A DNA stretch of 64,000 bases. It comes from Squalus acanthias. Lineage: Eukaryota. The position numbers were made by a program, and so were the translations under genes. The stretch lies in the NCBI GenBank assembly GCA_030390025.1, contig CM059432.1, forward strand, positions 24,678,001-24,742,000, written 5' to 3'. Below are positions 1-64,000 of this stretch, piece after piece. The notes below the pieces were generated by a model. That model searched no databases. It was not told the DNA's origin and saw only the letters and a list, made by a program, of their open reading frames with translations. Within the stretch, counting starts at the first letter, position 1. Every line of letters starts with the position of its first letter.

Positions 1-2340
1 TAGGGCCACTTCCTTAAGTACCCTAGGATGTAGATTATCAGGCCCTGGGGATTTATCGGCCTTCAATCCCGTCAATTTCCCGAACACCATTTCCCTACAA
101 ATACTGATTTCATTCAGTTCCTCCCTCTCATTAGACCCTATGTTCCCCGACATCTCTGGGAGGTTATTTGTGCCCTCCTTTGTGAAGACAGAACCAAAGT
201 ATGTATTTAATTGGTTTCTCATTTCTTTGTTCCCCATTATAAATCCCCCTGATTCTGACTTTGCCAATCTTTTTCTCTTCTCATATCTATAGAAGCTTTT
301 ACAGTTAGTTTTTATGTTCCCTGCAAACTCACTCTCATATTTTATTTCCCCCCTCTTAATTAATCCCTTTGTCCTCCTTTGCTGAATCCTAAACTGCTCC
401 CAATCCTCAGGTTTGCTGCTTTTTCTGGCCAATTTATATCTCCTCTCCTTGGATCTTATGCTATCCCTAATTTCCCTTGTTAGCCACGGTTGAGTCACCT
501 TTTTTGTTTTATTTTTATTCCAAACAGGGACGAACAAATTCTGTAATTCATCCATGCAATCTTTACATGTTTGCCATTGCCTATCCACCGTCAACCCTTT
601 AAGTAACATTCCCCAATCCATCCTAGCCAACTTGCACCTCATACCATCGTCGTTTCCTTTATTTAAATTCAGGACCCTAGTCTCTGAGTCAACTACTTCA
701 CTCTCCATCTTAATGAAGAATTCTATCATATTATGATTTCTCCTCCCCAAGGGGCCTCGCACAATAAGTTTGCTAATTAATCCTTTCTCATTACATAATA
801 CCCAGTCTAAGATGGCCTGATCTCTAGTTGGTTCCTCGACATATTGGTCCAGGAAACCATCCCGTATACACTCTAGGAATTCCTCCTCCACAGTATTGTT
901 ACTAATTTGGTTAGCCCAATCTATATGTAGATTAAAGTCACCCATGATAACTGCAGTGCCCTTATTGCACGCGTCTCTAATTTCCCATTTAATGCCATCC
1001 CTAACCTCAGCATTACTGTTTGGGGGTCTGTATACAACTCCCACTAACGTTTTCTGCCCCTTGGCATTTCTCAGCTCTACCCATACAGATTCCACATCAT
1101 CAGAGCTAATATCCTTCCTTACTATTGTGTTAATCTCCTCTTTAACCAGCAATGCTACCCCACCTCCTTTTCCTTTTTGCCTGTCCTTCCTGAATATTGA
1201 ATACCCCTGGATGTTGAATTCCCAGCCTTGGTCACCCTGGAGCCATGTCTCCGTAAACCCAATTATATCATATCCGTTTACATATATTTGCGCAGCTAAT
1301 TCATCCACCTTATTACGAATGCTCCTCGCATTAAGACAAAAAGCCTTCAGGCTTGTTTTTTTAACACTCTTAGTCCTTTTCGAATTATTATTTACTGTAA
1401 CCCTGTTTGATTTACACCCTTGATTTCTCTGCCTTCCACTTTTGCTTTTCTCCTTCCTGTCTTTTGTTTCTATCCTTGATTCCCTTTTCTCTGTCTCCCT
1501 GCACAGGTTTTCAACCCCCTGCCATTTTAGTTTAAACCCTCCCCAACAGCACCAGCAAACACTCCCCCTAGGACATCGGTCCCGGTCCTGCCCAGGTGCA
1601 AACCGTCCAGTTTGTACTGGTCCCACCTCCCCCAGAACCGGTTCCAATGTCCCAGGAATTTGAATCCCTCCCCCTTGCACCATTCCACTAGCCACGTATT
1701 CACCTGAAATATCTTTCTATTTCTACTCTGACTAGCACGTGGCACTGGTAGCAATCCTGAGATTACTACCTTTGAGGTCCTATTTTTTAATTTACCTCCT
1801 AACTCCCTATATTCAGCTTTTAGGACCTCATCCTGTTTTTTACCTATATTGTTGGTACCTATATGCACCACGACAACTGGCTGTTCACCCTCCCCCCTCC
1901 AGAATGCCCTGCAGCTGCCCCGAGACATCCTAGACCCTTGCACCAGGGAGGCAACATACCATCCTGGAGTCTCGTTTGCGGCCACAGAAACGCCTATCTA
2001 TTCCCCTTACAATAGAATCCCCTATCACTATAGCTCTCCTGCTCTTTTTCCTCCCGTCCTGTGCAGCAGAACCACCCATGGTGCCAGGAAGTTGGCTGCT
2101 GCTGCTTTCCCCCGATAAGCCATCCCCCTCAACAATATCCAAAGCGGTATATCTGTTTGAGAGGGGGATGGCCACAGAGGACCCCTGCACTACCCGCCTG
2201 TGCCTACTACTCCGCTTGGCGGTCACCCATTCCCTTCCTGCCTGTGCAGCCTTTACCTGCGGTGTGACCAACTAATCAAACGTGCTATCCACAACGTCCT
2301 CAGCATCATGAATGTTCCAGTTTGTATCCATTCACAGCTC
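1..2340 (-). mobile_element. CR1 LINE, 5' part (ORF1 and start of ORF2 endonuclease), degenerate
   Basis: Minus ORFs 1930-2271 and 1527-1985 give SGNH/GDSL esterase motifs (AIVIGDSIVRG, VVHIGTNNIG, YKLDGLHL) typical of CR1 ORF1; the APE-like ORF2 start lies below ~1400. Confidence 0.85.
1527..2271 (-). pseudogene. CR1 ORF1 SGNH esterase domain, frameshifted near 1930-1985
   Basis: Esterase blocks are split over two frames. Confidence 0.8.
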
Positions 2341-2344
2341 CAGC

Positions 2345-2620
2345 AGAAGAAGAGCAGGAGATAATACGGCTAGAGAATGAGCAGGAGAGTTCTCCCAGTG
2401 TCCTGGCAAATATTTCTCCCTCAACCAACATCACTAAAAATCACATTATCTGGTAATTTATCTCAATGGTGTTTGTGGGACCTTGCTGTGTGCAAATTGG
2501 CTGCCATATTTCCCTGCAATACAACAGTGACTACGCTTCAAAGGTACTTTGTTAGTTGTAACGTGCTTGGAGACATCCTGAACTCGTGAAAGGTGCTAAT
2601 AATTGCAAATAGTTTCTTTC
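2345..2620 (+). mobile_element. Deu-type SINE fragment (3' half)
   Basis: Matches the 3' half of the full copy at 50494-50940 (gtgtcctggc..atatt, tttgtgggaccttgctgtg.gcaaatt.gctgcc). Confidence 0.7.
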
Positions 2621-4044
2621 AATTTCTGAGAGACATGATCAGGAAGTATGTGAATGAAAGTTCTTTCATAAGCTTTCTCTCTGAAAATACTAGATTTGAA
2701 CTCTTTCCTTTACTTGTTGTCGATCTATCTCCTCTGTTTTCTTGTCATACTCCATCTTATGAAGGAGCTTCTCCACACAATCATTGCTGTTTCTGGGATC
2801 TTGATGTGCTCAAAATGGCTGCCCAATTTGCATACAAAACTTCAGTGACTGAACTTTAATTATTCAGAGGTGAAGCATTTCGGGATCTGCTGATGATGTG
2901 AAAGGCTCTTTATAGACGCAAGTTCATTCTTTGAAGGGTTACATCCGCAATTTTAACTTCCTGTTTCAGAGGCTGAGTAACCTGCTGCAGATTTTCAGCA
3001 TTTTCTGTTTCTATTTGCAGCTTTCTGTCACTCCAGTTCCTGTAGTTAAATAAGAATCCTCATCACCAACCAAAAAAAGCATAATACTTCAGTAAAATGC
3101 ATTGGGAGTACGTCTGCTATGAAGTTAATGGCCTGCAGAGGGTGCTAAGAGAATCGTTTTACAGTGATTTGTTAACAGTGAATAATAAGACACAGGGGTT
3201 AAGACAATTCTGACTGTATTACTTTCTCTTGGAGGACGTTGAACAAATCAAAGCTTGGTCACAGTTACCATTGAAGAAATGTTTCACGATTTCCCCCTCC
3301 CCCTTTGTGTTTAATTATTGATGACTTTTTTGCACTCATCGGGATGACAGGCAACGGTCCTGACAATAGATTTGTACGTCAGCATCAAGCATTCCCAGAT
3401 CAGATATAGCAATGGTTAGATGCTGAGTAAAGCTCTCTTGCCCTGCCCTGCCCTGATCATGTGCCTTGATCCCAACTTCAGAAGAGCACATCCGACAGAC
3501 CATTGCAACACCAGTCATACTTGTGCTCTCTCTGAATGAGACTGCCAATTAATACTGGATTATGGGCAGTTTTGTGCTGTGAGACCAAACTCAGTAAGAA
3601 CAATCAACTGAGACTGCATTGAACTCATTTCAACCTTACGGCTATCTGAGAGAAGAACCATTCAAACCCAAGCCCCAAAGGTGCAACAATAATGTTCGAA
3701 GCCCTGTATTGCTGCATCACAAATTGCCCCCTTGCATAACACAATTTCTCTTACGTTCAGTAGATAATACGGCTAGAGAATGAGTGGTTGGGTTTAACGG
3801 GATGTCATCAGAGCCATAGTCACTGATTAAGCCAAATTAAATAAGAAAAATAGTTTTTTCTGGGGATTGCATTTTGCAATCTTGTTTATAATTTGGTCGT
3901 TGATTTAAGGTAACTGAATAGGTCAAAATTTCCTTTTTAATTGCTTGGGAATCTGGGTATTTACCAGTGTTTTTGCAGATTGCATTCTGTGATTCCATCC
4001 AGTTTTCCCTGAGGTTAAAAACAATGGCCTTGGGCATTCAAGAA

Positions 4045-4790
4045 TCATATTGAACAGAAGGAGGCCATTTGGCCCATCATGCATGTGCCGGCTCTTTGAA
4101 AGAGATATCCAATTAGTCCCACTCGCCTGCCCTTTCCACACAGCCCTGCAATTTTTTTTCTTTTCAAGTATTTATCCAATTCCCTTTTGAAAGTTACTAT
4201 TGAATCTGCTTTCACTACCCTTTCAGGCAGTGCATTCCAGATCATAACAACTCGCTGCATAACTTTTTTTGCCTCTTTCCCCTCTGGTTCTTTTGCCAGT
4301 TAACTTAAATCTGTGTTTTCTGATTACCGACCGTCTTGCCAGTGGAAGCTGTTGCTCCTTATTTACTCTATAAAAACCCTTCGTAATTTTGAACACCTCA
4401 ACTAAATCTCCCCTTAACCTTCTCTGCTCTAAGGAGAACAACTCCAGTTTCTCCAGTCTCTCCACATATCTGAAGTCCCTCATCCTGGGTACCATTATAG
4501 TAACTCTATCTCTGTACCCTCTTCAAGGCAGTAACATTCTTCCTAATGTGTGATGCCCAGAATTGAATAAAATACTCCAGCTGAAGCCTAACCAATGATT
4601 TATAAAGGTTCAGCATAACTTCCTGGCTTTTGTAATCTATGCCTCTATTTATAAAGCCCAAGATCCCGTATGGTTTTTTTTAATAGCCTGATGAACTTGT
4701 CCTGTCACCTTCAAAAATTCGTATATGTGAATCCCCAGATCTCTCTGTTCCTGCAGTCTTTAAAATTGTTCCATTTAATTTATATTGCCC
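4045..4790 (-). mobile_element. CR1 LINE 3' fragment
   Basis: RLEKLELFSLEQRRLRGDL and QRVVMIWNALP motifs of the CR1 ORF2 C-terminus. Confidence 0.85.
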
Positions 4791-5399
4791 ATTCTGGTAA
4801 AGTGATTTGAAAATAATTTCAGCAGATTTACAAGCAAGTAAACGTGCAGTGACAGGATTATTAATATCTGTGGATCACCTAACTTGTCTGCCACTAAAAA
4901 AATGTGCCACTTTATCAAATTATCGTGAGAATCACATCGCCATAATTCACAGGCACAGCAGTTGCTCCTGTGCTGTGCTGTGCAAGTTCACCCCAGCCTA
5001 GAGTTTTCGAAGCGGGTTGTTCTAGAAACCTTCCTGATACCATGACGATCTCCCAGTAAAACCACGTCATTTAAAATAAAAACAGTATGGCTGGGTTTTC
5101 CCAGGTCCCACCCGCACGGTGTGGGGGGACCCGGGAGATGGCGGGAAACCCGGAAGTTCAGGTTTCCCGGCACGCTGTGGACTTTTAATGCCAAAGCATG
5201 CGTGCGATGTGAAGGGCGGGTTCCCCGCCCGGAGGTCAGGCTGATCGACAGGCTGGCTTCCAGTCGTGCGGGGAACGCGGACAAGGAGGCCACAGGACAA
5301 AGTAAGTGCTGGGCCCAGGATGGTTGGGGGGGCAGTTCCAAGTCATGGGGAGGGTTCCGATCCCCGACCCCGGGGGGGGGGTGAGATCGATCCTGGCGG

Positions 5400-5785
5400 A
5401 CTTTTGAAGTGTAGTCACTGTTTTAATGGAGGAAAAGCAGCAGCCAATTTGCACACAACACGTTCCCACAAACAGCAATGAGATAAGTGAGCAGATAATC
5501 TGTTTTTAGGTGTTTGTTGAGAGATAAATATTACCAGGACACCACGGAAAATGCACCTGCTCTTCTTCCAATGGTGTCGTGCGATTTTTTACATCCACCT
5601 GCCCTAACCCTGAAAAGGCAGATGGGGCCTCGGTTTAATGTCTCACCCAAAAGACGGCACCTCCAACAGTGCAGCATTCCCTCAGTACTGCACAGGAGTG
5701 GACTTAAGATTGTGTGCTCAAGTCCCTGGAGTGGAACCTTCTGACTCAGAGGTAAGCCTGCTACTATTGAGCCATGGCTGACTCT
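5400..5785 (-). mobile_element. tRNA-headed Deu-type SINE
   Basis: Reverse-complement homology to 50494-50940. Confidence 0.75.
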
Positions 5786-8544
5786 GTGACTAGATTCCCA
5801 GCATGTGTGCTATATTTCACGCACAATATAGATTGTCTGTCAAAATAATAGGTTCCTCAAAAAAAACATTTGAAGACATAAGATTTTTTTTTAAATCCGC
5901 ATGCAATTGTGGTGCTTTTATTTACAGATGGATCACTGCTGTCTGAGCTGAATGAAAGACGGATTAACTTTACACTGGGAATGCAGAGCAGACTAAGGCA
6001 AAGAATTTATGTGCTGAAGGTCACCAATTCAGCAAATATACGTGTTCCTTCAGCTTGATCACCTTCCTTACCGAGACACCCGTTGAAGTGTTGAGCTCAA
6101 ATGTATTTGGCCAAGAGAGGTCAGATTCATCGATTCATGAATAAAATATTATTATTCCAGTGAATTAAATTTTAATTAAAAAAAATTAATCCGAAGTAAG
6201 AGCAGGAAATGCTGACAATGCACCTTGGGTCAGTCAGCATCTGAAGGAGAAAGATGGGTCACGGGCCAGAATTTTCTGGCAAGTGTCAAGAGCTGCGCTG
6301 TGCTGGTACTTTGTGCGAGGAAATTCTCGCGCGACTGATTTATGCCGGTTTTGCTCGCTTGTTTGCTCATCCGGGCTACCGCCGCTGAAACCCTCTGCCG
6401 CTCACTTACATAGCTTCACCCCTTCCCCATGCAAAAGACCAGCTCACTCCAGTTTGCTGGATTTATGCGAATAATTTGCTGACATAGAAATACACCCAAA
6501 GACGGAGGTGCAGCACGGCCCAAAGTCACCAGATATCTGCTCAATTGAGATTTCTGGAGATTGGTAGCCATTTTCTTTGCAGTCTTTTTCTTTGAGACAG
6601 AGCCAAATTGCTGTCAGTCTCAATCCACCTGACATTTTTTCAGACCCCTGTCCCCAAACGTTCAGAAGGACTAAGCAGTGGAACCGGCCTTCCCAATGAG
6701 CATACCCCATAATAATGGGAGAGGAAGTTGAGCAGCAGAGGCAAGAGGCTCTGAGAGTGAGATGACATGACAGAGGTACTGATAAAGTCAAGTCACCAGC
6801 ACAGCAACCCAATGGATGTAAAGTTCCTCAGAGCTTCTCCCGCTCCGTCAGCATTACGATTTCCGGCCGCACTTCCGGCAAAAAGTAACGCTGTGAAGTG
6901 GGAGCAATTCCAAGGAATTTCCCAGCAAACGCCACTCAAAAGTGCAGCTGGTAGAGATGTTAACCTCAGTAGGTAATTCTGAATAATTCAGGCTTTAACA
7001 ATGTTGGCAATGGCTTTTTGAACACAGCAACAGGAGTAGGCAATTCAGCCCCCCGAGCCTGTTCTGCCATTCAATTAGATCATAGCTGATCTGTATCTCA
7101 ACTGCTCTGTATCCATTTACCCAGCTTTTCTCCATATTCCTTGATAATCTTGAAAATATTCTAATTTGTCTTTCTCGGAACAGAAGTGGATGACCTCACA
7201 CTTCCCCACATTGAACTCCATCTGCCATAGTTCTACCCATTCACTTAGTCTGTCTATATCCCTTTGCAACTTCCTGCTTCAATCTACACAATTTACTGTG
7301 CCTCCTATCTCAGTGTCATTTGCAAACTTGAATATCCAACTTCCTATTCCTTCATCCAAGTCATTAAATACATTGTGAAAAACTAAGGCCTCAGTACAGA
7401 TCCCTGAGGAGCACTATGTGTTACATCTCGCCAATGAGAAAACATTCCCTTTATCCCTACTCTCTTTCTCCTACCTCCTATCAATTACTGACCTACGTCA
7501 ATAGCATAGCTCCAATTTCATTTTCAGTTTTGTTGGTGTGCAAATTAATTATTGGACATAGCAATGGAGTCGTTATCTATTCGGTTGAATGTAGAAATGA
7601 GAGGCTAAAGCAGAAATAAGTTCCTCTCCAGTAGACATGGTGGTAAAATGTCAGGGTTCTCAACTGGGAGTTCAAACATAGATTTATATAGTATTACATA
7701 GTAGTTACAGTACAGAAACAGGCCATTTGGCCCAACAGGTCTATGCCGGTGTTCATGCTCCAGATGAGCCCCCTCCCACCCTTCTTCATCTAACCCCATC
7801 AACATATTGGGTAGTTCTAAATGGTAGATAGTTTGGGTACAAACTAAGCATATTTAACTGAAATGAGAACTTCCTTCCCCACACTATGCAAGTTCTGGTG
7901 GTTCCTGCAGGCCACTAAATGATGCAGGACTGCTGCTGTGAAGCATCAGCACGCTTTAGTTCACACTCCACATGGTCATGATTCTTGATTTTACAAAGAA
8001 AAGTCCACAAAACAGCAATATAGACACATGAAGTAAGTATTTTCTGAGGCGAATGCACCATTTTAAAAATAGCTTATAAAGTATTTACAGTTGCAACACA
8101 AATGGACAACAATTGGTAATGCTGCATTTGGGCCAGTTTTACACCAGATTTTAAGTTCCACCGTAGACAAATGAGTTCTGCAGGAAATTTTGGTGCAAGT
8201 TTGCATCGGCAAGATTGCCGCAGAAACTTTGCGTAAGTTTTGGCATAATTTTTGTGCAGGTGGTAATCCAGGAAATTCAGGGCACTGGTTGTGGTGGTTT
8301 TGTTTCATCAATTCTTCAGCACATCCGTGGTCCCACCATTTCAGGAATCATTCTGATCTTCATATTATTCCATCATCTCTATCTACTTACCCTTGTAAAC
8401 CTCAATCCCATTCCAATTTACATTCATTATCCTTCTCCTGTTTCTGCTCTTAATCAACATATCATTAACTATTGGTGCAATCTATTCTACACATCCATTC
8501 TATGTTTCAGAAAAATGTGATTCCTTCTAACCTCAAATCTTGCT

Positions 8545-11475
8545 AAAAAAGGGGTACATTGCTGCCCGGGATGCCCTCATTATTGCAAGGTTCATTTAGG
8601 TTCACCAATGTTCACCCAGTGCCCCAATCTAGCAACCACCTGAAAAAGCCACTTTTCCACCCCGCCCCCTCACCACCACCCACCCCCACCACCCTGCCAC
8701 AACAATGCCACTAACATATAGCAGTCCTGCAAACAACCAAGGGTCCCTTTCACAGCCCCCCATTGCTCGGCATCAATTCATAGGTCTTCCCAGTCATCAT
8801 TACACAACTGAAAAGGCCATTTGCCAGCCAGCAACCAAGAATGGGTAAGACGGGAAAGTGGTGCAAAACAGTAATATTTATGTGGCTCAGTTAGAAAACA
8901 GAAACTTACCAATCAAACAATGTGTAACACACCCATGTGCATACACTTGCACGACTAGAAATCTTTACTCTTCCTTTTCCTAGCACTTCTACATGGTGCA
9001 ACCCCTGTGGCTTCAGCAGAGGTAGAGGCAGGCTGCTCAGACCCCTGCTCTGACTGCTGAGATGCTCTTGGCCGACGTGCTCAGGGTTTTGGAGCCCGTG
9101 AGGTCCCCGCCAAAGACTGCTCCACCTACACCTGTGCAGGGGCAGACTCGGCCATTGGGACACAAAGCTGCATGTGGGGTACTGACTGGGGGGCAGGCAA
9201 CGGGTGAGAAGTGGAAGCACTTTGAGCTGAGTCCCCACTTCCATGTCCCCTTTCATCATCATCCCTCTCATGGTCCAGCCTCACTTCCTTGCTAGCAATG
9301 TGCTGGAGAACACTTCGCTGCAGATCACTGGGACGATGAATGGCCAAGGCTAGCGTATCATTCATTCTAATTAAGGTAGAATTCATAGTGTGCAAGCCAT
9401 TGGTGAAGGGCTGCACTCGGGTGATTGCCGCGCATGATGCTCCATGCACTCTTTCCATGGTAGAAGAGATCACGGCAAAGGTCTGCGACATCATGCCACT
9501 TATGCTTGAGACGGACTCCACAATCTCTCTGCAATGGTGCACAGTGCAGCTGGAACACCTATTGAAGTCAATGGGTCTCAGGGGATCCTGGATCTCCCTC
9601 CCTAACAGCACTGTGGGAGTACCTTTACCACATGGACTGCAGCGGTTCAAGAAGATGCCTCACCACCACCTTCTCAACGGCAATTAGGGATGGGCAATAA
9701 ATGCTGGCCTTGCAGCGACGTCCACATCCCAGGAATGAATTTAAAAAAAGAATCGCACTTTCTTTGCTGTTGCTCCAGAAGTATCCTGTTCATCGACAGC
9801 CCTTGAGATACAGCATCTGCATCCAGCTGAGCAGAGCTTGGAGAGTCCTGTACCCTCCGATGTGGATGCTCCACTGCTGTCCCTGACTCCACCATCTGCT
9901 CTTGATCACTTGTGAAGTGCGAGTCACCATTTGAAAACCCAACTATCTCTCTAAGTTCTCCCACTGAAGTGCAAGTATCTGAGCTGGTGCATGGTCTGCA
10001 CAAGTCCTGTGATGGTGCACCCCAGAGTGAGTGAGCTTCTCTGAGGAGTCATCATCATCATCGGCGACCTGGACCACCTCCTGTGGAATGCATGAAGGCC
10101 CTGTGGGAGATAAAAGACATGACAGAATGACTACTGTGAAGTTAAGTATGTTTGAAGTTATCATTACGCACATGATCATATTTCACTCGCTGTTGACATC
10201 AAGTCAACATGACTGAGTGTTGTATGTCATGTGGCTGCCTGATATTTAATTCCGTCCCCAGGTAGCTGGAAGGCCCACATATCCCCATCTCTGACAGCCA
10301 GGCACGCCGAGACTCTGCTGATCTCCAGCACCTCCTCCTCTGCAGCTGTTAGTTGTAAGATGGACGGATCCAGGAGCGTGGCACTACGCTACTGCTGCTG
10401 ACCTCTTGTGCCACCTACAAACACGTCTTCTTGGTTTCCCCAGCCGGCTCCTTCCTCTCGTTGCTAGGGAACAGTATATCGCTCCGGGTCCTCACAGCCC
10501 CCAGCAGCACATCCAGGGAGGCGCCGCTGAAGCAGGGTGCAGCCTTTGACCTTCTACCTTCCATGGCAACACTTCGTTCTCTCTCCTTTCCACCTCCAAC
10601 TGCTTCAACTTGCACATTTGGAGTGTCCCTTTAAATAGTGGAGTTGAAATCGCATCATGAGAGTTGTCATGAGAGCTGGCACTAACTGGTCGGGAAACCC
10701 GGAAATACTGGCCCAGAAATTCGGCCGAATACGGGAGAGTACGCACTGTATACTCACCCGTATTCGGTCCCGAAGTGCCGGTTTCCTGCATGCACTGCGC
10801 ATGCGCGGGAAACCGGCACTTCCGATATTGCGAAGGGGGGCGGTTCCTAAGTGAACCGCGTGCGCACTACAGGCTGTGCGCACGCAGCACACTTAGGTTT
10901 TTTTTCAGGTTTGAATGCGAGGGTAAGTATGGAAGATTTTACACATGAAAAAAGGAGGCGTAAGACCCCCTTTTAACAAGGTAAGTAGTTAATTAAGTAT
11001 TATTTTAATTTTTTTTCAACAGGTTTATCTTTTTTAGAGACTTTAAAGAAAGGTAAGTTTATTTTTATAACTTTTAAAAAGAATTTAAAATTTTTCAAAA
11101 ATTAAAATTTTTGTTTAAAGTGGTTAATTTATTTAACTATAGTTATTTTATTAATGTGATGGATTAAAAAAAAAATTAATTGAGGTTTAGCTGTTCTTTT
11201 GGGGGCAAGTTGTATTCATAGTTTTGACAGTTCTCCTGTCAAAACTATGAATGAAAGATGGTCTGCTGCCATTGGCTCTAACTGGCCCACGTGATCCCAG
11301 AGGTCGCATCGAACTAACTGCGCCTCTGGGACACGCACACACTGCGCGCTGGCACCAGGGAGAGGCCCAGGACCAGAAGTTCGTGTGGGCCCGAACCATA
11401 AAGGCAGGTGCGGTAGGTAAGATCGCGCCGGATCCTTACCCCCGCGGCAACCATCGAAGTCTAATTTCTGGGCCC
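8545..11475. mobile_element. PIF/Harbinger transposon relic, left end lost
   Basis: Transposase C-terminal remnant on + (GYIAARDALIIARFI*, ~8551-8599); Myb/SANT-like remnant on - (AAPCFSGASLDVLLGAVRTRSDILFP, 10415-10615); right end aatttctgggccc at ~11463-11475. Confidence 0.7.
9585..9750 (+). mobile_element. Short LINE 3' end nested in the Harbinger relic
   Basis: Same 3' sequence as the LINE at 30560-31540, ending in an A-tail. Confidence 0.7.
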
Positions 11476-12604
11476 ATATGTTAATGCAGTGGCTGTGTTA
11501 AAAGGACACTGACAGATGCACTTCACATATTTCTGAGTTTCCCACACGTTATTAGGACCCCTCCCCCCCGCTGCCAGCGCGTCTGCACATTAAATTCACA
11601 TAGATTCAAGTTGTAACAGGTAAAATTCTTCTTTATACAAGAGTACAAAATCGACGTCCAGGATCAGAAGTGGAGGAAAAAACCCTGGAACCTTTTAAGA
11701 AACAATTGGAACCTGAAATGAAAGGGCTGGTAGGATCTTTCTGGATGGAAGAACTCAGATAAGCCGAATTGCCTTCCTCAGCTATAACTATCTTGTGATT
11801 CAAGGTGTTCAACTACAGCTGGTTATCATTATGTTTATATAAGAACAAATAGTTGTCCTGATGTACACACCAAAACCTCCCTGCCCTGTGCTTGTAGTTA
11901 ATACCCCACTGATCTATCCATAGCCATCTATTTTATCAACTATGTCTCAGGCTTAGAATTCCTGGTATACCAATAAACAAGCGCTACAGTATCAGCTAGG
12001 CTACCTGACTGGCACTAACACTCAAGTGCTTGTGTTTTTCTACCACCCAGGGAATAAAATTGCAATGAGAATAGAAATAAGTTTAAACCAGTTTTGAAGA
12101 TGGAATCAATTTGAATTTAGAGGAGAGCATGTGAAGTTAATCTGAGACACACAGCATCATCCTGTGTGTTTATTAACCATGAACCAGGCACCCTGATGAA
12201 TAGATTAACACCTGTCTCTCCATATCCCGCCTGGTCAGTACTCCACTTATTCCTTTCCTTCCAGCATCCACCAACATCAACCATCTGTTCCACTGTGAAT
12301 GACCTCCTTGATAGATAGGCTGACACATGCAACCAGCTGAGCTAACTAGGCAACACTAACGCTTGTGTCCCCACATTCTGCCATCTAGAGAATACTATTA
12401 TTGCAAGGCTGACAATCCACCAAGTGTAGACAATTACAGCATGGAGCTTTCCTCCATCTCAGGCATTTCATAACAAAAAGAAAAGTGGATTCTGGTACAA
12501 ATTGAAATGTTCAGAGGTGATGTAGAATAAGTTTTGATTCAGCAGATGAGAACTGAAAAAGGAAATAAGAGGGGCAAAGAGAGTGTATGAGGAAAGATTA
12601 GTGG

Positions 12605-13268
12605 CTAAGACTTCCTATTTCCACCTCTGTAACCTCGCCCGACTCCGCCCCTGCCTCAGCTCATCTGCTGCTGAAACCCTCATCAATGCCTTTGTTACCT
12701 CTAGACTTGACTATTGCAACACACTCCTGGCTGGCCACCACGTTCTACCCTATGTAAACTTGAGGTCATCCAAAACTTTGCTGTCCGTGTCCTAACCAAG
12801 TCCCGTTCACCCATCACCCCTGTACTCGCTGACCGACATTGGCTCCCGGTTAAGGAACACCTCGATTTCAAAATTCTCATCCTTGTTTTCAAATCCCTCC
12901 ATGGTCTCACCCCTCCCTATCTCTGTAATCTCCTCCAGCCCCACAACCCTCGGAGATATCTGCGCTCCTCAACTTCTGGCCTCTTGAGCATCCCTGATTT
13001 TAATCACTCAACCATTGGTGGCCATGCCTTCAGCTGCCAAGGCCATAAGCTCTGGAATTCCTTCCCTAAATCTTTCCACCTCTCTACCTCTCTTTCCCCT
13101 TTAAGGCACTCCTTAAAACCTACCTCTTTGAACCAAACTTTTGGTCATCTGCCCTAATATCTCCTTGTGTGGTTTGGTGTAAAATTTTGTTTTATAACAC
13201 TCCTATGAAGCACTTTGGGACGTTTTACTACATTACAGGTGCTATGTAAATACAAGTTGTTGTTGTTG
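12605..13268 (+). mobile_element. L2-clade LINE 3' fragment
   Basis: AETLINAFVTSRLDYCN, PITPVLADRHWLPV, FKILILVFKSLHGLTPPYL; (ttg)n tail. Confidence 0.85.
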
Positions 13269-13269
13269 A

Positions 13270-13459
13270 GTAACATAAAAGGGAAAACTAAAGTCTTTCA
13301 TAAACATAGTAAAAGGATGGTTAATGGAAGGGTGCGGCAGATTAGAGAACAAAAAGGAGATCTTCTTGTGGAGGCAGAGGGCATGGCTGAGGTACGAAAT
13401 GAGTACTTTGCATCTGTCTTCACTAAAGAAGAGGATGCTGCCAATGCCACAGTAAAGGA
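13270..13459 (+). mobile_element. CR1 ORF2 fragment, left flank of the LTR element (continues at 28223)
   Basis: EGMAEVRNEYFASVFTKEEDAANATVK continues as EEGVEKFDRIKID after 28222. Confidence 0.85.
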
Positions 13460-14948
13460 TGTAGAATTCGCAATATATCGCGATTTTGTTAATAAGGAGA
13501 AAACACAGAGTTTCGTTCAAACAGCTTTTATTTCAGTAGAATGCTGGCAAGTTTAAAGTGGACACAAGCAGCCTGTAAAATGGCCGCCGCACCTCGTGAC
13601 AGAACATTCTAGACTTTTCAACAGGCAGACAAGATGGCGTTCCAATAAACATTTGTGCAAGATCGATTAAGATTCAGCACAGTGAAGATAATACACGAGA
13701 CGTTATGGGTTTGCAGTATACACATAGATACTGAAATCGGTCTCCCAGGTACAAAGGAAAGCCATTGTACCGAGTAATCAAGGGCCCATCCAAAAGACAT
13801 TAATATGTAAAATCCCAACGACTCTACGATGAGAGAGCCGTTAGCAGGTAGTTATACAGGACACTTGGAAGCCCCAAACCCCTCCAGGGAGAACACCGAC
13901 CGATTTAACAATGGGAGAAATATTAACAGGTACTCAGACATTTACGAGTAGCCCCGAAACCCATTAAGAACGGAGATCACCCATACAAGACATTTGGGCG
14001 CCAAACCCTAAACAAAAGAATGGACATTATAGTTGGGCGGGAAACGGAAGATTTTGCACTATAATTGCAGGCTCCAAACCGTCCATTCTCGCTCTTGCTC
14101 TCTTGCTCCTGTGCTTTTATCCGGTCGATTCGTAACCTCGTGGCTGCTCCTGTGTACTCGTAGTTGGGCTCGCTCCTGCTTGCCTGTTGCCTCTTCTGAA
14201 AAGACTGTTGAACTTTCTGATCCGTTCGGATCTACCTCGTGTCGCGTAACGAAGACCTATGTTGGTAACTGGCAGCGGAACCGAAGGCCTGAGATGAGAT
14301 GAGATGAGATGAGATGAGATGAGAAGAGAGGAAGACCATATCCATCGCCACGGTCAGTAAATCCCGACCGCGCCTGTAGGTCGATTAGCCAAGTTTTCCT
14401 CGCCAGGAAGACTTCTTCGAACTTTAACGAAACATATTGCATCGATGATAACTGGACTGTGCCCAAAGTAACTGGAACGTGAAAACATATCGTATCGACG
14501 ATATTGACAACTGTGCTCGAAGAGTACCTGTTAAGCCAACCAACACAGGTCTTCATCACAGCAGACGGTCCAGCCTGCTAGCCGGAGCAGTAAAAGCAAG
14601 TAAACAAGTGGGACCAGGAGATCTCCTGACCGACACGTGGGTGCTGCGGTGAAAAACATCCGATCAGCTATTCGGAATTTCTCCGAGTTATCACGAGTGG
14701 TGAGCATGAGTCTCGAAATCCTACGAATCTAGTTTAGGATAGATATTGATAGGGGAGGGTTTAAGGATTAAGGATATTTGTAATGTGTGCCCCTATTTAC
14801 TTTGTGCCGTTCGTTCCTCGTTTCCCTAAGATCGACTATATAACTGTTTACGATAGCAAAATACTGCAGATGCTGGAAATCCGAAATAACAACAGAAAAC
14901 GCTGGAAAAACTCAGCAGGCCAGGCAGCATCCGTAGAGAGAGAAAGAG

Positions 14949-14985
14949 AGTTGACGTTTCAGGTCGATGACCTTTCATCAGAACT
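14949..14985 (-). ncRNA. Minimal type I hammerhead ribozyme, copy 1
   Basis: Minus strand reads AGUU-CUGAUGA-A-AGGUC-AUC-GACCU-GAAAC-GUC-AACU. Confidence 0.8.
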
Positions 14986-15262
14986 GGGAAGAGCTGGAAA
15001 TCAAATAGATTTAAGGCCAGGGTAAAGCTGGGAAAAGGGGGAGGGGATAAAGGAACAAAGGAGGAGATGAAGAGACATTAAGAGACATTAAGAGATATGC
15101 AAGGCTGGAGGTGGTGTTAATGTGACAGATTAAGGCTGAATGAAGTGTGAAATCCACTGGCAGAATGAAGGACAGCTGCCAGCTTCTAGGAGGAAAAAAA
15201 AGGTGGGGGGGGACAAATAAAAGGGTGGATAAAATAAAATATAAATGTGATTGGAGCTGAGG

Positions 15263-18013
15263 TTATGATCTAAAATTGTTGAACTCGATATTGAGTCCAG
15301 AGGGCTGTAGCGTGCCTAAACGAAAGATGAGGTGCTGTTCCTCGAGCTTATGCTAAGCTTCCGTGGAACAGTGTAATAGGCCGAGGACGGTGAGGTCAGA
15401 GTGGGAGTGAAGCGGTGAATTAAAGTGACAGGCCACCGGGAGCTCGGGGTCCCCCTTACGGACTGAACGGAGGTGTTCCGCAAAGCGGTCACCCAATCTG
15501 CGTTTGGTCTCCCCAATGTAGAGGAGTCCACATCGTGAGCAGCGAATACAGTATACTAAATTGCAGGAAGTACAAGTAAATCGCTGTTTCACCTGGAAGG
15601 GGTGTTTGGGGCCCTGGACAGTGGGAAGAGGGGAGGTATAAGGGCATGTGTTGCATCTCCTGCGCGTGCACGGGAAGGTGCCGGGCGAAGGGGAAGGGGT
15701 GCTGGGGGTGGTAGAGGAGTGGACTAGGGTGTCGCGGAGGGAGCGGTCCCTGCGGAATGCTGAAAGGGGAGGTGAGGGGAAGATGTGTTTGGTGGTGGGA
15801 TCACGCTGGAGGTGGCGGAAATGGCGGAGGATGATCCGTTGAATGTGGAGGCTGGTGGGGTGAAAGGTGAGGACAAGGGGAACCCTATCGTGGTTCCGGG
15901 AGGGAGGGGCAGGGGTGAGGGCAGATGTGCGGGAGATAGAACGGACACGGTCGAGGGCCGTGTCGACCACGGTAGAGGGGAATCCTCGGTTGAGGAAAAA
16001 GGAAGACATGTCGGAAGCACTGGTATGGAAGGTGGCATCATCAGAGCAGATGCGGCGGAGACGGAGAAACTGGGAGAATGGAATAGAGTCCTTACAGGAG
16101 GCGGGGTGGGAGGAAGTGTAGTCCAGGTAGCTGTGGGAGTCGGTGGGCTTGTAGTGAATGTTAGTCAATAACCTATCCCCAGAGATGGAGATGGAGAAGT
16201 CGAGGAAGGGAAGGGAAGAGTCGGAGATGGACCATGTGAAGGTGAGGGAAGGGTGGAAATTGGAAGCATAGTGAATGAAATGTTCTAGTTCAGGGCGAGA
16301 GCAGGAGACGGCACCGATACAGTCATCAATGTACCGGAAAAAGAGGTGAGGGAGGGGACCCGAGTAGGACTGGAACAAAGAGTGTTCCACATATCCCACG
16401 AAAAGGCAGGCATAGCTAGGACCCATGCGGGTACCCATAGCAACACCTTTAATTTGGAGGAAATGGGTAGAGTCAAAGGAGAAGTTGTTCAATGTGAGAA
16501 CAAGTTCAGCCAGGCGGAGGAGGGTGGTGGTGGATGGGGACTGGTTGGGCCTCTGTTCAAGGAAGAAGCGGAGCGCCCTCAGGCCATCCTGGTGGGGAAT
16601 GGAGGTGTAGAGGGATTGTACGTCCATAGTGAAGAGGAGACGGTTGGGGCCGGGAAACTGGAAACTGTTAAAATGGCGGAGGGCATCGGAAGAGTCGCGG
16701 ATGTAGGTGGGAAGAGACTGGACAAGGGGAGAAAAAATAGAGTCGAGATAGGAAGAGATAAGTTCCGTGGGGCAAGAACAGGCTGAAACGATGGGTCTAC
16801 CGGGGCAGTCCTGTTTGTGGATCTTGGGAAGGAGGTAGAAGCGGGCTGTGCGGGGTTGGGGAACTATGAGGTTGGCGGCCGTGGGGGGAAGATCTCCAGA
16901 GGAGATGAGGTCAGTGACAATCTTGGACACGGTGGCTTGATGTTCGGTAGTGGGGTCATGGTCCAGGTGGAGGTAGGAGGAGGTGTCAGAGAGTTGGCGT
17001 TCAACTTCCGCTAGGTAGAGGTCGGTTCGCCAAACAACAACAGCGCCACCCTTGTCAGCAGGTTTAATGACAATGTCAGGGTTGGATCGGAGAGAATGGA
17101 GTGCTGCAAGTTCAGAGGGAGGTAGGTTGGAGTGAGTGAGGGGAGCAGAGAAATTGAGCTGGCCGATGTCACGGCGGCAGTTAGCAATGAAAAGATCAAG
17201 AGAGGGTAAGAGGCCAGAGGGAGGGGTCCAGGTGGAACGAGAATTCTGAAAGCGGGAGAAAGGGTCAGCCGTGCGGGGGGAAGACTCCTGGCCAGAGAAG
17301 TGGGCACGGAGACGGAGGCGGCGGAAAAAGAGCTCAGCATCGTGCCGAGCTCGAAATTCATTGAGATGGGGGCGTAAGGGGATGAAGCTCAGGCCTTTGC
17401 TGAGGACTGATCGTTCGGAGTCAGAGAGGGGAAGGTCAGAGGGGATAGTGAAAACGCGGCAGGGGGTGAGATTGGGAGAAGGGGGGTCAGAGGAAAGTGA
17501 AGGGGAAGAAGGTTCCGGAGGGGCTTTAGTGTCCAAGAGTTGTTGAAGCTTGCGATCCTTGACATCGGAAAGGAAGAAGAAAAGTTTTTTGTTGAAGCGT
17601 CGGATGAGTCTAAGGATGAAATGGAACTGTGGACCCGGACAGCTTTGAGATAGAGTGCGTCGGTGCTGCTGAAGAGAGATGTCGAGAGTGTTCATGTGGC
17701 GCCGCATGGCATTGAGCGTGGATCTCAAGATGCGGCGAGAGCAGTAGTTCGAGGAACGATGAATATCTTGGAGATATTTGTAATCCTGGGTGGATCCGAA
17801 ACACGAAGGGTGGAAGTTTAGTTGGAATCCACGTGGGATAAGTCGGAACCGGAGACAGTTGCTGAGGAAAGTAATGTGGCTGTGAAACCGAGTCTTGGCA
17901 GATACCTGATCAAACACGAGAAGGGAAACTGAAATCAATGAAGATGAACAAGGTTGAAGAGCCAAACGGAAATCCCGTCGAAGAGAAGAGCAGAACTTCT
18001 TCAAGGTAGGCAT
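15263..18013 (-). pseudogene. Penelope RT / GIY-YIG endonuclease with one premature stop at 15353-15355
   Basis: IKPADKGGAVVV, LPKIHK, GVAMGTRMGPSYA, RYIDD, Cys linker CTRRRCNTC, LVYCIRC..LYIGETKR; frame resumes after TAG as HKLEEQHLIFRLGTLQPSGLNIEFNNFRS*; start at 18013 is inferred (ORF is open from 18178). Confidence 0.88.
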
Positions 18014-18148
18014 TCCAAGAAGAGAGGTGGCAGTGAACCAAACACTAATACGATAGCAAAATACTGCAGATGCTGGAAATCCGAAATAACAACAGAAAAC
18101 GCTGGAAAAACTCAGCAGGCCAGGCAGCATCCGTAGAGAGAGAAAGAG

Positions 18149-18185
18149 AGTTGACGTTTCAGGTCGATGACCTTTCATCAGAACT
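18149..18185 (-). ncRNA. Minimal type I hammerhead ribozyme, copy 2
   Basis: Identical to 14949-14985. Confidence 0.8.
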
Positions 18186-18633
18186 GGGAAGAGCTGGAAA
18201 TCAAATAGATTTAAGGCCAGGGTAAAGCTGGGAAAAGGGGGAGGGGATAAAGGAACAAAGGAGGAGATGAAGAGACATTAAGAGACATTAAGAGATATGC
18301 AAGGCTGTTTGTAAGATTGTACTGTCATTAATCTGTGCTTATGACATGTATTTCATAATCTTAAGTATCATGCAATAAAGATTTTCCATTTCGTACCATT
18401 CAAACCAAGTCTACATGAGTTTTATCTCCATTACTGCTCTCGCATCTAAGTCCAGTGTCTAGAACCGTAAGGGAGAGTGATTCGAACCACTCACAGGTGT
18501 GTCTAGTGTTCCCAGACTGGCTGGAGACCAGAACAGGCAACAAGGCCTAGACCCGCACTGACATACAGGCTGCACAGAGCCGCGTGAATCTCACAGGCTG
18601 CGAGACACGCAGGGTCGGGAATCCCTTACAGAA

Positions 18634-20447
18634 AATGGCGACCGCGGCAGGACACTGGCAGCGAGAGGGTAGTGTGTTAGATTTTGGAATGACTGTACGA
18701 AATGTTATGCAGGAAAAGATAGCGGATTATGTGTTTGGAAAGGTTAATCTAACTAAGAAATGGATAAGTGAATTGTTAGCGGATAAGAGCCCACTAGAGG
18801 CAGCTGAAAGGTGGACAGATAGTAAAGAACATAGAAAGACACTTGAGAAAGCAGTCTGGCTTATGTGTTACAAAAGGCAGGTTCAGATTTCAAACCAGAC
18901 CATTACAGCGCTAGTAGCTCGAATCAGTCATTTAGAGGGAGAAATGGAGGAGAAGGTTTCTGGAGGGGAGGTGCTCATTAAGAATTTAAATGAGTTACAC
19001 CAAGAAAGCCAGGAAGTCTCCAGTCACCTTAAAACAAGGATAGATTATCTCGAGTGCCAGGTCACTGAGGCAAAATTGAATGAGAGCAGGTTAAAGGAAA
19101 GATGTAACCGCCAAGCTGCCCAGATAAGAACTCAAGAAGAGAGCTTAATTGGGGGTTAGGGCGGCATATAAGTTGGCCCTTGAGGATAAGTTTAAGGGAG
19201 CCGATCATAGCGCCTGCCAAAGGGAGATAGAGCACCTCAAAAAAGCCGTGAACAATGCGAACGGCATGGTGTGCCTTATCAATCCGTCGGCGCACCAGCC
19301 GCTAGTAAATGAGAGATTTAGAAAATCCCCACCAAGTAAAGCAGAAGAAGTAGTAGCCACTGCGCCCTCCGCGCCACCCAGCTATTCAGAAACCTGGGTT
19401 AGGGAGGAAGCAATGGAAGAAACAAAAGAGCCCATTGAAAAGGAAGTAGAAAAGGGATCGTTGTATCCAGTAACGGGTATTAAAAGGGGCCCAAGCAGAA
19501 ACGGTGGGGAAGAACCGGGGGATCTCCTCGGACAGCTGGTGTTGCCTCACAGTTCACATCAGCTGAGAGCTATGATAAATCACGTACGGAAGCTGACCGA
19601 GGCAGACGACCCTTCCGTACATTTCAGAGAAGTTGAGCAAGCCGCAGCCATTAACGGCTGCGATGATGGGGAGACAGCAAAAATGCTGCTGTTCTCATTA
19701 GACAGCTCGGTCCTTCAGTGTCTCTCAGGCGAGAGCAAGAGGGGAACCAAGAGTTATGAGGAATTAAAGAATGAGGTCCTGGAAGTGTTGGGGGCGAACG
19801 ACGAAGGTCCGTTTGCTAGAGTGGGACAGACAGTGCAGATGGAGGGAGAACCCCCGAAGGTTTTTGCCGACAGGCTGTGGCCAGTATATGAGCGCAGCTG
19901 TCTAGGTGCGCCCGAGCGCGAAGATGTGGAAGGTTTAGCTTTAACTCATTGGCTTAGGTGCATAATAGCCAACAGTTTACCAGCCGTTAGAGAGCAGGCA
20001 AAAGCATGGTTTGATCCCAATGACCCCAACATTACGGAAGAGTCGGTCTTGAATCGACTCACGTTAGGTTATCGCAATATAAGGGGTATGGCAACACGTC
20101 CCCTTAAGGGAAGAGTACATGAGGTACGACCCGCAGCCCCGTATCAAAGAGAGTGGCATCAGGAGGGTAATCGCGCCCCACAGGCAAGTAATGCTTGTTA
20201 CGGGTGTGGGAAGACAGGGCACTGGCGCAAGCATTGCAGGAACCCTTGGAAGGATTCCAAGGATAAAAATCCCGCGGTCCGAGCCCAGGCGCCTGTCCCG
20301 GCTAAGGAAGCCAAGGCACCCACCCCTCCCGACGACCTCGAAGCAGTGTTAGGAGCCATGCGCAAGCTGGTTTTGAATGCGCGTGGACAGGTGGCGGTCG
20401 CAACCGGCCCCGTAGGTGCCGCAGGACCGTCTAATAGTACCCCATGA
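18634..20447 (+). pseudogene. gag: gag, split by a +1 frameshift near 19151-19155
   Basis: Coiled-coil N-terminal ORF (18584-19159) plus ORF 19149-20447 with PSAPPSY, capsid-like helical region and CYGCGKTGHWRKHC knuckle; start codon uncertain. Confidence 0.8.
18635..18652 (+). promoter_or_regulatory. Primer-binding site, tRNA-Ser-like
   Basis: TGGCGACCGCGGCAGGAC 4 nt after the LTR-terminal CA; TGGCG...GGCAGGA resembles the complement of a tRNA-Ser 3' end (recalled, not searched). Confidence 0.6.
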
Positions 20448-23400
20448 CTAGAACCAGCACAGCCCGTCTACCTGTGTCCGCTTAGCTATGATGCGTGGAG
20501 GCGACCTGTGGTGGAGATGGAGGTAGAGAAACAGAAGGGTAGTTATTTGTTGGACACGGGAGCTTCTTGCACCATAATCCATACAGATAACCCTTTTGAC
20601 TCGCCGCTATCTACCAAGGTCCCATTCACGTTAGCAGGGTTCACAGGAAAAGAACAGGCTGGCACGTTTTCCCTTCCGCTATCCATTCGTTTAGGAACAC
20701 TTCGCCTTAAGTGGAAGTGTATACTGATGGCATGGCAAAAGGGGGGTGGAAGAGGTATTCTCGGGTCCGATCTCCTAGCGGGACACGGGATCCTCGTGGA
20801 CCTCAGAAATCACTGTCTCTGGGGGGCTAAAGGTGAAAAGGGCGAGGTGATAGTGATTCCGGGGGAGGAAGAAACAGGGGTCCTGTGTACCGTACAGCCA
20901 TCCGGAGGCTACGACCTCAGGCTTATGGTCGCAGATGTCCCAACGGACATGCAAACGTACGTGTCAGATAATATGCACGCGTTTGCAACCCACAAGCACG
21001 ATTGTGGGAGAGTGGTCGGGTTTGAGGTCAGCGTAGATGGGGACCCCATGACCCGACCCCAAAAGCAGTATAACTTCCCCAAAGAAGCCGAACCCGATAT
21101 GGAGACAGCAATGTCTTCCTTGGTGCAGCAGGGCGTGTTGAGGCCGATAGCCACACACGTGAACTCCCCATTATGGCCGGTTAGGAAGCCGGATAATTCG
21201 TGGAGAGCCACGGTGGACTACAGAGTCCTTAACAGTAACATTCCCGCCTGCGCGCCCACAGTAGCAGCAGTTGCTGACCTAATAGGGAGCATCCCAGCGT
21301 CCGCGACCACGTTCACGGTGCTGGATATCTCGAACGGTTTTTGGTCCATCCCGCTGCGGCGAGAGGACCAGTACAAGTTTGCCTTTACTTTCAAAGGACA
21401 ACAGTACACATGGAACTGTCTGCCACAGGGTTTCCACAATAGCCCCAGTATTTTTCATCAGTGTATGGCAGGAAGTTTAAAGGAGTTTAGTCAGCCCAAT
21501 CAGATAGTACAGTATGTGGATGATTTGCTCCTATTTACGGACTCAAGGGAGGAGCACGGACCACTACTGGACGAGTTATTGGAGCTGTTAGCGAGAAAGG
21601 GTTTTAAAATAAACCCTAAGAAAGCACGTATCGGTCAGCGGGAAGTAAAATTCCTGGGACTGACCATACGCGCTGGGGAAAGAACCATAGACAAAGCAAG
21701 GAGGGAGTCGGTGCAAGAATTACCGATTCCCAACAACGTAAGGGGTGTGAGGTCCTTCTTGGGACTGACCGGTTACTGCAGGGATTTTATCGAAGATTAT
21801 GCGGCCACAGCGGCGCCGCTCCTCCGACTCCTCCATAAGGGGGTGGAGTGGTTTTGGGACGAGGGCTGCCAAGCAGCCTTCGAGAAGTTAAAAAGGGATC
21901 TGCAGACCGCGCCAGCCTTAGGGGCCATAGATGGGGGGAAGGAGTTTTTCCTGGAGGTAGCTGCCAGCGGAGACAGCTTAAGCGCCGTGCTGCTCCAAGA
22001 GCGTCACGGCAAGCTGAGGCCGGTTGTCTATTCATCCAGGGTATTAACGGATGTGGAGAGAAGTTTCTCCAATTGCGAAAGGCACCTTTTAGCCACGCAT
22101 TGGGCTGTGAAAAGATCAGCGATCTTCACAGGGCTCTCTCCCATCACTCTCCTCACACATCACACACCAACTAAGATGCTTCTGGATGGGAGGATTAAAG
22201 ACGGGACCGTAAGCAGCGCACGCATTGCGCGTTGGACCCTTCTTCTCTCCCAGTTGGATCTTAGAGTAAAAGGTCTTTGCGAGCCCAGGCTTGCGGCCAA
22301 TTTGGTATACCCCGGTACAGCCCACCGGTGTTCGGTGGAAGGGGTATGGGACGTCAACATAGGTTTACGGGCCGGGATACATCCCACTGGGCGCGAGATT
22401 TATGTTGATGGGTCTAGCACAGTGTCTGCTGGCGAGCGACTCACAGGGTGTGGAGTTTATGACCCTGCGGCAGACCTTGCCCTGGCGATCAAGCTCCCTA
22501 GCACTATGAGCGCGCAGCAAGCTGAGCTGTCTGCCGTGGTGTACGTTGTGACCCACCCAGACATTTTCCCAACCCCATACACGATTTGCTCGGACAGTAT
22601 GTTCACCTGCAATTCGTGTACGGAATACCTGGCCATTTGGTCCCGCCGCGGATACACCTCCGCGGACGGGCGACCTTTAACGGTGAAGCCCTTGCTGGAA
22701 AAGATCTTAGCAGCAGCAGTAGGGGAGGAAGGAGAGATTTTCATCCATAAGGTGAAAGCTCACTCCTCCACAGAGCCCCGTGGGGAGGGCAACCGGCAGG
22801 CGGATGCGCTAGCCAGGGAGGGTGCCCGCGACGGCACTTTCTGGAACCCCTATAGGACCGGACCCATAGCAGCGGTCCGAGGCGGGGACGGGAATCCCGG
22901 GAACCCCAGGGTAGCATTGCCCCTAGACCTTAAGACCGTCCAAGCCCAGGATCCCGCCCTAAAAGCAGTCCTAAAAACGATTGCTGAGGGGAGGCAGGTA
23001 GAAGGTCCGTACAGTACGGCAACCCTCTCAGTTAAGGAAGGCATGCTGTTCCGCGAGGAGCAGTGGGTTGTGCCGCAGCAGCACAGGAGGGAATTCCTCC
23101 AGTTGGCTCACGAGGGACCAGGGGCAGGGCACCCCGGGTCCGAGGTTACCTGGCAACGGGTAGAGCAAGCGGGATGGTGGCCAGGGCTCAGGGAACAAGT
23201 CCGCGAGTTCTGTGCAAACTGTCTTGTGTGCGCTGCAAACAACCCAGACCCCCAGAAAAGGAAGGTGCCCATGGGACACGTAAGAAGGGTAGAGGGACCA
23301 TGGCAGTCGATACAGATCGACTATATAGGACCCCTGCCCACCACCCAGGGAGGGTATAAGTACTGCCTCGTCCTGGTGGATGTGTTTTCCAAGTGGGTGG

Positions 23401-24971
23401 AAGCCTTCCCTTGTCGAACAGCTACGGCACTGGGTACAGCAAAAATCTTGGTCCGGGAAGTGTTCTCGCGGTGGGGACTCCCCCGTTTTGTGGAGTCAGA
23501 CCAAGGGAGTCATTTCACCGGCCAGGTGATGCAGAACACCCTCATGCTTTTGGGCATTGAAGGGAAGTGGCACGTAGCACACAATCCCCAGTCATCCGGG
23601 ATTGTTGAACGTATGAACCGGACCCTGAAGGAGAAATTGAGGAAAGAGACTAGGAACTCGCCCCAAAAATGGGCGGAAGTTCTGCCTTTAGTCCTCATGG
23701 GGGTCCGGGCCAGTCAGTCAAAAAGTACGGGGTACTCCCCGCACGAGGTAATGACCGGCAGGCTCATGCGAACCCCCACCCATGTGCTAGCCCCGGTGCT
23801 CACTGAGGGTCAGCTCCAAGAGATAAGCAGGGACAAGTTCGCCCAGACTCTCTTGGAGCGCCTGAAGCAAGTTTATGAGCAGGCGGCTGGGAACATGGGA
23901 AGGCAGCATCAGGGCAATCGCTTGTTGCTGGAACCCCGCAAAACGCGGGAGTGGGAAGTAGGAGACCAGGTCATGGTCAGAAACTACGCCAGAGTAGGGA
24001 GTCTGGAACCACTGTATATGGGACCCTACAACATTGTAGACAAGGCGAGTCCCATGGTTTACGCCGTAAAAGTACCTCGGCGCACTAAGTGGTTCCACAT
24101 AAACCAATGCAAACTGTACCAGCCAGGTGCGCAGGGGAAAACTACAGGGGTAAATCCCGCCAATGGGAAAGCACAGCCCCAGGTAGGACCACAAGGCACA
24201 CAGGCAGGCATAGCAGCTTGCATCAGGGGAAGGGACATCCCGGACGATCATGCAGCGTTTTTCTGGAATTGGGGGTTAGATGAGGAAGAATTCAGGGTAC
24301 CCTGGTCAGATGAGGATAGTGCAGATGAGCATAGTGATGATGACGGGTGGTTCCTGAGGAACGGTCTGGAGGGAATGGGGGCTGTAGGTAGAGATCCACA
24401 CAGGGTGGACACACAAGCTGCAGGTCCCGAGGACAGGAGGGAGGAGCTAGAGGAGGCAGGGCCAGCCGCTATAGGAGCACAGAGAGTACCGGTGTGGCTC
24501 CCAGAGATGTGGCCGCCCGCTTTGAACGTCCAGTCCTCAGGGGAGGCAGAGATCACGAATGAAGGGCCGCCTGCTGGGCCGAGCAGGGCGGAGCCACGAA
24601 TTGCCAGCCCCGAGGTTAGGGAGGCGGAGTCAGCAGAGGCGGAGCCGGCGACTGTGATGGAACCCCAGGTCATCCCGATGGAGGTCTCGGAACCCGGTCC
24701 GTCCGTCACGGAACCCCCGCCCATAGCAACTCCCCGTAGGTCAAGTAGAGAACCCCAGCCCAGGAGGATGTGGTCATGTCCCCAGACTGCCCCAAGGCGT
24801 AAATTTCAGGTTAAGATAACCCGGGTACAGACCGGCCACATCGCAGCAGTAACAGGCTGCGGCAGATCAGAGGGAAGGGTCAGCGCAGCAACAGGCTGCG
24901 GCAGATCAGAGGGAAGGGTCAGTGCCCTCCCACCGTCGGGAAGAGCTCGCAGCAGCCTTCTCAGAATTTAA
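20448..24971 (+). CDS. pol: pol polyprotein: protease, RT, degenerate RNase H tether, RNase H, integrase, C-terminal extension
   Basis: LLDTGAS; LDISNGFW, LPQGF, YVDD; IYVDGSS/AQQAEL/SDS/GNRQADALA; HHCC, QIDYIG, SDQG, GIVERMN, GPY; open from the gag stop. Confidence 0.93.
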   Translation, partial: LEPAQPVYLCPLSYDAWRRPVVEMEVEKQKGSYLLDTGASCTIIHTDNPFDSPLSTKVPFTLAGFTGKEQAGTFSLPLSIRLGTLRLKWKCILMAWQKGGGRGILGSDLLAGHGILVDLRNHCLWGAKGEKGEVIVIPGEEETGVLCTVQPSGGYDLRLMVADVPTDMQTYVSDNMHAFATHKHDCGRVVGFEVSVDGDPMTRPQKQYNFPKEAEPDMETAMSSLVQQGVLRPIATHVNSPLWPVRKPDNSWRATVDYRVLNSNIPACAPTVAAVADLIGSIPASATTFTVLDISNGFWSIPLRREDQYKFAFTFKGQQYTWNCLPQGFHNSPSIFHQCMAGSLKEFSQPNQIVQYVDDLLLFTDSREEHGPLLDELLELLARKGFKINPKKARIGQREVKFLGLTIRAGERTIDKARRESVQELPIPNNVRGVRSFLGLTGYCRDFIEDYAATAAPLLRLLHKGVEWFWDEGCQAAFEKLKRDLQTAPALGAIDGGKEFFLEVAASGDSLSAVLLQERHGKLRPVVYSSRVLTDVERSFSNCERHLLATHWAVKRSAIFTGLSPITLLTHHTPTKMLLDGRIKDGTVSSARIARWTLLLSQLDLRVKGLCEPRLAANLVYPGTAHRCSVEGVWDVNIGLRAGIHPTGREIYVDGSSTVSAGERLTGCGVYDPAADLALAIKLPSTMSAQQAELSAVVYVVTHPDIFPTPYTICSDSMFTCNSCTEYLAIWSRRGYTSADGRPLTVKPLLEKILAAAVGEEGEIFIHKVKAHSSTEPRGEGNRQADALAREGARDGTFWNPYRTGPIAAVRGGDGNPGNPRVALPLDLKTVQAQDPALKAVLKTIAEGRQVEGPYSTATLSVKEGMLFREEQWVVPQQHRREFLQLAHEGPGAGHPGSEVTWQRVEQAGWWPGLREQVREFCANCLVCAANNPDPQKRKVPMGHVRRVEGPWQSIQIDYIGPLPTTQGGYKYCLVLVDVFSKWVEAFPCRTATALGTAKILVREVFSRWGLPRFVESDQGSHFTGQVMQNTLMLLGIEGKWHVAHNPQSSGIVERMNRTLKEKLRKETRNSPQKWAEVLPLVLMGVRASQSKSTGYSPHEVMTGRLMRTPTHVLAPVLTEGQLQEISRDKFAQTLLERLKQVYEQAAGNMGRQHQGNRLLLEPRKTREWEVGDQVMVRNYARVGSLEPLYMGPYNIVDKASPMVYAVKVPRRTKWFHINQCKLYQPGAQGKTTGVNPANGKAQPQVGPQGTQAGIAACIRGRDIPDDHAAFFWNWGLDEEEFRVPWSDEDSADEHSDDDGWFLRNGLEGMGAVGRDPHRVDTQAAGPEDRREELEEAGPAAIGAQRVPVWLPEMWPPALNVQSSGEAEITNEGPPAGPSRAEPRIASPEVREAESAEAEPATVMEPQVIPMEVSEPGPSVTEPPPIATPRRSSREPQPRRMWSCPQTAPRRKFQVKITRVQTGHIAAVTGCGRSEGRVSAATGCGRSEGRVSALPPSGRARSSLLRI

Positions 24972-25283
24972 AGGGGCCGCCCTGAGAACGGGCGGCACTG
25001 TATAGTAATAAGTTTTAAGTTTTAAGTTTATAGTTCAAGGTTAAGTTTTAAGTTTATAGTTCAAGGTTAAGTTTATAGCTTTAATAAGGTTAAGTTTGTA
25101 GTGTTTTTAACAGAAAACGATAAAATGATGGGAGCTTTAAAGATAGGTTCAGTTGAAGTTTATTCAGCGAACGTTGAAGTTTACGTGAGGCGAGGTCAGG
25201 GGACCCGCTCACCCTTCACAAAAGCCAGAGACTCTTGCGAGGCTGGCTACCTCATTCTATCTGATCACAGGAACCAAGGAAGG

Positions 25284-27635
25284 ATGGAACGAATTCTAGT
25301 ATTGCTCGTGGCAATCGGATGCGGATTGGCCTATCGAGGCCGCACCAAGGATGTCGTGGTGTTTGGATGTTCCGGGGACACGGCCCCCATCGCGGTGGAT
25401 GGGACCGGAAGACGGGAGGCAGAGGAGACCAGCACCTATTTCCACAAGGGAAGGTGGCCAGGATGGCTGGGAACGAACTCAACGGAGTATTCCAGCACAT
25501 CGGGGTTTGCCTACAAAGAGACTTCTTTACTGTGCCCCAAAGTAAGGATCATCGCACCCAGGATCAGCGTCACCGTCGGCAAACGGATTTGTTTGACTTG
25601 TAGTGGGAAGGTCCCATTGAGCCGATGGTGGTGGCTGCGAAAGCTGAGCAAAACTATGAGGAACTCTTCGGTCGAGTGGGAACGACTGGGTAATAATACC
25701 CATCGGACAATTACGGGGACAGACGGACAAGTGAAAGTCTGTTGGGACAAATGGTGGGAACCGGATGAGGGAATTTATGTATGTATGTGGGGGTCAAAGT
25801 ACGTTTGCCCCAAAGGCATCTCCATATTTTTTATTAATCAATGGCAGGATAACGGACAGGGGATGAGGTGGGATGCGAGCACCAGGGGGTGCGGAGCCCC
25901 ATTCTCCCCGATCCCGGTAAATGCCACTGAGCTCATTACGCGCCCACGCAAAGCCCCGCCCACGATTCCGGTGGTTCTAGCTGAGGAAGAAGGGTGCCCT
26001 AAAACTAGTAAGGGACCCGGGAATGGTTTGGTACTGGTCCCCACAGACCAGATACTATTTCAGGGGGTACATTACGCGGTGGCCTCGGTGATTTTAAATC
26101 TCACTGAGGTACGGTTACCAGAGTGGTGCCCCAAAAAGACGGAACAGTTGTACCAGGTCCTGTTGACCAAGATGTTCAGACAATTTTACGAATTCGATTT
26201 CGCGGAAATTGATAAAACAAGTTTGTACACCGCGCCACAGGAAGTTTTGGATCAAGTAGGGAGGCAAAGAAGGGGTTTGGTGAACGATGCGTTCACTGCT
26301 TTTAACACAGGTACATCTGTGGTCAACGCTCTAGACAGTGTGGAGCTGCAGACCCAGATTAATGGTTTAAAGACACAATTAAAGGACATTCTAACAGATG
26401 AGAATAAAGTGGTAGGGTCGGGTCTACACGAGGACCAAGCCATGACCCTCCATTTAAAGGAAATTATAGCAGAGTTGGAGAAACATGCAAAGACGGTAAA
26501 TGCCCTGATTAGGGAAGATCGGAATGCATCCGATCAAGCTGCGCAGAAGGAGGTGTGCGTGCTTTACGGGGCGTGGTTACTGGGCGAGGGCCGCAGTAAT
26601 TTGGAGGATTTAAAACAAGGTTTGGTTCCGTCCTGGATAAGTAACAAACACCTACGGGCGCTCCACCCTTTTCAGAACGCATTAAGCCCGTGCCAGCTCA
26701 GGCTAGCTTCAGAAGCATACCCAGTCCCCGTGGACTGTGGACGATCAAACCATACTATTATGGGTATAGTTTTACGTATGCCGGTTTTGGGCGACACAGC
26801 AAAGCCCGCCCCGGTATATCGGGTAGAGAACATTGGTGTCATTCAGGGGGGAGCCCACATTCGTTATGCAGCGGTTCCACCTTACGTCATCCGCTGGGAG
26901 CAAACGATGACAGGTACAGATCTCTCTGGTTGTCGTGGCAGGGGAGCACACATAATACTGTGCCCCCAGCACTTGAATGCCTTTTTAACACCACAGTGCG
27001 GGTTCAGAACGACTGGCGCCAAGTCCATGAATTGCACCATGGAGGCAATGGCACAAGATCATGTGCCTCCGCAGGTAGCATACATCGGGGGTGGAACATA
27101 TTGTGTTACCACTGCAGCGCAACACTACCAGCATGGAAACCGTAGCCGGTGTCCGGTGAGTGACAGCAGTTTCTGTTTTAAACCCAGGGCGGAAGTTCAA
27201 GTAGCACAACAGCGAATTATCCCAATCCCTGAACCATCCACTGTTCATCTCACAGTAAAAGAGAATTTCACCGACTTGCAGCGATTCGTCGCGCATTTTG
27301 GATACCTCATTCCCCCTCTCCCTGAACACCTCACCAAGCTTTTGAAAGCCGTCGCGGTATCACAGAAACATTTTTATACATTAGAGCAGAAAACTGTCGA
27401 AATAGGAACAGACATTCTGGATATAGTAGTTCCACCGTGGTGGAATCTGTTCACCAATATTGAAGTACCTTCATGGATCAGAATAGCCTCCCACATTTTA
27501 GTCGTATGCCAAGTTTTCATTGTAGTGTACCTATTGGTTGTACATTGTAAAAGAGACAAACGCCTCACCAAGCATGAAAACACGGGAGAGTGGCGAGAAC
27601 GTTACGTGCGCGTGCACGATGAGAGCACCGTGTAA
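25284..27635 (+). CDS. env: env: signal peptide, Ig-like domain, class I fusion glycoprotein, TM anchor (783 aa)
   Basis: MERILVLLVAIGCGLA signal; LTC..W..DEGIYVC; RQRR/GLV furin site at 26262-26273 followed by heptads; Cys-rich block; TM IASHILVVCQVFIVVYLLVV; N-glycosylation sequons. Confidence 0.85.
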   Translation: MERILVLLVAIGCGLAYRGRTKDVVVFGCSGDTAPIAVDGTGRREAEETSTYFHKGRWPGWLGTNSTEYSSTSGFAYKETSLLCPKVRIIAPRISVTVGKRICLTCSGKVPLSRWWWLRKLSKTMRNSSVEWERLGNNTHRTITGTDGQVKVCWDKWWEPDEGIYVCMWGSKYVCPKGISIFFINQWQDNGQGMRWDASTRGCGAPFSPIPVNATELITRPRKAPPTIPVVLAEEEGCPKTSKGPGNGLVLVPTDQILFQGVHYAVASVILNLTEVRLPEWCPKKTEQLYQVLLTKMFRQFYEFDFAEIDKTSLYTAPQEVLDQVGRQRRGLVNDAFTAFNTGTSVVNALDSVELQTQINGLKTQLKDILTDENKVVGSGLHEDQAMTLHLKEIIAELEKHAKTVNALIREDRNASDQAAQKEVCVLYGAWLLGEGRSNLEDLKQGLVPSWISNKHLRALHPFQNALSPCQLRLASEAYPVPVDCGRSNHTIMGIVLRMPVLGDTAKPAPVYRVENIGVIQGGAHIRYAAVPPYVIRWEQTMTGTDLSGCRGRGAHIILCPQHLNAFLTPQCGFRTTGAKSMNCTMEAMAQDHVPPQVAYIGGGTYCVTTAAQHYQHGNRSRCPVSDSSFCFKPRAEVQVAQQRIIPIPEPSTVHLTVKENFTDLQRFVAHFGYLIPPLPEHLTKLLKAVAVSQKHFYTLEQKTVEIGTDILDIVVPPWWNLFTNIEVPSWIRIASHILVVCQVFIVVYLLVVHCKRDKRLTKHENTGEWRERYVRVHDESTV

Positions 27636-27922
27636 TCGGAAAATGGCGTCACTCCCGCTCGCCGCGTGCGCCGCGGAAGTTTGTACTCATATAAGATTTT
27701 CAGAGATTGTAAATACGTTGGGAACTCGACATGTTTTAAGAGTTGGTGTTGATTTATTTTGGTGATGGTGTTACAGTTAAAAATGATTGTTTGGTTTTGG
27801 GTTTTGTTTCTCCTTTCCCTGAATAAAAGATGAATATACAGGTGATACGAGAGGCATCGGCCTGGTTACGCCGGGAAGGAAAACAAGTGGTGTAAGTGTA
27901 AGGGCAAATAATGCCTACGGTG

Positions 27923-28222
27923 AATCTGTGCTTATGACATGTATTTCATAATCTTAAGTATCATGCAATAAAGATTTTCCATTTCGTACCATTCAAACCA
28001 AGTCTACATGAGTTTTATCTCCATTACTGCTCTCGCATCTAAGTCCAGTGTCTAGAACCGTAAGGGAGAGTGATTCGAACCACTCACAGGTGTGTCTAGT
28101 GTTCCCAGACTGGCTGGAGACCAGAACAGGCAGCAAGGCCTAGACCCGCACTGACATACAGGCTGCACAGAGCCGCGTGAATCTCACAGGCCACGAGACA
28201 CGCAGGGTCAGAATCCCTTACA
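27923..28222 (+). repeat. 3' LTR remnant (distal 300 bp only)
   Basis: Matches 18330-18630 with 4 substitutions and 1 indel by eye. Confidence 0.9.
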
Positions 28223-28399
28223 AGGAGGAGGGGGTAGAGAAATTCGATAGGATAAAAATAGATACAGAGACGTACTTAAAAGGTTGGCAGCACTCAAAGT
28301 ACAAAAGTCACCCGGTCTGGATGGGATGCATCCATGGTTGCTGAGGGAAGTAAGGGTGGAAATAACGGAAGCTCTGGCCACAATCTTTCAATCCAAATT

Positions 28400-29852
28400 A
28401 ATGTAATCCCACTATTTAAAAAAGGCGGTAGAGAGAAAACGGGGAATTATAGATTGGTAAGCTTGACATCGGTAGTGGGGAAAATGCTAGAGTTCATTAT
28501 AAAAGATGTAATAGCAGAGCACTTGGAAAACAGTGACAGGATCGGACAAAGTCAACATGAATTTACAAAAGGTAAATCATGCTTGACTAATCTACTGGAA
28601 TTTTTTGAGGATGTAACTGGCAGAATAGATAAGGGAGAACCAGTGGATGTGGTATATTTGGACTTTCAGAAGGCTTTCGATAAGGTCCCACATAAGAGAT
28701 TAGCGTGCAAAATTAAAGCACATGGGATTGGGGGTAAGGTACTGAATTGGATAGAGAACTGGCTGGCAGACAGGAAGCAAAGAGTTGGAATAAACGGGTC
28801 TTTTTCCGAGTGGCAGGCAGTGACTAGTGGGGTACCGCAGGGATCAGTGCTAGGACCCCAGTTATTCACAATATATATTAATGATCTAGATGAGGGAACT
28901 AGATGTAATATCTCCAAGTTTGCAGACGACACAAAGCTGGGTGGGCGTAATGCTATGAGGAGGATGCAGAGAAACTCCAGTATGATTTGGACAGGTTGGG
29001 TGATTGGGCAGATGTATGGCAGATGCAGTATAATGTGGATAAATGCGAGGTTATCTACTTTGGTGGCAAAAACAGGAAGACAGATTATTATCTGAACGGC
29101 AATAGATTGGGAAAAGGGGAAGTGCAACGAGACCTGGGTGTCCTTGTGCACCAGTCTCTGAAGGTAAGCATGCAGGTGCAGCAGGCGGTTAAGAAGGCAA
29201 GTGGTATGTTGGCCTTCATAGCAAGAGGATTCGAGTACAGGAGCAAGGATGTCTTGCTGCAGTTGTACAAGGCCTTGGTGAGACCACACCTTGAGTATTG
29301 TGTGCAGTTTTGGTCACCTTATCTGAGGAAGGATGTTCTTGACATGGAGGGAGTGCAGCGAAGATTCACCAGACTGATACCCGGGATGGCAGGAATGACG
29401 TATGAAGAGAGATTGGGTCGATTAGGCTTATATTCGCTCGAGTTTAGAAGACTGAGAGGGGATCTCATTGAAACTTATAAAATTCTAACAGGACTCGACA
29501 TACTTGATGCAGGATGGATGTTCCCGATGGCGGGGGAGTCCAGAACCAGGGGTCATAGTCTAAGGATAAGGGGTAAGCCATTTAGGACTGAGATGAGGAG
29601 GAATTTCTTCACCCAGAGAGTGGTGAGCCTGTGGAATTCTCTACCACAGAAGGCAGTTGAGGCCAATTCATTAAATATATTCAAGAAGGAGTTAGATATA
29701 TTTCTTAAGGCTAAAGGGATCAAGGGATATGGGGAGAAAGCAGGGACAGGGTACTGAATTTGGATGATCAGCCATGATCTCATTAAATGGTGGGGCAGGC
29801 TCGAGGGGCTGAGTGGCCTACTCCTGCTCCTATCTTCTATGTTTCTATGTTT
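28400..29852 (+). mobile_element. Younger 5'-truncated CR1 inserted in an older CR1
   Basis: [45 protein letters not shown]; (ttctatgt)n tail; host CR1 resumes at ~29853. Confidence 0.88.
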
Positions 29853-30560
29853 CTTGGATATAGGAATGGTGCCAGAGGACTGGAGGTTTGCAAATGTTAC
29901 ATCTCTGTTCAAAAAAGGGAAGTGGGATAAACCCGGTAAATACAGCTTAGTCAATCTGGTCACTTGGAAAAACATGGGTTAATAAATGACAACCAGCATG
30001 TATTTCTTAAAGGCAAATCATGTCTGACAAATTTGATTGAGCTCTTTGGTGAAGTAACGGGGAGGATTGATGAGGTTGGTGTGGTTGATGTGTATATGGA
30101 TTTCAAAAGACGTTTGATAATGTGTAACATTATAGACGTGTTAGAAAAATTGGAGCCCATGGGATTAAAGGAGCAGTGACAGTGAGGATACGAAAACGGC
30201 TAAGAAACAGAAAACAGAGAGTAGTGGCGAATGGTTGTATTTCAGACTGGAAGCAGTATCTAGTGATGTCCCCCAGGTGTTGGTATTAGGACAATTGGTC
30301 TTTTTGACATATATTAATCACCTGGACATGGGTATAAAGGGCATAATTTCAAAGTTTGCAGTGAGGAGGATAATAGCAGACTTCATGAGGATATAGACAG
30401 ACTGGTGAAATTTAATGCAGATAAGTGCGAAGTGATGCATTTTGGAAGGAAGAATGAGGAGACAAAATATTAACTAAATGGTACAATTTTAATGGGGATG
30501 TAGGAGCAGAGAGACCTGGAAGTTTATATACACAAATCTTTGAAAGTGGCAGGATAAGTT
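29853..30560 (+). mobile_element. Degenerate CR1 ORF2 fragment (resumes ~34293-34590)
   Basis: [29 protein letters not shown]; many indels. Confidence 0.8.
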
Positions 30561-31540
30561 TTTTTTTATTATTCGTTCCTGGGATGTGGGCGTCGCTGGC
30601 AAGGCCAGCATTTATTGCCCATCCCTAATAATTGCCCTTGAGAAGGGTGGTGGTGAGCCGCCTTCTTGAACCGCTGCAGTCCATGTGGTGAAGGTACTCC
30701 CACAGTGCTGTTAGGGAGGGAGTTCCAGGATTTTGATCCAGCGACAATGAAGGAATGGAGATATATTTCCAAGTCAGGATGGTGTGTGACTTAGAGGGGA
30801 ACTTGGAGGTGGTGGTGTTCCCATGCGCCTGCTGTCCTTGTCCTTCTAGGTGGTAGAGGTCGCGGGTTTGGGAGGTGCTGCCGAAGAAGCCTTGGCGACT
30901 TGCTGCAGTGCATCTTGTAGATGGTAAACACAGCAGCCACGGTACGCTGGTGGTGCAGGGAATGAATGTTTAAGGTGGTGGATGGGGTGTCAATCAAGCG
31001 GGCTGCTTTGACCTGGATTGTGTCGAGCTTCTTGAGTGTTGTTGGAGCTGCACTCATCCAGGCAAGTGGAGAGTTTTCCATCACTCCTGACTTGTGCCTT
31101 ATAGATGGTGGAAAGGATTTGGGGAGTCAGGAGGTGAGACACTCGCTGCAGAATACCCAGCCTCTGACCTGCTCTTGTGGCCACAGTATTTATGTGGCTG
31201 TTCCAGATAAGTTTCTGGTCAATGGTGACCCCCAGGATGTTGATGATGGGGGATTCGGTGATGGTAATGCCGTTGAATGTCAAGGGGCGGTGATTAGACT
31301 CTTGCTTGTTGGAGATAGTCATTGCCTGGTGCTTGTGTGGTGTGAATGTTACTTGCTACTTATCAGCCCAAGCCTAAATGCCATCCAGGTCTTGCTGAAT
31401 GCGGGCACGGACTGCTTCATTATCTGAGGAGTTGCAAATGGAACTGAACACTGTGCAATCATCAGTGAACATCCCCATTTCTGACCTTATGATGGAGGAA
31501 AGGTCATTGATGAAGCAGCTGAAGATGGTTGGGCCTAGGA
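30560..31540 (-). mobile_element. 5'-truncated LINE of a second CR1/Jockey-group family
   Basis: ILGVTIDQKLIWNSHI, PLAWMSAAPTTLKKLDTIQ..AARLI; T-run at 30559-30568 is the tail. Confidence 0.8.
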
Positions 31541-31647
31541 CCCTTTGTACACACCGCCCGTTACTTCTATCGATTCGATGGTTTAGTGAGGTTCTCAGAT
31601 CGGCCCCGCTGGAGTCGGTGACGGCCCTGGAGAAGCACCAAGAAGAT

Positions 31648-31694
<47 letters not shown>

Positions 31695-31722
31695 TGTAGG
31701 TGGACCTGCAGAAGGATCGTTA
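31541..31722 (+). pseudogene. 18S rRNA 3'-terminal fragment, degenerate
   Basis: ccctttgtacacaccgccc ... aaacttgactatctagaggaagtaaaagtcgtaacaaggtttc ... gaaggatcgtta, with many transitions versus the conserved sequence. Confidence 0.92.
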
Positions 31723-31890
31723 TCGGCCGGGGGCCCGCCCATGGCGGCCCATCATCCTTTATACTTTTGAGCCTGAGGCGCGGAGGCCAGCAGGAGTGCT
31801 CCCGGGATGGTGCAGCCCAGAGCCTTGGTCGACTGCGTCCGGCGCCTCTTGCGCAAGCGAGAGGTTCAATCCAAAAAACTCGTCGAACTC
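31723..31890 (+). other. Probable ITS1 5' fragment
   Basis: GC-rich sequence contiguous with the 18S 3' end; right boundary approximate. Confidence 0.55.
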
Positions 31891-31899
31891 TCACGAACA

Positions 31900-34290
31900 G
31901 GCATTCGCACCAGCTCGGGAGATGGAGCAAAGGTAGTGAAGAAGAGGACAAGCTGCTCACAGAGGGAGGAGGAGGTGGGGGAGATGGGCCCTTATCAGGA
32001 GGCCTTACCCACCTAGGGCCATCCGAGAGTAATTCTCCTACCTCAGCCTGAGCCAGGAGCAGTGTGTGAGGCATCTGTGTTTTACGAAGGAAGTGCTCAC
32101 AGAACTCTGCACCTCTTGCAACCAGACCTGCAGCCTCACACCAGGACAAGGACAGCGCTGCCAGTGGCTGTGAAAGTGACTGTCGCCCTGAATATGTTGA
32201 GATCATTCCAGGCTAGAACAGGCGACATCTGTAACATCTCCCAGTTCACTGTCCACCTCTGCATAAGAGGACCTTCTTTATGCCAGGAGAGGGGACTTCA
32301 TTTTCTTCTCAATGACCAGAGAAAAGCAGATGGAACGTGCACGTGGCTTTGCCAGGATAGCGGGCTTCCCCATGGTGCAGGGCACCATTGACTGTACGCA
32401 CATGGCTTTGCGGGCGCCACATCTAAATGCTAAGATGTACCACTACTGCAAAGGTTACCACTCGCTGAATGTGCAGTTGGTGTGCGACCATGCTCAGCAC
32501 ATCATGATGCTAAATGCACGGTATCCTGGCAGCAGTCATGATGCTTTTACTCTATGCCTGTTCCCTCAGTCTTTGAGCCACTATGACAAACCAGAGGGTG
32601 GCTACTGGGCAACAAGGGCTATCTGCTGACCATTTGTCTCATGACTCTGCTCCACAACCCAACCACATGTGGGCAGCATGCATACAATGAGAGCCATGCT
32701 GCTACATGGAATCTGATAAAGCAAACATTGGCATCCTTAAACAATGCTTCCGCTGCCTGGAGGAGCACTGCAGTACTCACCAGAGCGCAAGAGTCATAAG
32801 ATTTGTCATGGTCTGCTGCGTGCTTCACAACCTCGCTCTCATGAGGGCACAGCCCTTGCCACCTGGCATATGGTGACCAGCTGAGGAGGAGGAGGAAGCA
32901 GAGTAGGAAGTGGATGAGGAAGTGGAAGAGGAAGAGGAAGAAGCAGAAGAGGAAGTGGAAGAGGAGGAGGAAGCGGAAGATGAGGAGGAGGAAGTGGAGA
33001 GGAGGAAGCAGTCAGGAAGAGGCAACCCAGTCAGCCCCTTTATGGCTGGGCTGTGCATAATCGACTCATCTGCCTGTGGTACGAATGAACGCAACCCCAA
33101 TTCCCCATCCAATAATAGTGCCACACCTTACCTCCCTCTGTTACTGACCATCACAGTGTCTTGGCCACAATGCTGAAATAAAAGCCACCACAAAAGAAAC
33201 ATTCCAATCCAACTTTATACATCAATCCAGCCAAAGGCATAAGCGTAGGGTTGTGGTGAGGGGCAGTGGGATGTGAGAAGGAGGATTACATATGAGGATA
33301 CCGGCATCTTGTATTCTTTCGGTTCCCCCCCCCCACTGCTGGCCATGGGCTCAGCGATGCCCCTCCCAGGAATGGCCAGCACTGTCTCTTCCATGGGGGT
33401 CAGGTTATGCAGGCGTGCCTGTCCCCCGTTGGTTAAGTTCTGCTGGTGCCGGTTGTAAGCCACATTTTCCTGCAAGAGAAAGGGAAGTATGTCAGTGAAT
33501 GTGGTGCAATGTGTTTGTGTGATACGCCTGTCATGTTTAAATAGCTGATAGTGTGCACAAGCTGTGAGATGTGGGTGTTAAGCTTGCAGCAAAGATAAGT
33601 GTGTGAGGGTGAGGTGAAGCTATGAATATGAGGTATGAGCCGTGTTTGGTAGAGATTGTTGGTAGGTGGGTGTGTAGTGCATTCAGGAGTGTGTGAGGCT
33701 AATGGTGCAGATGGTGGGAAATGGCATTTGAGCATGAATTCACTGACCTTGACCATGCATGTGAGGTCATTAAACTTCTTCCTGCACTACGTCCAGGTAT
33801 TCAGGGCTAAACTGCTGGCATTCACCAAAGTGGCTATCTGCTCCCACTAGACTTTACACGGTTACCGGGAGGGCCTCCTCGTCCCCTGTGGAAACAGCAC
33901 CTTCTGTACCAAGGCCTCCAGTGCTGCATCGGCAGATGCATGCTCTCTCCCCTGTTGTGACATCATTTTTCTTTTCTCCTCCTCTCACTGCCTTCCCTAA
34001 CCGGTCAATGAGCTGCTGCAGGCAGATTGCACCTCCCCCTTTAAGAGGTGCAGACTGCCTTTAAGTAGTGAAGGCTAGCTTTAATTGGTGTTAGCCTTGC
34101 ACAAACTTGGGCCCCCTGCTGAGCGTTCAGCCACTCAGCAGCGTGGTCAGTGCGGGGCTGAACGCCGCAATCATGGTAACCAGCAGGGATTGTGAACTTC
34201 ACATGCTGCCTGCATTCCTTTGAATGGGCATGGGGTGATCACGCATTGCGATCCCCACACCCATTTTTGGGGCTAATGGATTTCTAGGCC
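31900..34290. mobile_element. PIF/Harbinger transposon relic (HARBI1-like transposase on +, Myb/SANT partner on -)
   Basis: ALPVAVKVTVALN, GFPMVQGTIDCTH, KGYHSLNVQLVCD, ARYPGSSHDAF; poly-Glu tail 32882-33010; minus-strand GGQARLHNLTPMEE; right end gatttctaggcc. Confidence 0.85.
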
Positions 34291-35329
34291 ATAGAGTGCA
34301 AAAGCAAGGAAGTTATGCTAAACTTCTATAAATCACTGGTTAGGCCTGAGCACTAGTATTTTGTCCAATTCTGGGCATCACACTTTAGTATAATTGTCAA
34401 AGCTTTGGAGTTATTGCAGAGGAGATTTACTACAATGGTTCCAGGGATGAGCGACTTCAGCTAAGTGGAGAGATTAGAGAAGCTGGGTTTGTTCTCCTTC
34501 GAGTGAAGAAGGATAAGGGGAGATTTAATGGAGATGTTCAAAATGATGAAGCATTTTGATCGAGTAAATAAGGAGAAACAGTTGATTGATAAATGGATGG
34601 ATGCCTGTATAAATAGATAGATGAACAAATAGATAGCAAGATATGTCAACAGGAGCGCAATCTGCACCTCTTGCAAATGGATATATTTCCTCTGTGTGTA
34701 AATTTGGTTTATAAAGACAGTTTGGTAAAAGAATTATCATTTAACTTTACACACAGAGCAAAGTACTTCCCTAAAGTCTCTTTAAGCAGATAGATTAAAT
34801 TCCGACTTTGATATGAATGTCGAATGCAATGAATAATTTCAGCCCATGTGGCAAATTCTTTCATACGCTAATTACCTGTCCAGAGTGGTAAAAAAATTAG
34901 CAAGCAACGATTAATATGTTTCCTTGTGATAACGATTATTAATGTACAGGAGACCCAGATTCATCAGCACTTAGGTTATCATCTTTCTAATTTTTTCTCA
35001 CAGTTTTAATAAAATTCCATGATAACTTAATATTAACAGCAGAGATATTCCCAATTCCTACTCCATTGCTGTTTTGTGATTGTGCTGAATATTTCGACAG
35101 CATGACGAGCTATCGCAGTGCATGTACTAGAGATAATGTAAGTGAGCTAATGCATTTTCACTTTATTATTTAAGATACTGGATTGGTGGTCCAAGCCTCA
35201 CTCCAGTATTTCAGCACATAATCTACACCTAAGTGCAGTGCTGTAGCGTTGGAGCTGTCAGCATCTTGATGAGATGTTAAACAAAGGATCCATCTGCCTG
35301 TTCAGGTGAGAAAGAAAGAAAGAATCAAA

Positions 35330-35742
35330 GAAAGAAGGAAAGGAGCTTTACAAACAATTAAGTACTTTTTGAAGTGGAGTCACTGTTGTAATGTAGGAAA
35401 CGCGGCAGCCAATTTGCACACAGCAAGCTCTCACAGACATCAATGTGATAATGACCAGATAATCTGTTTTAGTGATGTTGGTTGAGGGATAAATATTGGC
35501 CAGGACACCGGGGATAACTCCCCTGCTCTTCTTCGAAATAGTGCCATGGGATCTTTTACGTCCACCTGAGAGAGCAGATGGGGCCTCGGTTTAACGTCTC
35601 ATCGAAAAGACGGCACCTCCGACAGTGCAGCACTCCCTCAGCACTGCACTGGAGTGTCAGCCTAGATTTTTGTGCTCAAGCCCCTGGAGTGGATCTTGAA
35701 CCCACAATCTTTTGACTCACCAACTGAGCCACGACTGACACT
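35330..35742 (-). mobile_element. tRNA-headed Deu-type SINE
   Basis: Reverse-complement homology to 50494-50940, (aaag)n tail. Confidence 0.8.
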
Positions 35743-35814
35743 CGGCATCAGATCCCATGGCACCATTGAAAGAAGAACAGGTAGCTCTCCAGTTGTCCTA
35801 TTTAGGCAGCTGTT

Positions 35815-36200
35815 AGAATATGGTGACAACATATAGAATTCTTAGAGGGCTTGACAGGGTAGAGGCTGAGAGGCTGTTTCCCCTGGCTGGAGAGTCTAGA
35901 ACTAAGGGTCATCTCAGGAGAAGGGGTCGGCCATTTAGGACTGAGATGAGGAGACATTTCTTCACTCAGAGGGCTGTGAGTCTTTGGAATTCTCTACCCC
36001 AGAGGGCTGTGGATGTTCAGTTGCTGAGTATATTCAAGACTGAGATCGCTAGATTGTGGGCAGTAAGGGAATCAAAGGATATGGGGATAGTGCGGAAAAG
36101 TGGAGTTGATGTAGATGTTCAGCCATGATCTTATTGAATGGCAGAGAAGGCTCGTGAGGCTGTATGGCCTAGCCTTGCTCCTATTTTTTATGTTCTTATG
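35815..36200 (+). mobile_element. CR1 3' fragment
   Basis: FRTEMRRHFFTQRAVSLWNSLP; ttatgttc tail. Confidence 0.8.
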
Positions 36201-37256
36201 TTGTTTCTGAAGTTATGTTACTGGAGGGCATGATTCAATTCAGAAGCCCCGGAGGAGATCTGCTCAATGTTTCAGCCATTAATTCCTGATTTAACTTGTC
36301 ATCTATTGTTTTCAACACTTGTGGTATCCTACGCCATCAACCTTGGCCTTTCACTTTGATTTTTTAATTTAAAAAATAAAGTTATATGTGGACTAACACT
36401 CCTGCTATCCTGCCCCACCAATGTGCCTCAGCCCCAAACTCAGGAAGTATCCCCCACTGCGCCAGTGACATTGTTTTATTTTCTATACTAGCCATCCGGC
36501 AGCCCTTGTGAGTGGGATAGCTCTTTCAAAGAGCCGGCATAGGCACGATGGGCCAACTGAATTTCTTCTGTGCTGTATGATTCTATGATTCTATGTAATA
36601 GGTTTAAGGTCTATTTAAATCTGTTAAAGATTGTTTGGAATTAAGTTGATCACTCTGTATTAATCAAGGTCAGTAAGAGAGCCAAGATCTACTACTATAA
36701 TTAAACTGGCACTCCAGGGTTGTGTGATAGCTGACTGACAGTTCCAGTGGATGAGCAGATCCAGAGGTTAACTTTGCTCTACTAAGAACTTTCTAGAATC
36801 TCTGTTGCAGAGAAAAAAATGGCAGATCATTTTTTCTTTCAGAAAGCATTTGGAGTGATTAGTGGGAACCCAGTTGCCAGATTGTGCAATCGCAAGGTGA
36901 TATCCCATCACTATAAATAGCAGCTATTGTGTGTCACACAGTGTGACAACTTTAACATTCAAAATACCTATCACAGCGCCACCTACAGGAGTAACAGGAA
37001 TTGCAGATACTTATCTTGAGCTTTCAATGAAACGCATGGCCCATGTACCAAATGTAATATATAACAGACACACGTATATTCGGAACATCCTTCCGCGTAT
37101 CTTCCACTTGGTGACATGCTGGAATTTAAAAGAGGTATCGGTTTAAAAGAGGACCAGGGATCAGATCTTAAGGTTTGAAGAAGCTGCTGATGATAAATGG
37201 CTGATCCCTTCACATGTAGCCTGTCGTCTTGGTTTCTGAAGCAACTGTCAACTTAC

Positions 37257-37329
37257 CTGGAATAATCCTCCGCGAAATAGTCTTTCTTTTGAGTCTTGCT
37301 TCCATTTCTTCATTTAAGATCTTTCCCAT
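37257..37329 (-). CDS. Candidate first coding exon of an unidentified host gene (MGKILNEEMEARLKRKTISRRIIP, phase 1)
   Basis: AAC ATG G Kozak, in-frame TAA 3 codons upstream, consensus donor CAG/GTAAGT, non-repetitive context. Confidence 0.4.
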
Positions 37330-38329
37330 GTTAGCTTATTGCTCTGATTGGCGAAGACCACTGCACAACTCAACCTGGGACAGTCCAAAGCTTTAAAAAG
37401 ACGACTGCTGATTGTCATGTAAAGAATAATAACTGTCCAGGACTCGATGGCAGTCGGTGGGCAGACCGCTACCTGACATCAGTGGAATGCATGTTGTAAT
37501 GAAATATTGGGCTGCATGAAGGAATCTTTAAGAAGAACATTTTTTCTGGACAGGTAAAACCTAACTCGAAACAGCATCTAAAGAAATACTTTAACACCAA
37601 AAATGTTCCTGTACAGTTAAGTGAGTAGCAGTTGCTCGGGACTGTTTCAAACGAATGCTCAGTGCTGGATTAAAATAAACCAATTAATTACTAATTGCTC
37701 TGAAGCAGACGTTTAATATTAGTGCTGAAGCAATGCTAGGATGAAACCGCTAAATGTGCTAATTAACTGATGATTGCAGTGACGAAGGACAACAAAGCTG
37801 AGATACCGCAATTGCGAAGGGTGAAGGGGTACAATTACTGAATAATCGCAGCTGCCTAGCTCACTCAGACCTGCCCATAGCCATAAGACAACTACTGAGG
37901 GAGGGGGCAGTGGAGGGGGATGAGTACTCACTCGTGTGTGCGCGCACATGTGTGTGTGCGTGCGTGAAATGATCTAGAAATTACTTTGCAGCGATTCGGG
38001 AAAGAATGTTGGCCTCAGCCCAATGGCTCAGCAGATGTCAGCAGTGCCATGTTTGCATCCACCCGACGTGACCTGATCTGAACTCGTCTGAATTTCTGCA
38101 TTCAGTACATTCAGTATAGAATGGGTGAGCACCAAGCATGTTTAGTGCCTGCATTTAGTCACTTACTCATTGCCACTGAAGCATGCATTAAAGCACAGCT
38201 ATTTGCCACTCTTTCAGCTAACCCCAACATCATTTCTCCATGACCAACTATTTCCTCAAACTCCTCTCTCCTGCCCCCTCCACCTCCAACTGGTCCACCA
38301 GGCGAATCTTCCCTCAGATCCCAGTCACC

Positions 38330-39800
38330 CAAGCCCTAAACGCCAATCTCTCTCTCGTTTCTGTCTCATCTTTCCTCATGTCCTTTCTGAGCTCAGCTCA
38401 TCTATGAGACCTAACTCCTGCTCCCTTAACCCTATTCCAACAAAACTACTGACCACCCAATGTCCCTTCCTGGCCCCAAACTGACATACATACCATCTGC
38501 TCAGACACTGTCCCTTTAAAAACTGCCATCATTACTCTCTTCCTCTAAACTTGCAAACTACCATCCCATCTCTAATGTCCCTTTCCTCTCCAAGGTCGTT
38601 GAATGAGTTGTTGCTTCCCAAATCTGTCCCTAACTCTCTCACAACTCCTTGTTTGAATCTCTCCAATCAGGTTTCTCTCCCTCCCACAGCAGAAAAACAG
38701 CCCTAGCCAAAACAACAAATGACATACACCTAAACCTTCTCAGCCCCTCTGCAGCCTTTGGCATGGTCAACCACACCATCCTCCTTCAACAACTCTCCTA
38801 CATTATCCAGCTCAGTTGGCCTACCCACTCGTCTTATCTAAAGAAGAATAGCCAGAGAGTCTCCTCCAGTGATCCATTCTTGGTTCTTGTCTCTTTCTCA
38901 TCTACATGCTGCCCATTGCTATATGATTCATGCACATAGGGTCAGTGTCCATATAAATGATGGTAACACTCAGCTCTACTTCTCCACCACCTCTCCCAAC
39001 CCCTCCACTGCCTCTGTCTTGTCAAATTTCTTCTCTGGCATCCAGTCTTGGATAAGCTGCAATTCCCTGTAGCTAAAAATTGGAAAAACCAAAGCTACCG
39101 TCTTCGCCTGTGCTATAAACTCCTTGCCAGTGACTCTCTGGCCACTATCTCGGATAAGCAAGGCTGTTCGCAATCTCGGCGTCCCGTTCAGTCCCAAGCT
39201 GAATGTCTGACCCCAAATCCTCTCCAATACAAAGACTGCTTACTTTCACCTCTGTAACATCGCTCACTCTGCCTCTAACTCAGCCCATCTACTGCTGAAA
39301 CCCTCATCCATGTCTTTGTCACCCCCAGACTCCCAACCTCCGATCTTCTTCCTTAAGTAAACTTGAGCCCAACAAACTCTGCTGTCCATATCCCATCCCA
39401 CATGCCCATTATTCTTGTCCTCATTGACCGACATTGACTCCTCAAATATAAAAATTTAATCCTTGTGTTTAAATCTCTCCATAACTTCACTCCTCTCCAT
39501 CTCTGCAACCTCCTCTAGTGCTACATTGCTCCTCTCCTGAAATCTCTGCTCTTCTGACTCCGCCCTCTTGTGCATACCACCCTCTCTTCACCCCACCATT
39601 GGCGGCCTTGCCTTCAGCCACCTAGGCCCCACAGTCAGGAATACCTTCCCTAAACCCCTCACCTCCCCACCTCCATCTTCCCCTTTAAGATTCAGATCAA
39701 AAACTTAGGTCTTCGACCAAGCTTTTGGTCACCTTAATAGCTCCATCTTTGGCTTGGTATTCATTTTTTTTATTACGCCTCTATGAAATGCTTGAGGAGA
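38330..39800 (+). mobile_element. Old L2 LINE fragment
   Basis: SCSLNPIPTKLL, FESLQSGF, SAAFGMVNHTILLQ; 3' part similar to 12605-13268. Confidence 0.75.
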
Positions 39801-40452
39801 CTGTAGGGTTTTCCTCCATGTGCTCCATATTAAAACTTTGTTATATAACAAAGTTATGGAGCATGCAGCAAACCACGATGAGGTATGATACTTTAGCTGG
39901 ACTGTATAAACGATAACCCCTATCAGTCAAGGTACTGCAATCGTTTCTTAACTGTGCCAATGTTGTACTCAGTTATCACCCAATGTTTTCTCTTGATATG
40001 GACATATCCCTTATAAGCACACATGTTCTCATTCTTTCTCAATGGTGAAGGATAGAAACCTCACCTCTTGCATAAGAACATAAGAAAATTATAGGATGAG
40101 AAAAGGCCATTTCACACACTGAAACTTGTCCCTCTGGTATCCGACTTCTCCTAGGAAAGTACACATGAGATTAAGATATTTCAATAAGCAACATCATTAC
40201 TTAGCGTTGATATATCTTCCAGCTTTTTAATAAATGAGAAAAAAATGCAATGCCCTTTTTATAGTCCAAATCCTGTTTTGAATCTTTTTTAAATTAATTC
40301 TGGGGATATGGGTGTCGTTAGCAAGACCAGCATTTATTGCCTGTCCCTAGATGCCCTTGAGACAGTGGTGGTGAGCCTTCTTCTTGAACCACTTCAGCCC
40401 ATATGGTGAAGGTACTCCCACAGTACTCTTAGATTTTGAAGGAACGGTGATA

Positions 40453-42033
40453 TAGTGAAACCTGTATAAACGGACGCTCCCAAAAAACGGACAGCTGCAA
40501 AAAATGGAAACTTATTGAGAAACCCAAATAACTTACATGGTAAAATATACAAGAGGCATTCTGAAACCATGGACACTCGCAAATTACGACCTACAGATAG
40601 CCTTCAATGCAACTTTTACAACATAAAACACGGGACACCGCTCTACCTCCCATTCAGTTTTCATTCAGGTGCCAGTTGCACGGAACTTCACTGTGTAAAT
40701 TCCTGCCTCCGGCCCTATGACATCACCCCCACCACTGCAGAGAGCCTGGACCAGCTGGTGTTGTGAACACTCGAAGGTCGGCATTGGGGGAGGAACTCAG
40801 GAGTCGGTGGGGAACTCAGGAGTCAGTGGGGAACTCAGGAGTCGGGGGGGAGCTCAGGAGTCGGGGGGGAACTCAGGAGTCGGGGGGAGCTCAGGAGTCG
40901 GGGGGGATCTCAGGAGGCGGGGGGGGAACTCAGGAGTCGGGGGAACTCAGGAGTCGGGGGGAGCTCAGGAGTCGGGGGAACTCAGGAGGCGGGGGGGGAA
41001 CTCAGGAGTCGGGGGAACTCAGGAGTCGGGGGGAGCTCAGGAGTCGGGGGGGCGAGAGGGAGACTGGGGGATGGGGGCTCGGGGCGAGAGGGAGACTGGG
41101 GAATTGGGGCTCGGGGCGAGAGGGAGACTGGGGAATGGGGGCTCGGGGCGAGAGGGAGACTGGGAAATGGAGGTTTGTAATCAGGTGTCACATGATCAGA
41201 CGCCACATGATCAGACATCACATGGTCAGATGTCATGTGATCAAACCTCCAGGATTGCCTCCAACCAGAGTTGGCAATCTACTCACCAGCCTCCTGAATC
41301 AGCGTGTGCGAACAGCAAGAGGGGCTATCCTTTCCTACCCCAGCGCCGCGTCCATACACTCTTTTAGTGGCTGCTGGCAGCTCCCCTCCCCCTGACACTG
41401 GCATCGTCTTCTTTCCCTCGGCTTCTGATGGTGGATCCGTTTCTCTGAGGAGCTTTGATTTTTGGGGAGTGAAGGTGGATGGCTGTCCCGGCTCTCTCTG
41501 CTGCTCTATAGAGTGATGGACAGGCTTGCGAGTCCCATATATGAGTCAGTCTTCCTGCAGACTCACCGCTCAACCAGAAAACTGCAGTTTCACTCCTACA
41601 CATAATGTGGCCTGTTGCGTTTTCCCTCCCAAATGTTCTCAATCCGTTCTAAGACTTGCCTTTGGAAGATTCAACCTGTCATCACATTTCCCCCTTTTTT
41701 TGTCCTGTGACTGCCCTAATGTTGGTAAGTAGAACTGAGAAAGGCAGTTCGTTACTGAAGTTACACTCTGCTCCAAGTGAGAGCAGTTTGAAATGAAATG
41801 GGAATTTAGACCGCAAAACTGTTAAATGAGCAGAGCTGAACACTGGTGTGTGGCATGTGGATTCTTAGCATTGTTGCAGTTGGTTATGTGATCATAATCT
41901 CAGCTGGTTCTTCAAGATTGCTGGAAAAAATTTTTACAGTACATACAATGAAGATTTTGAAAATAGGGACACATGCAAGATAAGGACAGCTGATGCCAGT
42001 CACCAAGATGTCCGTAATTTACAGGTTTCTCTC
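40453..42033. mobile_element. Non-autonomous Tigger/pogo-like DNA transposon
   Basis: Imperfect TIRs tagtgaaacctgtataaacggac / gtccgtaatttacaggtttctctc; TA on both sides; interrupts a LINE (gaacggtgata...tgtccaagt). Confidence 0.65.
40785..41165 (+). repeat. G-rich compound minisatellite
   Basis: ~14 units of (g)n aactcaggagtc (~18-21 nt), then ~4 units of ggggcgagagggagactggg...ggggctc (~31 nt). Confidence 0.9.
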
Positions 42034-42044
42034 TATGTCCAAGT

Positions 42045-43620
42045 TTATTTTTATCATTTGTTCACGGGATGTGGACATCGCTGACAAGGCCAGCGTTTAT
42101 TGCCCATTCCTAATTTCACTTGAGAAGGTGGTGGTGAGCCGCCTTCTTGAACCGCTGTAGTGTGGCGAAGGTACTCCCACAGTGCTGTTAGGGAGAGAAT
42201 TCCAGGATTTTGACCCAGCGATGATGAAGGAACGGCGATATACTTCCAAGTCAGGATGGTGTGTGACTTGGAGGGGAACTTGGAGGTGGCGGTGTTCCTA
42301 TGTGCCTGCTGCCCTTGACCTTCTAGGTGGTAGAGGTCACGGGTTTGGGAGGTGCTGCTGAAGAAGCCTTGGCGAGTTGCTGCAGTGCATCTTGTAGATG
42401 GTACACACTGCAGCCACAGTGCGCTGGTGGTGATAGGGTGCCGATCAAGTGGGCCTGCTTTGTCCTGGATGGTAACTCCAGCCAGTGGAGAGTTTTCCCC
42501 CCAATTCCCATTGACTTCAGTTTTACTAGGGCTCCTTGATGCCACACTCGGTCAAATGCTGCCTTGATGTCAATGGCAGTCACTCTCACCTCACCTCTAG
42601 AATTCAGCTCTTTTGTCCATGTTTGGACCAAGGCTGTAATGAGTCTGGAGCCGAGTGGTCCTGGCAGAACCCAAACTGAGCATCGGTGAGCAGGTTATTG
42701 GTAAGTGCCGCTTGATAGCACTGTTGATGACACCTTCCGTCATTTTGCTGATGATTGAGAGTAGATTGATGGGGCGGTTATTGGCAAGATCATCTAATTG
42801 GCACTTCTGGCTGAAGATGGTTGTGAACCTTGGCTTTTGCACTCACGTGCTGGGCTCCACCATCATTGAGGATGGGGATATTCATGGAGCCTCCTCCTCC
42901 TGTTAATTGTTTAATTGTTCACCACCATTCACGACTGGATGTGGCAGGACTGCAGAGCTTTGATCTGATCTGTTGGTTGTGGAATCGCTTAGCTCTGTCT
43001 ATAAAATGCTGTTGCCGCTGTTTAGCATCTATGTAGTCCTGTGTTGTAGCTCCACCAGGTTGGCACTTCATTTTTAGATATGCCTGGTACTGCTCCTGGT
43101 ATGCTCTTCTACACTCCTTGTTGAACCCGGTTGGTCCCCTGGCTTGATGGTATGTGGCTTGGAGGGAAACTTGGAGATGATGAACTTTGTGTTCCCATGC
43201 ATCTGCTGCCCTTGTCCATCTAGGTGGTGGCGGTTGCAGGTTTGGGAGGTGCTGTCAAAGAAACCTTGGCGAGTAGCTCCAGTGCACTCTGTAGATCGTA
43301 CATACTGGTACCATGGTACACCAGTGGTGGAGAGAGTGCAAGCTTAAGGTAGTGGATGGGCTGGTGATCAAGCGGGCTGCTTTGTCCTGGATGGTGCCGA
43401 GCTTCTTGAGTGTTGTTGCAGCTACACCCAACCAGGCAAGCGGAGAGTATTCCATTGTGTCTTGTAGGTGGTGGTAAGGCTTTGGGCAGAATAACGAACC
43501 TCTGACCTGCTCTAGTGGCTACGACATTTATGTGGCTGGTACAGTTGACTTTCTAGTTAATGGCGACCCCTAGGATGTTGATGATGGGGGATTTGGCATG
43601 CCATTGAATGTCAAGGGGAG
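42045..43620 (-). mobile_element. Nested fragments of the second LINE family
   Basis: AIDIKAAFDRVWHQG, RPINLLSIISKM, EYSPLAWLGVAATTLKKL. Confidence 0.75.
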
Positions 43621-44014
43621 CTGGTTAAGCTGTAGCTTTTTAGGTAGGAAACACTTGCTGCCAATTAAGCTTAACCAGAATCCAATTCTAACCCAACAGT
43701 TCATTTCAACATATTGACAAGAGTTTTTCAGTGCAGTGAGCTCTATATGCAGTTCATTAAATTTATCTTTTATTTGCATTGAGTTTTCTCCTTGAGTGCT
43801 GTGTGGGTCTGGAAATTCGACTTAATAGCTTACCCTTGTCATGTTGAATCTTGTTCAGCTTCTGACCGTATTTTGACAAAACTTTCTGAGGAATTCACCT
43901 GATGAAAGCAAGGATGAGAAGTCAATGTACAGGGTAGCAGTTTCCAGTAGCCCGAGAACAATAAGGGGACAATGATTGACAGTTTGAAGAGTTCCTGTGT
44001 AAAGAAAACAAAGA

Positions 44015-44362
44015 CTTGCATTTATATTGAGCCTTTGACAATGTCCCAAAGCGTTTTATAATCAATGAAGTATTTTTGAGGTGTAGTTACTGTTGTAATG
44101 TAGGAAACGTGGCAGCCAATTTGCACGTGGCAAGCTCCCATGCACAGCAAGGAGATAATGACTAGTTTTTTAGTGATGCTGATTGAAGAATTGATATTGG
44201 CCAGGACTCCAGGGAGAAAATAGTTCCATGGGAACTTTTACATCCACCTGAGTGGGTAGATGTGGCCACAACTTAAAATTTAATTCAAACGGCCGACCTC
44301 TAACATTACAGCACTCCTTCTGTTCTCCTACAGTACTGCACTGAAGTATCAGCCTAGATTAT
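44015..44362 (-). mobile_element. Deu-type SINE, interrupted by a MITE
   Basis: Homology to 50494-50940; continues briefly at 45076. Confidence 0.7.
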
Positions 44363-45072
44363 GGGCTCGATTTTGCCAGGCCCAAGGAGGCAGGAATGGA
44401 GGAGTGTGGGGTGTTAAAATTGCAAAAAATGGCGTGCGGGCACGATCCCGCCTCCGAGCAATTTTCCCAAATGCGTGGTTTTTGATCCCGTCTCCGTCCC
44501 GCCTTCAAGAGGCGGGATAGGCCTTTAAGGCCCTTAACAACCACTTAATTGCCTCTATAATCCCATTTTGAGAGGCCTTTCTGATTTTAAGACTTTTCCG
44601 ACGTGATGCACGCCTCCTCTGAAACACGACAGTGAAACCTGGCACACTTGGATTGCTGACTATCAGCCGCAGGTCCACCATTAAGAAGGAGATTTGATGA
44701 ATCATCATTCTGGGGGAACTTTTAGCAGTCATAACCATTGTTGTGGAGGGTGGTGGTGGTGGTGGTGGTGGAAAAAAATTTGGGAGCAGACTTAGGTCTC
44801 CTGCTGCTCATTTTGCCTCCAGGTCCCTCTCACAGCAAAGGCCAAAAGCTTCCCAGTCTTTGCAGACCTTAAATGCAGCAGCAATGATGACATCATCAGA
44901 GGCGACTTTCAGACTGAAAAAACTAATTGGGTCATGGGTTCCCACATGCTGGAACTCAATTGCCCAATTAGGGGAAAATCAAATAATTCTCCCACATCCA
45001 ATTGGAGTCGGGTGGCTAACACAAAAAGCGGATGACACGACCCCAGCCTGCCCCAATGACAAAATCGAGCCC
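44363..45072. mobile_element. Harbinger-type MITE
   Basis: TIR GGGCTCGATTTTG / CAAAATCGAGCCC; TSD TAT. Confidence 0.85.
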
Positions 45073-45091
45073 TATGTGTTCAGATTTTTAA

Positions 45092-46547
45092 GGGGGTGAT
45101 TTTCTCACTGGAGGCGGGTTTCGGCTTGGGTGTGTCTGAAACTCGCTTCCACTGATAGTTTTCAAAAAATTGAGATTTTCCTATGATTGGCCACTTGATT
45201 TCAGAGGTGTGGGATGCCCTTGCTCAATTGGTGTTTTGGGACTGAAACTCGCCTCTGTTGACAGCACTTTTCCAGTCTGATTTTATGGCTTCTTGCTCCC
45301 TTGGCTCATTCCACAGCATTTCTGCTTCTCCTGCACCACCTCCAACATCTTTTGAGATACGTATATCCAATTCCAAGGCAAGGGCCTACCCGAGGCTCTC
45401 AGATGAGGCGTTGCAAATGTTGATTGAGGGGGTGAGAGCTAGCAGGGAGGTGCTCTTCCACTCATCTCGGAGGAAGAGGCCTCCCAAAGAAACCAAGCCT
45501 GTGTGGGTACAGCTGGCAAGGGATATAAGCTCCAGATCTGTGTGTAGATTGGGAGACTGTTTCGGTGTATTGATGAAATGCCATCCCTATTGGAAAGCAT
45601 TAACATGATTTGATGCCAAAATGTTGGCGTTATGCCATCTGTTACTTAGCCTTAGGCAGCTCCACATTGCGGGCAACGCCACACTTGCGTTGTCAGGTTG
45701 GTGGCCTGACTGAAAGGAGGCCAGAGAGTCATGTCCATTGTCAATGAAGTCCTAGCATGGAGCCAAGGACATGTGCCAACTTGGCCAACTTATACAAATC
45801 TGGCCATGATAAGTTCATCCCTTGCATCCCTGGCAGCCATGTGCTCGCGTGCTGCCACTGCCGCTGGTCGAAACACCGGCGCTCTGACCTCCTCCTGCTC
45901 ATCCTCCTCCTGCTGTTCCTCCTCCTCCAGATCCTCCTCCTCCTCCTCAGCTTCCTCCTCCTCATCCTCATCCTCATCCTCATCTGAGGTCCAAGGTGAA
46001 AGGAAATGAATGTTTCCCATTCTGCTTGCAGATGCCTCCTCTGGGGAAGCGCTCATTGTAAGCGGGGCGAGGGTCTTCACAGGAGGTCCCACAGTTGATG
46101 GAGTCAAGCTGCAGCACCTCCGACTTCGGAAGGCCTTCTAAAAGTGCTCAGAGACCTGTTAAAGCCAAGGTCTGGCACCTGCAAGTAGTCCTTGCTGCAG
46201 TGAACGAGGTCTTGTTAGACCTGCAGCAGTGAGGAGGCCACCCACGAGTCAACCCGCCAGGTTTACCTGGCGTGGTTCAGAAGTTGCGTGAAGCATGCCG
46301 AAATGATGGGAAATTCACCTGGGCCTCTCAAAATAGGCTTAGAGAGGCACTTAACAAGCATTTGCAGAAGTTAATTAACGCAATGGCCAGCTGGAGGCGG
46401 GAGCGTTTCCCGACCTCCAAAACCGGCACCGGCAAAATCCCACGGAGGCGGGTTGGAGTCGGGTTTCGAACCCGACCTCATTGATTCTAATTTTCCCGCC
46501 TTTCCCAACTCCAAACCCGCCTCCTCCGGCATCAGAAAATTGCCCCC
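45092..46547. mobile_element. Internally deleted Harbinger element
   Basis: TIR GGGGGTGATTTTCT / AGAAAATTGCCCCC; TSD TAA; Myb/SANT remnant PRLSDEALQMLIEGV on +; acidic tail and AARDARDELIMARF on -. Confidence 0.8.
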
Positions 46548-49500
46548 TAAGAGTAAGGCTTGCACCCATGATCTCTCTGCCTCATACAAACAGTGAGGAC
46601 CAGGAAAAGACCCTGTGTATCACAATATATACATGTGATCTCCTGGGAGTGACAAAAATTCAGATAAAAACCCAGGCCAATTTGGGCAGAAGAAAATCTG
46701 GGAAATTCCTCTCTGACCCCACTGGTCGATCGAAACTAGTCTAGGAATCACTCTGGCCCTGATAATTCTATGCTGTACCTACCTTTTGTACGAGGGGATC
46801 TTCGCCCCAGCCAGAAACGGGTCCAACTCTCGCTTGTAGAAATTCAATGAAATGGCGTCCACCACATGAGCCAGTAGCTTGTTCCAGAAGCCCACTATTC
46901 TCTGGGAAAAGAACCACCTCCTGACATCTAACCTAGACCTGGCCTTGTATAACTTAAAATTGTGACCCCCTGGTCCGCCCTAACCTATTTAATTGGAAGA
47001 AACTGTCAACTCGAACGCAATCTATTCCCTTCATCAGCTTATAATGCTCAAACAGATTACCCCTATGTCTACACTTCTCTAAAGTGTAGAGTCCCAGCTC
47101 TTTTTACCTCAGAGGCAAGCACTACTACTGAGCCAAGGTTTGACACCAGATAATTGTGCTCCGTCATTTATTTCTTGCTTTGAGGTCTTTTTAAACCTTC
47201 AATGCAATCAAGTTAACCATAGGTTATTGACAATTTGATTGGCTGAAAATAGTGTTTGAAGACAGTTTTTAAGCCAATCAAAGGCCAATTTAGAAAAAAA
47301 AACAAATGAGCTGTGGAAAGCAGGAGGGAAAAGAAAAAAGGCCATTACAATGTTTTAAATTTACAAAGATTAGGAACAAAATATCATATAAAGTAGAATG
47401 GGATATAGCCTGGAAGTTACAGTATGCAGACTAGCATTTAATGAGTTCCAATGACGGTCCTATGTCGGCCATTTTAAACTTCTGCTAAAACATTAGACAG
47501 AGGAATGTCAGACAAATGTATTAAACATCTGACTCCGGACATCACTGTCAGTAATTTCATTCCTTATATTTGGGAAAGTAGTGAAAATTGAGAATGCAGA
47601 AGAAAGAATAAGGAAAGAGGCAGGAAAAGCAAAAGCACAGTGTTTGATATTTTGAATTTATTAAAGACCACTTTTTAAGGGTTCGTTTTCCATATATGTT
47701 CTCACCTGAGGTGGAGCTTCACCCACCGCAAGTGCATATTGGAAATTCAGCCATGAAGGTCAGTGGGCCAGATTTTGTGTCAATTCCAATTAATTCGCTT
47801 GACAGGAGCATATATCTGTAATTTGATTGCATAGGCGGGAAAGTGGATGGCAAATCTTCCAGGGCACACTGACCTCCCTGCCCAATCTCTAGCTATGCAC
47901 TCCCAGTGGACAAATTAATTTTAATGAGTAACGAGTCCTGCTTAAAATTCACTGAGCTCCAGGCCCAGATTGCTGACATGCACTCCTAGCAGATGAGAAA
48001 GGAAAATTTTGCAGGGCTGTGGGGAAGGTGCAGGTGAGTGGGACTAATTGGATAGCTCTTTCAAAGTGTTGGTACAGGCAGGATGGGCTGAATGGCCTGC
48101 TTCTGTGTCGTATGATTCTACGAAGCTCCACATGGGAGGTCAGATTTGTAAAACCCATCCTTTTATGTTTAGTTTTGTATCCATGGTTAATAATACAGTC
48201 CTGACATTTAAGTACGTTTTTGCTAATGTTAGGTCATGTGACCTGAGCAATTAAAATTCCAGTCAGCCTAGGGAGACAGGCCTTTCCCTGGACCTGCCAA
48301 CAGTTTAAGGGTTAATGCCTAACTCTCAGCCATCAATCTCAAGAGACCTGTATGAGAGAACTGTCATCACCTAATCCACAGCAAGGAATACACAGCACTG
48401 AAATGGAACCAAATGCCAAAACAGACATCAGAAATAAACACTTTGTCACTCAGCAGTGGTAATGCACAGTGGGAGACATTTAAATAATGGTTTGAAAATG
48501 ACAGATTTATTGATACCACATGAGAATCTAAGTCAAAAATCTCCTGGAAGAATATCAGCATAATGTTGGAAGGAAGAATAGGCTGTAATTAATGTATACG
48601 TGTTAGATGTAATTTAATGATTGAATAAATTTCATTTCAAAATAGATATTTTATTGAGTCACTACTTTCTCATATTTGAATTGAAAGATCTATATCTACC
48701 ATGTTTCCCCCTTCTATTTTCCTCTGGAGGTGCTGGGTATGGTTCCTGAAGTAACAGAGTATGGGGGAGTTTGGCTGCCAGCTGTTACCTTGCTAACGTG
48801 ACAAATTCTACATGGCTGACCGTGGACAGTTAGTTGTTGGCAGGCTATTCATGTGTGTCGGGCATCACAGTGAGCCCAAAGCGGTCCTCACCCGACATGC
48901 ACATACACACGATTTCCAGCAGAGGTCACTGGATAGCAGTCAATAGTGGGAACCTGGGGTAATTTTTCTTTCCCATGCCTGCCAATTCCACCACTGCTAC
49001 CCTTGGCTGAGATGAGCTGCCTCAGTACAAACCGGGAGAATTGAACCCGGGACCTCTGTGTTCTGTGTGGCTCAGAGGCTTACCAAGAGATGCAGTTTTC
49101 TGTTAATCTTTGCAGGATACTTATTTTCTTTGTTCAGATAGGGTGGGCTATTTTCCCTGAATTGATAGTAAGTCTGGCTATCTCCAAGTTAGTTAACTTG
49201 ACAGGAATGTCTTTATCCTGCATTTGTATGGAAACAAAGTTTGTTCTTTTTATTTTTTATGATGTTAAAGCCATTAACAAACATATGATAAAAAGACGGC
49301 AAGACGACAAAGTGAGGTCATATATTCTCACAGACCAAGAAGGTTCCAGTTTTGATCCTTATTCTTTGCTGAAATATCTCAGCTCAGTTAAAGTGTCAGT
49401 AGGGATACTACAACAAGCCTAGTAAGCATTGAGTTAGAGAGGATAAAACTCAGCCAAAGGTCCCACTCTTGTTGGATATCCAACAATTTCTACTGGACGT

Positions 49501-50493
49501 TCTTGATCTGTATAGTGAGTAACAGAACAAGTTGATGCATTTATCATCGAGCCATTATGGAAGCCAATAACCTGTACTTAATGAACAGTGGCTCGAGTGA
49601 AGGATTTCTGATGAATGGGAGTTCTGACAGTACTCGGTCTCTATTAGGGAACACTGCTGAAGGCTTTTTCCTCTTTCCGCATTTTCTGAAGTTGTTACGA
49701 GAGGGGGAAATTTACGACTCCACACTGTTCATTCCTGGGAGCATTTACTGTTTACTTATGATCAGATGAATAATTTATATTCTGTCGTTAGCTGAAGCAA
49801 ACTACAGAGCAAAGGGACTGTGAAGGTCCGTCACCATTACTTATAGAATGCCTATTGGGTGTGATTTCAATCTGCTGCCACTGCTAATCAGCCAGGAGAT
49901 ATTGTACCAGCATGACAAGTACTACTCAGTCTCTTCTTCGACCATATCCCAAGACATGGCGCTCATTTTATGCAGTTCAGAAGGCTAAAGGGGGTAAACT
50001 CAAAACTAATCTGTGGTAATAATATTTCAGTGAGCGAGTGGTCAATCTAGTAGAACAGACTCTACAGGGCGAGAGTGGAAACAGTCAGTATTGATACATT
50101 CAAATGCAAATTAGATAGGTTGCTTTCAGAAAATAACATTTTGGGATACAGTATATGAGTAATTTGAGATATATGGTAAGTGTACCATGCTTGGGAGGAA
50201 GAGATGAATTTGGACCTAGAAATTCGTCAAGGGCTGCAATGGAACTGAATATCAGACGCTGCGTATAAAGGGCGGCCGGTCCGATCCAGCAGTGTTCCCT
50301 AATAGAGACCGAGTACTGTCAGAACTCCCATTCATCAGAAATCCTTCACTCGAGCCACTGTTCATTAAGTACAGGTTACAGGTTATCGCCCGTTTTGCGT
50401 CACCAGCTGAGAGGAATTTCGAGGCCATGGTTCCTAAAGCTCTCCACCACTGGAGTTTTCTTTCTGTTGTTTCTGAGTCTGTTGTAGAGTAAC

Positions 50494-50940
50494 AGTGTCA
50501 GCTGTGGCTCAGTTGGTAGCACACTTGCCTCAGAGTGGGTTCAAATCCCACTCCAGGGACTTGAGCACATAAAGGCTAGGCTGACACTCCAGTGCAGTGC
50601 TGAGGGAGTGCTGCACTGTCAGAGGTGCCGTCTTTTAGGTGAGACATTAAACCGAGGCCCCGTCTGCTCTCTCAGGTGGATGTAAAAGATCCCATGGCAC
50701 TATTTCGAAGAAGAGTAGGGGAGTTATCCCCAGTGTCCTGGCCAATATTTATCCCTCAACCAACAGAACAAAAAAAAAACAGATTTTCTGGTCATTATCA
50801 CATTGCTGTTTGTGGGACCTTGCTGTGCGCAAATTAGCTGCCGCGTTTCCCACTTCAAAAGTACTTCATTGACTGTAAAGCGCTTTGAGATGTCCGGTGG
50901 TCGTGAAAGGCGCTATATAAATGCAAGTCTTTCTTTCTTA
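50494..50940 (+). mobile_element. Full-length tRNA-headed Deu-type SINE (SacSINE1-like)
   Basis: A box tggctcagttgg, B box ggttcaaatcc, central domain aaaccgaggccccgtctg..gtaaaagatcccatggcact, L2-like tail gctatataaatgcaagt(cttt)n. Confidence 0.8.
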
Positions 50941-53074
50941 ATTGTTAGTGATTTATTGCTATGATTAGTCAACAACTCCAATAATATTTATATCATGTGA
51001 TGACCAGGATAGTAAAAGACCAACTCGATGGACCTTGGTCTTTCATCATCTAGCAATTCCAATGTTCCTATGAAAGACCCTGCCAGGAACTCAACCCAAT
51101 GCCAACCAGCCACAAGTTCTGTATTCAACAGATTGAGCCACTCGACATTTTGAAACAAAATTAAATCTTTGTCAAAAGTGGTTCACTGAGTGAAATGAGG
51201 ATTTTATTTTGACTGGAGTCATTACTGTACCTCAGAAACTGGCCAGGAAATGATAGGGGAGGGACAGTGACTCCAATTTCTCATTTAAAACAGAGCTCGC
51301 CATTCTCAGTAATGTATGGTTATTACTGAGCCAATTCCTCATATCAAATACACTTATTTGTTTTTGTTCTGACAGTTTGTCTGTGCAAACTGTTTGCAAA
51401 GTAAAGATTTTCAGCTCCTCGGGGAAGGGAGGGGGGTTACTGGGAGCAACTGTCAGTCATGGTGAACAAGGGAAGTCCATGCAATGATAATCTCCTATAG
51501 AAACAGGAAGGATTTGTGGATGGTGAGTGATCTGAATGTTCAGCAGGGAGATACAGGTGAATCCTACAAATTGGAACATTTGTGGTAATAAAGCCCAAGG
51601 GGACAATGGGGGTAATTCTCACCTTGGGTGGTGAACTGGCGGAGTGGATCATCTGCATTTTATAGACGCCTGTTCATTTTATTCCCTTTGAAATGACTGT
51701 GTCAGCTACCTCGGAAACTTTTCTAACTGGTACACAGCAACAGAAATAACATGCAAGTAAGTCAACAAATATATCAAAATACAAAAAATCTGATGATAGA
51801 CTGCAATAAATCTGAAGACCTTGGGATCCCCTCATGGGAAACCTCCAGTTTGAAAATCTGTAGGTCAGATAGATATTCTGGAATTTTACTCAATTAACTT
51901 TTGGAGATTAGGGAGAAATTATTGAGATATTTGTCACATGAGAACTGCCCAATATGGTACTGAGCCACAGGGCCCTAAGTTTAATCTCTGATCTGTGCTG
52001 AGTTCACTGATTTGAGACAGGGCTGCAATTCTGATGCTACGATTCATTGTAATTTTCAATCATAAACCAACCAGATAGTTATCCAGTTCATTTTTGGAAA
52101 TGCAAACAATTTACTTCAGAGCCACGGGGCTAATGAAGGGGAAAAGTCAAAGAGGGTCTTCATTGATACCCAATGATCACTTTGTGGACTTTGTGCGAGA
52201 AGGTGAGAAGACTCAGCTGTGATGCCCCACAGGTGTTGATTAGCCTGCTGAAGTTTACTGTCTAGGTTCGCACACGAAAGCTAGCCGCTTTGACACAGCA
52301 CTATTGGGTTGCCTTTGTCCATGAAACCATTCTCCAGGATGAGTCCGTGTCTCACAGATGAAAGAAAAAAAAACTGGGATTGCAGCAGAAAATTCAGATG
52401 GTTAGGCCTATCGCAGCCTCTGCTCCGACTGGGATTTCTCTCCCCCTGTCCCCGATTGAGCTATCACTGGTAGCATGCAAATGGAAAGTGGGTGACACTT
52501 GGGTCCCCAGTGGATTTTTTCATCCCAGTTACCGCTTCCTGGGGTCGTTATATGGAAAATGGTTGTTGGCCCCAGGAAATGACGGTAAAGGCCCATAATT
52601 ACCCCCATGGAGTGAGAGGACCTTGTAACAGTGGCCTCTCCCTCCAGTCAGCCCCAGAGACTTACCTGCTGTGGCCTATGTTTCAGCCAAAGCTTTCATT
52701 CGGAGCTATCCTTCCTATCTTCGAGCCATTTCTTCCCATTTAAAGTCTCTTGCTGATTCTTCTGGTGCTGCAGACTGGAGAGAGGAGTAGGAATAACTAA
52801 ACTGTTGTCCTAACAGATTTTAATCATCCAATTATCGATTGGGGCAGAGAGGAGTAAATGGAGAAAAGGGAATGGAATTTCTAAAATGTGTGCAGAACTC
52901 CTTCCTCAAGGCTGACAAGAGCAGAGGCCTAACGAGATGTTTTTGTGAGTAATGAAATAGATCAGGTAGATAAATGTGGGTGAACACCTTGGGAGTAGTG
53001 ACCACAATATGACATGGGTTAAGTGCATAGGTCCCTGAAGGTGGCAGGACTTGGGTTTCATAAATAGAGGTATT

Positions 53075-53853
53075 GGGCTGGATTTTCATTGACCCGTGGA
53101 GGCGGGTTTGGAGGTGTGTGGGGGGTTAAAATTGCGAAAAGTGGCGGGCGGACCCGATCCCGCCTCCATTCCGCCTCCACGCAATTTTGATGAAATCGAG
53201 TGCGGTGGTCCCGTCTCCGTCCCGCCTCCGAGAGGCGGGAGAGGCCATTAAAGCCCTTAACAAGCCCTAAATTGGCTCTGTAATGCCATTTTGATACTTT
53301 TTAGCTAGTTTAACCCTTTTCCCACGTGAAGCACGCCTGATCTGAAACACGCCAGTGAAACCTGGCGGGAGCACATTTGGATAGCTGACTATTAGCTGCA
53401 GGTCCACTATTACAACAGAGATGTGATGAAGGTAGGAGTAGTATGAGGTCTGAAAGTCGCCTCTGATTCTGCTGCATTGAAGGTCTTCAGAGACTGCCTG
53501 GCCTGGCCTTTGCTGTGAGAGGACCTGGATGCAAAAAATTCATATTCTCGCTCTCTCTCTCTCTCTCCCTCTCTCCCTCTCCAGATAGAGATGTTGCTCA
53601 TTTTGCATCCAGGTCCTCTCACAGCAAAGGCCAGGCAGTCTCTAAAGACCTTCAATGCAGCAGCAATGATGACATCATCAGAGGCGACTTTCAGACTGAA
53701 ACCACTAATTGGTTCATGGGTTCCCACATGCTGGAACTCAATTGCCCAATTAGGTGAAAATTGCATCAATCTCCCACATCCAATTGCAGTCGGGTGATAA
53801 CACGAAATGCGGATGACACGATCCCAACCCGCCCCAGTATCAAAATCTAGCCC
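53075..53853. mobile_element. Harbinger-type MITE, same family as 44363-45072, inserted in CR1
   Basis: TIR GGGCTGGATTTT / AAAATCTAGCCC; TSD ATT; CR1 reads through aaatagaggtatt|gagtacaaaag. Confidence 0.85.
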
Positions 53854-53856
53854 ATT

Positions 53857-56800
53857 GAGTACAAAAGTAGAGAAGTTATGCTGAACCTTTATAAAGCGCT
53901 GGTTAGGCCACAACTGGAGTATTGCATCGAGCTCTGGTCACCACACTTTAGGAAGGATGTGAAGGCCCTGGAGAGGGTGCAGAGGAGATTTACCAGAATG
54001 GTTCCGGGGATGGGGGATCTTAGCTACAAGAACAGGTTGGAGAAGCTGGATTTGTTTTTATTAGAGCAAAGGAGGTTGAGGGGTGATTTGATAGAGTTGT
54101 ACAAGATTATGACGGGTTTGGATAGACTAGACGGGGAAAGGCTGTTCCCACTAGTTGATGGTACAAGGACTAGGGGACACAGATTTAAGGTTTTGGGCAA
54201 GAGATACAGCGGGGACGTGAGGAAAATCTTTTTTATGCAGCGAGTGGTGAGGACCTGAATTTGCTGCCGACGGAAGTGGTTGAAGCAGAGACACTCAATA
54301 TTTTCAAGGGGAGACTGGATAGGCACTTGAGGGAAATAAACTTGCAGGGCAACGAGGATAGAGTGGGGGAATGGGACTGACTGGATTGCTCTACAGAGAG
54401 CCGGCACGGACTCGATGGGCCGAATGGCCTCCTTCTGTGCCGTATGACTCTATGACTATGAAAGGGAAAAAAGTCAGTACAAAAATTAGAACACCAGATT
54501 GGATTAAGACAGATTTTGGAAAGATGAGAAGTAAGTTAGCTGAGGTGAAGTGAAAAGATAAATTGGCACACAGTGCATCAGTGGCATGTTTTGTTAAACA
54601 ACATAAAGGTATTGCAAAGATACAGAATTAATATATTCCATTAAAAAAGAATGAGACTATTAGTGGTTTCTGGACGCCATGGATAACTAAGAGTTTAGAA
54701 ACCAATTAAAATTGAAGAGGGCCGATAAGGACTATGAGAATAATAATGAAAACACAGATGGAGAATTTGAGAAAATATGTAATGAGGTTAACCAAAGGAT
54801 AAGGAAATCAAAAAAAGATTGAGGAAAACATTTCAAAAACATGGAAAGGAAGAGTAAAGTATTTTACAAGTGTGAAGAGAATTATTAAAAGCAAGGTGAG
54901 ACCCCTGAGATGAGAGCATTGTTATTTTGTAGATGATGATCAAAAAACTGGCTGAGGTATTTAATAAATGCTTCCCATCGATCTTTACTAACGAAAAGGA
55001 CATCAGAGGGGAGGTGAATTCTGAAGTGGTTGAGAGCGAGATGAGCGATTCTATGATGGCTGAAAGAACATTTTTAGATAAATTAGGCTAAAAGAAGAAA
55101 AAGTGCCAATGGCTGACGGGATCCATACAAGGATTCTGAGGGAGTTGAGGGTGGAAATTGCTGAGGTCTTTTGAGTGTGGGAGTGTGCCGGAGGACTGGA
55201 GAGTGGCCACTGCAGTACGCATTTTTAAAATGCAAGGCAGAGCTAATCCAGGTAATTCCAGGCTGGTTAGCTCAACAACAGTGATAGAGAAAATTTTTGA
55301 AATGTTAGCAAATAGCCAGCTGTCCCAATTTCTTTCCACTAATGTTAAATTTAATGTTTTAGGCACCGCAGGAGTGAAACTTTCCACATGAAGGCAATAA
55401 CATGCAGGCAAAGGCTCCACTTCCTCTGATTACAGAACAATTTGGAGCTGGCAGTATAACCTGAATCGTTCAGCTTCACCTCATTATAAACAGGTACCGG
55501 TCCCAAACCTGCACCTGTTATATACCTATAAAAAGTAAAAAGATAATTAAAGGAATGGTGGAACCGGTTAGGGACAAAAAGGGGAAATCTTCTTGTGGAG
55601 GCAGAGGGCATTACTGAGGTACTGAATGCACTTTTCTTCGCAAAAGAGGATGAAGTTAATGCTGCAGTAGAGGAGGGGAGAGCAGAGATATTGAATACGA
55701 TAGAAATCCAGTCCAGATGGGATGCATCCTAGGATGCTGAGGGAAGCTACAGTGGAGATAGCAGAAGCTCTGACCACAATCTTTCAATCCTCTTTGGATC
55801 TGGGAGTGGTGCCAGAGGACTGGAGGATTGCAAATGCTACATCCCTGTTCAAAAAAGGGGAGAGGGTAAACCTAGTAACTATAGGCCAATCAGTCTAATG
55901 TCAGTGGTGGAAAAACTACTAGAGACCATTGTCAAAGACAAAATGAATTCTCACTTGGAGAAGCATGGGTTAATAACGGACAGCCAGCACAGATTTGCTA
56001 AAGGCAAATCATGTCTGACGAACCTGATTGAGTTCTTTGATGAAGTTACAGAGAGGGTTGATGAAGGTAGTGCAGTAGATGTTGTATATAAGGACTTTCA
56101 AAAGACATGTGTTAAAGTACCACATAACAGACCTACACGGAAAATAGAAGTACATGGAATAAAGGGAACAGTGGCAGCGTGGATACGAAATTGGCCAAGT
56201 GACAGGAAACAGAGAGTAGTGGTGAACGATTGTTTTTCGGACTGGAGGAAGGTATACAGTGGTATTCCCCAGGGGTCAGTATTAGGACCACTGCTTTTCT
56301 TGATATATATTAATGACTTGGACTTGGGTGTACAGGGCACAATTTCAAAATTTGCAAATGACACAAAACTTGGAAGTATAGTGAACAGTGAGGAGGATAG
56401 TGATAGACTTCAAGAGGACATATACAAGCTGGTGGAATGGGCAGACACGTGGCAGATGAAATTTAACACAAAAAGTGTGAAGTGATACATTTTGGTAGGA
56501 AGAACGAGGAGATGCAATATAAACTAAAGGATATAATTCTAAAGGGGATGCATGAACAGCGAGACCTGGGGGTATATGTGCACAAATCGTTGAAGGTAGC
56601 AGGGCAGGTTGAGAAAGTGGTTAAAAAAGCATACGGGATCCTGGGCTTCATAAATAGAGGTATAGAGTATAAAAGCAAGGAAGTTATGATGGACCTTTAT
56701 AAAACACTGGTTCGGCCTCAACTGGAGTATTGTGTCCAATTCTGGGCTGCGCACTTCAGGAAGGTTGTGAAGGCCTTAGAAAAGGTGCAGAAAAGATTTA

Positions 56801-58050
56801 GAAGAATGGATCCAGGGATGAGGGACTTCAGTTACGTGGATAGACTGGAGAAGCTGGGGTTGTTCTCCTTAGAGCAGAGAAGGTTGAGAGGAGATTTGAT
56901 AGAAGTGTTCAAAATCATGATGGGTCTAGACAGAGTAGATAAAGAGAAACTGTTCCCATTGGCAGAATGGTCAAGAACCAGAGGACACAGATTTAAGGTG
57001 ATTGGCAAAAGAACCAAAGGCGACATGAGGAAAAACTTTTTTACGCAGCGAGTGGTTAGAATCTGGAATGCGCTGCCTGAAAGGGTGGTGGAGGCAGATT
57101 CAAGCGTGGCTTTCAAAATGGAATTGGATAAGTACCTGAAGGAAAAGAAATTCAGGGAAAGGGGAAAGGGCGGGGGAGTGGGACTAGCTGAAGTGCTCTT
57201 GCAGAGAGCCAGCATGGGCTCGACGGGCTGAATGGCCTCCTTCTGTGCTGTAATCATTCTATGATTCTATGATTCTATGAAATGATGCAATTTGGAAGAA
57301 ACAACATGGAGAGGTAGTATAATCTAAATGGTACTATATTGAGGGACGGTGCAAGAGCAGAAATGACCTGGGGGTGCATATTCACAAGGTGGAAGGTGGC
57401 AGGGCAAGTTGATAAGGCGGTTAAGGAAGTACGTAGGATACTTGGTTTTGTAAATAGGGGCACTGAATACAAAAACAAGGAAGTCATGGTAAACCTTTAC
57501 AAATCACTGGGTAGACCGCAGCTGCAGAATTGTGTACAATTCTGGGCACCAAACTTCAGAAAGGATGTCAAGGCCTTGGAGAGGGTGCAGAGGAGGTTTA
57601 CCAGGATGATACCAGGATGAAGGACTTCAGTTATGTGGAAAGATTGGAGATGCTGGGATTGTTCTCCTTAGAGCAGGGAAGTTTAAAGGGAGACCTAATA
57701 GAGGTGTTTAAAATTATGAGGGATTTTAAGAGAGCAAGTAGAGAGAAATTGTATTATCTGGCAAGTGGGTCAGTAAGCAAAGGTCATAGATTTAAAATAA
57801 TTGGCAAAAGAACTAGAGGAGAAATGAGAAATTTATTTTATCAAGATCTGGAACACACTACCTGAAAGGGCAGTGGAATCAGATTCTATAGGAACTTTCC
57901 AAAGGCACTAGGGCATGTACTTGAAGAGGACTAATGTTTTGGCTTATGGGGAAAAAGCTGGGATGTGGGACTAAATTTGGCAGCTCTTTCAAAGAGCCGG
58001 CATCGGCACGACGGGCCGAAAGGTTTCATTCTGTGCTGTACGATTCTATG
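53857..58050 (+). mobile_element. Cluster of tandem/nested CR1 fragments; best preserved ~55520-57278
   Basis: Repeated CR1 RT and C-terminal motifs; tails at ~54445-54460, (attctatg)n 57256-57279 and ~58043-58051. Confidence 0.85.
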
Positions 58051-60588
58051 ATCTGTAGTATAACAATACGACTGAAGGCAATCTCTAAATGAGAGAAATA
58101 AATGACAGAAACCATTGAGAAGCACGTGGAATTCAGTAAGCAGACTTTCTTTTTCCTTTTCTCTTTCTCTTTCTCTCTCTCTCTATACATTTAGAACTCT
58201 CTCTTCTATTATGGTATTCATTAATGAGAAGCCTTGCAGCTTTAGTCCCAGAGACATTTCCTTACTGTTTGGCTTCCGTACATTTTGCTCTACAAAGTTA
58301 CTCAAGCATGTTTGTGGAAGTGTTGCTTCTGGAGGCTGTTTTCAAATGGCTTCTAGTTTTCTGATCCATTACCTTGTAAAATCTCTTCTCCCATCAAACA
58401 ATCTAATTTATTTAGCCCTATTAACACCAAAGCACTCTAGAGTTAAATGAAATGTTTAATTCAAGCATGGAAATAAAATATGGATGGTTTTTATATATCA
58501 GAATGCATTAACCTCTGTAACATTCAGTCTCCTTTCACTCCCAGCACACCAAGGTACTGGATAGAATTTATAATGTTCCACTGAAAAGGGAGATGTATTT
58601 ATTTGAATTATCATGAAAACCTAAAATGCTATAAAAAGCATCTTTGGTTTAGATAAAAATAGATATTGTCATCGACCTGGAACGTTAACCCTACCTCTCT
58701 CTCCACAGATAGATCCAGAAATTTACTTCAAATCAAACCATGAGAGAAGGATAAGGAGACATGGAGTCAAACTAGTAAGAGGCAAATCTAGGACTGATGT
58801 CAGGGAGCTCTTCACTCAAAGGGTGATCACTACACAGAACTGGATTCTGGATAGGGTAGTGGAGGTGAAAACTTTGAAATCATGTAAGAAGCTGAGTGTT
58901 TCCAGCATTTTCTGTTTATATTTCAGATTTCCAGTTTTCTGTGGTTTAGATGGGATCACATGATCGGGTAGAATGGCCTTTTCTCATCCTATCATATCTG
59001 TCAAGCACTTCCACCCTGAAAGACAGTTTCCCTCTCCAATAACAGCATCCAATACTCTCTTAAAGGATGCCAGGGCACTCGATCTGGGACTTCACTCCAC
59101 ATGTTGATAGCAGAGGGCCCCCGTGATAAAGTCGATTGTTGAGATCGTTAAACATATCATCGGATCTGCTTGGGGCCCTGTGCAATTGCACAGGTTGCAC
59201 GGTCCTAACGCTGCTCCTGCATGTTGATCACGCTACACGAAAAGGAACTTCCTGGCATCGATCTCAAATTTGCCTTATTCAAGTTGAAGCCTTCCTCTTG
59301 TGCTTCTGTCACAGGAGAAACTTTTCCTGTACTTTTACCACGTCATATTTCTCTATGAGGTTCCTTCTTGGTTGCCTCTTCTCAAGAGTGAAAAGCCTAT
59401 GGCCTAGAAATTGGATTGTTCTGCGCCCATTTTACAGGCTTAAAATGGGCACTAAAGCATTCAATATGTCATGCAGCCTGCATGCGTTCATTCCGTGCTG
59501 AATGAGGCAGGCCGCCATATTGGTTTGGAGGATGAGGAGTCCAGGGTGTGTGTCTGAAACTGGTGTTAGGCCCATGCACATGCAAATTGGGGGCATAACG
59601 CCTGTTTCAGGTCCCTTTACCAAATTGGATTGCAAATGACAACAACATGTCAAATTTAAAATCGGGCAACACGTCTCCAACACTCGCCTGACGCCATATG
59701 TATGGTGGTGGCTAGCGAGGCATGTGCATGTCCCGTCTTGGATATGAGGAACACTTCATTATCATATTTAAATCAGGCTCCCACTGTGCAATTGGAAGCC
59801 TGATTTAAATTTAACTGCTGCTGGCCTTGTTTCCCAGGACTCGGAAAACCCAGAAGTGAAATGGAGGTGAGAGATGTTGGTTCCGACAGGTTGTGGGCCA
59901 GGAAGAGCAGGAGTTCTCCCCCAGGCCCATCAAAGAAGCCTTCAGCCTCTCTTCTCCCATTTGCGGCCTCTCCTCGAAGCCGCGATCGGTGACCTCCGCC
60001 TCGCCCCCACCCCCGCACCTCCAGCCCCGATCTCTCCCTCGCCGTTGCCGGGGATTGTCCCCAGCCGTCCCCGGCTGCAGCCTCCAGCCGTTGGTTTTCT
60101 CGCCCGGCAACCAGCCAGCCTGCATGAAAGACATCCCTCCAGAAAGAACATACTGCCCCCCTTCATCATGGCACCCAATTGTTTCTTACATGATTTCAAA
60201 GTTTTCACCTCCACTACCCTATCCAGAATCCAGTTCTGTGTAGTGATCACCCTTTGAGTGAAGAGCTCCCTGACATCAGTCCTAGATTTGCCTCTTACTA
60301 GTTTGACTCCATGTCCCCTTATCCTCCTCTCATGGTTTGATTTGAAGTAAATTTCTGGATCTATCTATTCCATATAGAGGTGTTTGTTCTCATACACCTC
60401 TATAAGGCCACCTTTCAGTTACCTCCTTTCAAAGCTGAAGAGCCCAAGTTTTCCCATCTCTCCTCATAACCCAGTCCTCTAATGATAGGGAGCCCTCTGG
60501 CTCTTTGAATGTTTCACATGCATCTCGATGATAGCACTCAAGGTGTGTAGATGCACTGGGTGCAGTAGAATCAATGATAGGACTGATT

Positions 60589-62171
60589 GGGCTGGATTTT
60601 GTGAATGGAGGCAAGTTGGAGGTGTCAATGTCGTGTCAATGTCCCACCTCCATCCTCGCCTGACCAACCAGAGGGATTTTCCCCTGATTGACCTTGTTAA
60701 GCCCGCCCTGCGGGCTCAGCAGGCCAATTAGGGAGGAAGTCACTGACAGATCACGTCAACGTCAGACGTGCTATCTGTCAAGACTTCTTCAAAGAAAAAA
60801 TGTCAGCATTTGACAGCTCTGTGAAGCTGTCAAACACTGACATTCTCTTTAGTTTGATGAGGCTTTGGGGTAAAAATTCAGTTGGTTGCGCCTCCCGTTA
60901 GCGCCTTAAGAGGGCGCTAATGGGGCGCAAAGCCGCTAACGCCCGGGCGCAGCGATGTTTGCGCCGCTCGGGAACTTAACTAGAGATTGTGCGGCGGCGC
61001 TAAACTTTACCGCTGCGACCACCTGCGCGCGCAGATTGTGACATCATTCCATGGTGCAACGGCCTTGTGGCGCCCCGGAGCGGAAATTGAGTGGCGCCCC
61101 CTGCCTTACCGCCTGGCGCATCCAACGACCGGAAGACTGGAAAGCTATCAATCGCTGTGGGGCTGGGGGGGGCGCTATTTAAAGGGGGCCTCTTCCTGTC
61201 TTTTTCTGTGGTTGACATTTTTGCACCACTCGTTCTGAGAGAGAGAGAGAGATTCGGAGAGAGAGAAAGAGAGACTTCTGCATTGACTCAACGCTGTGTG
61301 AGGTAGTTTTGCCTACTGATCCTAACAGTTGGCCCCCCCCCGCTTTAAGAACTGGCCGGCGCCAGTGTGTCTGTGTTCCCTCGCTAACTGACAGCACCTG
61401 CGCTGCGCTCGCGCGCTGAGTTAGCGCCTCACTGCTCGGCCTTTGCGCCTTAAGACAGGTGTGCAGCACCTGATTTAGCGCTCCACTCACCTCCCGGGGC
61501 GGTAAAAGTGAAGTTTCCAGTCAGTGGCGATAATTAGCGCCAGGCGCTAATATTTGCGTCCAGACGATATTTGCGCCCCAAATGGGGCGCGACCTAATTT
61601 TTCCCCCTTTGTGTTCAGGACTCATCAAAACTTTCTAATTTGTAAATTTCACATGGCTTTTCGAACGGAGGTTCCAACAGCCAGTCTGTGAAATTGACAA
61701 GCAGGATGTCGGCTCTCCCGATCCACCACGGCTAAAGGCTGTAGAAAGAAAACAAGGTAAGTGAACACTTTTTTAAACTTATCACTCACCTTGCATACTG
61801 ACCAGTCCACACTTGCACCCATCACTCACCTCTACACCTTACTTCCAAGTGCCTCCGACCGGCGCAGCCCTCCTCCACGTCTCCTCCAACCCGGCGGGGT
61901 TCTCCGAGGTCGGGATGCCTTCACCTGTGAAGGTAAAATGGCACTAATCCTTTTTTCTGCCTGTTAACTACCTGTTAACAGGCAGTTAAAAGGATTAAAT
62001 GCCTTTCCCGCCTCCAGGAGACGGTACCCGAAGCTGCACATCTTCCCGCCTCCTGGCAAAAGGGCATGGAGGCGGGATGGGGGCGGCTTTGCCTTCCGCC
62101 CCCACTTTCTCCGAGTTTACCGGCTGTCCCGCCTCCATGCCCGCCTCCTCGGGGCTTGGAAAATCCAGCCC
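60589..62171. mobile_element. Harbinger-type MITE containing a nested MITE
   Basis: TIR GGGCTGGATTTT / AAAATCCAGCCC; flanks ATT and AAT. Confidence 0.7.
60867..61607. mobile_element. Nested CpG-rich Harbinger-type MITE
   Basis: TIR GGGGTAAAAATT / AATTTTTCCCCC; TSD TTT; repeated ttagcgcc / gggcgc subterminal motifs. Confidence 0.7.
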
Positions 62172-63054
62172 AATCTCTGAAAAGAGTGGGATTGATGTGC
62201 CTTTTCTTGAGGTTTTTTTGCTTTTATTAGCCTTAAATACAGAAAACGAAAGTAAGTACCGAGAGACAGATATCACTCTTTATAATATGGTAGTTTGGAT
62301 CAATATCTTTAAGAAGCTTCTAATAGACTTTAAAAAATTGGCCTTGAACTCGGATTGTCACAAGATAAAGGGGAGATGAATTTGGCAGCTGCGTCAGCTC
62401 CATTCTTAAAGATAGAAAATGTAATCAGTGATAATGATAATTGCTTTTGACTAATCATTTCTGGGAATGCTGCAGAGTAATTGTAGCCTCACCACCTGAG
62501 GTGAGACAGTAATTCCACAGTGAACGATGCTTAGGAATTTATACTTGTCACATCAAGATGTGCTCGAGGACCAAGAGGTATTCGCCCATCCATGACATGA
62601 AGTATACCATTCCGCTGGAGCAAATCGTCTTTAAAATAGAATTTGATTCACTCATTCTGAAGCCATCAAAAATGAAGTTGGCATTTTCCAAATAACATAG
62701 CTCTATCATGGGCTTTGAAAGTACGCTGTGCAATATTTGCCTGACAACGATTTTGTTAAAACAAGGAATACGTTGTGGTAACATCGTTATAAGATACTGC
62801 TTTCCTTTAACTATTAAAGGATTCTCAGAAGCTCAGTGCATTCGTAAGGAAGTATTTTGTCTATTATTTTAAAAGAAGTATTAACAAATAGGTTATTAAA
62901 GCGGCAGATAAAGGAATTTGATACGAACATATCAATTGTTTGTACACTATTATCTTTATGGTACAATTCCTATACTTTATCTTTAAGGGCATCTCTTTGC
63001 TACTGATTTGTGACTGTACATGCCACTCACTGGCCTCTAATTGCCGATTAAATT

Positions 63055-63380
63055 TTAATGTCAACACAAAGCCAGCTGCCCCATATGTTAACCTTAAAAA
63101 AGAAAAAACGTAAGAACCTGCATTTATATAGCATCTTATCACATCTCTCAGTGAGCGCTTTACACACAATGAATTACTTCAACGTGTTGTTATGTAGGCA
63201 AACATGGCAGCCATTTTGCTCACTGCAAGATCCCACACTAGCAAGGAGATGAATGACCAATTAATCTATTTTTGGTAGTATTTGTTGAAGGGACATTATC
63301 AGTCAGGATTCTGGCAGAACTTCCTGCTATTATTCCAATAGGGATCTTTAACATCCACCTGAGCCACTGAAACAGGCAGA
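63055..63380 (-). mobile_element. Old Deu-type SINE fragment
   Basis: gcatttatatagc tail, catggcagccattttg, gggatcttta.catccacctga. Confidence 0.65.
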
Positions 63381-64000
63381 CGTAGTTTTAAAAAGATTTA
63401 GGGAAGAAATTGGTCCACGTTACACCCGTTTTCTGGGCGTAAAACGGGAACAAAAAGGACCAATTTTGCGGGACTTACAAACAGCTGTAAAACGAAAGGT
63501 AAGTAGTTTTTCTTTATTTCATGTGGAGCCAGGAGGAGCAGGAGTGCTCCTCCCAGCTTCACAGCATTCCCGAGGGCCGCTGTCTACTCCCGTTCTCCTT
63601 TCCCCCCCTCGACACTTCCCTGAGGGTTGCTGTCTGTAAGACAGATGGTGCAATTTACATGGCTGGAAATGGGCGAGCTGGAAGCAGTTCGCCCGAATTA
63701 TTATAATACGGCCTGAGGCCCAATTTCAGGCACACCTCAGGCCTCCCGGTTGGGGGGGCGCACTACCTGCATGCCGTCAGTTATGCTCCCGAAAACTGGC
63801 CATAACGAATTTCGAGTCTCAATTTTCCCTTTGGACTGGCTGGCGACGATCTCACACAACTTGCCTGAGTTCAATTCAGATGACTTCACACCCGAGTTAG
63901 GCTACATGGTTTGCCTCGATGTGAAGGCGAAGCCACCTTACATTCATGTATTCTGTTTTCACGTGGCTGGTCTGTATTATGTTGTGGCTTATGTTCTGTT

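What the first reader, a model, noticed from the sequence alone, without database searches (positions are those of the whole stretch)
20445..20510. gag-pol joined by a UGA-CUAG readthrough-type stop
Seen: gag ends CCA TGA CTA G and the same frame continues stop-free (LEPAQPVYLCPLSYDAWRRPVVEM) into the protease. Established: UGA-CUAG is a strong leaky-stop context in vertebrate genes and UGA-CUA occurs in alphaviruses, whereas gamma/epsilonretroviruses read through UAG. Inference: Pol is made by opal readthrough.
Basis: partly seen in the sequence, partly recalled or inferred. Interest (0 to 1): 0.7.

Follow-up and report, generated by a model that had tools for sequence, protein, structure and literature searches.

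The report
Retroviral gag-pol with alphavirus-style leaky stop
A retrovirus fossil, probably from a shark or ray, separates its coat gene from its enzyme gene by one leaky UGA stop followed by a long predicted RNA hairpin, the arrangement alphaviruses use rather than the UAG-plus-pseudoknot of textbook retroviruses, though no read-through has been measured.

Summary
Observation confirmed. gag ends at UGA 20445-20447, followed by CUAG, and the same frame runs 1507 codons through protease, RT, RNase H and integrase of a 9.9-kb provirus. Readthrough is the best reading (about 0.8). Five Gag relatives end at the same place. The codons between the stop and the first Met encode protease residues matching HIV protease 5-12. 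New here: a predicted 207-nt stem-loop (20457-20663) starts 9 nt after the stop (z -7.1; best of 245 windows), the geometry of alphavirus stimulators. The first 100 nt alone do not fold significantly. The element is a non-class-I retrovirus, in or near the snakehead-retrovirus grade, not a lokiretrovirus; yet 7 published lokiretrovirus consensus sequences also end gag with an in-frame UGA-CUA that the paper's main text does not mention. UGA gag-pol junctions are already known in fish and frog retroviruses, so 'opal instead of amber' is not new; the UGA-CUA plus extended-stem cassette was not found in my searches. Nothing was measured, and conservation of CUAG and of the stem in other copies is untested. 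The scan earlier noted a gag-UGA-CUAG-pol junction in a fungal copia element (other DNA).

The parts
18310..18630 (+). 5' LTR (TGTAAG...CTTACA termini)
   Evidence: Direct repeat D5; alignment with the 3' LTR, 296 of 300 aligned letters identical over the shared part, first 20-26 letters differ
18636..18653 (+). Primer-binding site; overlaps the gag ATG (18635-18637)
   Evidence: TGG-initiated 18-mer 5 nt after the LTR. Assignment to an arginine tRNA is recalled, not tested
18635..19159 (+). gag, N-terminal coiled-coil part; ends at a frame break particular to this copy
   Evidence: ORF; N-terminus resembles that of skate Gag P0121 and of P0151, which are single uninterrupted proteins
19149..20447 (+). 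gag, capsid-nucleocapsid part with one CCHC knuckle (about 20193-20240), ending at the UGA
   Evidence: ORF; weak zf-CCHC match E 0.059; 47-53% identity to 3 Gag relatives
20445..20451 (+). UGA-CUAG: gag stop in a type II readthrough context
   Evidence: Sequence; chance 5 of 1275; context defined in PMC13517186 section 2.5
20448..20456 (+). 9-nt spacer between the stop and the stem
   Evidence: VEEV 8-9 nt, EEEV/WEEV 9 nt in PMC3159437
20457..20663 (+). Predicted extended stem-loop, 207 nt, 78 pairs, 1-nt 5' bulge near the base; candidate readthrough stimulator
   Evidence: -93 kcal/mol, z -7.11, 0 of 200 shuffles; rank 1 of 245 windows; 0 of 200 synonymous-codon controls; pair list. Prediction only
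20484..20485 (+). Possible splice-acceptor AG (rival mechanism)
   Evidence: 15 of 20 upstream letters are pyrimidines; no joint to it listed among contigs
20517..20519 (+). First in-frame ATG of pol (residue 24), inside the protease domain
   Evidence: residues 16-23 before it align with HIV-1 protease 5-12
20448..24971 (+). pol frame: protease, RT, tether, RNase H, integrase; open throughout
   Evidence: ORF; Pfam RVP, RVT_1, RT_RNaseH_2, RNase_H, Integrase_H2C2, rve
25071..27635 (+). env frame (stop to stop): furin site RQRR at residue 398, long TM subunit, membrane anchor at 805-823
   Evidence: paramyxovirus-F-like by language-model features, a lead only
27873..27890 (+). Polypurine tract
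   Evidence: Sequence directly before the 3' LTR
27891..28222 (+). 3' LTR; no target-site duplication with the 5' flank

Best explanation
This is the programmed gag-pol junction of an endogenous retrovirus of a non-class-I lineage, in or near the snakehead-retrovirus grade, probably from a cartilaginous fish. Most ribosomes stop at the UGA and release Gag. A few percent insert an amino acid and continue in frame, making Gag-Pro-Pol from the same unspliced RNA. The signal is bipartite, as in alphaviruses: the CUAG context weakens termination, and a long stem-loop that starts 9 nt downstream, at the ribosome's mRNA entry, stimulates it further. Shown: the sequence, the frame, the conserved Gag end, the coding nature of the codons after the stop. 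Predicted: the stem-loop. Inferred: readthrough itself (about 0.8), the stimulatory role of the stem (about 0.6), the level (a few percent, by analogy) and the inserted residue (Trp, Arg or Cys; recalled). This copy cannot make full Gag, because gag has a frame break upstream.
For: In-frame UGA then 1507 open codons. CTAG follows 5 of 1275 TGA in the window. 5 of 5 full-length close Gag relatives end 20-21 residues after the same motif as the window's Gag, which ends after 20; they are 3 independent sequences, as three skate proteins share one cluster. Residues 16-23, upstream of the first Met, align with HIV-1 protease 5-12; the pre-Met segment also matches coelacanth P0004 (shuffle p 0.005). 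Stem-loop 20457-20663: z -7.11, 0 of 200, rank 1 of 245 windows on an unselected grid, 0 of 200 codon-resampled controls; spacer 9 nt and 5' bulge as described for VEEV/EEEV/WEEV (PMC3159437); SINV's element is 177 nt. In-frame stops in relatives: L001 (10,688-nt contig, the length of snakehead retrovirus) UAG-GGC; elephant-shark CmiERV scaffold 2 UGA-CAU-G, read by eye. In-frame UGA-CUA at the gag end of 7 lokiretrovirus consensus sequences, read by eye. No X XXY YYZ slippery heptamer in 20251-20560.
Against: No measurement of readthrough. The stop codon and its context could not be read in any close relative: only proteins were available, and the read-laying table showed 40 of 423 variant rows. 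The stem has no covariation support, and a shorter competing hairpin (20454-20514) is predicted when 170 nt or fewer are folded. Other windows of the provirus also fold well (z -6.4 and -6.3 with 12 shuffles). The 211 nt after L001's UAG do not fold unusually (z -1.0), so the stem is not shared by that relative. The pre-Met segment alone does not match L001 significantly (p 0.34). A candidate splice acceptor and a Met in good Kozak context lie just downstream. In Tca2, a gag-UGA-pol junction failed to direct readthrough in reporters and held a cryptic promoter (PMC2194720 abstract).
Confidence: 0.8

Rival explanations
1. Readthrough happens but rests on the UGA-CUAG context alone; the long hairpin has another job (packaging, dimerisation, masking a splice site) or is a folding accident.
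For: UGACUAG alone gives at least about 1.3% readthrough, and a downstream structure is only conditionally needed for UGACUA (PMC13517186 section 2.5). No covariation data. Competing short hairpin.
Against: The best-folding window of 245 starts at the stop, and its base sits at the 9-nt spacing of tested stimulators. In SINV and VEEV the stem raises readthrough 3- to 14-fold.
Confidence: 0.3
2. Pol is made separately, foamy-virus style, from a spliced mRNA or an internal start at Met24; the UGA is an ordinary stop.
For: AG at 20484-20485 after a pyrimidine-rich run; Met24 has G at -3 and +4; a Met at the matching place in P0001 (81% identical). Foamy viruses use a separate pol start (PMC8278194).
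Against: Met24 is 12 residues before the catalytic Asp and would remove protease residues matching HIV 1-12; foamy protease has its Asp at position 24 (PMC8278194 Table 2). Foamy pol is in a different frame from gag, here it is in frame. Two out-of-frame ATGs lie between the acceptor and Met24. Frog relatives have their first Met even closer to the Asp.
Confidence: 0.08
3. The UGA is a nonsense mutation of this one copy in a single gag-pol frame.
For: This copy does carry another lesion in gag. Coelacanth model P0004 runs through the junction with Gln; 10 of 24 lokiretrovirus consensus sequences are annotated as fused gag-pol.
Against: 5 of 5 full-length close Gag relatives end at the same place. 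No protein covering both sides of the junction among 27 hits or in the search for longer forms (weak). A random stop would be followed by CTAG about 0.4% of the time.
Confidence: 0.03
4. Pol is reached by ribosomal frameshifting or hopping around the stop, helped by the hairpin.
For: Strong downstream stems also stimulate frameshifting (established knowledge).
Against: gag and pol are in the same frame; the other two frames carry several stops across the junction; no slippery heptamer.
Confidence: 0.02

Closest known systems
Alphavirus nsP3-nsP4 opal readthrough (SINV, CHIKV UGA-CUA; VEEV, EEEV, WEEV UGA-CGG), Beier-Grimm type II
   Same: UGA-CUA context, polymerase downstream in frame, extended stem-loop after an 8-9 nt spacer with a 5' bulge (PMC3159437; PMC13517186).
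   Different: Here it is in a retrovirus. The predicted stem is longer (207 nt against 126-177 nt) and paired almost throughout. Neither covariation nor activity is shown.
Gammaretrovirus (MoMLV) and WDSV gag-pol readthrough, type III
   Same: Single in-frame stop between gag and pro-pol, with a structure 8-9 nt downstream.
   Different: UAG-G and an H-type pseudoknot there; UGA-CUAG and a long stem here. My simple pseudoknot scan found nothing beyond chance (12% of shuffles as good). RT lies outside the class I clade.
Fish and frog retroviruses with a UGA junction: SSSV (UGAAGA), ZFERV (UGACGA), RMEV (UGAAGU), XtERV-S (TGA)
   Same: In-frame UGA between gag and pol, presumed suppressed.
   Different: None is listed with UGA-CUA, and no downstream element is described in the passages read.
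Snakehead retrovirus and SnRV-related ERVs (CmiERV lineage I of elephant shark)
   Same: In-frame gag stop, coiled-coil Gag N-terminus, similar protease and RT start motifs, same side of the RT tree.
   Different: L001 has UAG-GGC and no unusual downstream fold; CmiERV scaffold 2 has UGA-CAU-G. RT only 37-44% identical to L001; no significant env or gag match to L001.
Lokiretroviruses (PMC7947760)
   Same: Dual RNase H, coiled-coil region before capsid, F-like Env (lead only), and in-frame UGA-CUA at the gag end in 7 consensus sequences.
   Different: No long protease-RT insertion; RT does not group with the one loki-type row held (P0018). The paper found none in the cartilaginous-fish row I saw (3 genomes, 0).
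Vertebrate cellular UGA-CUAG readthrough (OPRL1, MDH1 and others)
   Same: Same heptamer, active in vertebrate ribosomes.
   Different: Short C-terminal extensions there; a whole polymerase polyprotein here.

Membership tests
Endogenous retrovirus (Retroviridae) | Two LTRs, PBS, PPT; gag, pro-RT-tether-RNase H-IN, env with furin site and membrane anchor | tested here: met
Endogenous retrovirus (Retroviridae) | Target-site duplication around the provirus | tested here: not met
   The flanks differ and belong to different repeat families; suggests a recombined or joined locus
Type II readthrough signal (Beier-Grimm) | UGA-CUA or UGA-CGG in frame | tested here: met
Type II readthrough signal (Beier-Grimm) | Extended stem-loop starting 8-9 nt after the stop | tested here: met
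   By prediction only: against PMC3159437
Type II readthrough signal (Beier-Grimm) | Synonymous-site conservation and covariation of the stem across relatives | tested here: inconclusive
   Only 2 variants in the region were displayed, both synonymous and unpaired (unpaired fraction 25%); 383 of 423 rows not shown
Type II readthrough signal (Beier-Grimm) | Measured readthrough above background | not testable with these tools
   Needs a reporter or proteomics
Gamma/epsilonretrovirus (class I) | UAG-G stop with H-type pseudoknot | tested here: not met
   Stop is UGA; pseudoknot scan at chance level
Gamma/epsilonretrovirus (class I) | RT within the class I clade | tested here: not met
   The window lies outside a supported clade (99/95, 100/100) that I take as class I from source names and Pfam domains; no named MLV or WDSV row was in the tree
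Lokiretrovirus | RT groups with lokiretroviruses, sister to other retroviruses | tested here: not met
   P0018, the only row with the loki signature seen in the supplement, is separated from the window by 100/99 and 100/98 branches; one reference row only
Lokiretrovirus | Env similar to Mononegavirales F protein | tested here: inconclusive
   Atlas first hit PF00523, score 0.94, but low recognition; no Pfam F hit; fold model pLDDT 37
SnRV-like / class III retroviruses | RT clusters with snakehead retrovirus | tested here: inconclusive
   Same side of the tree but in an unresolved fork; closer rows are frog, coelacanth and unnamed ERVs. No foamy or ERV-L row in the trees
SnRV-like / class III retroviruses | Arginine-tRNA primer-binding site | not tested
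   The PBS is present; its tRNA assignment and the Arg PBS of SnRV are recalled

The most novel reading that the evidence does not exclude
Alphavirus-type readthrough (UGA-CUA plus a long stem-loop after a 9-nt spacer) is a real and so far unrecognised way for retroviruses to make Gag-Pol. It is used by this cartilaginous-fish lineage and, separately, by many lokiretroviruses, the sister group of all other retroviruses. UGA-C readthrough would then be a recurrent, possibly old, mode of pol expression in aquatic retroviruses, with lineages switching between UGA-C, UAG-G and a sense codon at one position.
Probability: 0.5. Interest if true: 0.7.

Novelty: new variant of a known kind. Interest (0 to 1): 0.55.

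Why it matters
Retroviral pol expression is usually taught as frameshifting, UAG readthrough with a pseudoknot, or foamy-type splicing. UGA junctions in fish and frog retroviruses are listed in a 2026 review without any mechanism. This locus offers a complete, testable candidate: a type II context and a strong stem at the tested spacing. The same context in lokiretrovirus consensus sequences would explain how their separately annotated pol gene is translated, and would move the annotated start of those Pol proteins upstream. It also gives an independent case for asking whether UGA-CUA needs a downstream structure, which is unsettled for alphaviruses.

Tried and rejected
Lokiretrovirus membership was my first reading and was dropped. 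Folding 86-111 nt around the stop gave nothing beyond chance (5 of 6 stretches, z -0.75 to +1.48; the 150-nt stretch gave -2.68). H-type pseudoknot scan: 12% of 200 shuffles as good. No whole genome is held for the window. DNA of close relatives was not found: viral contigs gave nothing in 3 of 4 scans and only L001 in the fourth; metagenome contigs gave 10 loci at 24-31% identity, not used. Sequencing runs: no RNA holder listed; 4 of the 24 listed runs were laid, all contigs, so they say nothing on expression or splicing; no variant at 20445-20451 among the 40 of 423 rows shown, which is not proof of conservation. No fused Gag-Pol form among longer proteins (weak by the tool's own note). Gag relatives left out of the end-position count as truncated or too distant: P0123, P0124, P0152, P0158, P0162, P0164, P0169, P0173. 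Rfam: one chance-level match in 10.2 kb, none at the junction. Env: no PDB sequence match, single-sequence fold unusable, so no fold search was run. A TGACTAG at the start of the Loki-Lch consensus is out of frame with pol and was not counted; of 17 TGACTAG text hits in that supplement 4 are gag ends. Literature searches that found no report of UGA-CUA(G) readthrough in a retrovirus or lokiretrovirus; the library lacks most subscription papers and Repbase records, and the loki supplement text was cut when stored.
Full report
Observation. The window reads CCA TGA CTA G at 20442-20451. The gag frame 19149-20447 ends at this TGA and the same frame stays open for 1507 codons to 24971, with Pfam matches to retroviral protease, RT, two RNase H-type domains and integrase. 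On the + strand of the window 5 of 1275 TGA triplets are followed by CTAG, and the motif occurs once in the provirus.

The element. LTRs lie at 18310-18630 and 27891-28222, with 296 of 300 aligned letters identical over the shared part but different first 20-26 letters and no target-site duplication. A PBS follows at 18636-18653, a polypurine tract precedes the 3' LTR, and an 854-codon env frame has a furin site and a membrane anchor. gag starts at an ATG that overlaps the PBS and is broken by a frame break near 19150. Skate Gag P0121 and the unnamed P0122 and P0151 are uninterrupted, so the break is a lesion of this copy. The host is probably a shark or ray: the only named close Gag relatives are from the skate Rhinoraja longicauda (52%). 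That is inference.

Lineage. I first read it as a lokiretrovirus, because the nearest Pol hits are called NYNRIN-like and Env looks F-like. That failed. Published loki Pol proteins carry a long insertion between protease and RT, and the window's RT-start motif had 0 hits in the loki supplement (text cut when stored). In two trees (50 rows of RT; 26 rows of RT plus tether; rows chosen by me from 120 hits plus L001) the only loki-type row, P0018, is cut off from the window by 100/99 and 100/98 branches. The window lies with frog, coelacanth and unnamed ERVs and with L001 in an unresolved fork, outside the clade I take as class I. L001 is a 10,688-nt contig; that is the published length of snakehead retrovirus (PMC12193657), and its junction UAG-GGC is the one given for SnRV. 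So the element is a non-class-I retrovirus in or near the SnRV grade; the exact place is open, as no foamy or ERV-L reference was in the trees.

Is the stop programmed? All 5 full-length close Gag relatives end 20-21 residues after a shared motif, where the window's Gag ends after 20. Three are skate proteins of one cluster, so this is 3 independent sequences; truncated and distant Gags were left out (listed under Tried and rejected). None of 27 hits to a query spanning the junction, with X at the stop, covered both sides. Proteins do not reveal the codon. The one direct look at other copies was inconclusive: four runs cover all 30 bins, but only 40 of 423 variant rows were shown, none at 20445-20451. 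More distant relatives have an in-frame stop at the same boundary: L001 UAG-GGC and elephant-shark CmiERV scaffold 2 UGA-CAU-G, which I read by eye in the supplement of PMC4422223. Against uniformity, the coelacanth model P0004 passes the boundary with Gln-Gly.

Must ribosomes cross the stop? The first ATG in the pol frame is residue 24, only 12 before the catalytic Asp. Residues 16-23 align with HIV-1 protease residues 5-12, and the 23 residues before the Met match P0004 (shuffle p 0.005) though not L001 (p 0.34). A start at Met24 would cut into the protease fold, so these codons are very likely translated, and they can be reached only through the stop or by a splice from gag. There is no slippery heptamer, and the other frames are closed. 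A candidate acceptor at 20484-20485 and a good Kozak context at Met24 keep a foamy-type rival alive at low odds.

The stimulator. With 211 nt a single extended stem-loop appears, 20457-20663, 78 pairs, -93 kcal/mol, z -7.11, 0 of 200 shuffles. I chose that stretch after seeing longer folds, so I rescanned the provirus on an unselected grid: the window starting at 20453 ranked first of 245 by z and by excess energy, though the next two reached z -6.4 and -6.3 with only 12 shuffles each. It also beat 200 of 200 controls that keep the protein sequence. The stem starts after a 9-nt spacer and has a 1-nt 5' bulge near its base. In PMC3159437 (passages) the VEEV stem follows an 8-9 nt spacer, those of EEEV and WEEV a 9-nt spacer, each with a 1-nt 5' bulge, and removing it cut readthrough 3- to 14-fold. 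VEEV and SINV elements span 126 and 177 nt (PMC13517186 section 4.2.4). The two variants displayed in this region (20459, 20483) are third-position and unpaired in the model; that is weak support. Limits: no covariation test, a competing short hairpin in shorter folds, and no such fold after L001's UAG (z -1.0).

What is known. UGA-CUA is a type II signal of SINV, CHIKV and PSIV, and UGACUAG alone gives at least about 1.3% in human genes (PMC13517186 section 2.5). The same review lists retroviral UGA junctions as UGAAGA (SSSV), UGACGA (ZFERV) and UGAAGU (toad ERV), and SnRV as UAGGGC. XtERV-S has an in-frame TGA presumed to be suppressed (PMC8278194). I found no report of UGA-CUA(G), or of an extended-stem stimulator, in a retrovirus, within a library that lacks most subscription papers.

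A second lineage. In the supplement of PMC7947760, 14 of 24 lokiretrovirus consensus sequences have a separately annotated pol and 10 a fused gag-pol. I saw the gag end in 9 of the 14. Seven have UGA-CUA in frame with the downstream protease region: Ofa, Cne, Pyo and Sau with G next, Bsp, Dcl and Lro with A next; the preceding codons vary. Tfu has TG-N-CTA at the same place, and the Lca passage showed no such stop. Ape, Aro and Lch begin at or just before pol; Bpe and Rca were not resolved. In Bsp the consensus slips frame further downstream. All this was read by eye. The main text has 0 hits for readthrough, stop codon, frameshift or termination, and so has the Odin paper. As lokiretroviruses lie outside the window's clade, this is independent use of the same context, by convergence or old inheritance; I cannot tell which.

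Mechanism and odds. Gag is made by termination at the UGA; Gag-Pro-Pol by a near-cognate tRNA reading it in a few percent of passes, favoured by CUAG and probably by the stem at the mRNA entry channel. Readthrough 0.8; stem as stimulator 0.6; separate pol start or splice 0.08; private nonsense mutation 0.03; frameshift 0.02. Tca2 is the caution: its gag-UGA-pol junction did not read through in reporters (PMC2194720).

What I saw of each paper. PMC7947760: parts 1-2 of 4, term search, supplement passages. PMC9040795: term search only. PMC12440569, PMC5210030, PMC10435555, PMC12193657, PMC3159437, PMC8310308: passages. PMC8278194: passages and section 5. PMC13517186: abstract, sections 2.5 and 4.2.4, passages including 4.1.2. 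PMC4422223: part 1 of 2 and supplement file 1 part 1. PMC2194720: abstract and outline. The original SnRV, SSSV and ZFERV papers were not read. The arginine identity of the PBS, the usual residues inserted at UGA, and the repeat-family labels of the flanks (Penelope-type, CR1-type) are recalled.

Verdict. A real, probably functional readthrough junction; a new variant of a known kind. Interest 0.55.

Noticed in passing
window 18635-18653: The gag start codon overlaps the primer-binding site, so the PBS itself encodes the first residues of Gag (MATAAGHW). Skate P0121 (MATTKGHW) and P0151 (MATAAGPR) start alike, so the overlap seems to be a family trait.
   Followed up: partly
window 19149-19159: gag is broken by a frame break in this copy; three related Gags are uninterrupted, so this provirus cannot make full Gag although pol and env are open.
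   Followed up: yes
window 18290-18330 and 27891-28245: The two LTRs differ in their first 20-26 letters, and the flanks are different repeat elements with no target-site duplication: probably a recombinant of two proviruses or an assembly join. LTR divergence should not be used to date it.
   Followed up: partly
window 25071-27635: Env has a 450-residue TM subunit without a CX6CC motif; its best language-model hit is the paramyxovirus-type F0 family (0.94, low recognition). An F-like Env on a non-loki Pol would be unusual. The SU part looks Ig-like by eye.
   Followed up: partly
PMC7947760 supplement, Loki-Ofa, Cne, Pyo, Sau, Bsp, Dcl, Lro, Tfu: In-frame UGA-CUA at the gag end of 7 lokiretrovirus consensus sequences (ambiguous in Tfu), not mentioned in the main text; their Pol proteins are annotated from later start codons.
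   Followed up: partly
window 18374-18379: The AATAAA signal lies only about 65 nt into the LTR, which implies a very short U3 or an unusual LTR layout.
   Followed up: no
window 15353-18277 (- strand): A 974-codon open frame with RT and a GIY-YIG start, Penelope-type, abuts the 5' LTR; 259 nt of its end are repeated exactly at 14849-15107.
   Followed up: no
window 23043-23253 and 22562-22772: Two further strongly folding windows inside pol (z -6.4 and -6.3 with 12 shuffles).
   Followed up: no
window 24200-24971: pol carries a long acidic, low-complexity tail of about 270 residues after the integrase, with a short duplicated motif near its end.
   Followed up: no
P0002-P0005, P0008: Frog and coelacanth proteins labelled NYNRIN-like or Gypsy integrase-like by their sources are complete ERV Pol proteins of this lineage.
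   Followed up: partly
window 40778-41395: G-rich tandem repeats with units of about 18-19 and 32 nt.
   Followed up: no

Follow-up and report, generated by a model that had tools for sequence, protein, structure and literature searches.

An immunoglobulin-like domain as the probable N-terminal module of the envelope protein of a possibly lokiretrovirus-related provirus in Squalus acanthias

Does the envelope protein (Env) of a retrovirus resident in the genome of Squalus acanthias carry an immunoglobulin (Ig)-like domain ahead of its fusion machinery, and what would such a domain do there? The question is raised by an env gene in a stretch of 64,000 nucleotides of contig CM059432.1 (assembly GCA_030390025.1), referred to below as the window. 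The gene belongs to a provirus whose other parts, all on the forward strand, are as follows.

18330..18616, forward strand: 5' LTR, direct-repeat core; the full LTR probably extends a few tens of bases further
18635..19159, forward strand: coiled-coil ORF of 174 aa, 5' of gag, taken from the ORF list and placed where some lokiretroviruses have their 'smc' part
19266..20447, forward strand: gag of 393 aa, including a single CCHC zinc knuckle (Pfam zf-CCHC, E 0.059)
20517..24971, forward strand: pol, comprising protease, reverse transcriptase (RT), tether-type RNase H, RNase H and integrase, from Pfam and PDB matches
27923..28209, forward strand: 3' LTR, direct-repeat core

The LTRs were defined from a direct repeat, at 18330-18616 and 27923-28209, whose two 287-nt copies share 99% identity and lie at a spacing of 9593. 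In Pfam, the 174-aa ORF gave weak matches of coiled-coil type alone and none to an SMC family, and the zinc knuckle of gag is weakly matched to nucleocapsid knuckles. The pol gene shares the frame of gag, with one stop codon between them, and is clearly recognised in Pfam (RVT_1 4.9e-36, RT_RNaseH_2 2e-21, RNase_H 2e-19, Integrase_H2C2 and rve) and in the PDB (Ty3 2.2e-71, MLV-type RT 6e-70, foamy PR-RT 1.6e-63 and PFV integrase 1.1e-33). By this PDB comparison, which is not a tree, the RT is roughly equidistant from those of Ty3, MLV and foamy virus, and this fits a deep branch position. The LTR-gag-pol-env plan by which lokiretroviruses are recognised is present, with a dual RNase H made up of tether and RNase H. 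The label 'lokiretroviral' given in a preliminary description of this DNA is only partly supported in these respects: the Env has no match to Fusion_gly, and none of six chondrichthyan genomes was positive in the screen that defined the group (Wang & Han 2020, PMC7947760). At least 150 copies of the family encode an identical head, the N-terminal part of Env, which suggests that the family was active very recently. In two sequencing runs that may be RNA, contigs over env and the 5' end are several-fold deeper than those over pol, and in a third such run depth is flat; no leader-to-env splice joint was seen, and contigs cannot show transcription. The one run that is certainly RNA contributed 0 reads, which has no bearing on expression.

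Env was read from the translation of 25275-27635 of the window, residue 1 being at 25275, and its parts are these.

25284..25331, forward strand: signal peptide MERILVLLVAIGCGLA, from the translation, its start being kept in relatives
25332..25535, forward strand: conserved N-terminal leader of 68 residues, containing GRWPGWLG-NST-YSS, from the alignment of relatives
25536..25844, forward strand: putative Ig-like (V/I-set-like) domain, residues ~88-190, from motifs, profiles and models
25845..26009, forward strand: linker with Cys206, the N-glycosylation site NAT and the Pro-rich PRKAPPTIP (25944-25970), from the translation
26010..26273, forward strand: F2-like end of the surface subunit, starting KGPGNGLVLV and including the helix TEQLYQVLLTKMFRQFYEF, from the translation
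26262-26273, forward strand: furin-type site RQRR, residues 330-333, at the surface subunit's C-terminal end
26274..27635, forward strand: fusion subunit to the end of Env, with a short tail, from the translation
27330-27428, forward strand: membrane-proximal helix of the fusion subunit, residues 686-718
27477-27542, forward strand: transmembrane (TM) anchor of the fusion subunit, residues 735-756

The start of Env is conserved in relatives although their upstream sequence differs. The domain of interest had been placed right after the signal peptide; it is indeed N-terminal in Env, but the leader intervenes. Between families the leader is 50–56% identical, with G47, N49, S50, S54, S55 and Y61 invariant in the alignment, and its AlphaFold2 (AF2) pLDDT is ~30-48. 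The Pro-rich stretch does separate the domain from the fusion module, as had been stated, but it is itself preceded by ~30 residues that hold one Cys and a site for N-glycosylation. The linker is the least conserved part of Env (44–55% identity between families), with dN/dS of 0.27-0.48 in the comparisons that retain all 55 codons and 0.73 in one with 42 codons. The fusion subunit, by comparison, is 79–82% identical between families, with dN/dS of 0.06-0.07. It has a weakly hydrophobic N-terminus, a long helical heptad region from residue ~356 and a Cys-rich β region with Cys at 428-634.

These features reproduce the layout of class I F-type fusion proteins such as paramyxovirus and pneumovirus F, baculovirus F, gypsy Env and the foamy Env core, with furin-type cleavage before a fusion peptide and heptad region, a helix beside the TM anchor, and ~250 residues of Cys-containing β domains between. 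The look-alikes of the fusion module in the ESM-Atlas are Gypsy/Baculo_F (0.96) and Fusion_gly clusters (0.93). Direct sequence comparison gave no match to PF00523 (Fusion_gly), either for the whole Env at E ≤ 1 or for four fusion modules at E ≤ 10, and a phmmer search of the PDB with the whole Env returned nothing relevant. A profile of the four fusion modules drew chance-level matches alone from the PDB and Pfam, among them a ferredoxin and DUF6360, and these were set aside. The description of the fusogen as F-like is therefore partly supported, by its architecture and the language-model look-alike score, but not by a Pfam Fusion_gly or PDB sequence match. The gamma-type TM motif C-x6-CC is absent throughout Env. 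We found no second envelope-like ORF in the provirus, in agreement with the earlier statement that there is no separate attachment protein.

The peptides that had suggested an Ig V/I-set pattern are in the env reading frame, at 25563-25607 (ISVTVGKRICLTCSG), 25623-25643 (RWWWLRK) and 25758-25784 (EPDEGIYVC), and the pattern is confirmed by their translation, their spacing and their conservation in relatives. The putative B-strand Cys109 lies 61 residues from the F-strand Cys170, inside the Ig range of ~55-75; Cys109 is kept in 14 of 15 relatives and Cys170 in all 13 aligned there. The candidate C-strand tryptophans, Trp118-120, follow Cys109 by 9–11 residues, and in the alignment W41 does not vary and at least 90% of relatives have W40. 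The strand F motif DEGIYVC takes the form (D/E)(E/Q)G(I/V)Y(V/M/L)C in most relatives, one copy having C for Y. The motif columns as a whole are preserved in 13–15 diverged relatives. The segment has an unusual composition, holding nine of the 20 Trp of Env within 103 residues, and five Cys, three more than the canonical pair.

Profile searches point to the same family. Ig_3 is the sole Pfam family to recur, matching 13 of 15 relatives at E ≤ 5 with a best value of 2.3e-4 and 0.022 for the window copy; every relative falls short of the gathering threshold of 30 bits, the window copy scoring 15.7 bits. When a profile of the 15 relatives was compared with 177,635 PDB sequences, IgV chains of CRTAM took the top two places (E 0.007 and 0.013; 92 columns), with the Cys and GxYxC aligned, and the third match was the Ig protein DIP-eta. 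Aligned by hhalign to 26 Ig_3 exons of the same genome, the profile scored 27.2 (P 1.2e-4, 71 columns), placing the Cys, the Trp and the DxGxYxC motif all in register; DEGIYVC falls on D.G.Y.C of both the host exons and CRTAM. The reversed profile scored 11.5, and the real score was reached by 0 of 200 column shuffles (maximum 25.2, attained by one of them) and 0 of 200 block shuffles (maximum 23.9). The similarity to host exons is remote, with 30% identity to the first row of the template over the 71 columns. As a lead, every ESM-Atlas neighbour of the first 237 aa to which a family is assigned belongs to an Ig family (0.82-0.85). Since the motif columns are kept in relatives and the hhalign score is unreached by 400 shuffles, the Ig pattern exceeds chance.

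Two AF2 models of the N-terminal region, with mean pLDDT of 42.6 and 49.2 and no residue at or above 90, both have an all-β pattern of strands A to G, in which Cys109 falls on strand B, Cys156 on strand E and Cys170 on strand F. Ig V-type domains make up nearly all of their top 50 Foldseek matches in the PDB, examples being antibody V, basigin, embigin, PD-1 and CD8, with best E values of 1.3e-2 and 2.8e-3 for the two models, probabilities mostly of 0.8-1.0, TM scores of ~0.4-0.5 and no match at E ≤ 0.001. VIA-align against 48,161 chains ranked a transglutaminase N-terminal sandwich first (Z 7.6), with Ig domains at Z 5–6, values that, according to the tool, a common arrangement alone can give; this comparison favours no one family.

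The Ig fold put forward in the preliminary description is upheld in so far as Ig_3, CRTAM, hhalign and Foldseek agree, but the Pfam scores are below threshold and the pLDDT is low. The low AF2 confidence and sub-threshold scores, together with the richness in Trp and the tendency of Foldseek to draw poor models towards the very numerous antibody chains, are what one would expect if the segment were instead a lineage-specific Cys/Trp-rich β domain whose likeness to C...W...DxGxYxC arose by chance. We think this unlikely: the Pfam HMM, the PDB profile and the shuffle-controlled profile–profile comparison with Ig exons of the same genome agree on both family and register, the language-model neighbours are Ig, and the positions that do not vary among relatives are those of the motif. 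An Ig-like domain is probably the best reading of the segment from these comparisons and models, each line of evidence being weak or moderate.

The origin of this domain bears on its role. Ig is the commonest of the host-derived folds in viral immune-evasion proteins, and in the Foldseek viral library the models matched herpesvirus Ig-like glycoproteins, the nearest viral structures being immune-evasion glycoproteins such as US2, US3 and US11; the best PDB sequence match, CRTAM, is an immune adhesion receptor. A captured cellular Ig-superfamily domain serving mainly in immune mimicry or evasion, as a decoy or a ligand of inhibitory receptors, and not in entry, would account for these matches. 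The structural matches are, however, all weak, and the domain is part of the sole envelope protein, encoded 5' of the fusion module, where an entry function is expected. Nor was a donor found. Among 1.84 billion representative proteins, phmmer returned no cellular Ig protein, but retroviral elasmobranch fragments and two other rows; a profile search among longer proteins gave six matches, all retroviral and again without a cellular Ig protein; and the matches to host Ig exons are remote. We accordingly regard immune mimicry as very unlikely to be the main role. The phmmer matches include a 5014-aa bacterial-type repeat protein (E 2e-18), which was treated as compositional, its E value arising from 16 weak Gly/Asp/Ala-rich repeats matched to the leader segment, and a 361-aa protein with internal repeats (E 5.3e-4), a weak match of four short stretches to residues 164-198. 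Capture from the host, asserted at the outset, is left unproven because no host donor was found. Word-based searches with the whole Env and with the fusion module returned three chimeric shark or skate gene models each, and gene models from a skate (Rhinoraja longicauda), a sawshark (Pristiophorus japonicus) and the whale shark (Rhincodon typus) carry the Ig-like domain as well. If the domain was captured, this happened before the shark and skate viral lineages diverged.

Across three diverged families of this genome the Ig-like domain is under purifying selection, being 56–65% identical to the window copy with dS saturated and dN of 0.24-0.29. This conservation is higher than is usual for receptor-binding domains engaged in an arms race, which we count against a receptor role. 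The domain is also more conserved than the leader and the linker on its two sides, as a scaffold would be, and it holds a conserved N-glycosylation position; the leader, too, has its invariant residues. One could envisage from this a structural cap or a shield of glycans, there to steady the prefusion trimer or to conceal the fusion module, with receptor contact left, for example, to the leader or to the fusion module itself. In the class I systems compared, modules added N-terminally or by insertion are receptor binders (PMC11468914); we judge such a cap quite unlikely.

We return to a receptor-binding Ig-like domain. By analogy, the domain is most likely the part of Env that grips the host cell, and on balance we lean towards the whole reading, an Ig-fold receptor-binding head on a single-chain Env for attachment plus fusion. 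One protein would then serve both purposes. Its N-terminal add-on of ~215 residues would consist of the 68-residue leader, an Ig-fold domain of ~100 residues with a canonical Cys109–Cys170 pair (a predicted pairing), the C-strand Trp, DxGxYxC and extra cysteines, and the glycosylated Pro-rich linker, and it would be attached to a class I fusion module, cleaved by furin, on the plan of paramyxovirus F, baculovirus F and gypsy Env. The Ig-like domain may lie at the trimer's membrane-distal tip and bind a host cell-surface molecule, perhaps a protein of Ig-adhesion type or a glycan; binding would release the fusion module, as for the receptor-binding modules of foamy-virus Env and coronavirus spike.

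A fuller history is doubtful, if conceivable: a shark/ray lineage related to lokiretroviruses and unseen by the published screen may long ago have joined a cellular Ig domain of the adhesion type, either nectin/CRTAM-like or else siglec-like with a B–E disulfide and a Trp-rich sugar-binding face, N-terminally to a fusogen of paramyxovirus-F type, gained attachment and fusion in one protein through Ig–Ig or Ig–glycan contacts, and recently spread to give the identical heads. If true, this would extend lokiretrovirus-like elements to a vertebrate class without positives in that screen (PMC7947760), and the Ig-fold head would offer a way to identify the receptor used by retroviruses of this cartilaginous-fish lineage.

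In the literature searched we found no paper describing an Ig-like domain on such an Env, and the initial remark that no such chimera was known holds to that extent. Two candidate precedents were rejected: the 'Ig-like domain' of the zebrafish Env38 paper (PMC10072453) is that of CD4, not of Env, and the anamniote Env preprint (10.1101/2021.11.23.469661) deals with gamma-type Env alone and leaves Ig unmentioned.

Lokiretroviruses, as set out in PMC7947760, share with this provirus the LTRs, gag, a pol with tether and RNase H, and env, and possibly the coiled-coil ORF before gag; Loki-Str has a Smc-Gag-Pol polyprotein with, by eye, a coiled-coil N-terminus, and its Env matches Fusion_gly at 2.2e-7. 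The published Envs also resemble this one in their order of parts, from the signal peptide and the basic cleavage site through a long helical region and a β region containing Cys to the TM anchor, and they too lack CX6CC. By eye, GP..G(I/L)V(L) at their published mature N-terminus corresponds to the start of the F2-like part here, and a motif like F-N-x-G-x-x-S-V-N follows the cleavage site. They differ in that they have ~600 aa, with ~95 residues before cleavage and no Ig-like module, against ~310 residues after the signal peptide here, and the post-cleavage peptide here is far less hydrophobic. In all ten published N-termini, compared by eye, the cleavage site falls within ~115-150 residues rather than at ~330, from which the size of the add-on was derived; as the Ig-like module is without counterpart in any of the ten, we take it to be an addition.

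Among cellular proteins the best sequence-profile match is the IgV domain of CRTAM and nectin-like proteins (PDB 4h5s, 3rbg), from which the viral domain differs by its three extra Cys and many more Trp; the match implies no orthology. In gammaretroviral SU, an N-terminal receptor-binding domain, the β-sandwich head, is followed by a proline-rich region and then the rest of SU. The order of parts, from β-sandwich head through Pro-rich linker to the rest of SU, is alike here, but this Env lacks a TM of the CX6CC/immunosuppressive-domain type, its fusion module is of another kind, and no gammaretroviral receptor-binding domain is among the Foldseek fold matches listed.

Foamy-virus Env gp130 is likewise an F-like scaffold with its own receptor-binding domain and no separate attachment protein (Fernandez et al. 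2024, PMC11468914). That domain, of ~330 residues and a previously unidentified fold, is inserted between the N- and C-terminal parts of SU, whereas here an Ig-like module of ~100 residues is N-terminal; a leader peptide of the foamy type is absent, and gag carries a zinc knuckle. Coronavirus spike, as described in the same paper, carries its receptor-binding modules N-terminally on a class Ib fusion scaffold, but their folds differ and their size is much greater, and the two viruses are unrelated. According to that paper the F scaffold accepts receptor-binding modules, added N-terminally (coronavirus) or inserted (foamy virus), in viruses without a separate attachment protein. F-type fusion proteins are seen as a minimal scaffold for such modules, and coronavirus spike and foamy-virus Env are the worked-out cases. 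If the F-type Env of a deep-branching retrovirus did bear an Ig-fold head, this would be a third, independent solution, and one that is small, expressible and solvable.

The envelope gene that encodes the predicted Ig-like domain belongs to a complete-looking provirus, laid out as follows in window coordinates.

18330-18616 and 27923-28209, LTR cores, 99% identical across 287 nt
18635-19159, coiled-coil ORF of 174 aa, upstream of gag
19266-20447, gag, with a single CCHC knuckle
20517-24971, pol, with protease, RT, tether-type RNase H, RNase H and integrase
25284-27635, env
25332-25535, leader segment of Env
25536-25844 (+), predicted Ig-like domain, residues about 88-190
25845-26009, linker

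The coiled-coil ORF and gag lie in different frames with a few-base overlap in the window copy (18635-19266). Near this junction, contigs from three public runs are one base longer or shorter than the window; there, the coiled-coil ORF and gag may share a reading frame, as in the published Smc-Gag-Pol. gag and pol share a frame with one stop codon between them (20445-20520), which suggests read-through of the stop codon rather than frameshifting. Upstream of the provirus is a 941-aa ORF with an RT (15353-18178, minus strand), and downstream are LINE-type RT fragments (28334-29757, plus strand). Across 18620-27900, contig depth at env and at the 5' end exceeds that at pol several-fold in runs X1 and X4, which are only guessed to be RNA, and is flat in the third run; the uneven depth would fit a subgenomic env message, although contigs cannot demonstrate one.

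The peptides quoted in the preliminary description are all present in the Env translation (P0001, the numbering used here) where it placed them. Trp118-120 come after Cys109, and the motif D-E-G-I-Y-V-Cys170 places its cysteine 61 residues beyond Cys109. The order of elements is as described, but the domain does not directly follow the signal peptide, a conserved 68-residue segment lying between. Similarly, a Pro-rich linker (PRKAPPTIP) does follow the domain, but the Pro-rich stretch is set off from it by about 30 residues that include one Cys and a site for N-glycosylation. In the 68-residue segment, the residues of GRWPGWLG-NST-YSS are invariant across all relatives; the alignment of relatives and AlphaFold2 gave no family and no predicted fold for it, and a weak resemblance to a bacterial repeat protein of beta-helix-like type looks compositional.

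Ig_3 is the sole Pfam family matched, with 15.7 bits and an E-value of 0.022 for the window copy (121-aa segment scanned by itself) and matches at E ≤ 5 in 13 of 15 relatives, the best at 2.3e-4; all scores are below the 30-bit cut-off. When a profile of the 15 relatives was searched against all PDB sequences, two CRTAM IgV chains ranked top (E 0.007 and 0.013), aligning over 92 columns that bring both the B-strand Cys and GxYxC into register. The third match was the Ig protein DIP-eta, and the remaining four were unrelated (E 0.9-1.1). Alignment by hhalign to a profile of 26 Ig_3 exons taken from this genome scored 27.2 (P 1.2e-4, probability 55%, 71 columns); the Cys, the Trp and DxGxYxC all coincide. 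The reversed profile scored 11.5; neither 200 column shuffles (mean 11.4, maximum 25.2) nor 200 six-column block shuffles (mean 13.7, maximum 23.9) reached 27.2. The neighbours that a language model assigns to the first 237 aa of Env are Ig families throughout (0.82-0.85), a lead only.

AlphaFold2 models of residues 20-245 (9 sequences) and 80-200 (15 sequences) are of low confidence, with mean pLDDT values of 42.6 and 49.2, respectively; both are all-beta with an A-to-G strand pattern. For both low-confidence models, the Foldseek top-50 lists against the PDB consist nearly entirely of Ig V-type domains (best E 1.3e-2 and 2.8e-3, probabilities mostly 0.8-1.0, TM about 0.4-0.5), and the matches in a viral structure library are herpesvirus Ig-like glycoproteins. 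An aligner independent of Foldseek gave middling results, with a transglutaminase N-terminal sandwich at the top (Z 7.6) and Ig domains at Z 5-6, scores that single out no family. The Ig domain of the preliminary description is upheld in its motifs, their spacing and the agreement on family, but not by the Pfam cut-off or by pLDDT. A non-Ig domain specific to this lineage is unlikely; each test falls short of strong, but we consider an Ig-like fold probable because independent tests converge on one family and register.

On the B strand, C-L-(T/S/V)-C is conserved, as Cys106-x-x-Cys109 (window 25590-25601). Together with Cys87, Cys156 and Cys178, this pattern points to two additional disulfides, which may join B to E and the N-terminus to G; a B-E bond would recall siglec V-set domains.

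Behind the linker come KGPGNGLVLV... and a helix, which lead to an RQRR site (330-333) and a weakly hydrophobic peptide. A long helical stretch follows, then about 250 residues that include nine Cys, and Env closes with a helix next to the membrane, a TM anchor and a short tail. Inspection of the translation revealed no CX6CC, so this is not a gamma-type Env. The "F-like fusogen" proposed earlier finds a counterpart in ESM-Atlas, where the 541-aa module resembles Gypsy/Baculo_F clusters (0.96; 215 of 256 features common) and Fusion_gly clusters (0.93), but Pfam and PDB sequence searches gave no link to F proteins. The module is likely to be F-type, judged by look-alike score and architecture, not by alignment or fold.

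In the available text of the foamy-virus Env paper (Fernandez et al. 2024, PMC11468914), F is a minimal scaffold accepting receptor-binding modules, N-terminal in coronavirus spike and inserted in foamy virus, neither virus having a separate attachment protein. The ORF list of the window contains no second envelope ORF in the provirus. By analogy with this precedent, the Ig-like domain is best read as a putative receptor-binding head on a flexible, glycosylated Pro-rich tether; binding by this head would set the fusion module free. The CRTAM-like match suggests that the partner could be an adhesion protein of the Ig type; a glycan partner would likewise accord with the Trp-rich surface and the possible B-E cysteine pair.

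Of 6078 first-look candidates in the 3.7-Gb genome, at least 150 loci code for an N-terminal stretch of 237 residues that is 100% identical to that of this Env, 115 of the 150 in open frames of at least 800 aa (counted by hand); this ERV family is very young and highly amplified in a cartilaginous-fish genome. Two more families there carry the domain at 56-65% identity, above the leader (50-56%) and linker (44-55%); the fusion subunit is better conserved, at 79-82% in four comparisons spanning most of it. Synonymous sites are saturated between families, and dN of the Ig segment is 0.24-0.29. The invariant positions among relatives are the Ig motif residues. That the segment serves as a structural cap is distinctly unlikely.

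Among 1.84 billion representatives, phmmer matched 11 proteins. Rhinoraja, Pristiophorus and Rhincodon account for eight of them (P0002-P0008 and P0011), which are fragments or gene models of chimeric make-up, and a metagenome contributes one more fragment of this sort, P0010; P0009 and P0012 were read as repeat-inflated or weak matches. The nearest named proteins are from skate, sawshark and whale shark, which places the host among the cartilaginous fishes. In the sawshark and skate models P0003, P0004, P0007 and P0013, Env pieces are fused to Niban-like, zinc-finger, cadherin-related or repeat sequences, probably annotation chimeras from ERV insertions. Neither phmmer nor a profile search of longer proteins recovered a cellular Ig protein. 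The suggestion of a captured host domain used for immune mimicry is very unlikely; a receptor-binding head is the reading we prefer.

Searches of the literature on lokiretroviruses, cartilaginous-fish and shark ERV envelopes, Ig-like retroviral RBDs and AlphaFold-studied fish Envs yielded no account of an Env of this kind with an Ig-like head, and the earlier statement that none was known holds for these sources. In the papers searched for them, the terms "immunoglobulin" and "Ig-like" were likewise absent. The "immunoglobulin superfamily fold" in the available text of the foamy-virus paper refers to domain II of the F-like core only. The design principle of a module bolted onto an F-type scaffold is known; the module is new, and cartilaginous fishes are a host class previously unreported for lokiretroviruses. 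The lokiretrovirus screen (Wang & Han 2020, PMC7947760) covered six chondrichthyan genomes, including Rhincodon typus, with none positive, yet whale-shark gene models do carry this Env head; this implies that the screen missed a divergent relative or that a separate lineage has an Env resembling those of lokiretroviruses.

The available text of that paper is silent on Ig domains, and the Cys...Trp...DxGxYxC segment is absent by eye from the printed consensus of all 10 published Env N-termini. In all 10, by eye, the first 115-150 residues or so already take in the basic cleavage site and a peptide of strong hydrophobicity, whereas the shark site is at about residue 330. The motif GP..G(I/L)V(L), at the mature N-terminus of the published Envs, is found by eye at residues 247-254 of the shark Env, immediately past the linker. 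From the late cleavage site and the position of this motif, we read leader, Ig-like domain and linker as a putative N-terminal addition of about 215 residues, a comparison made by eye rather than by computed alignment. In PDB comparison, pol is roughly equidistant from Ty3, MLV-type and foamy enzymes, which would fit a deep branch, and the coiled-coil ORF occupies the position of smc in some lokiretroviruses (PMC7947760), which fits a lokiretrovirus-like plan.
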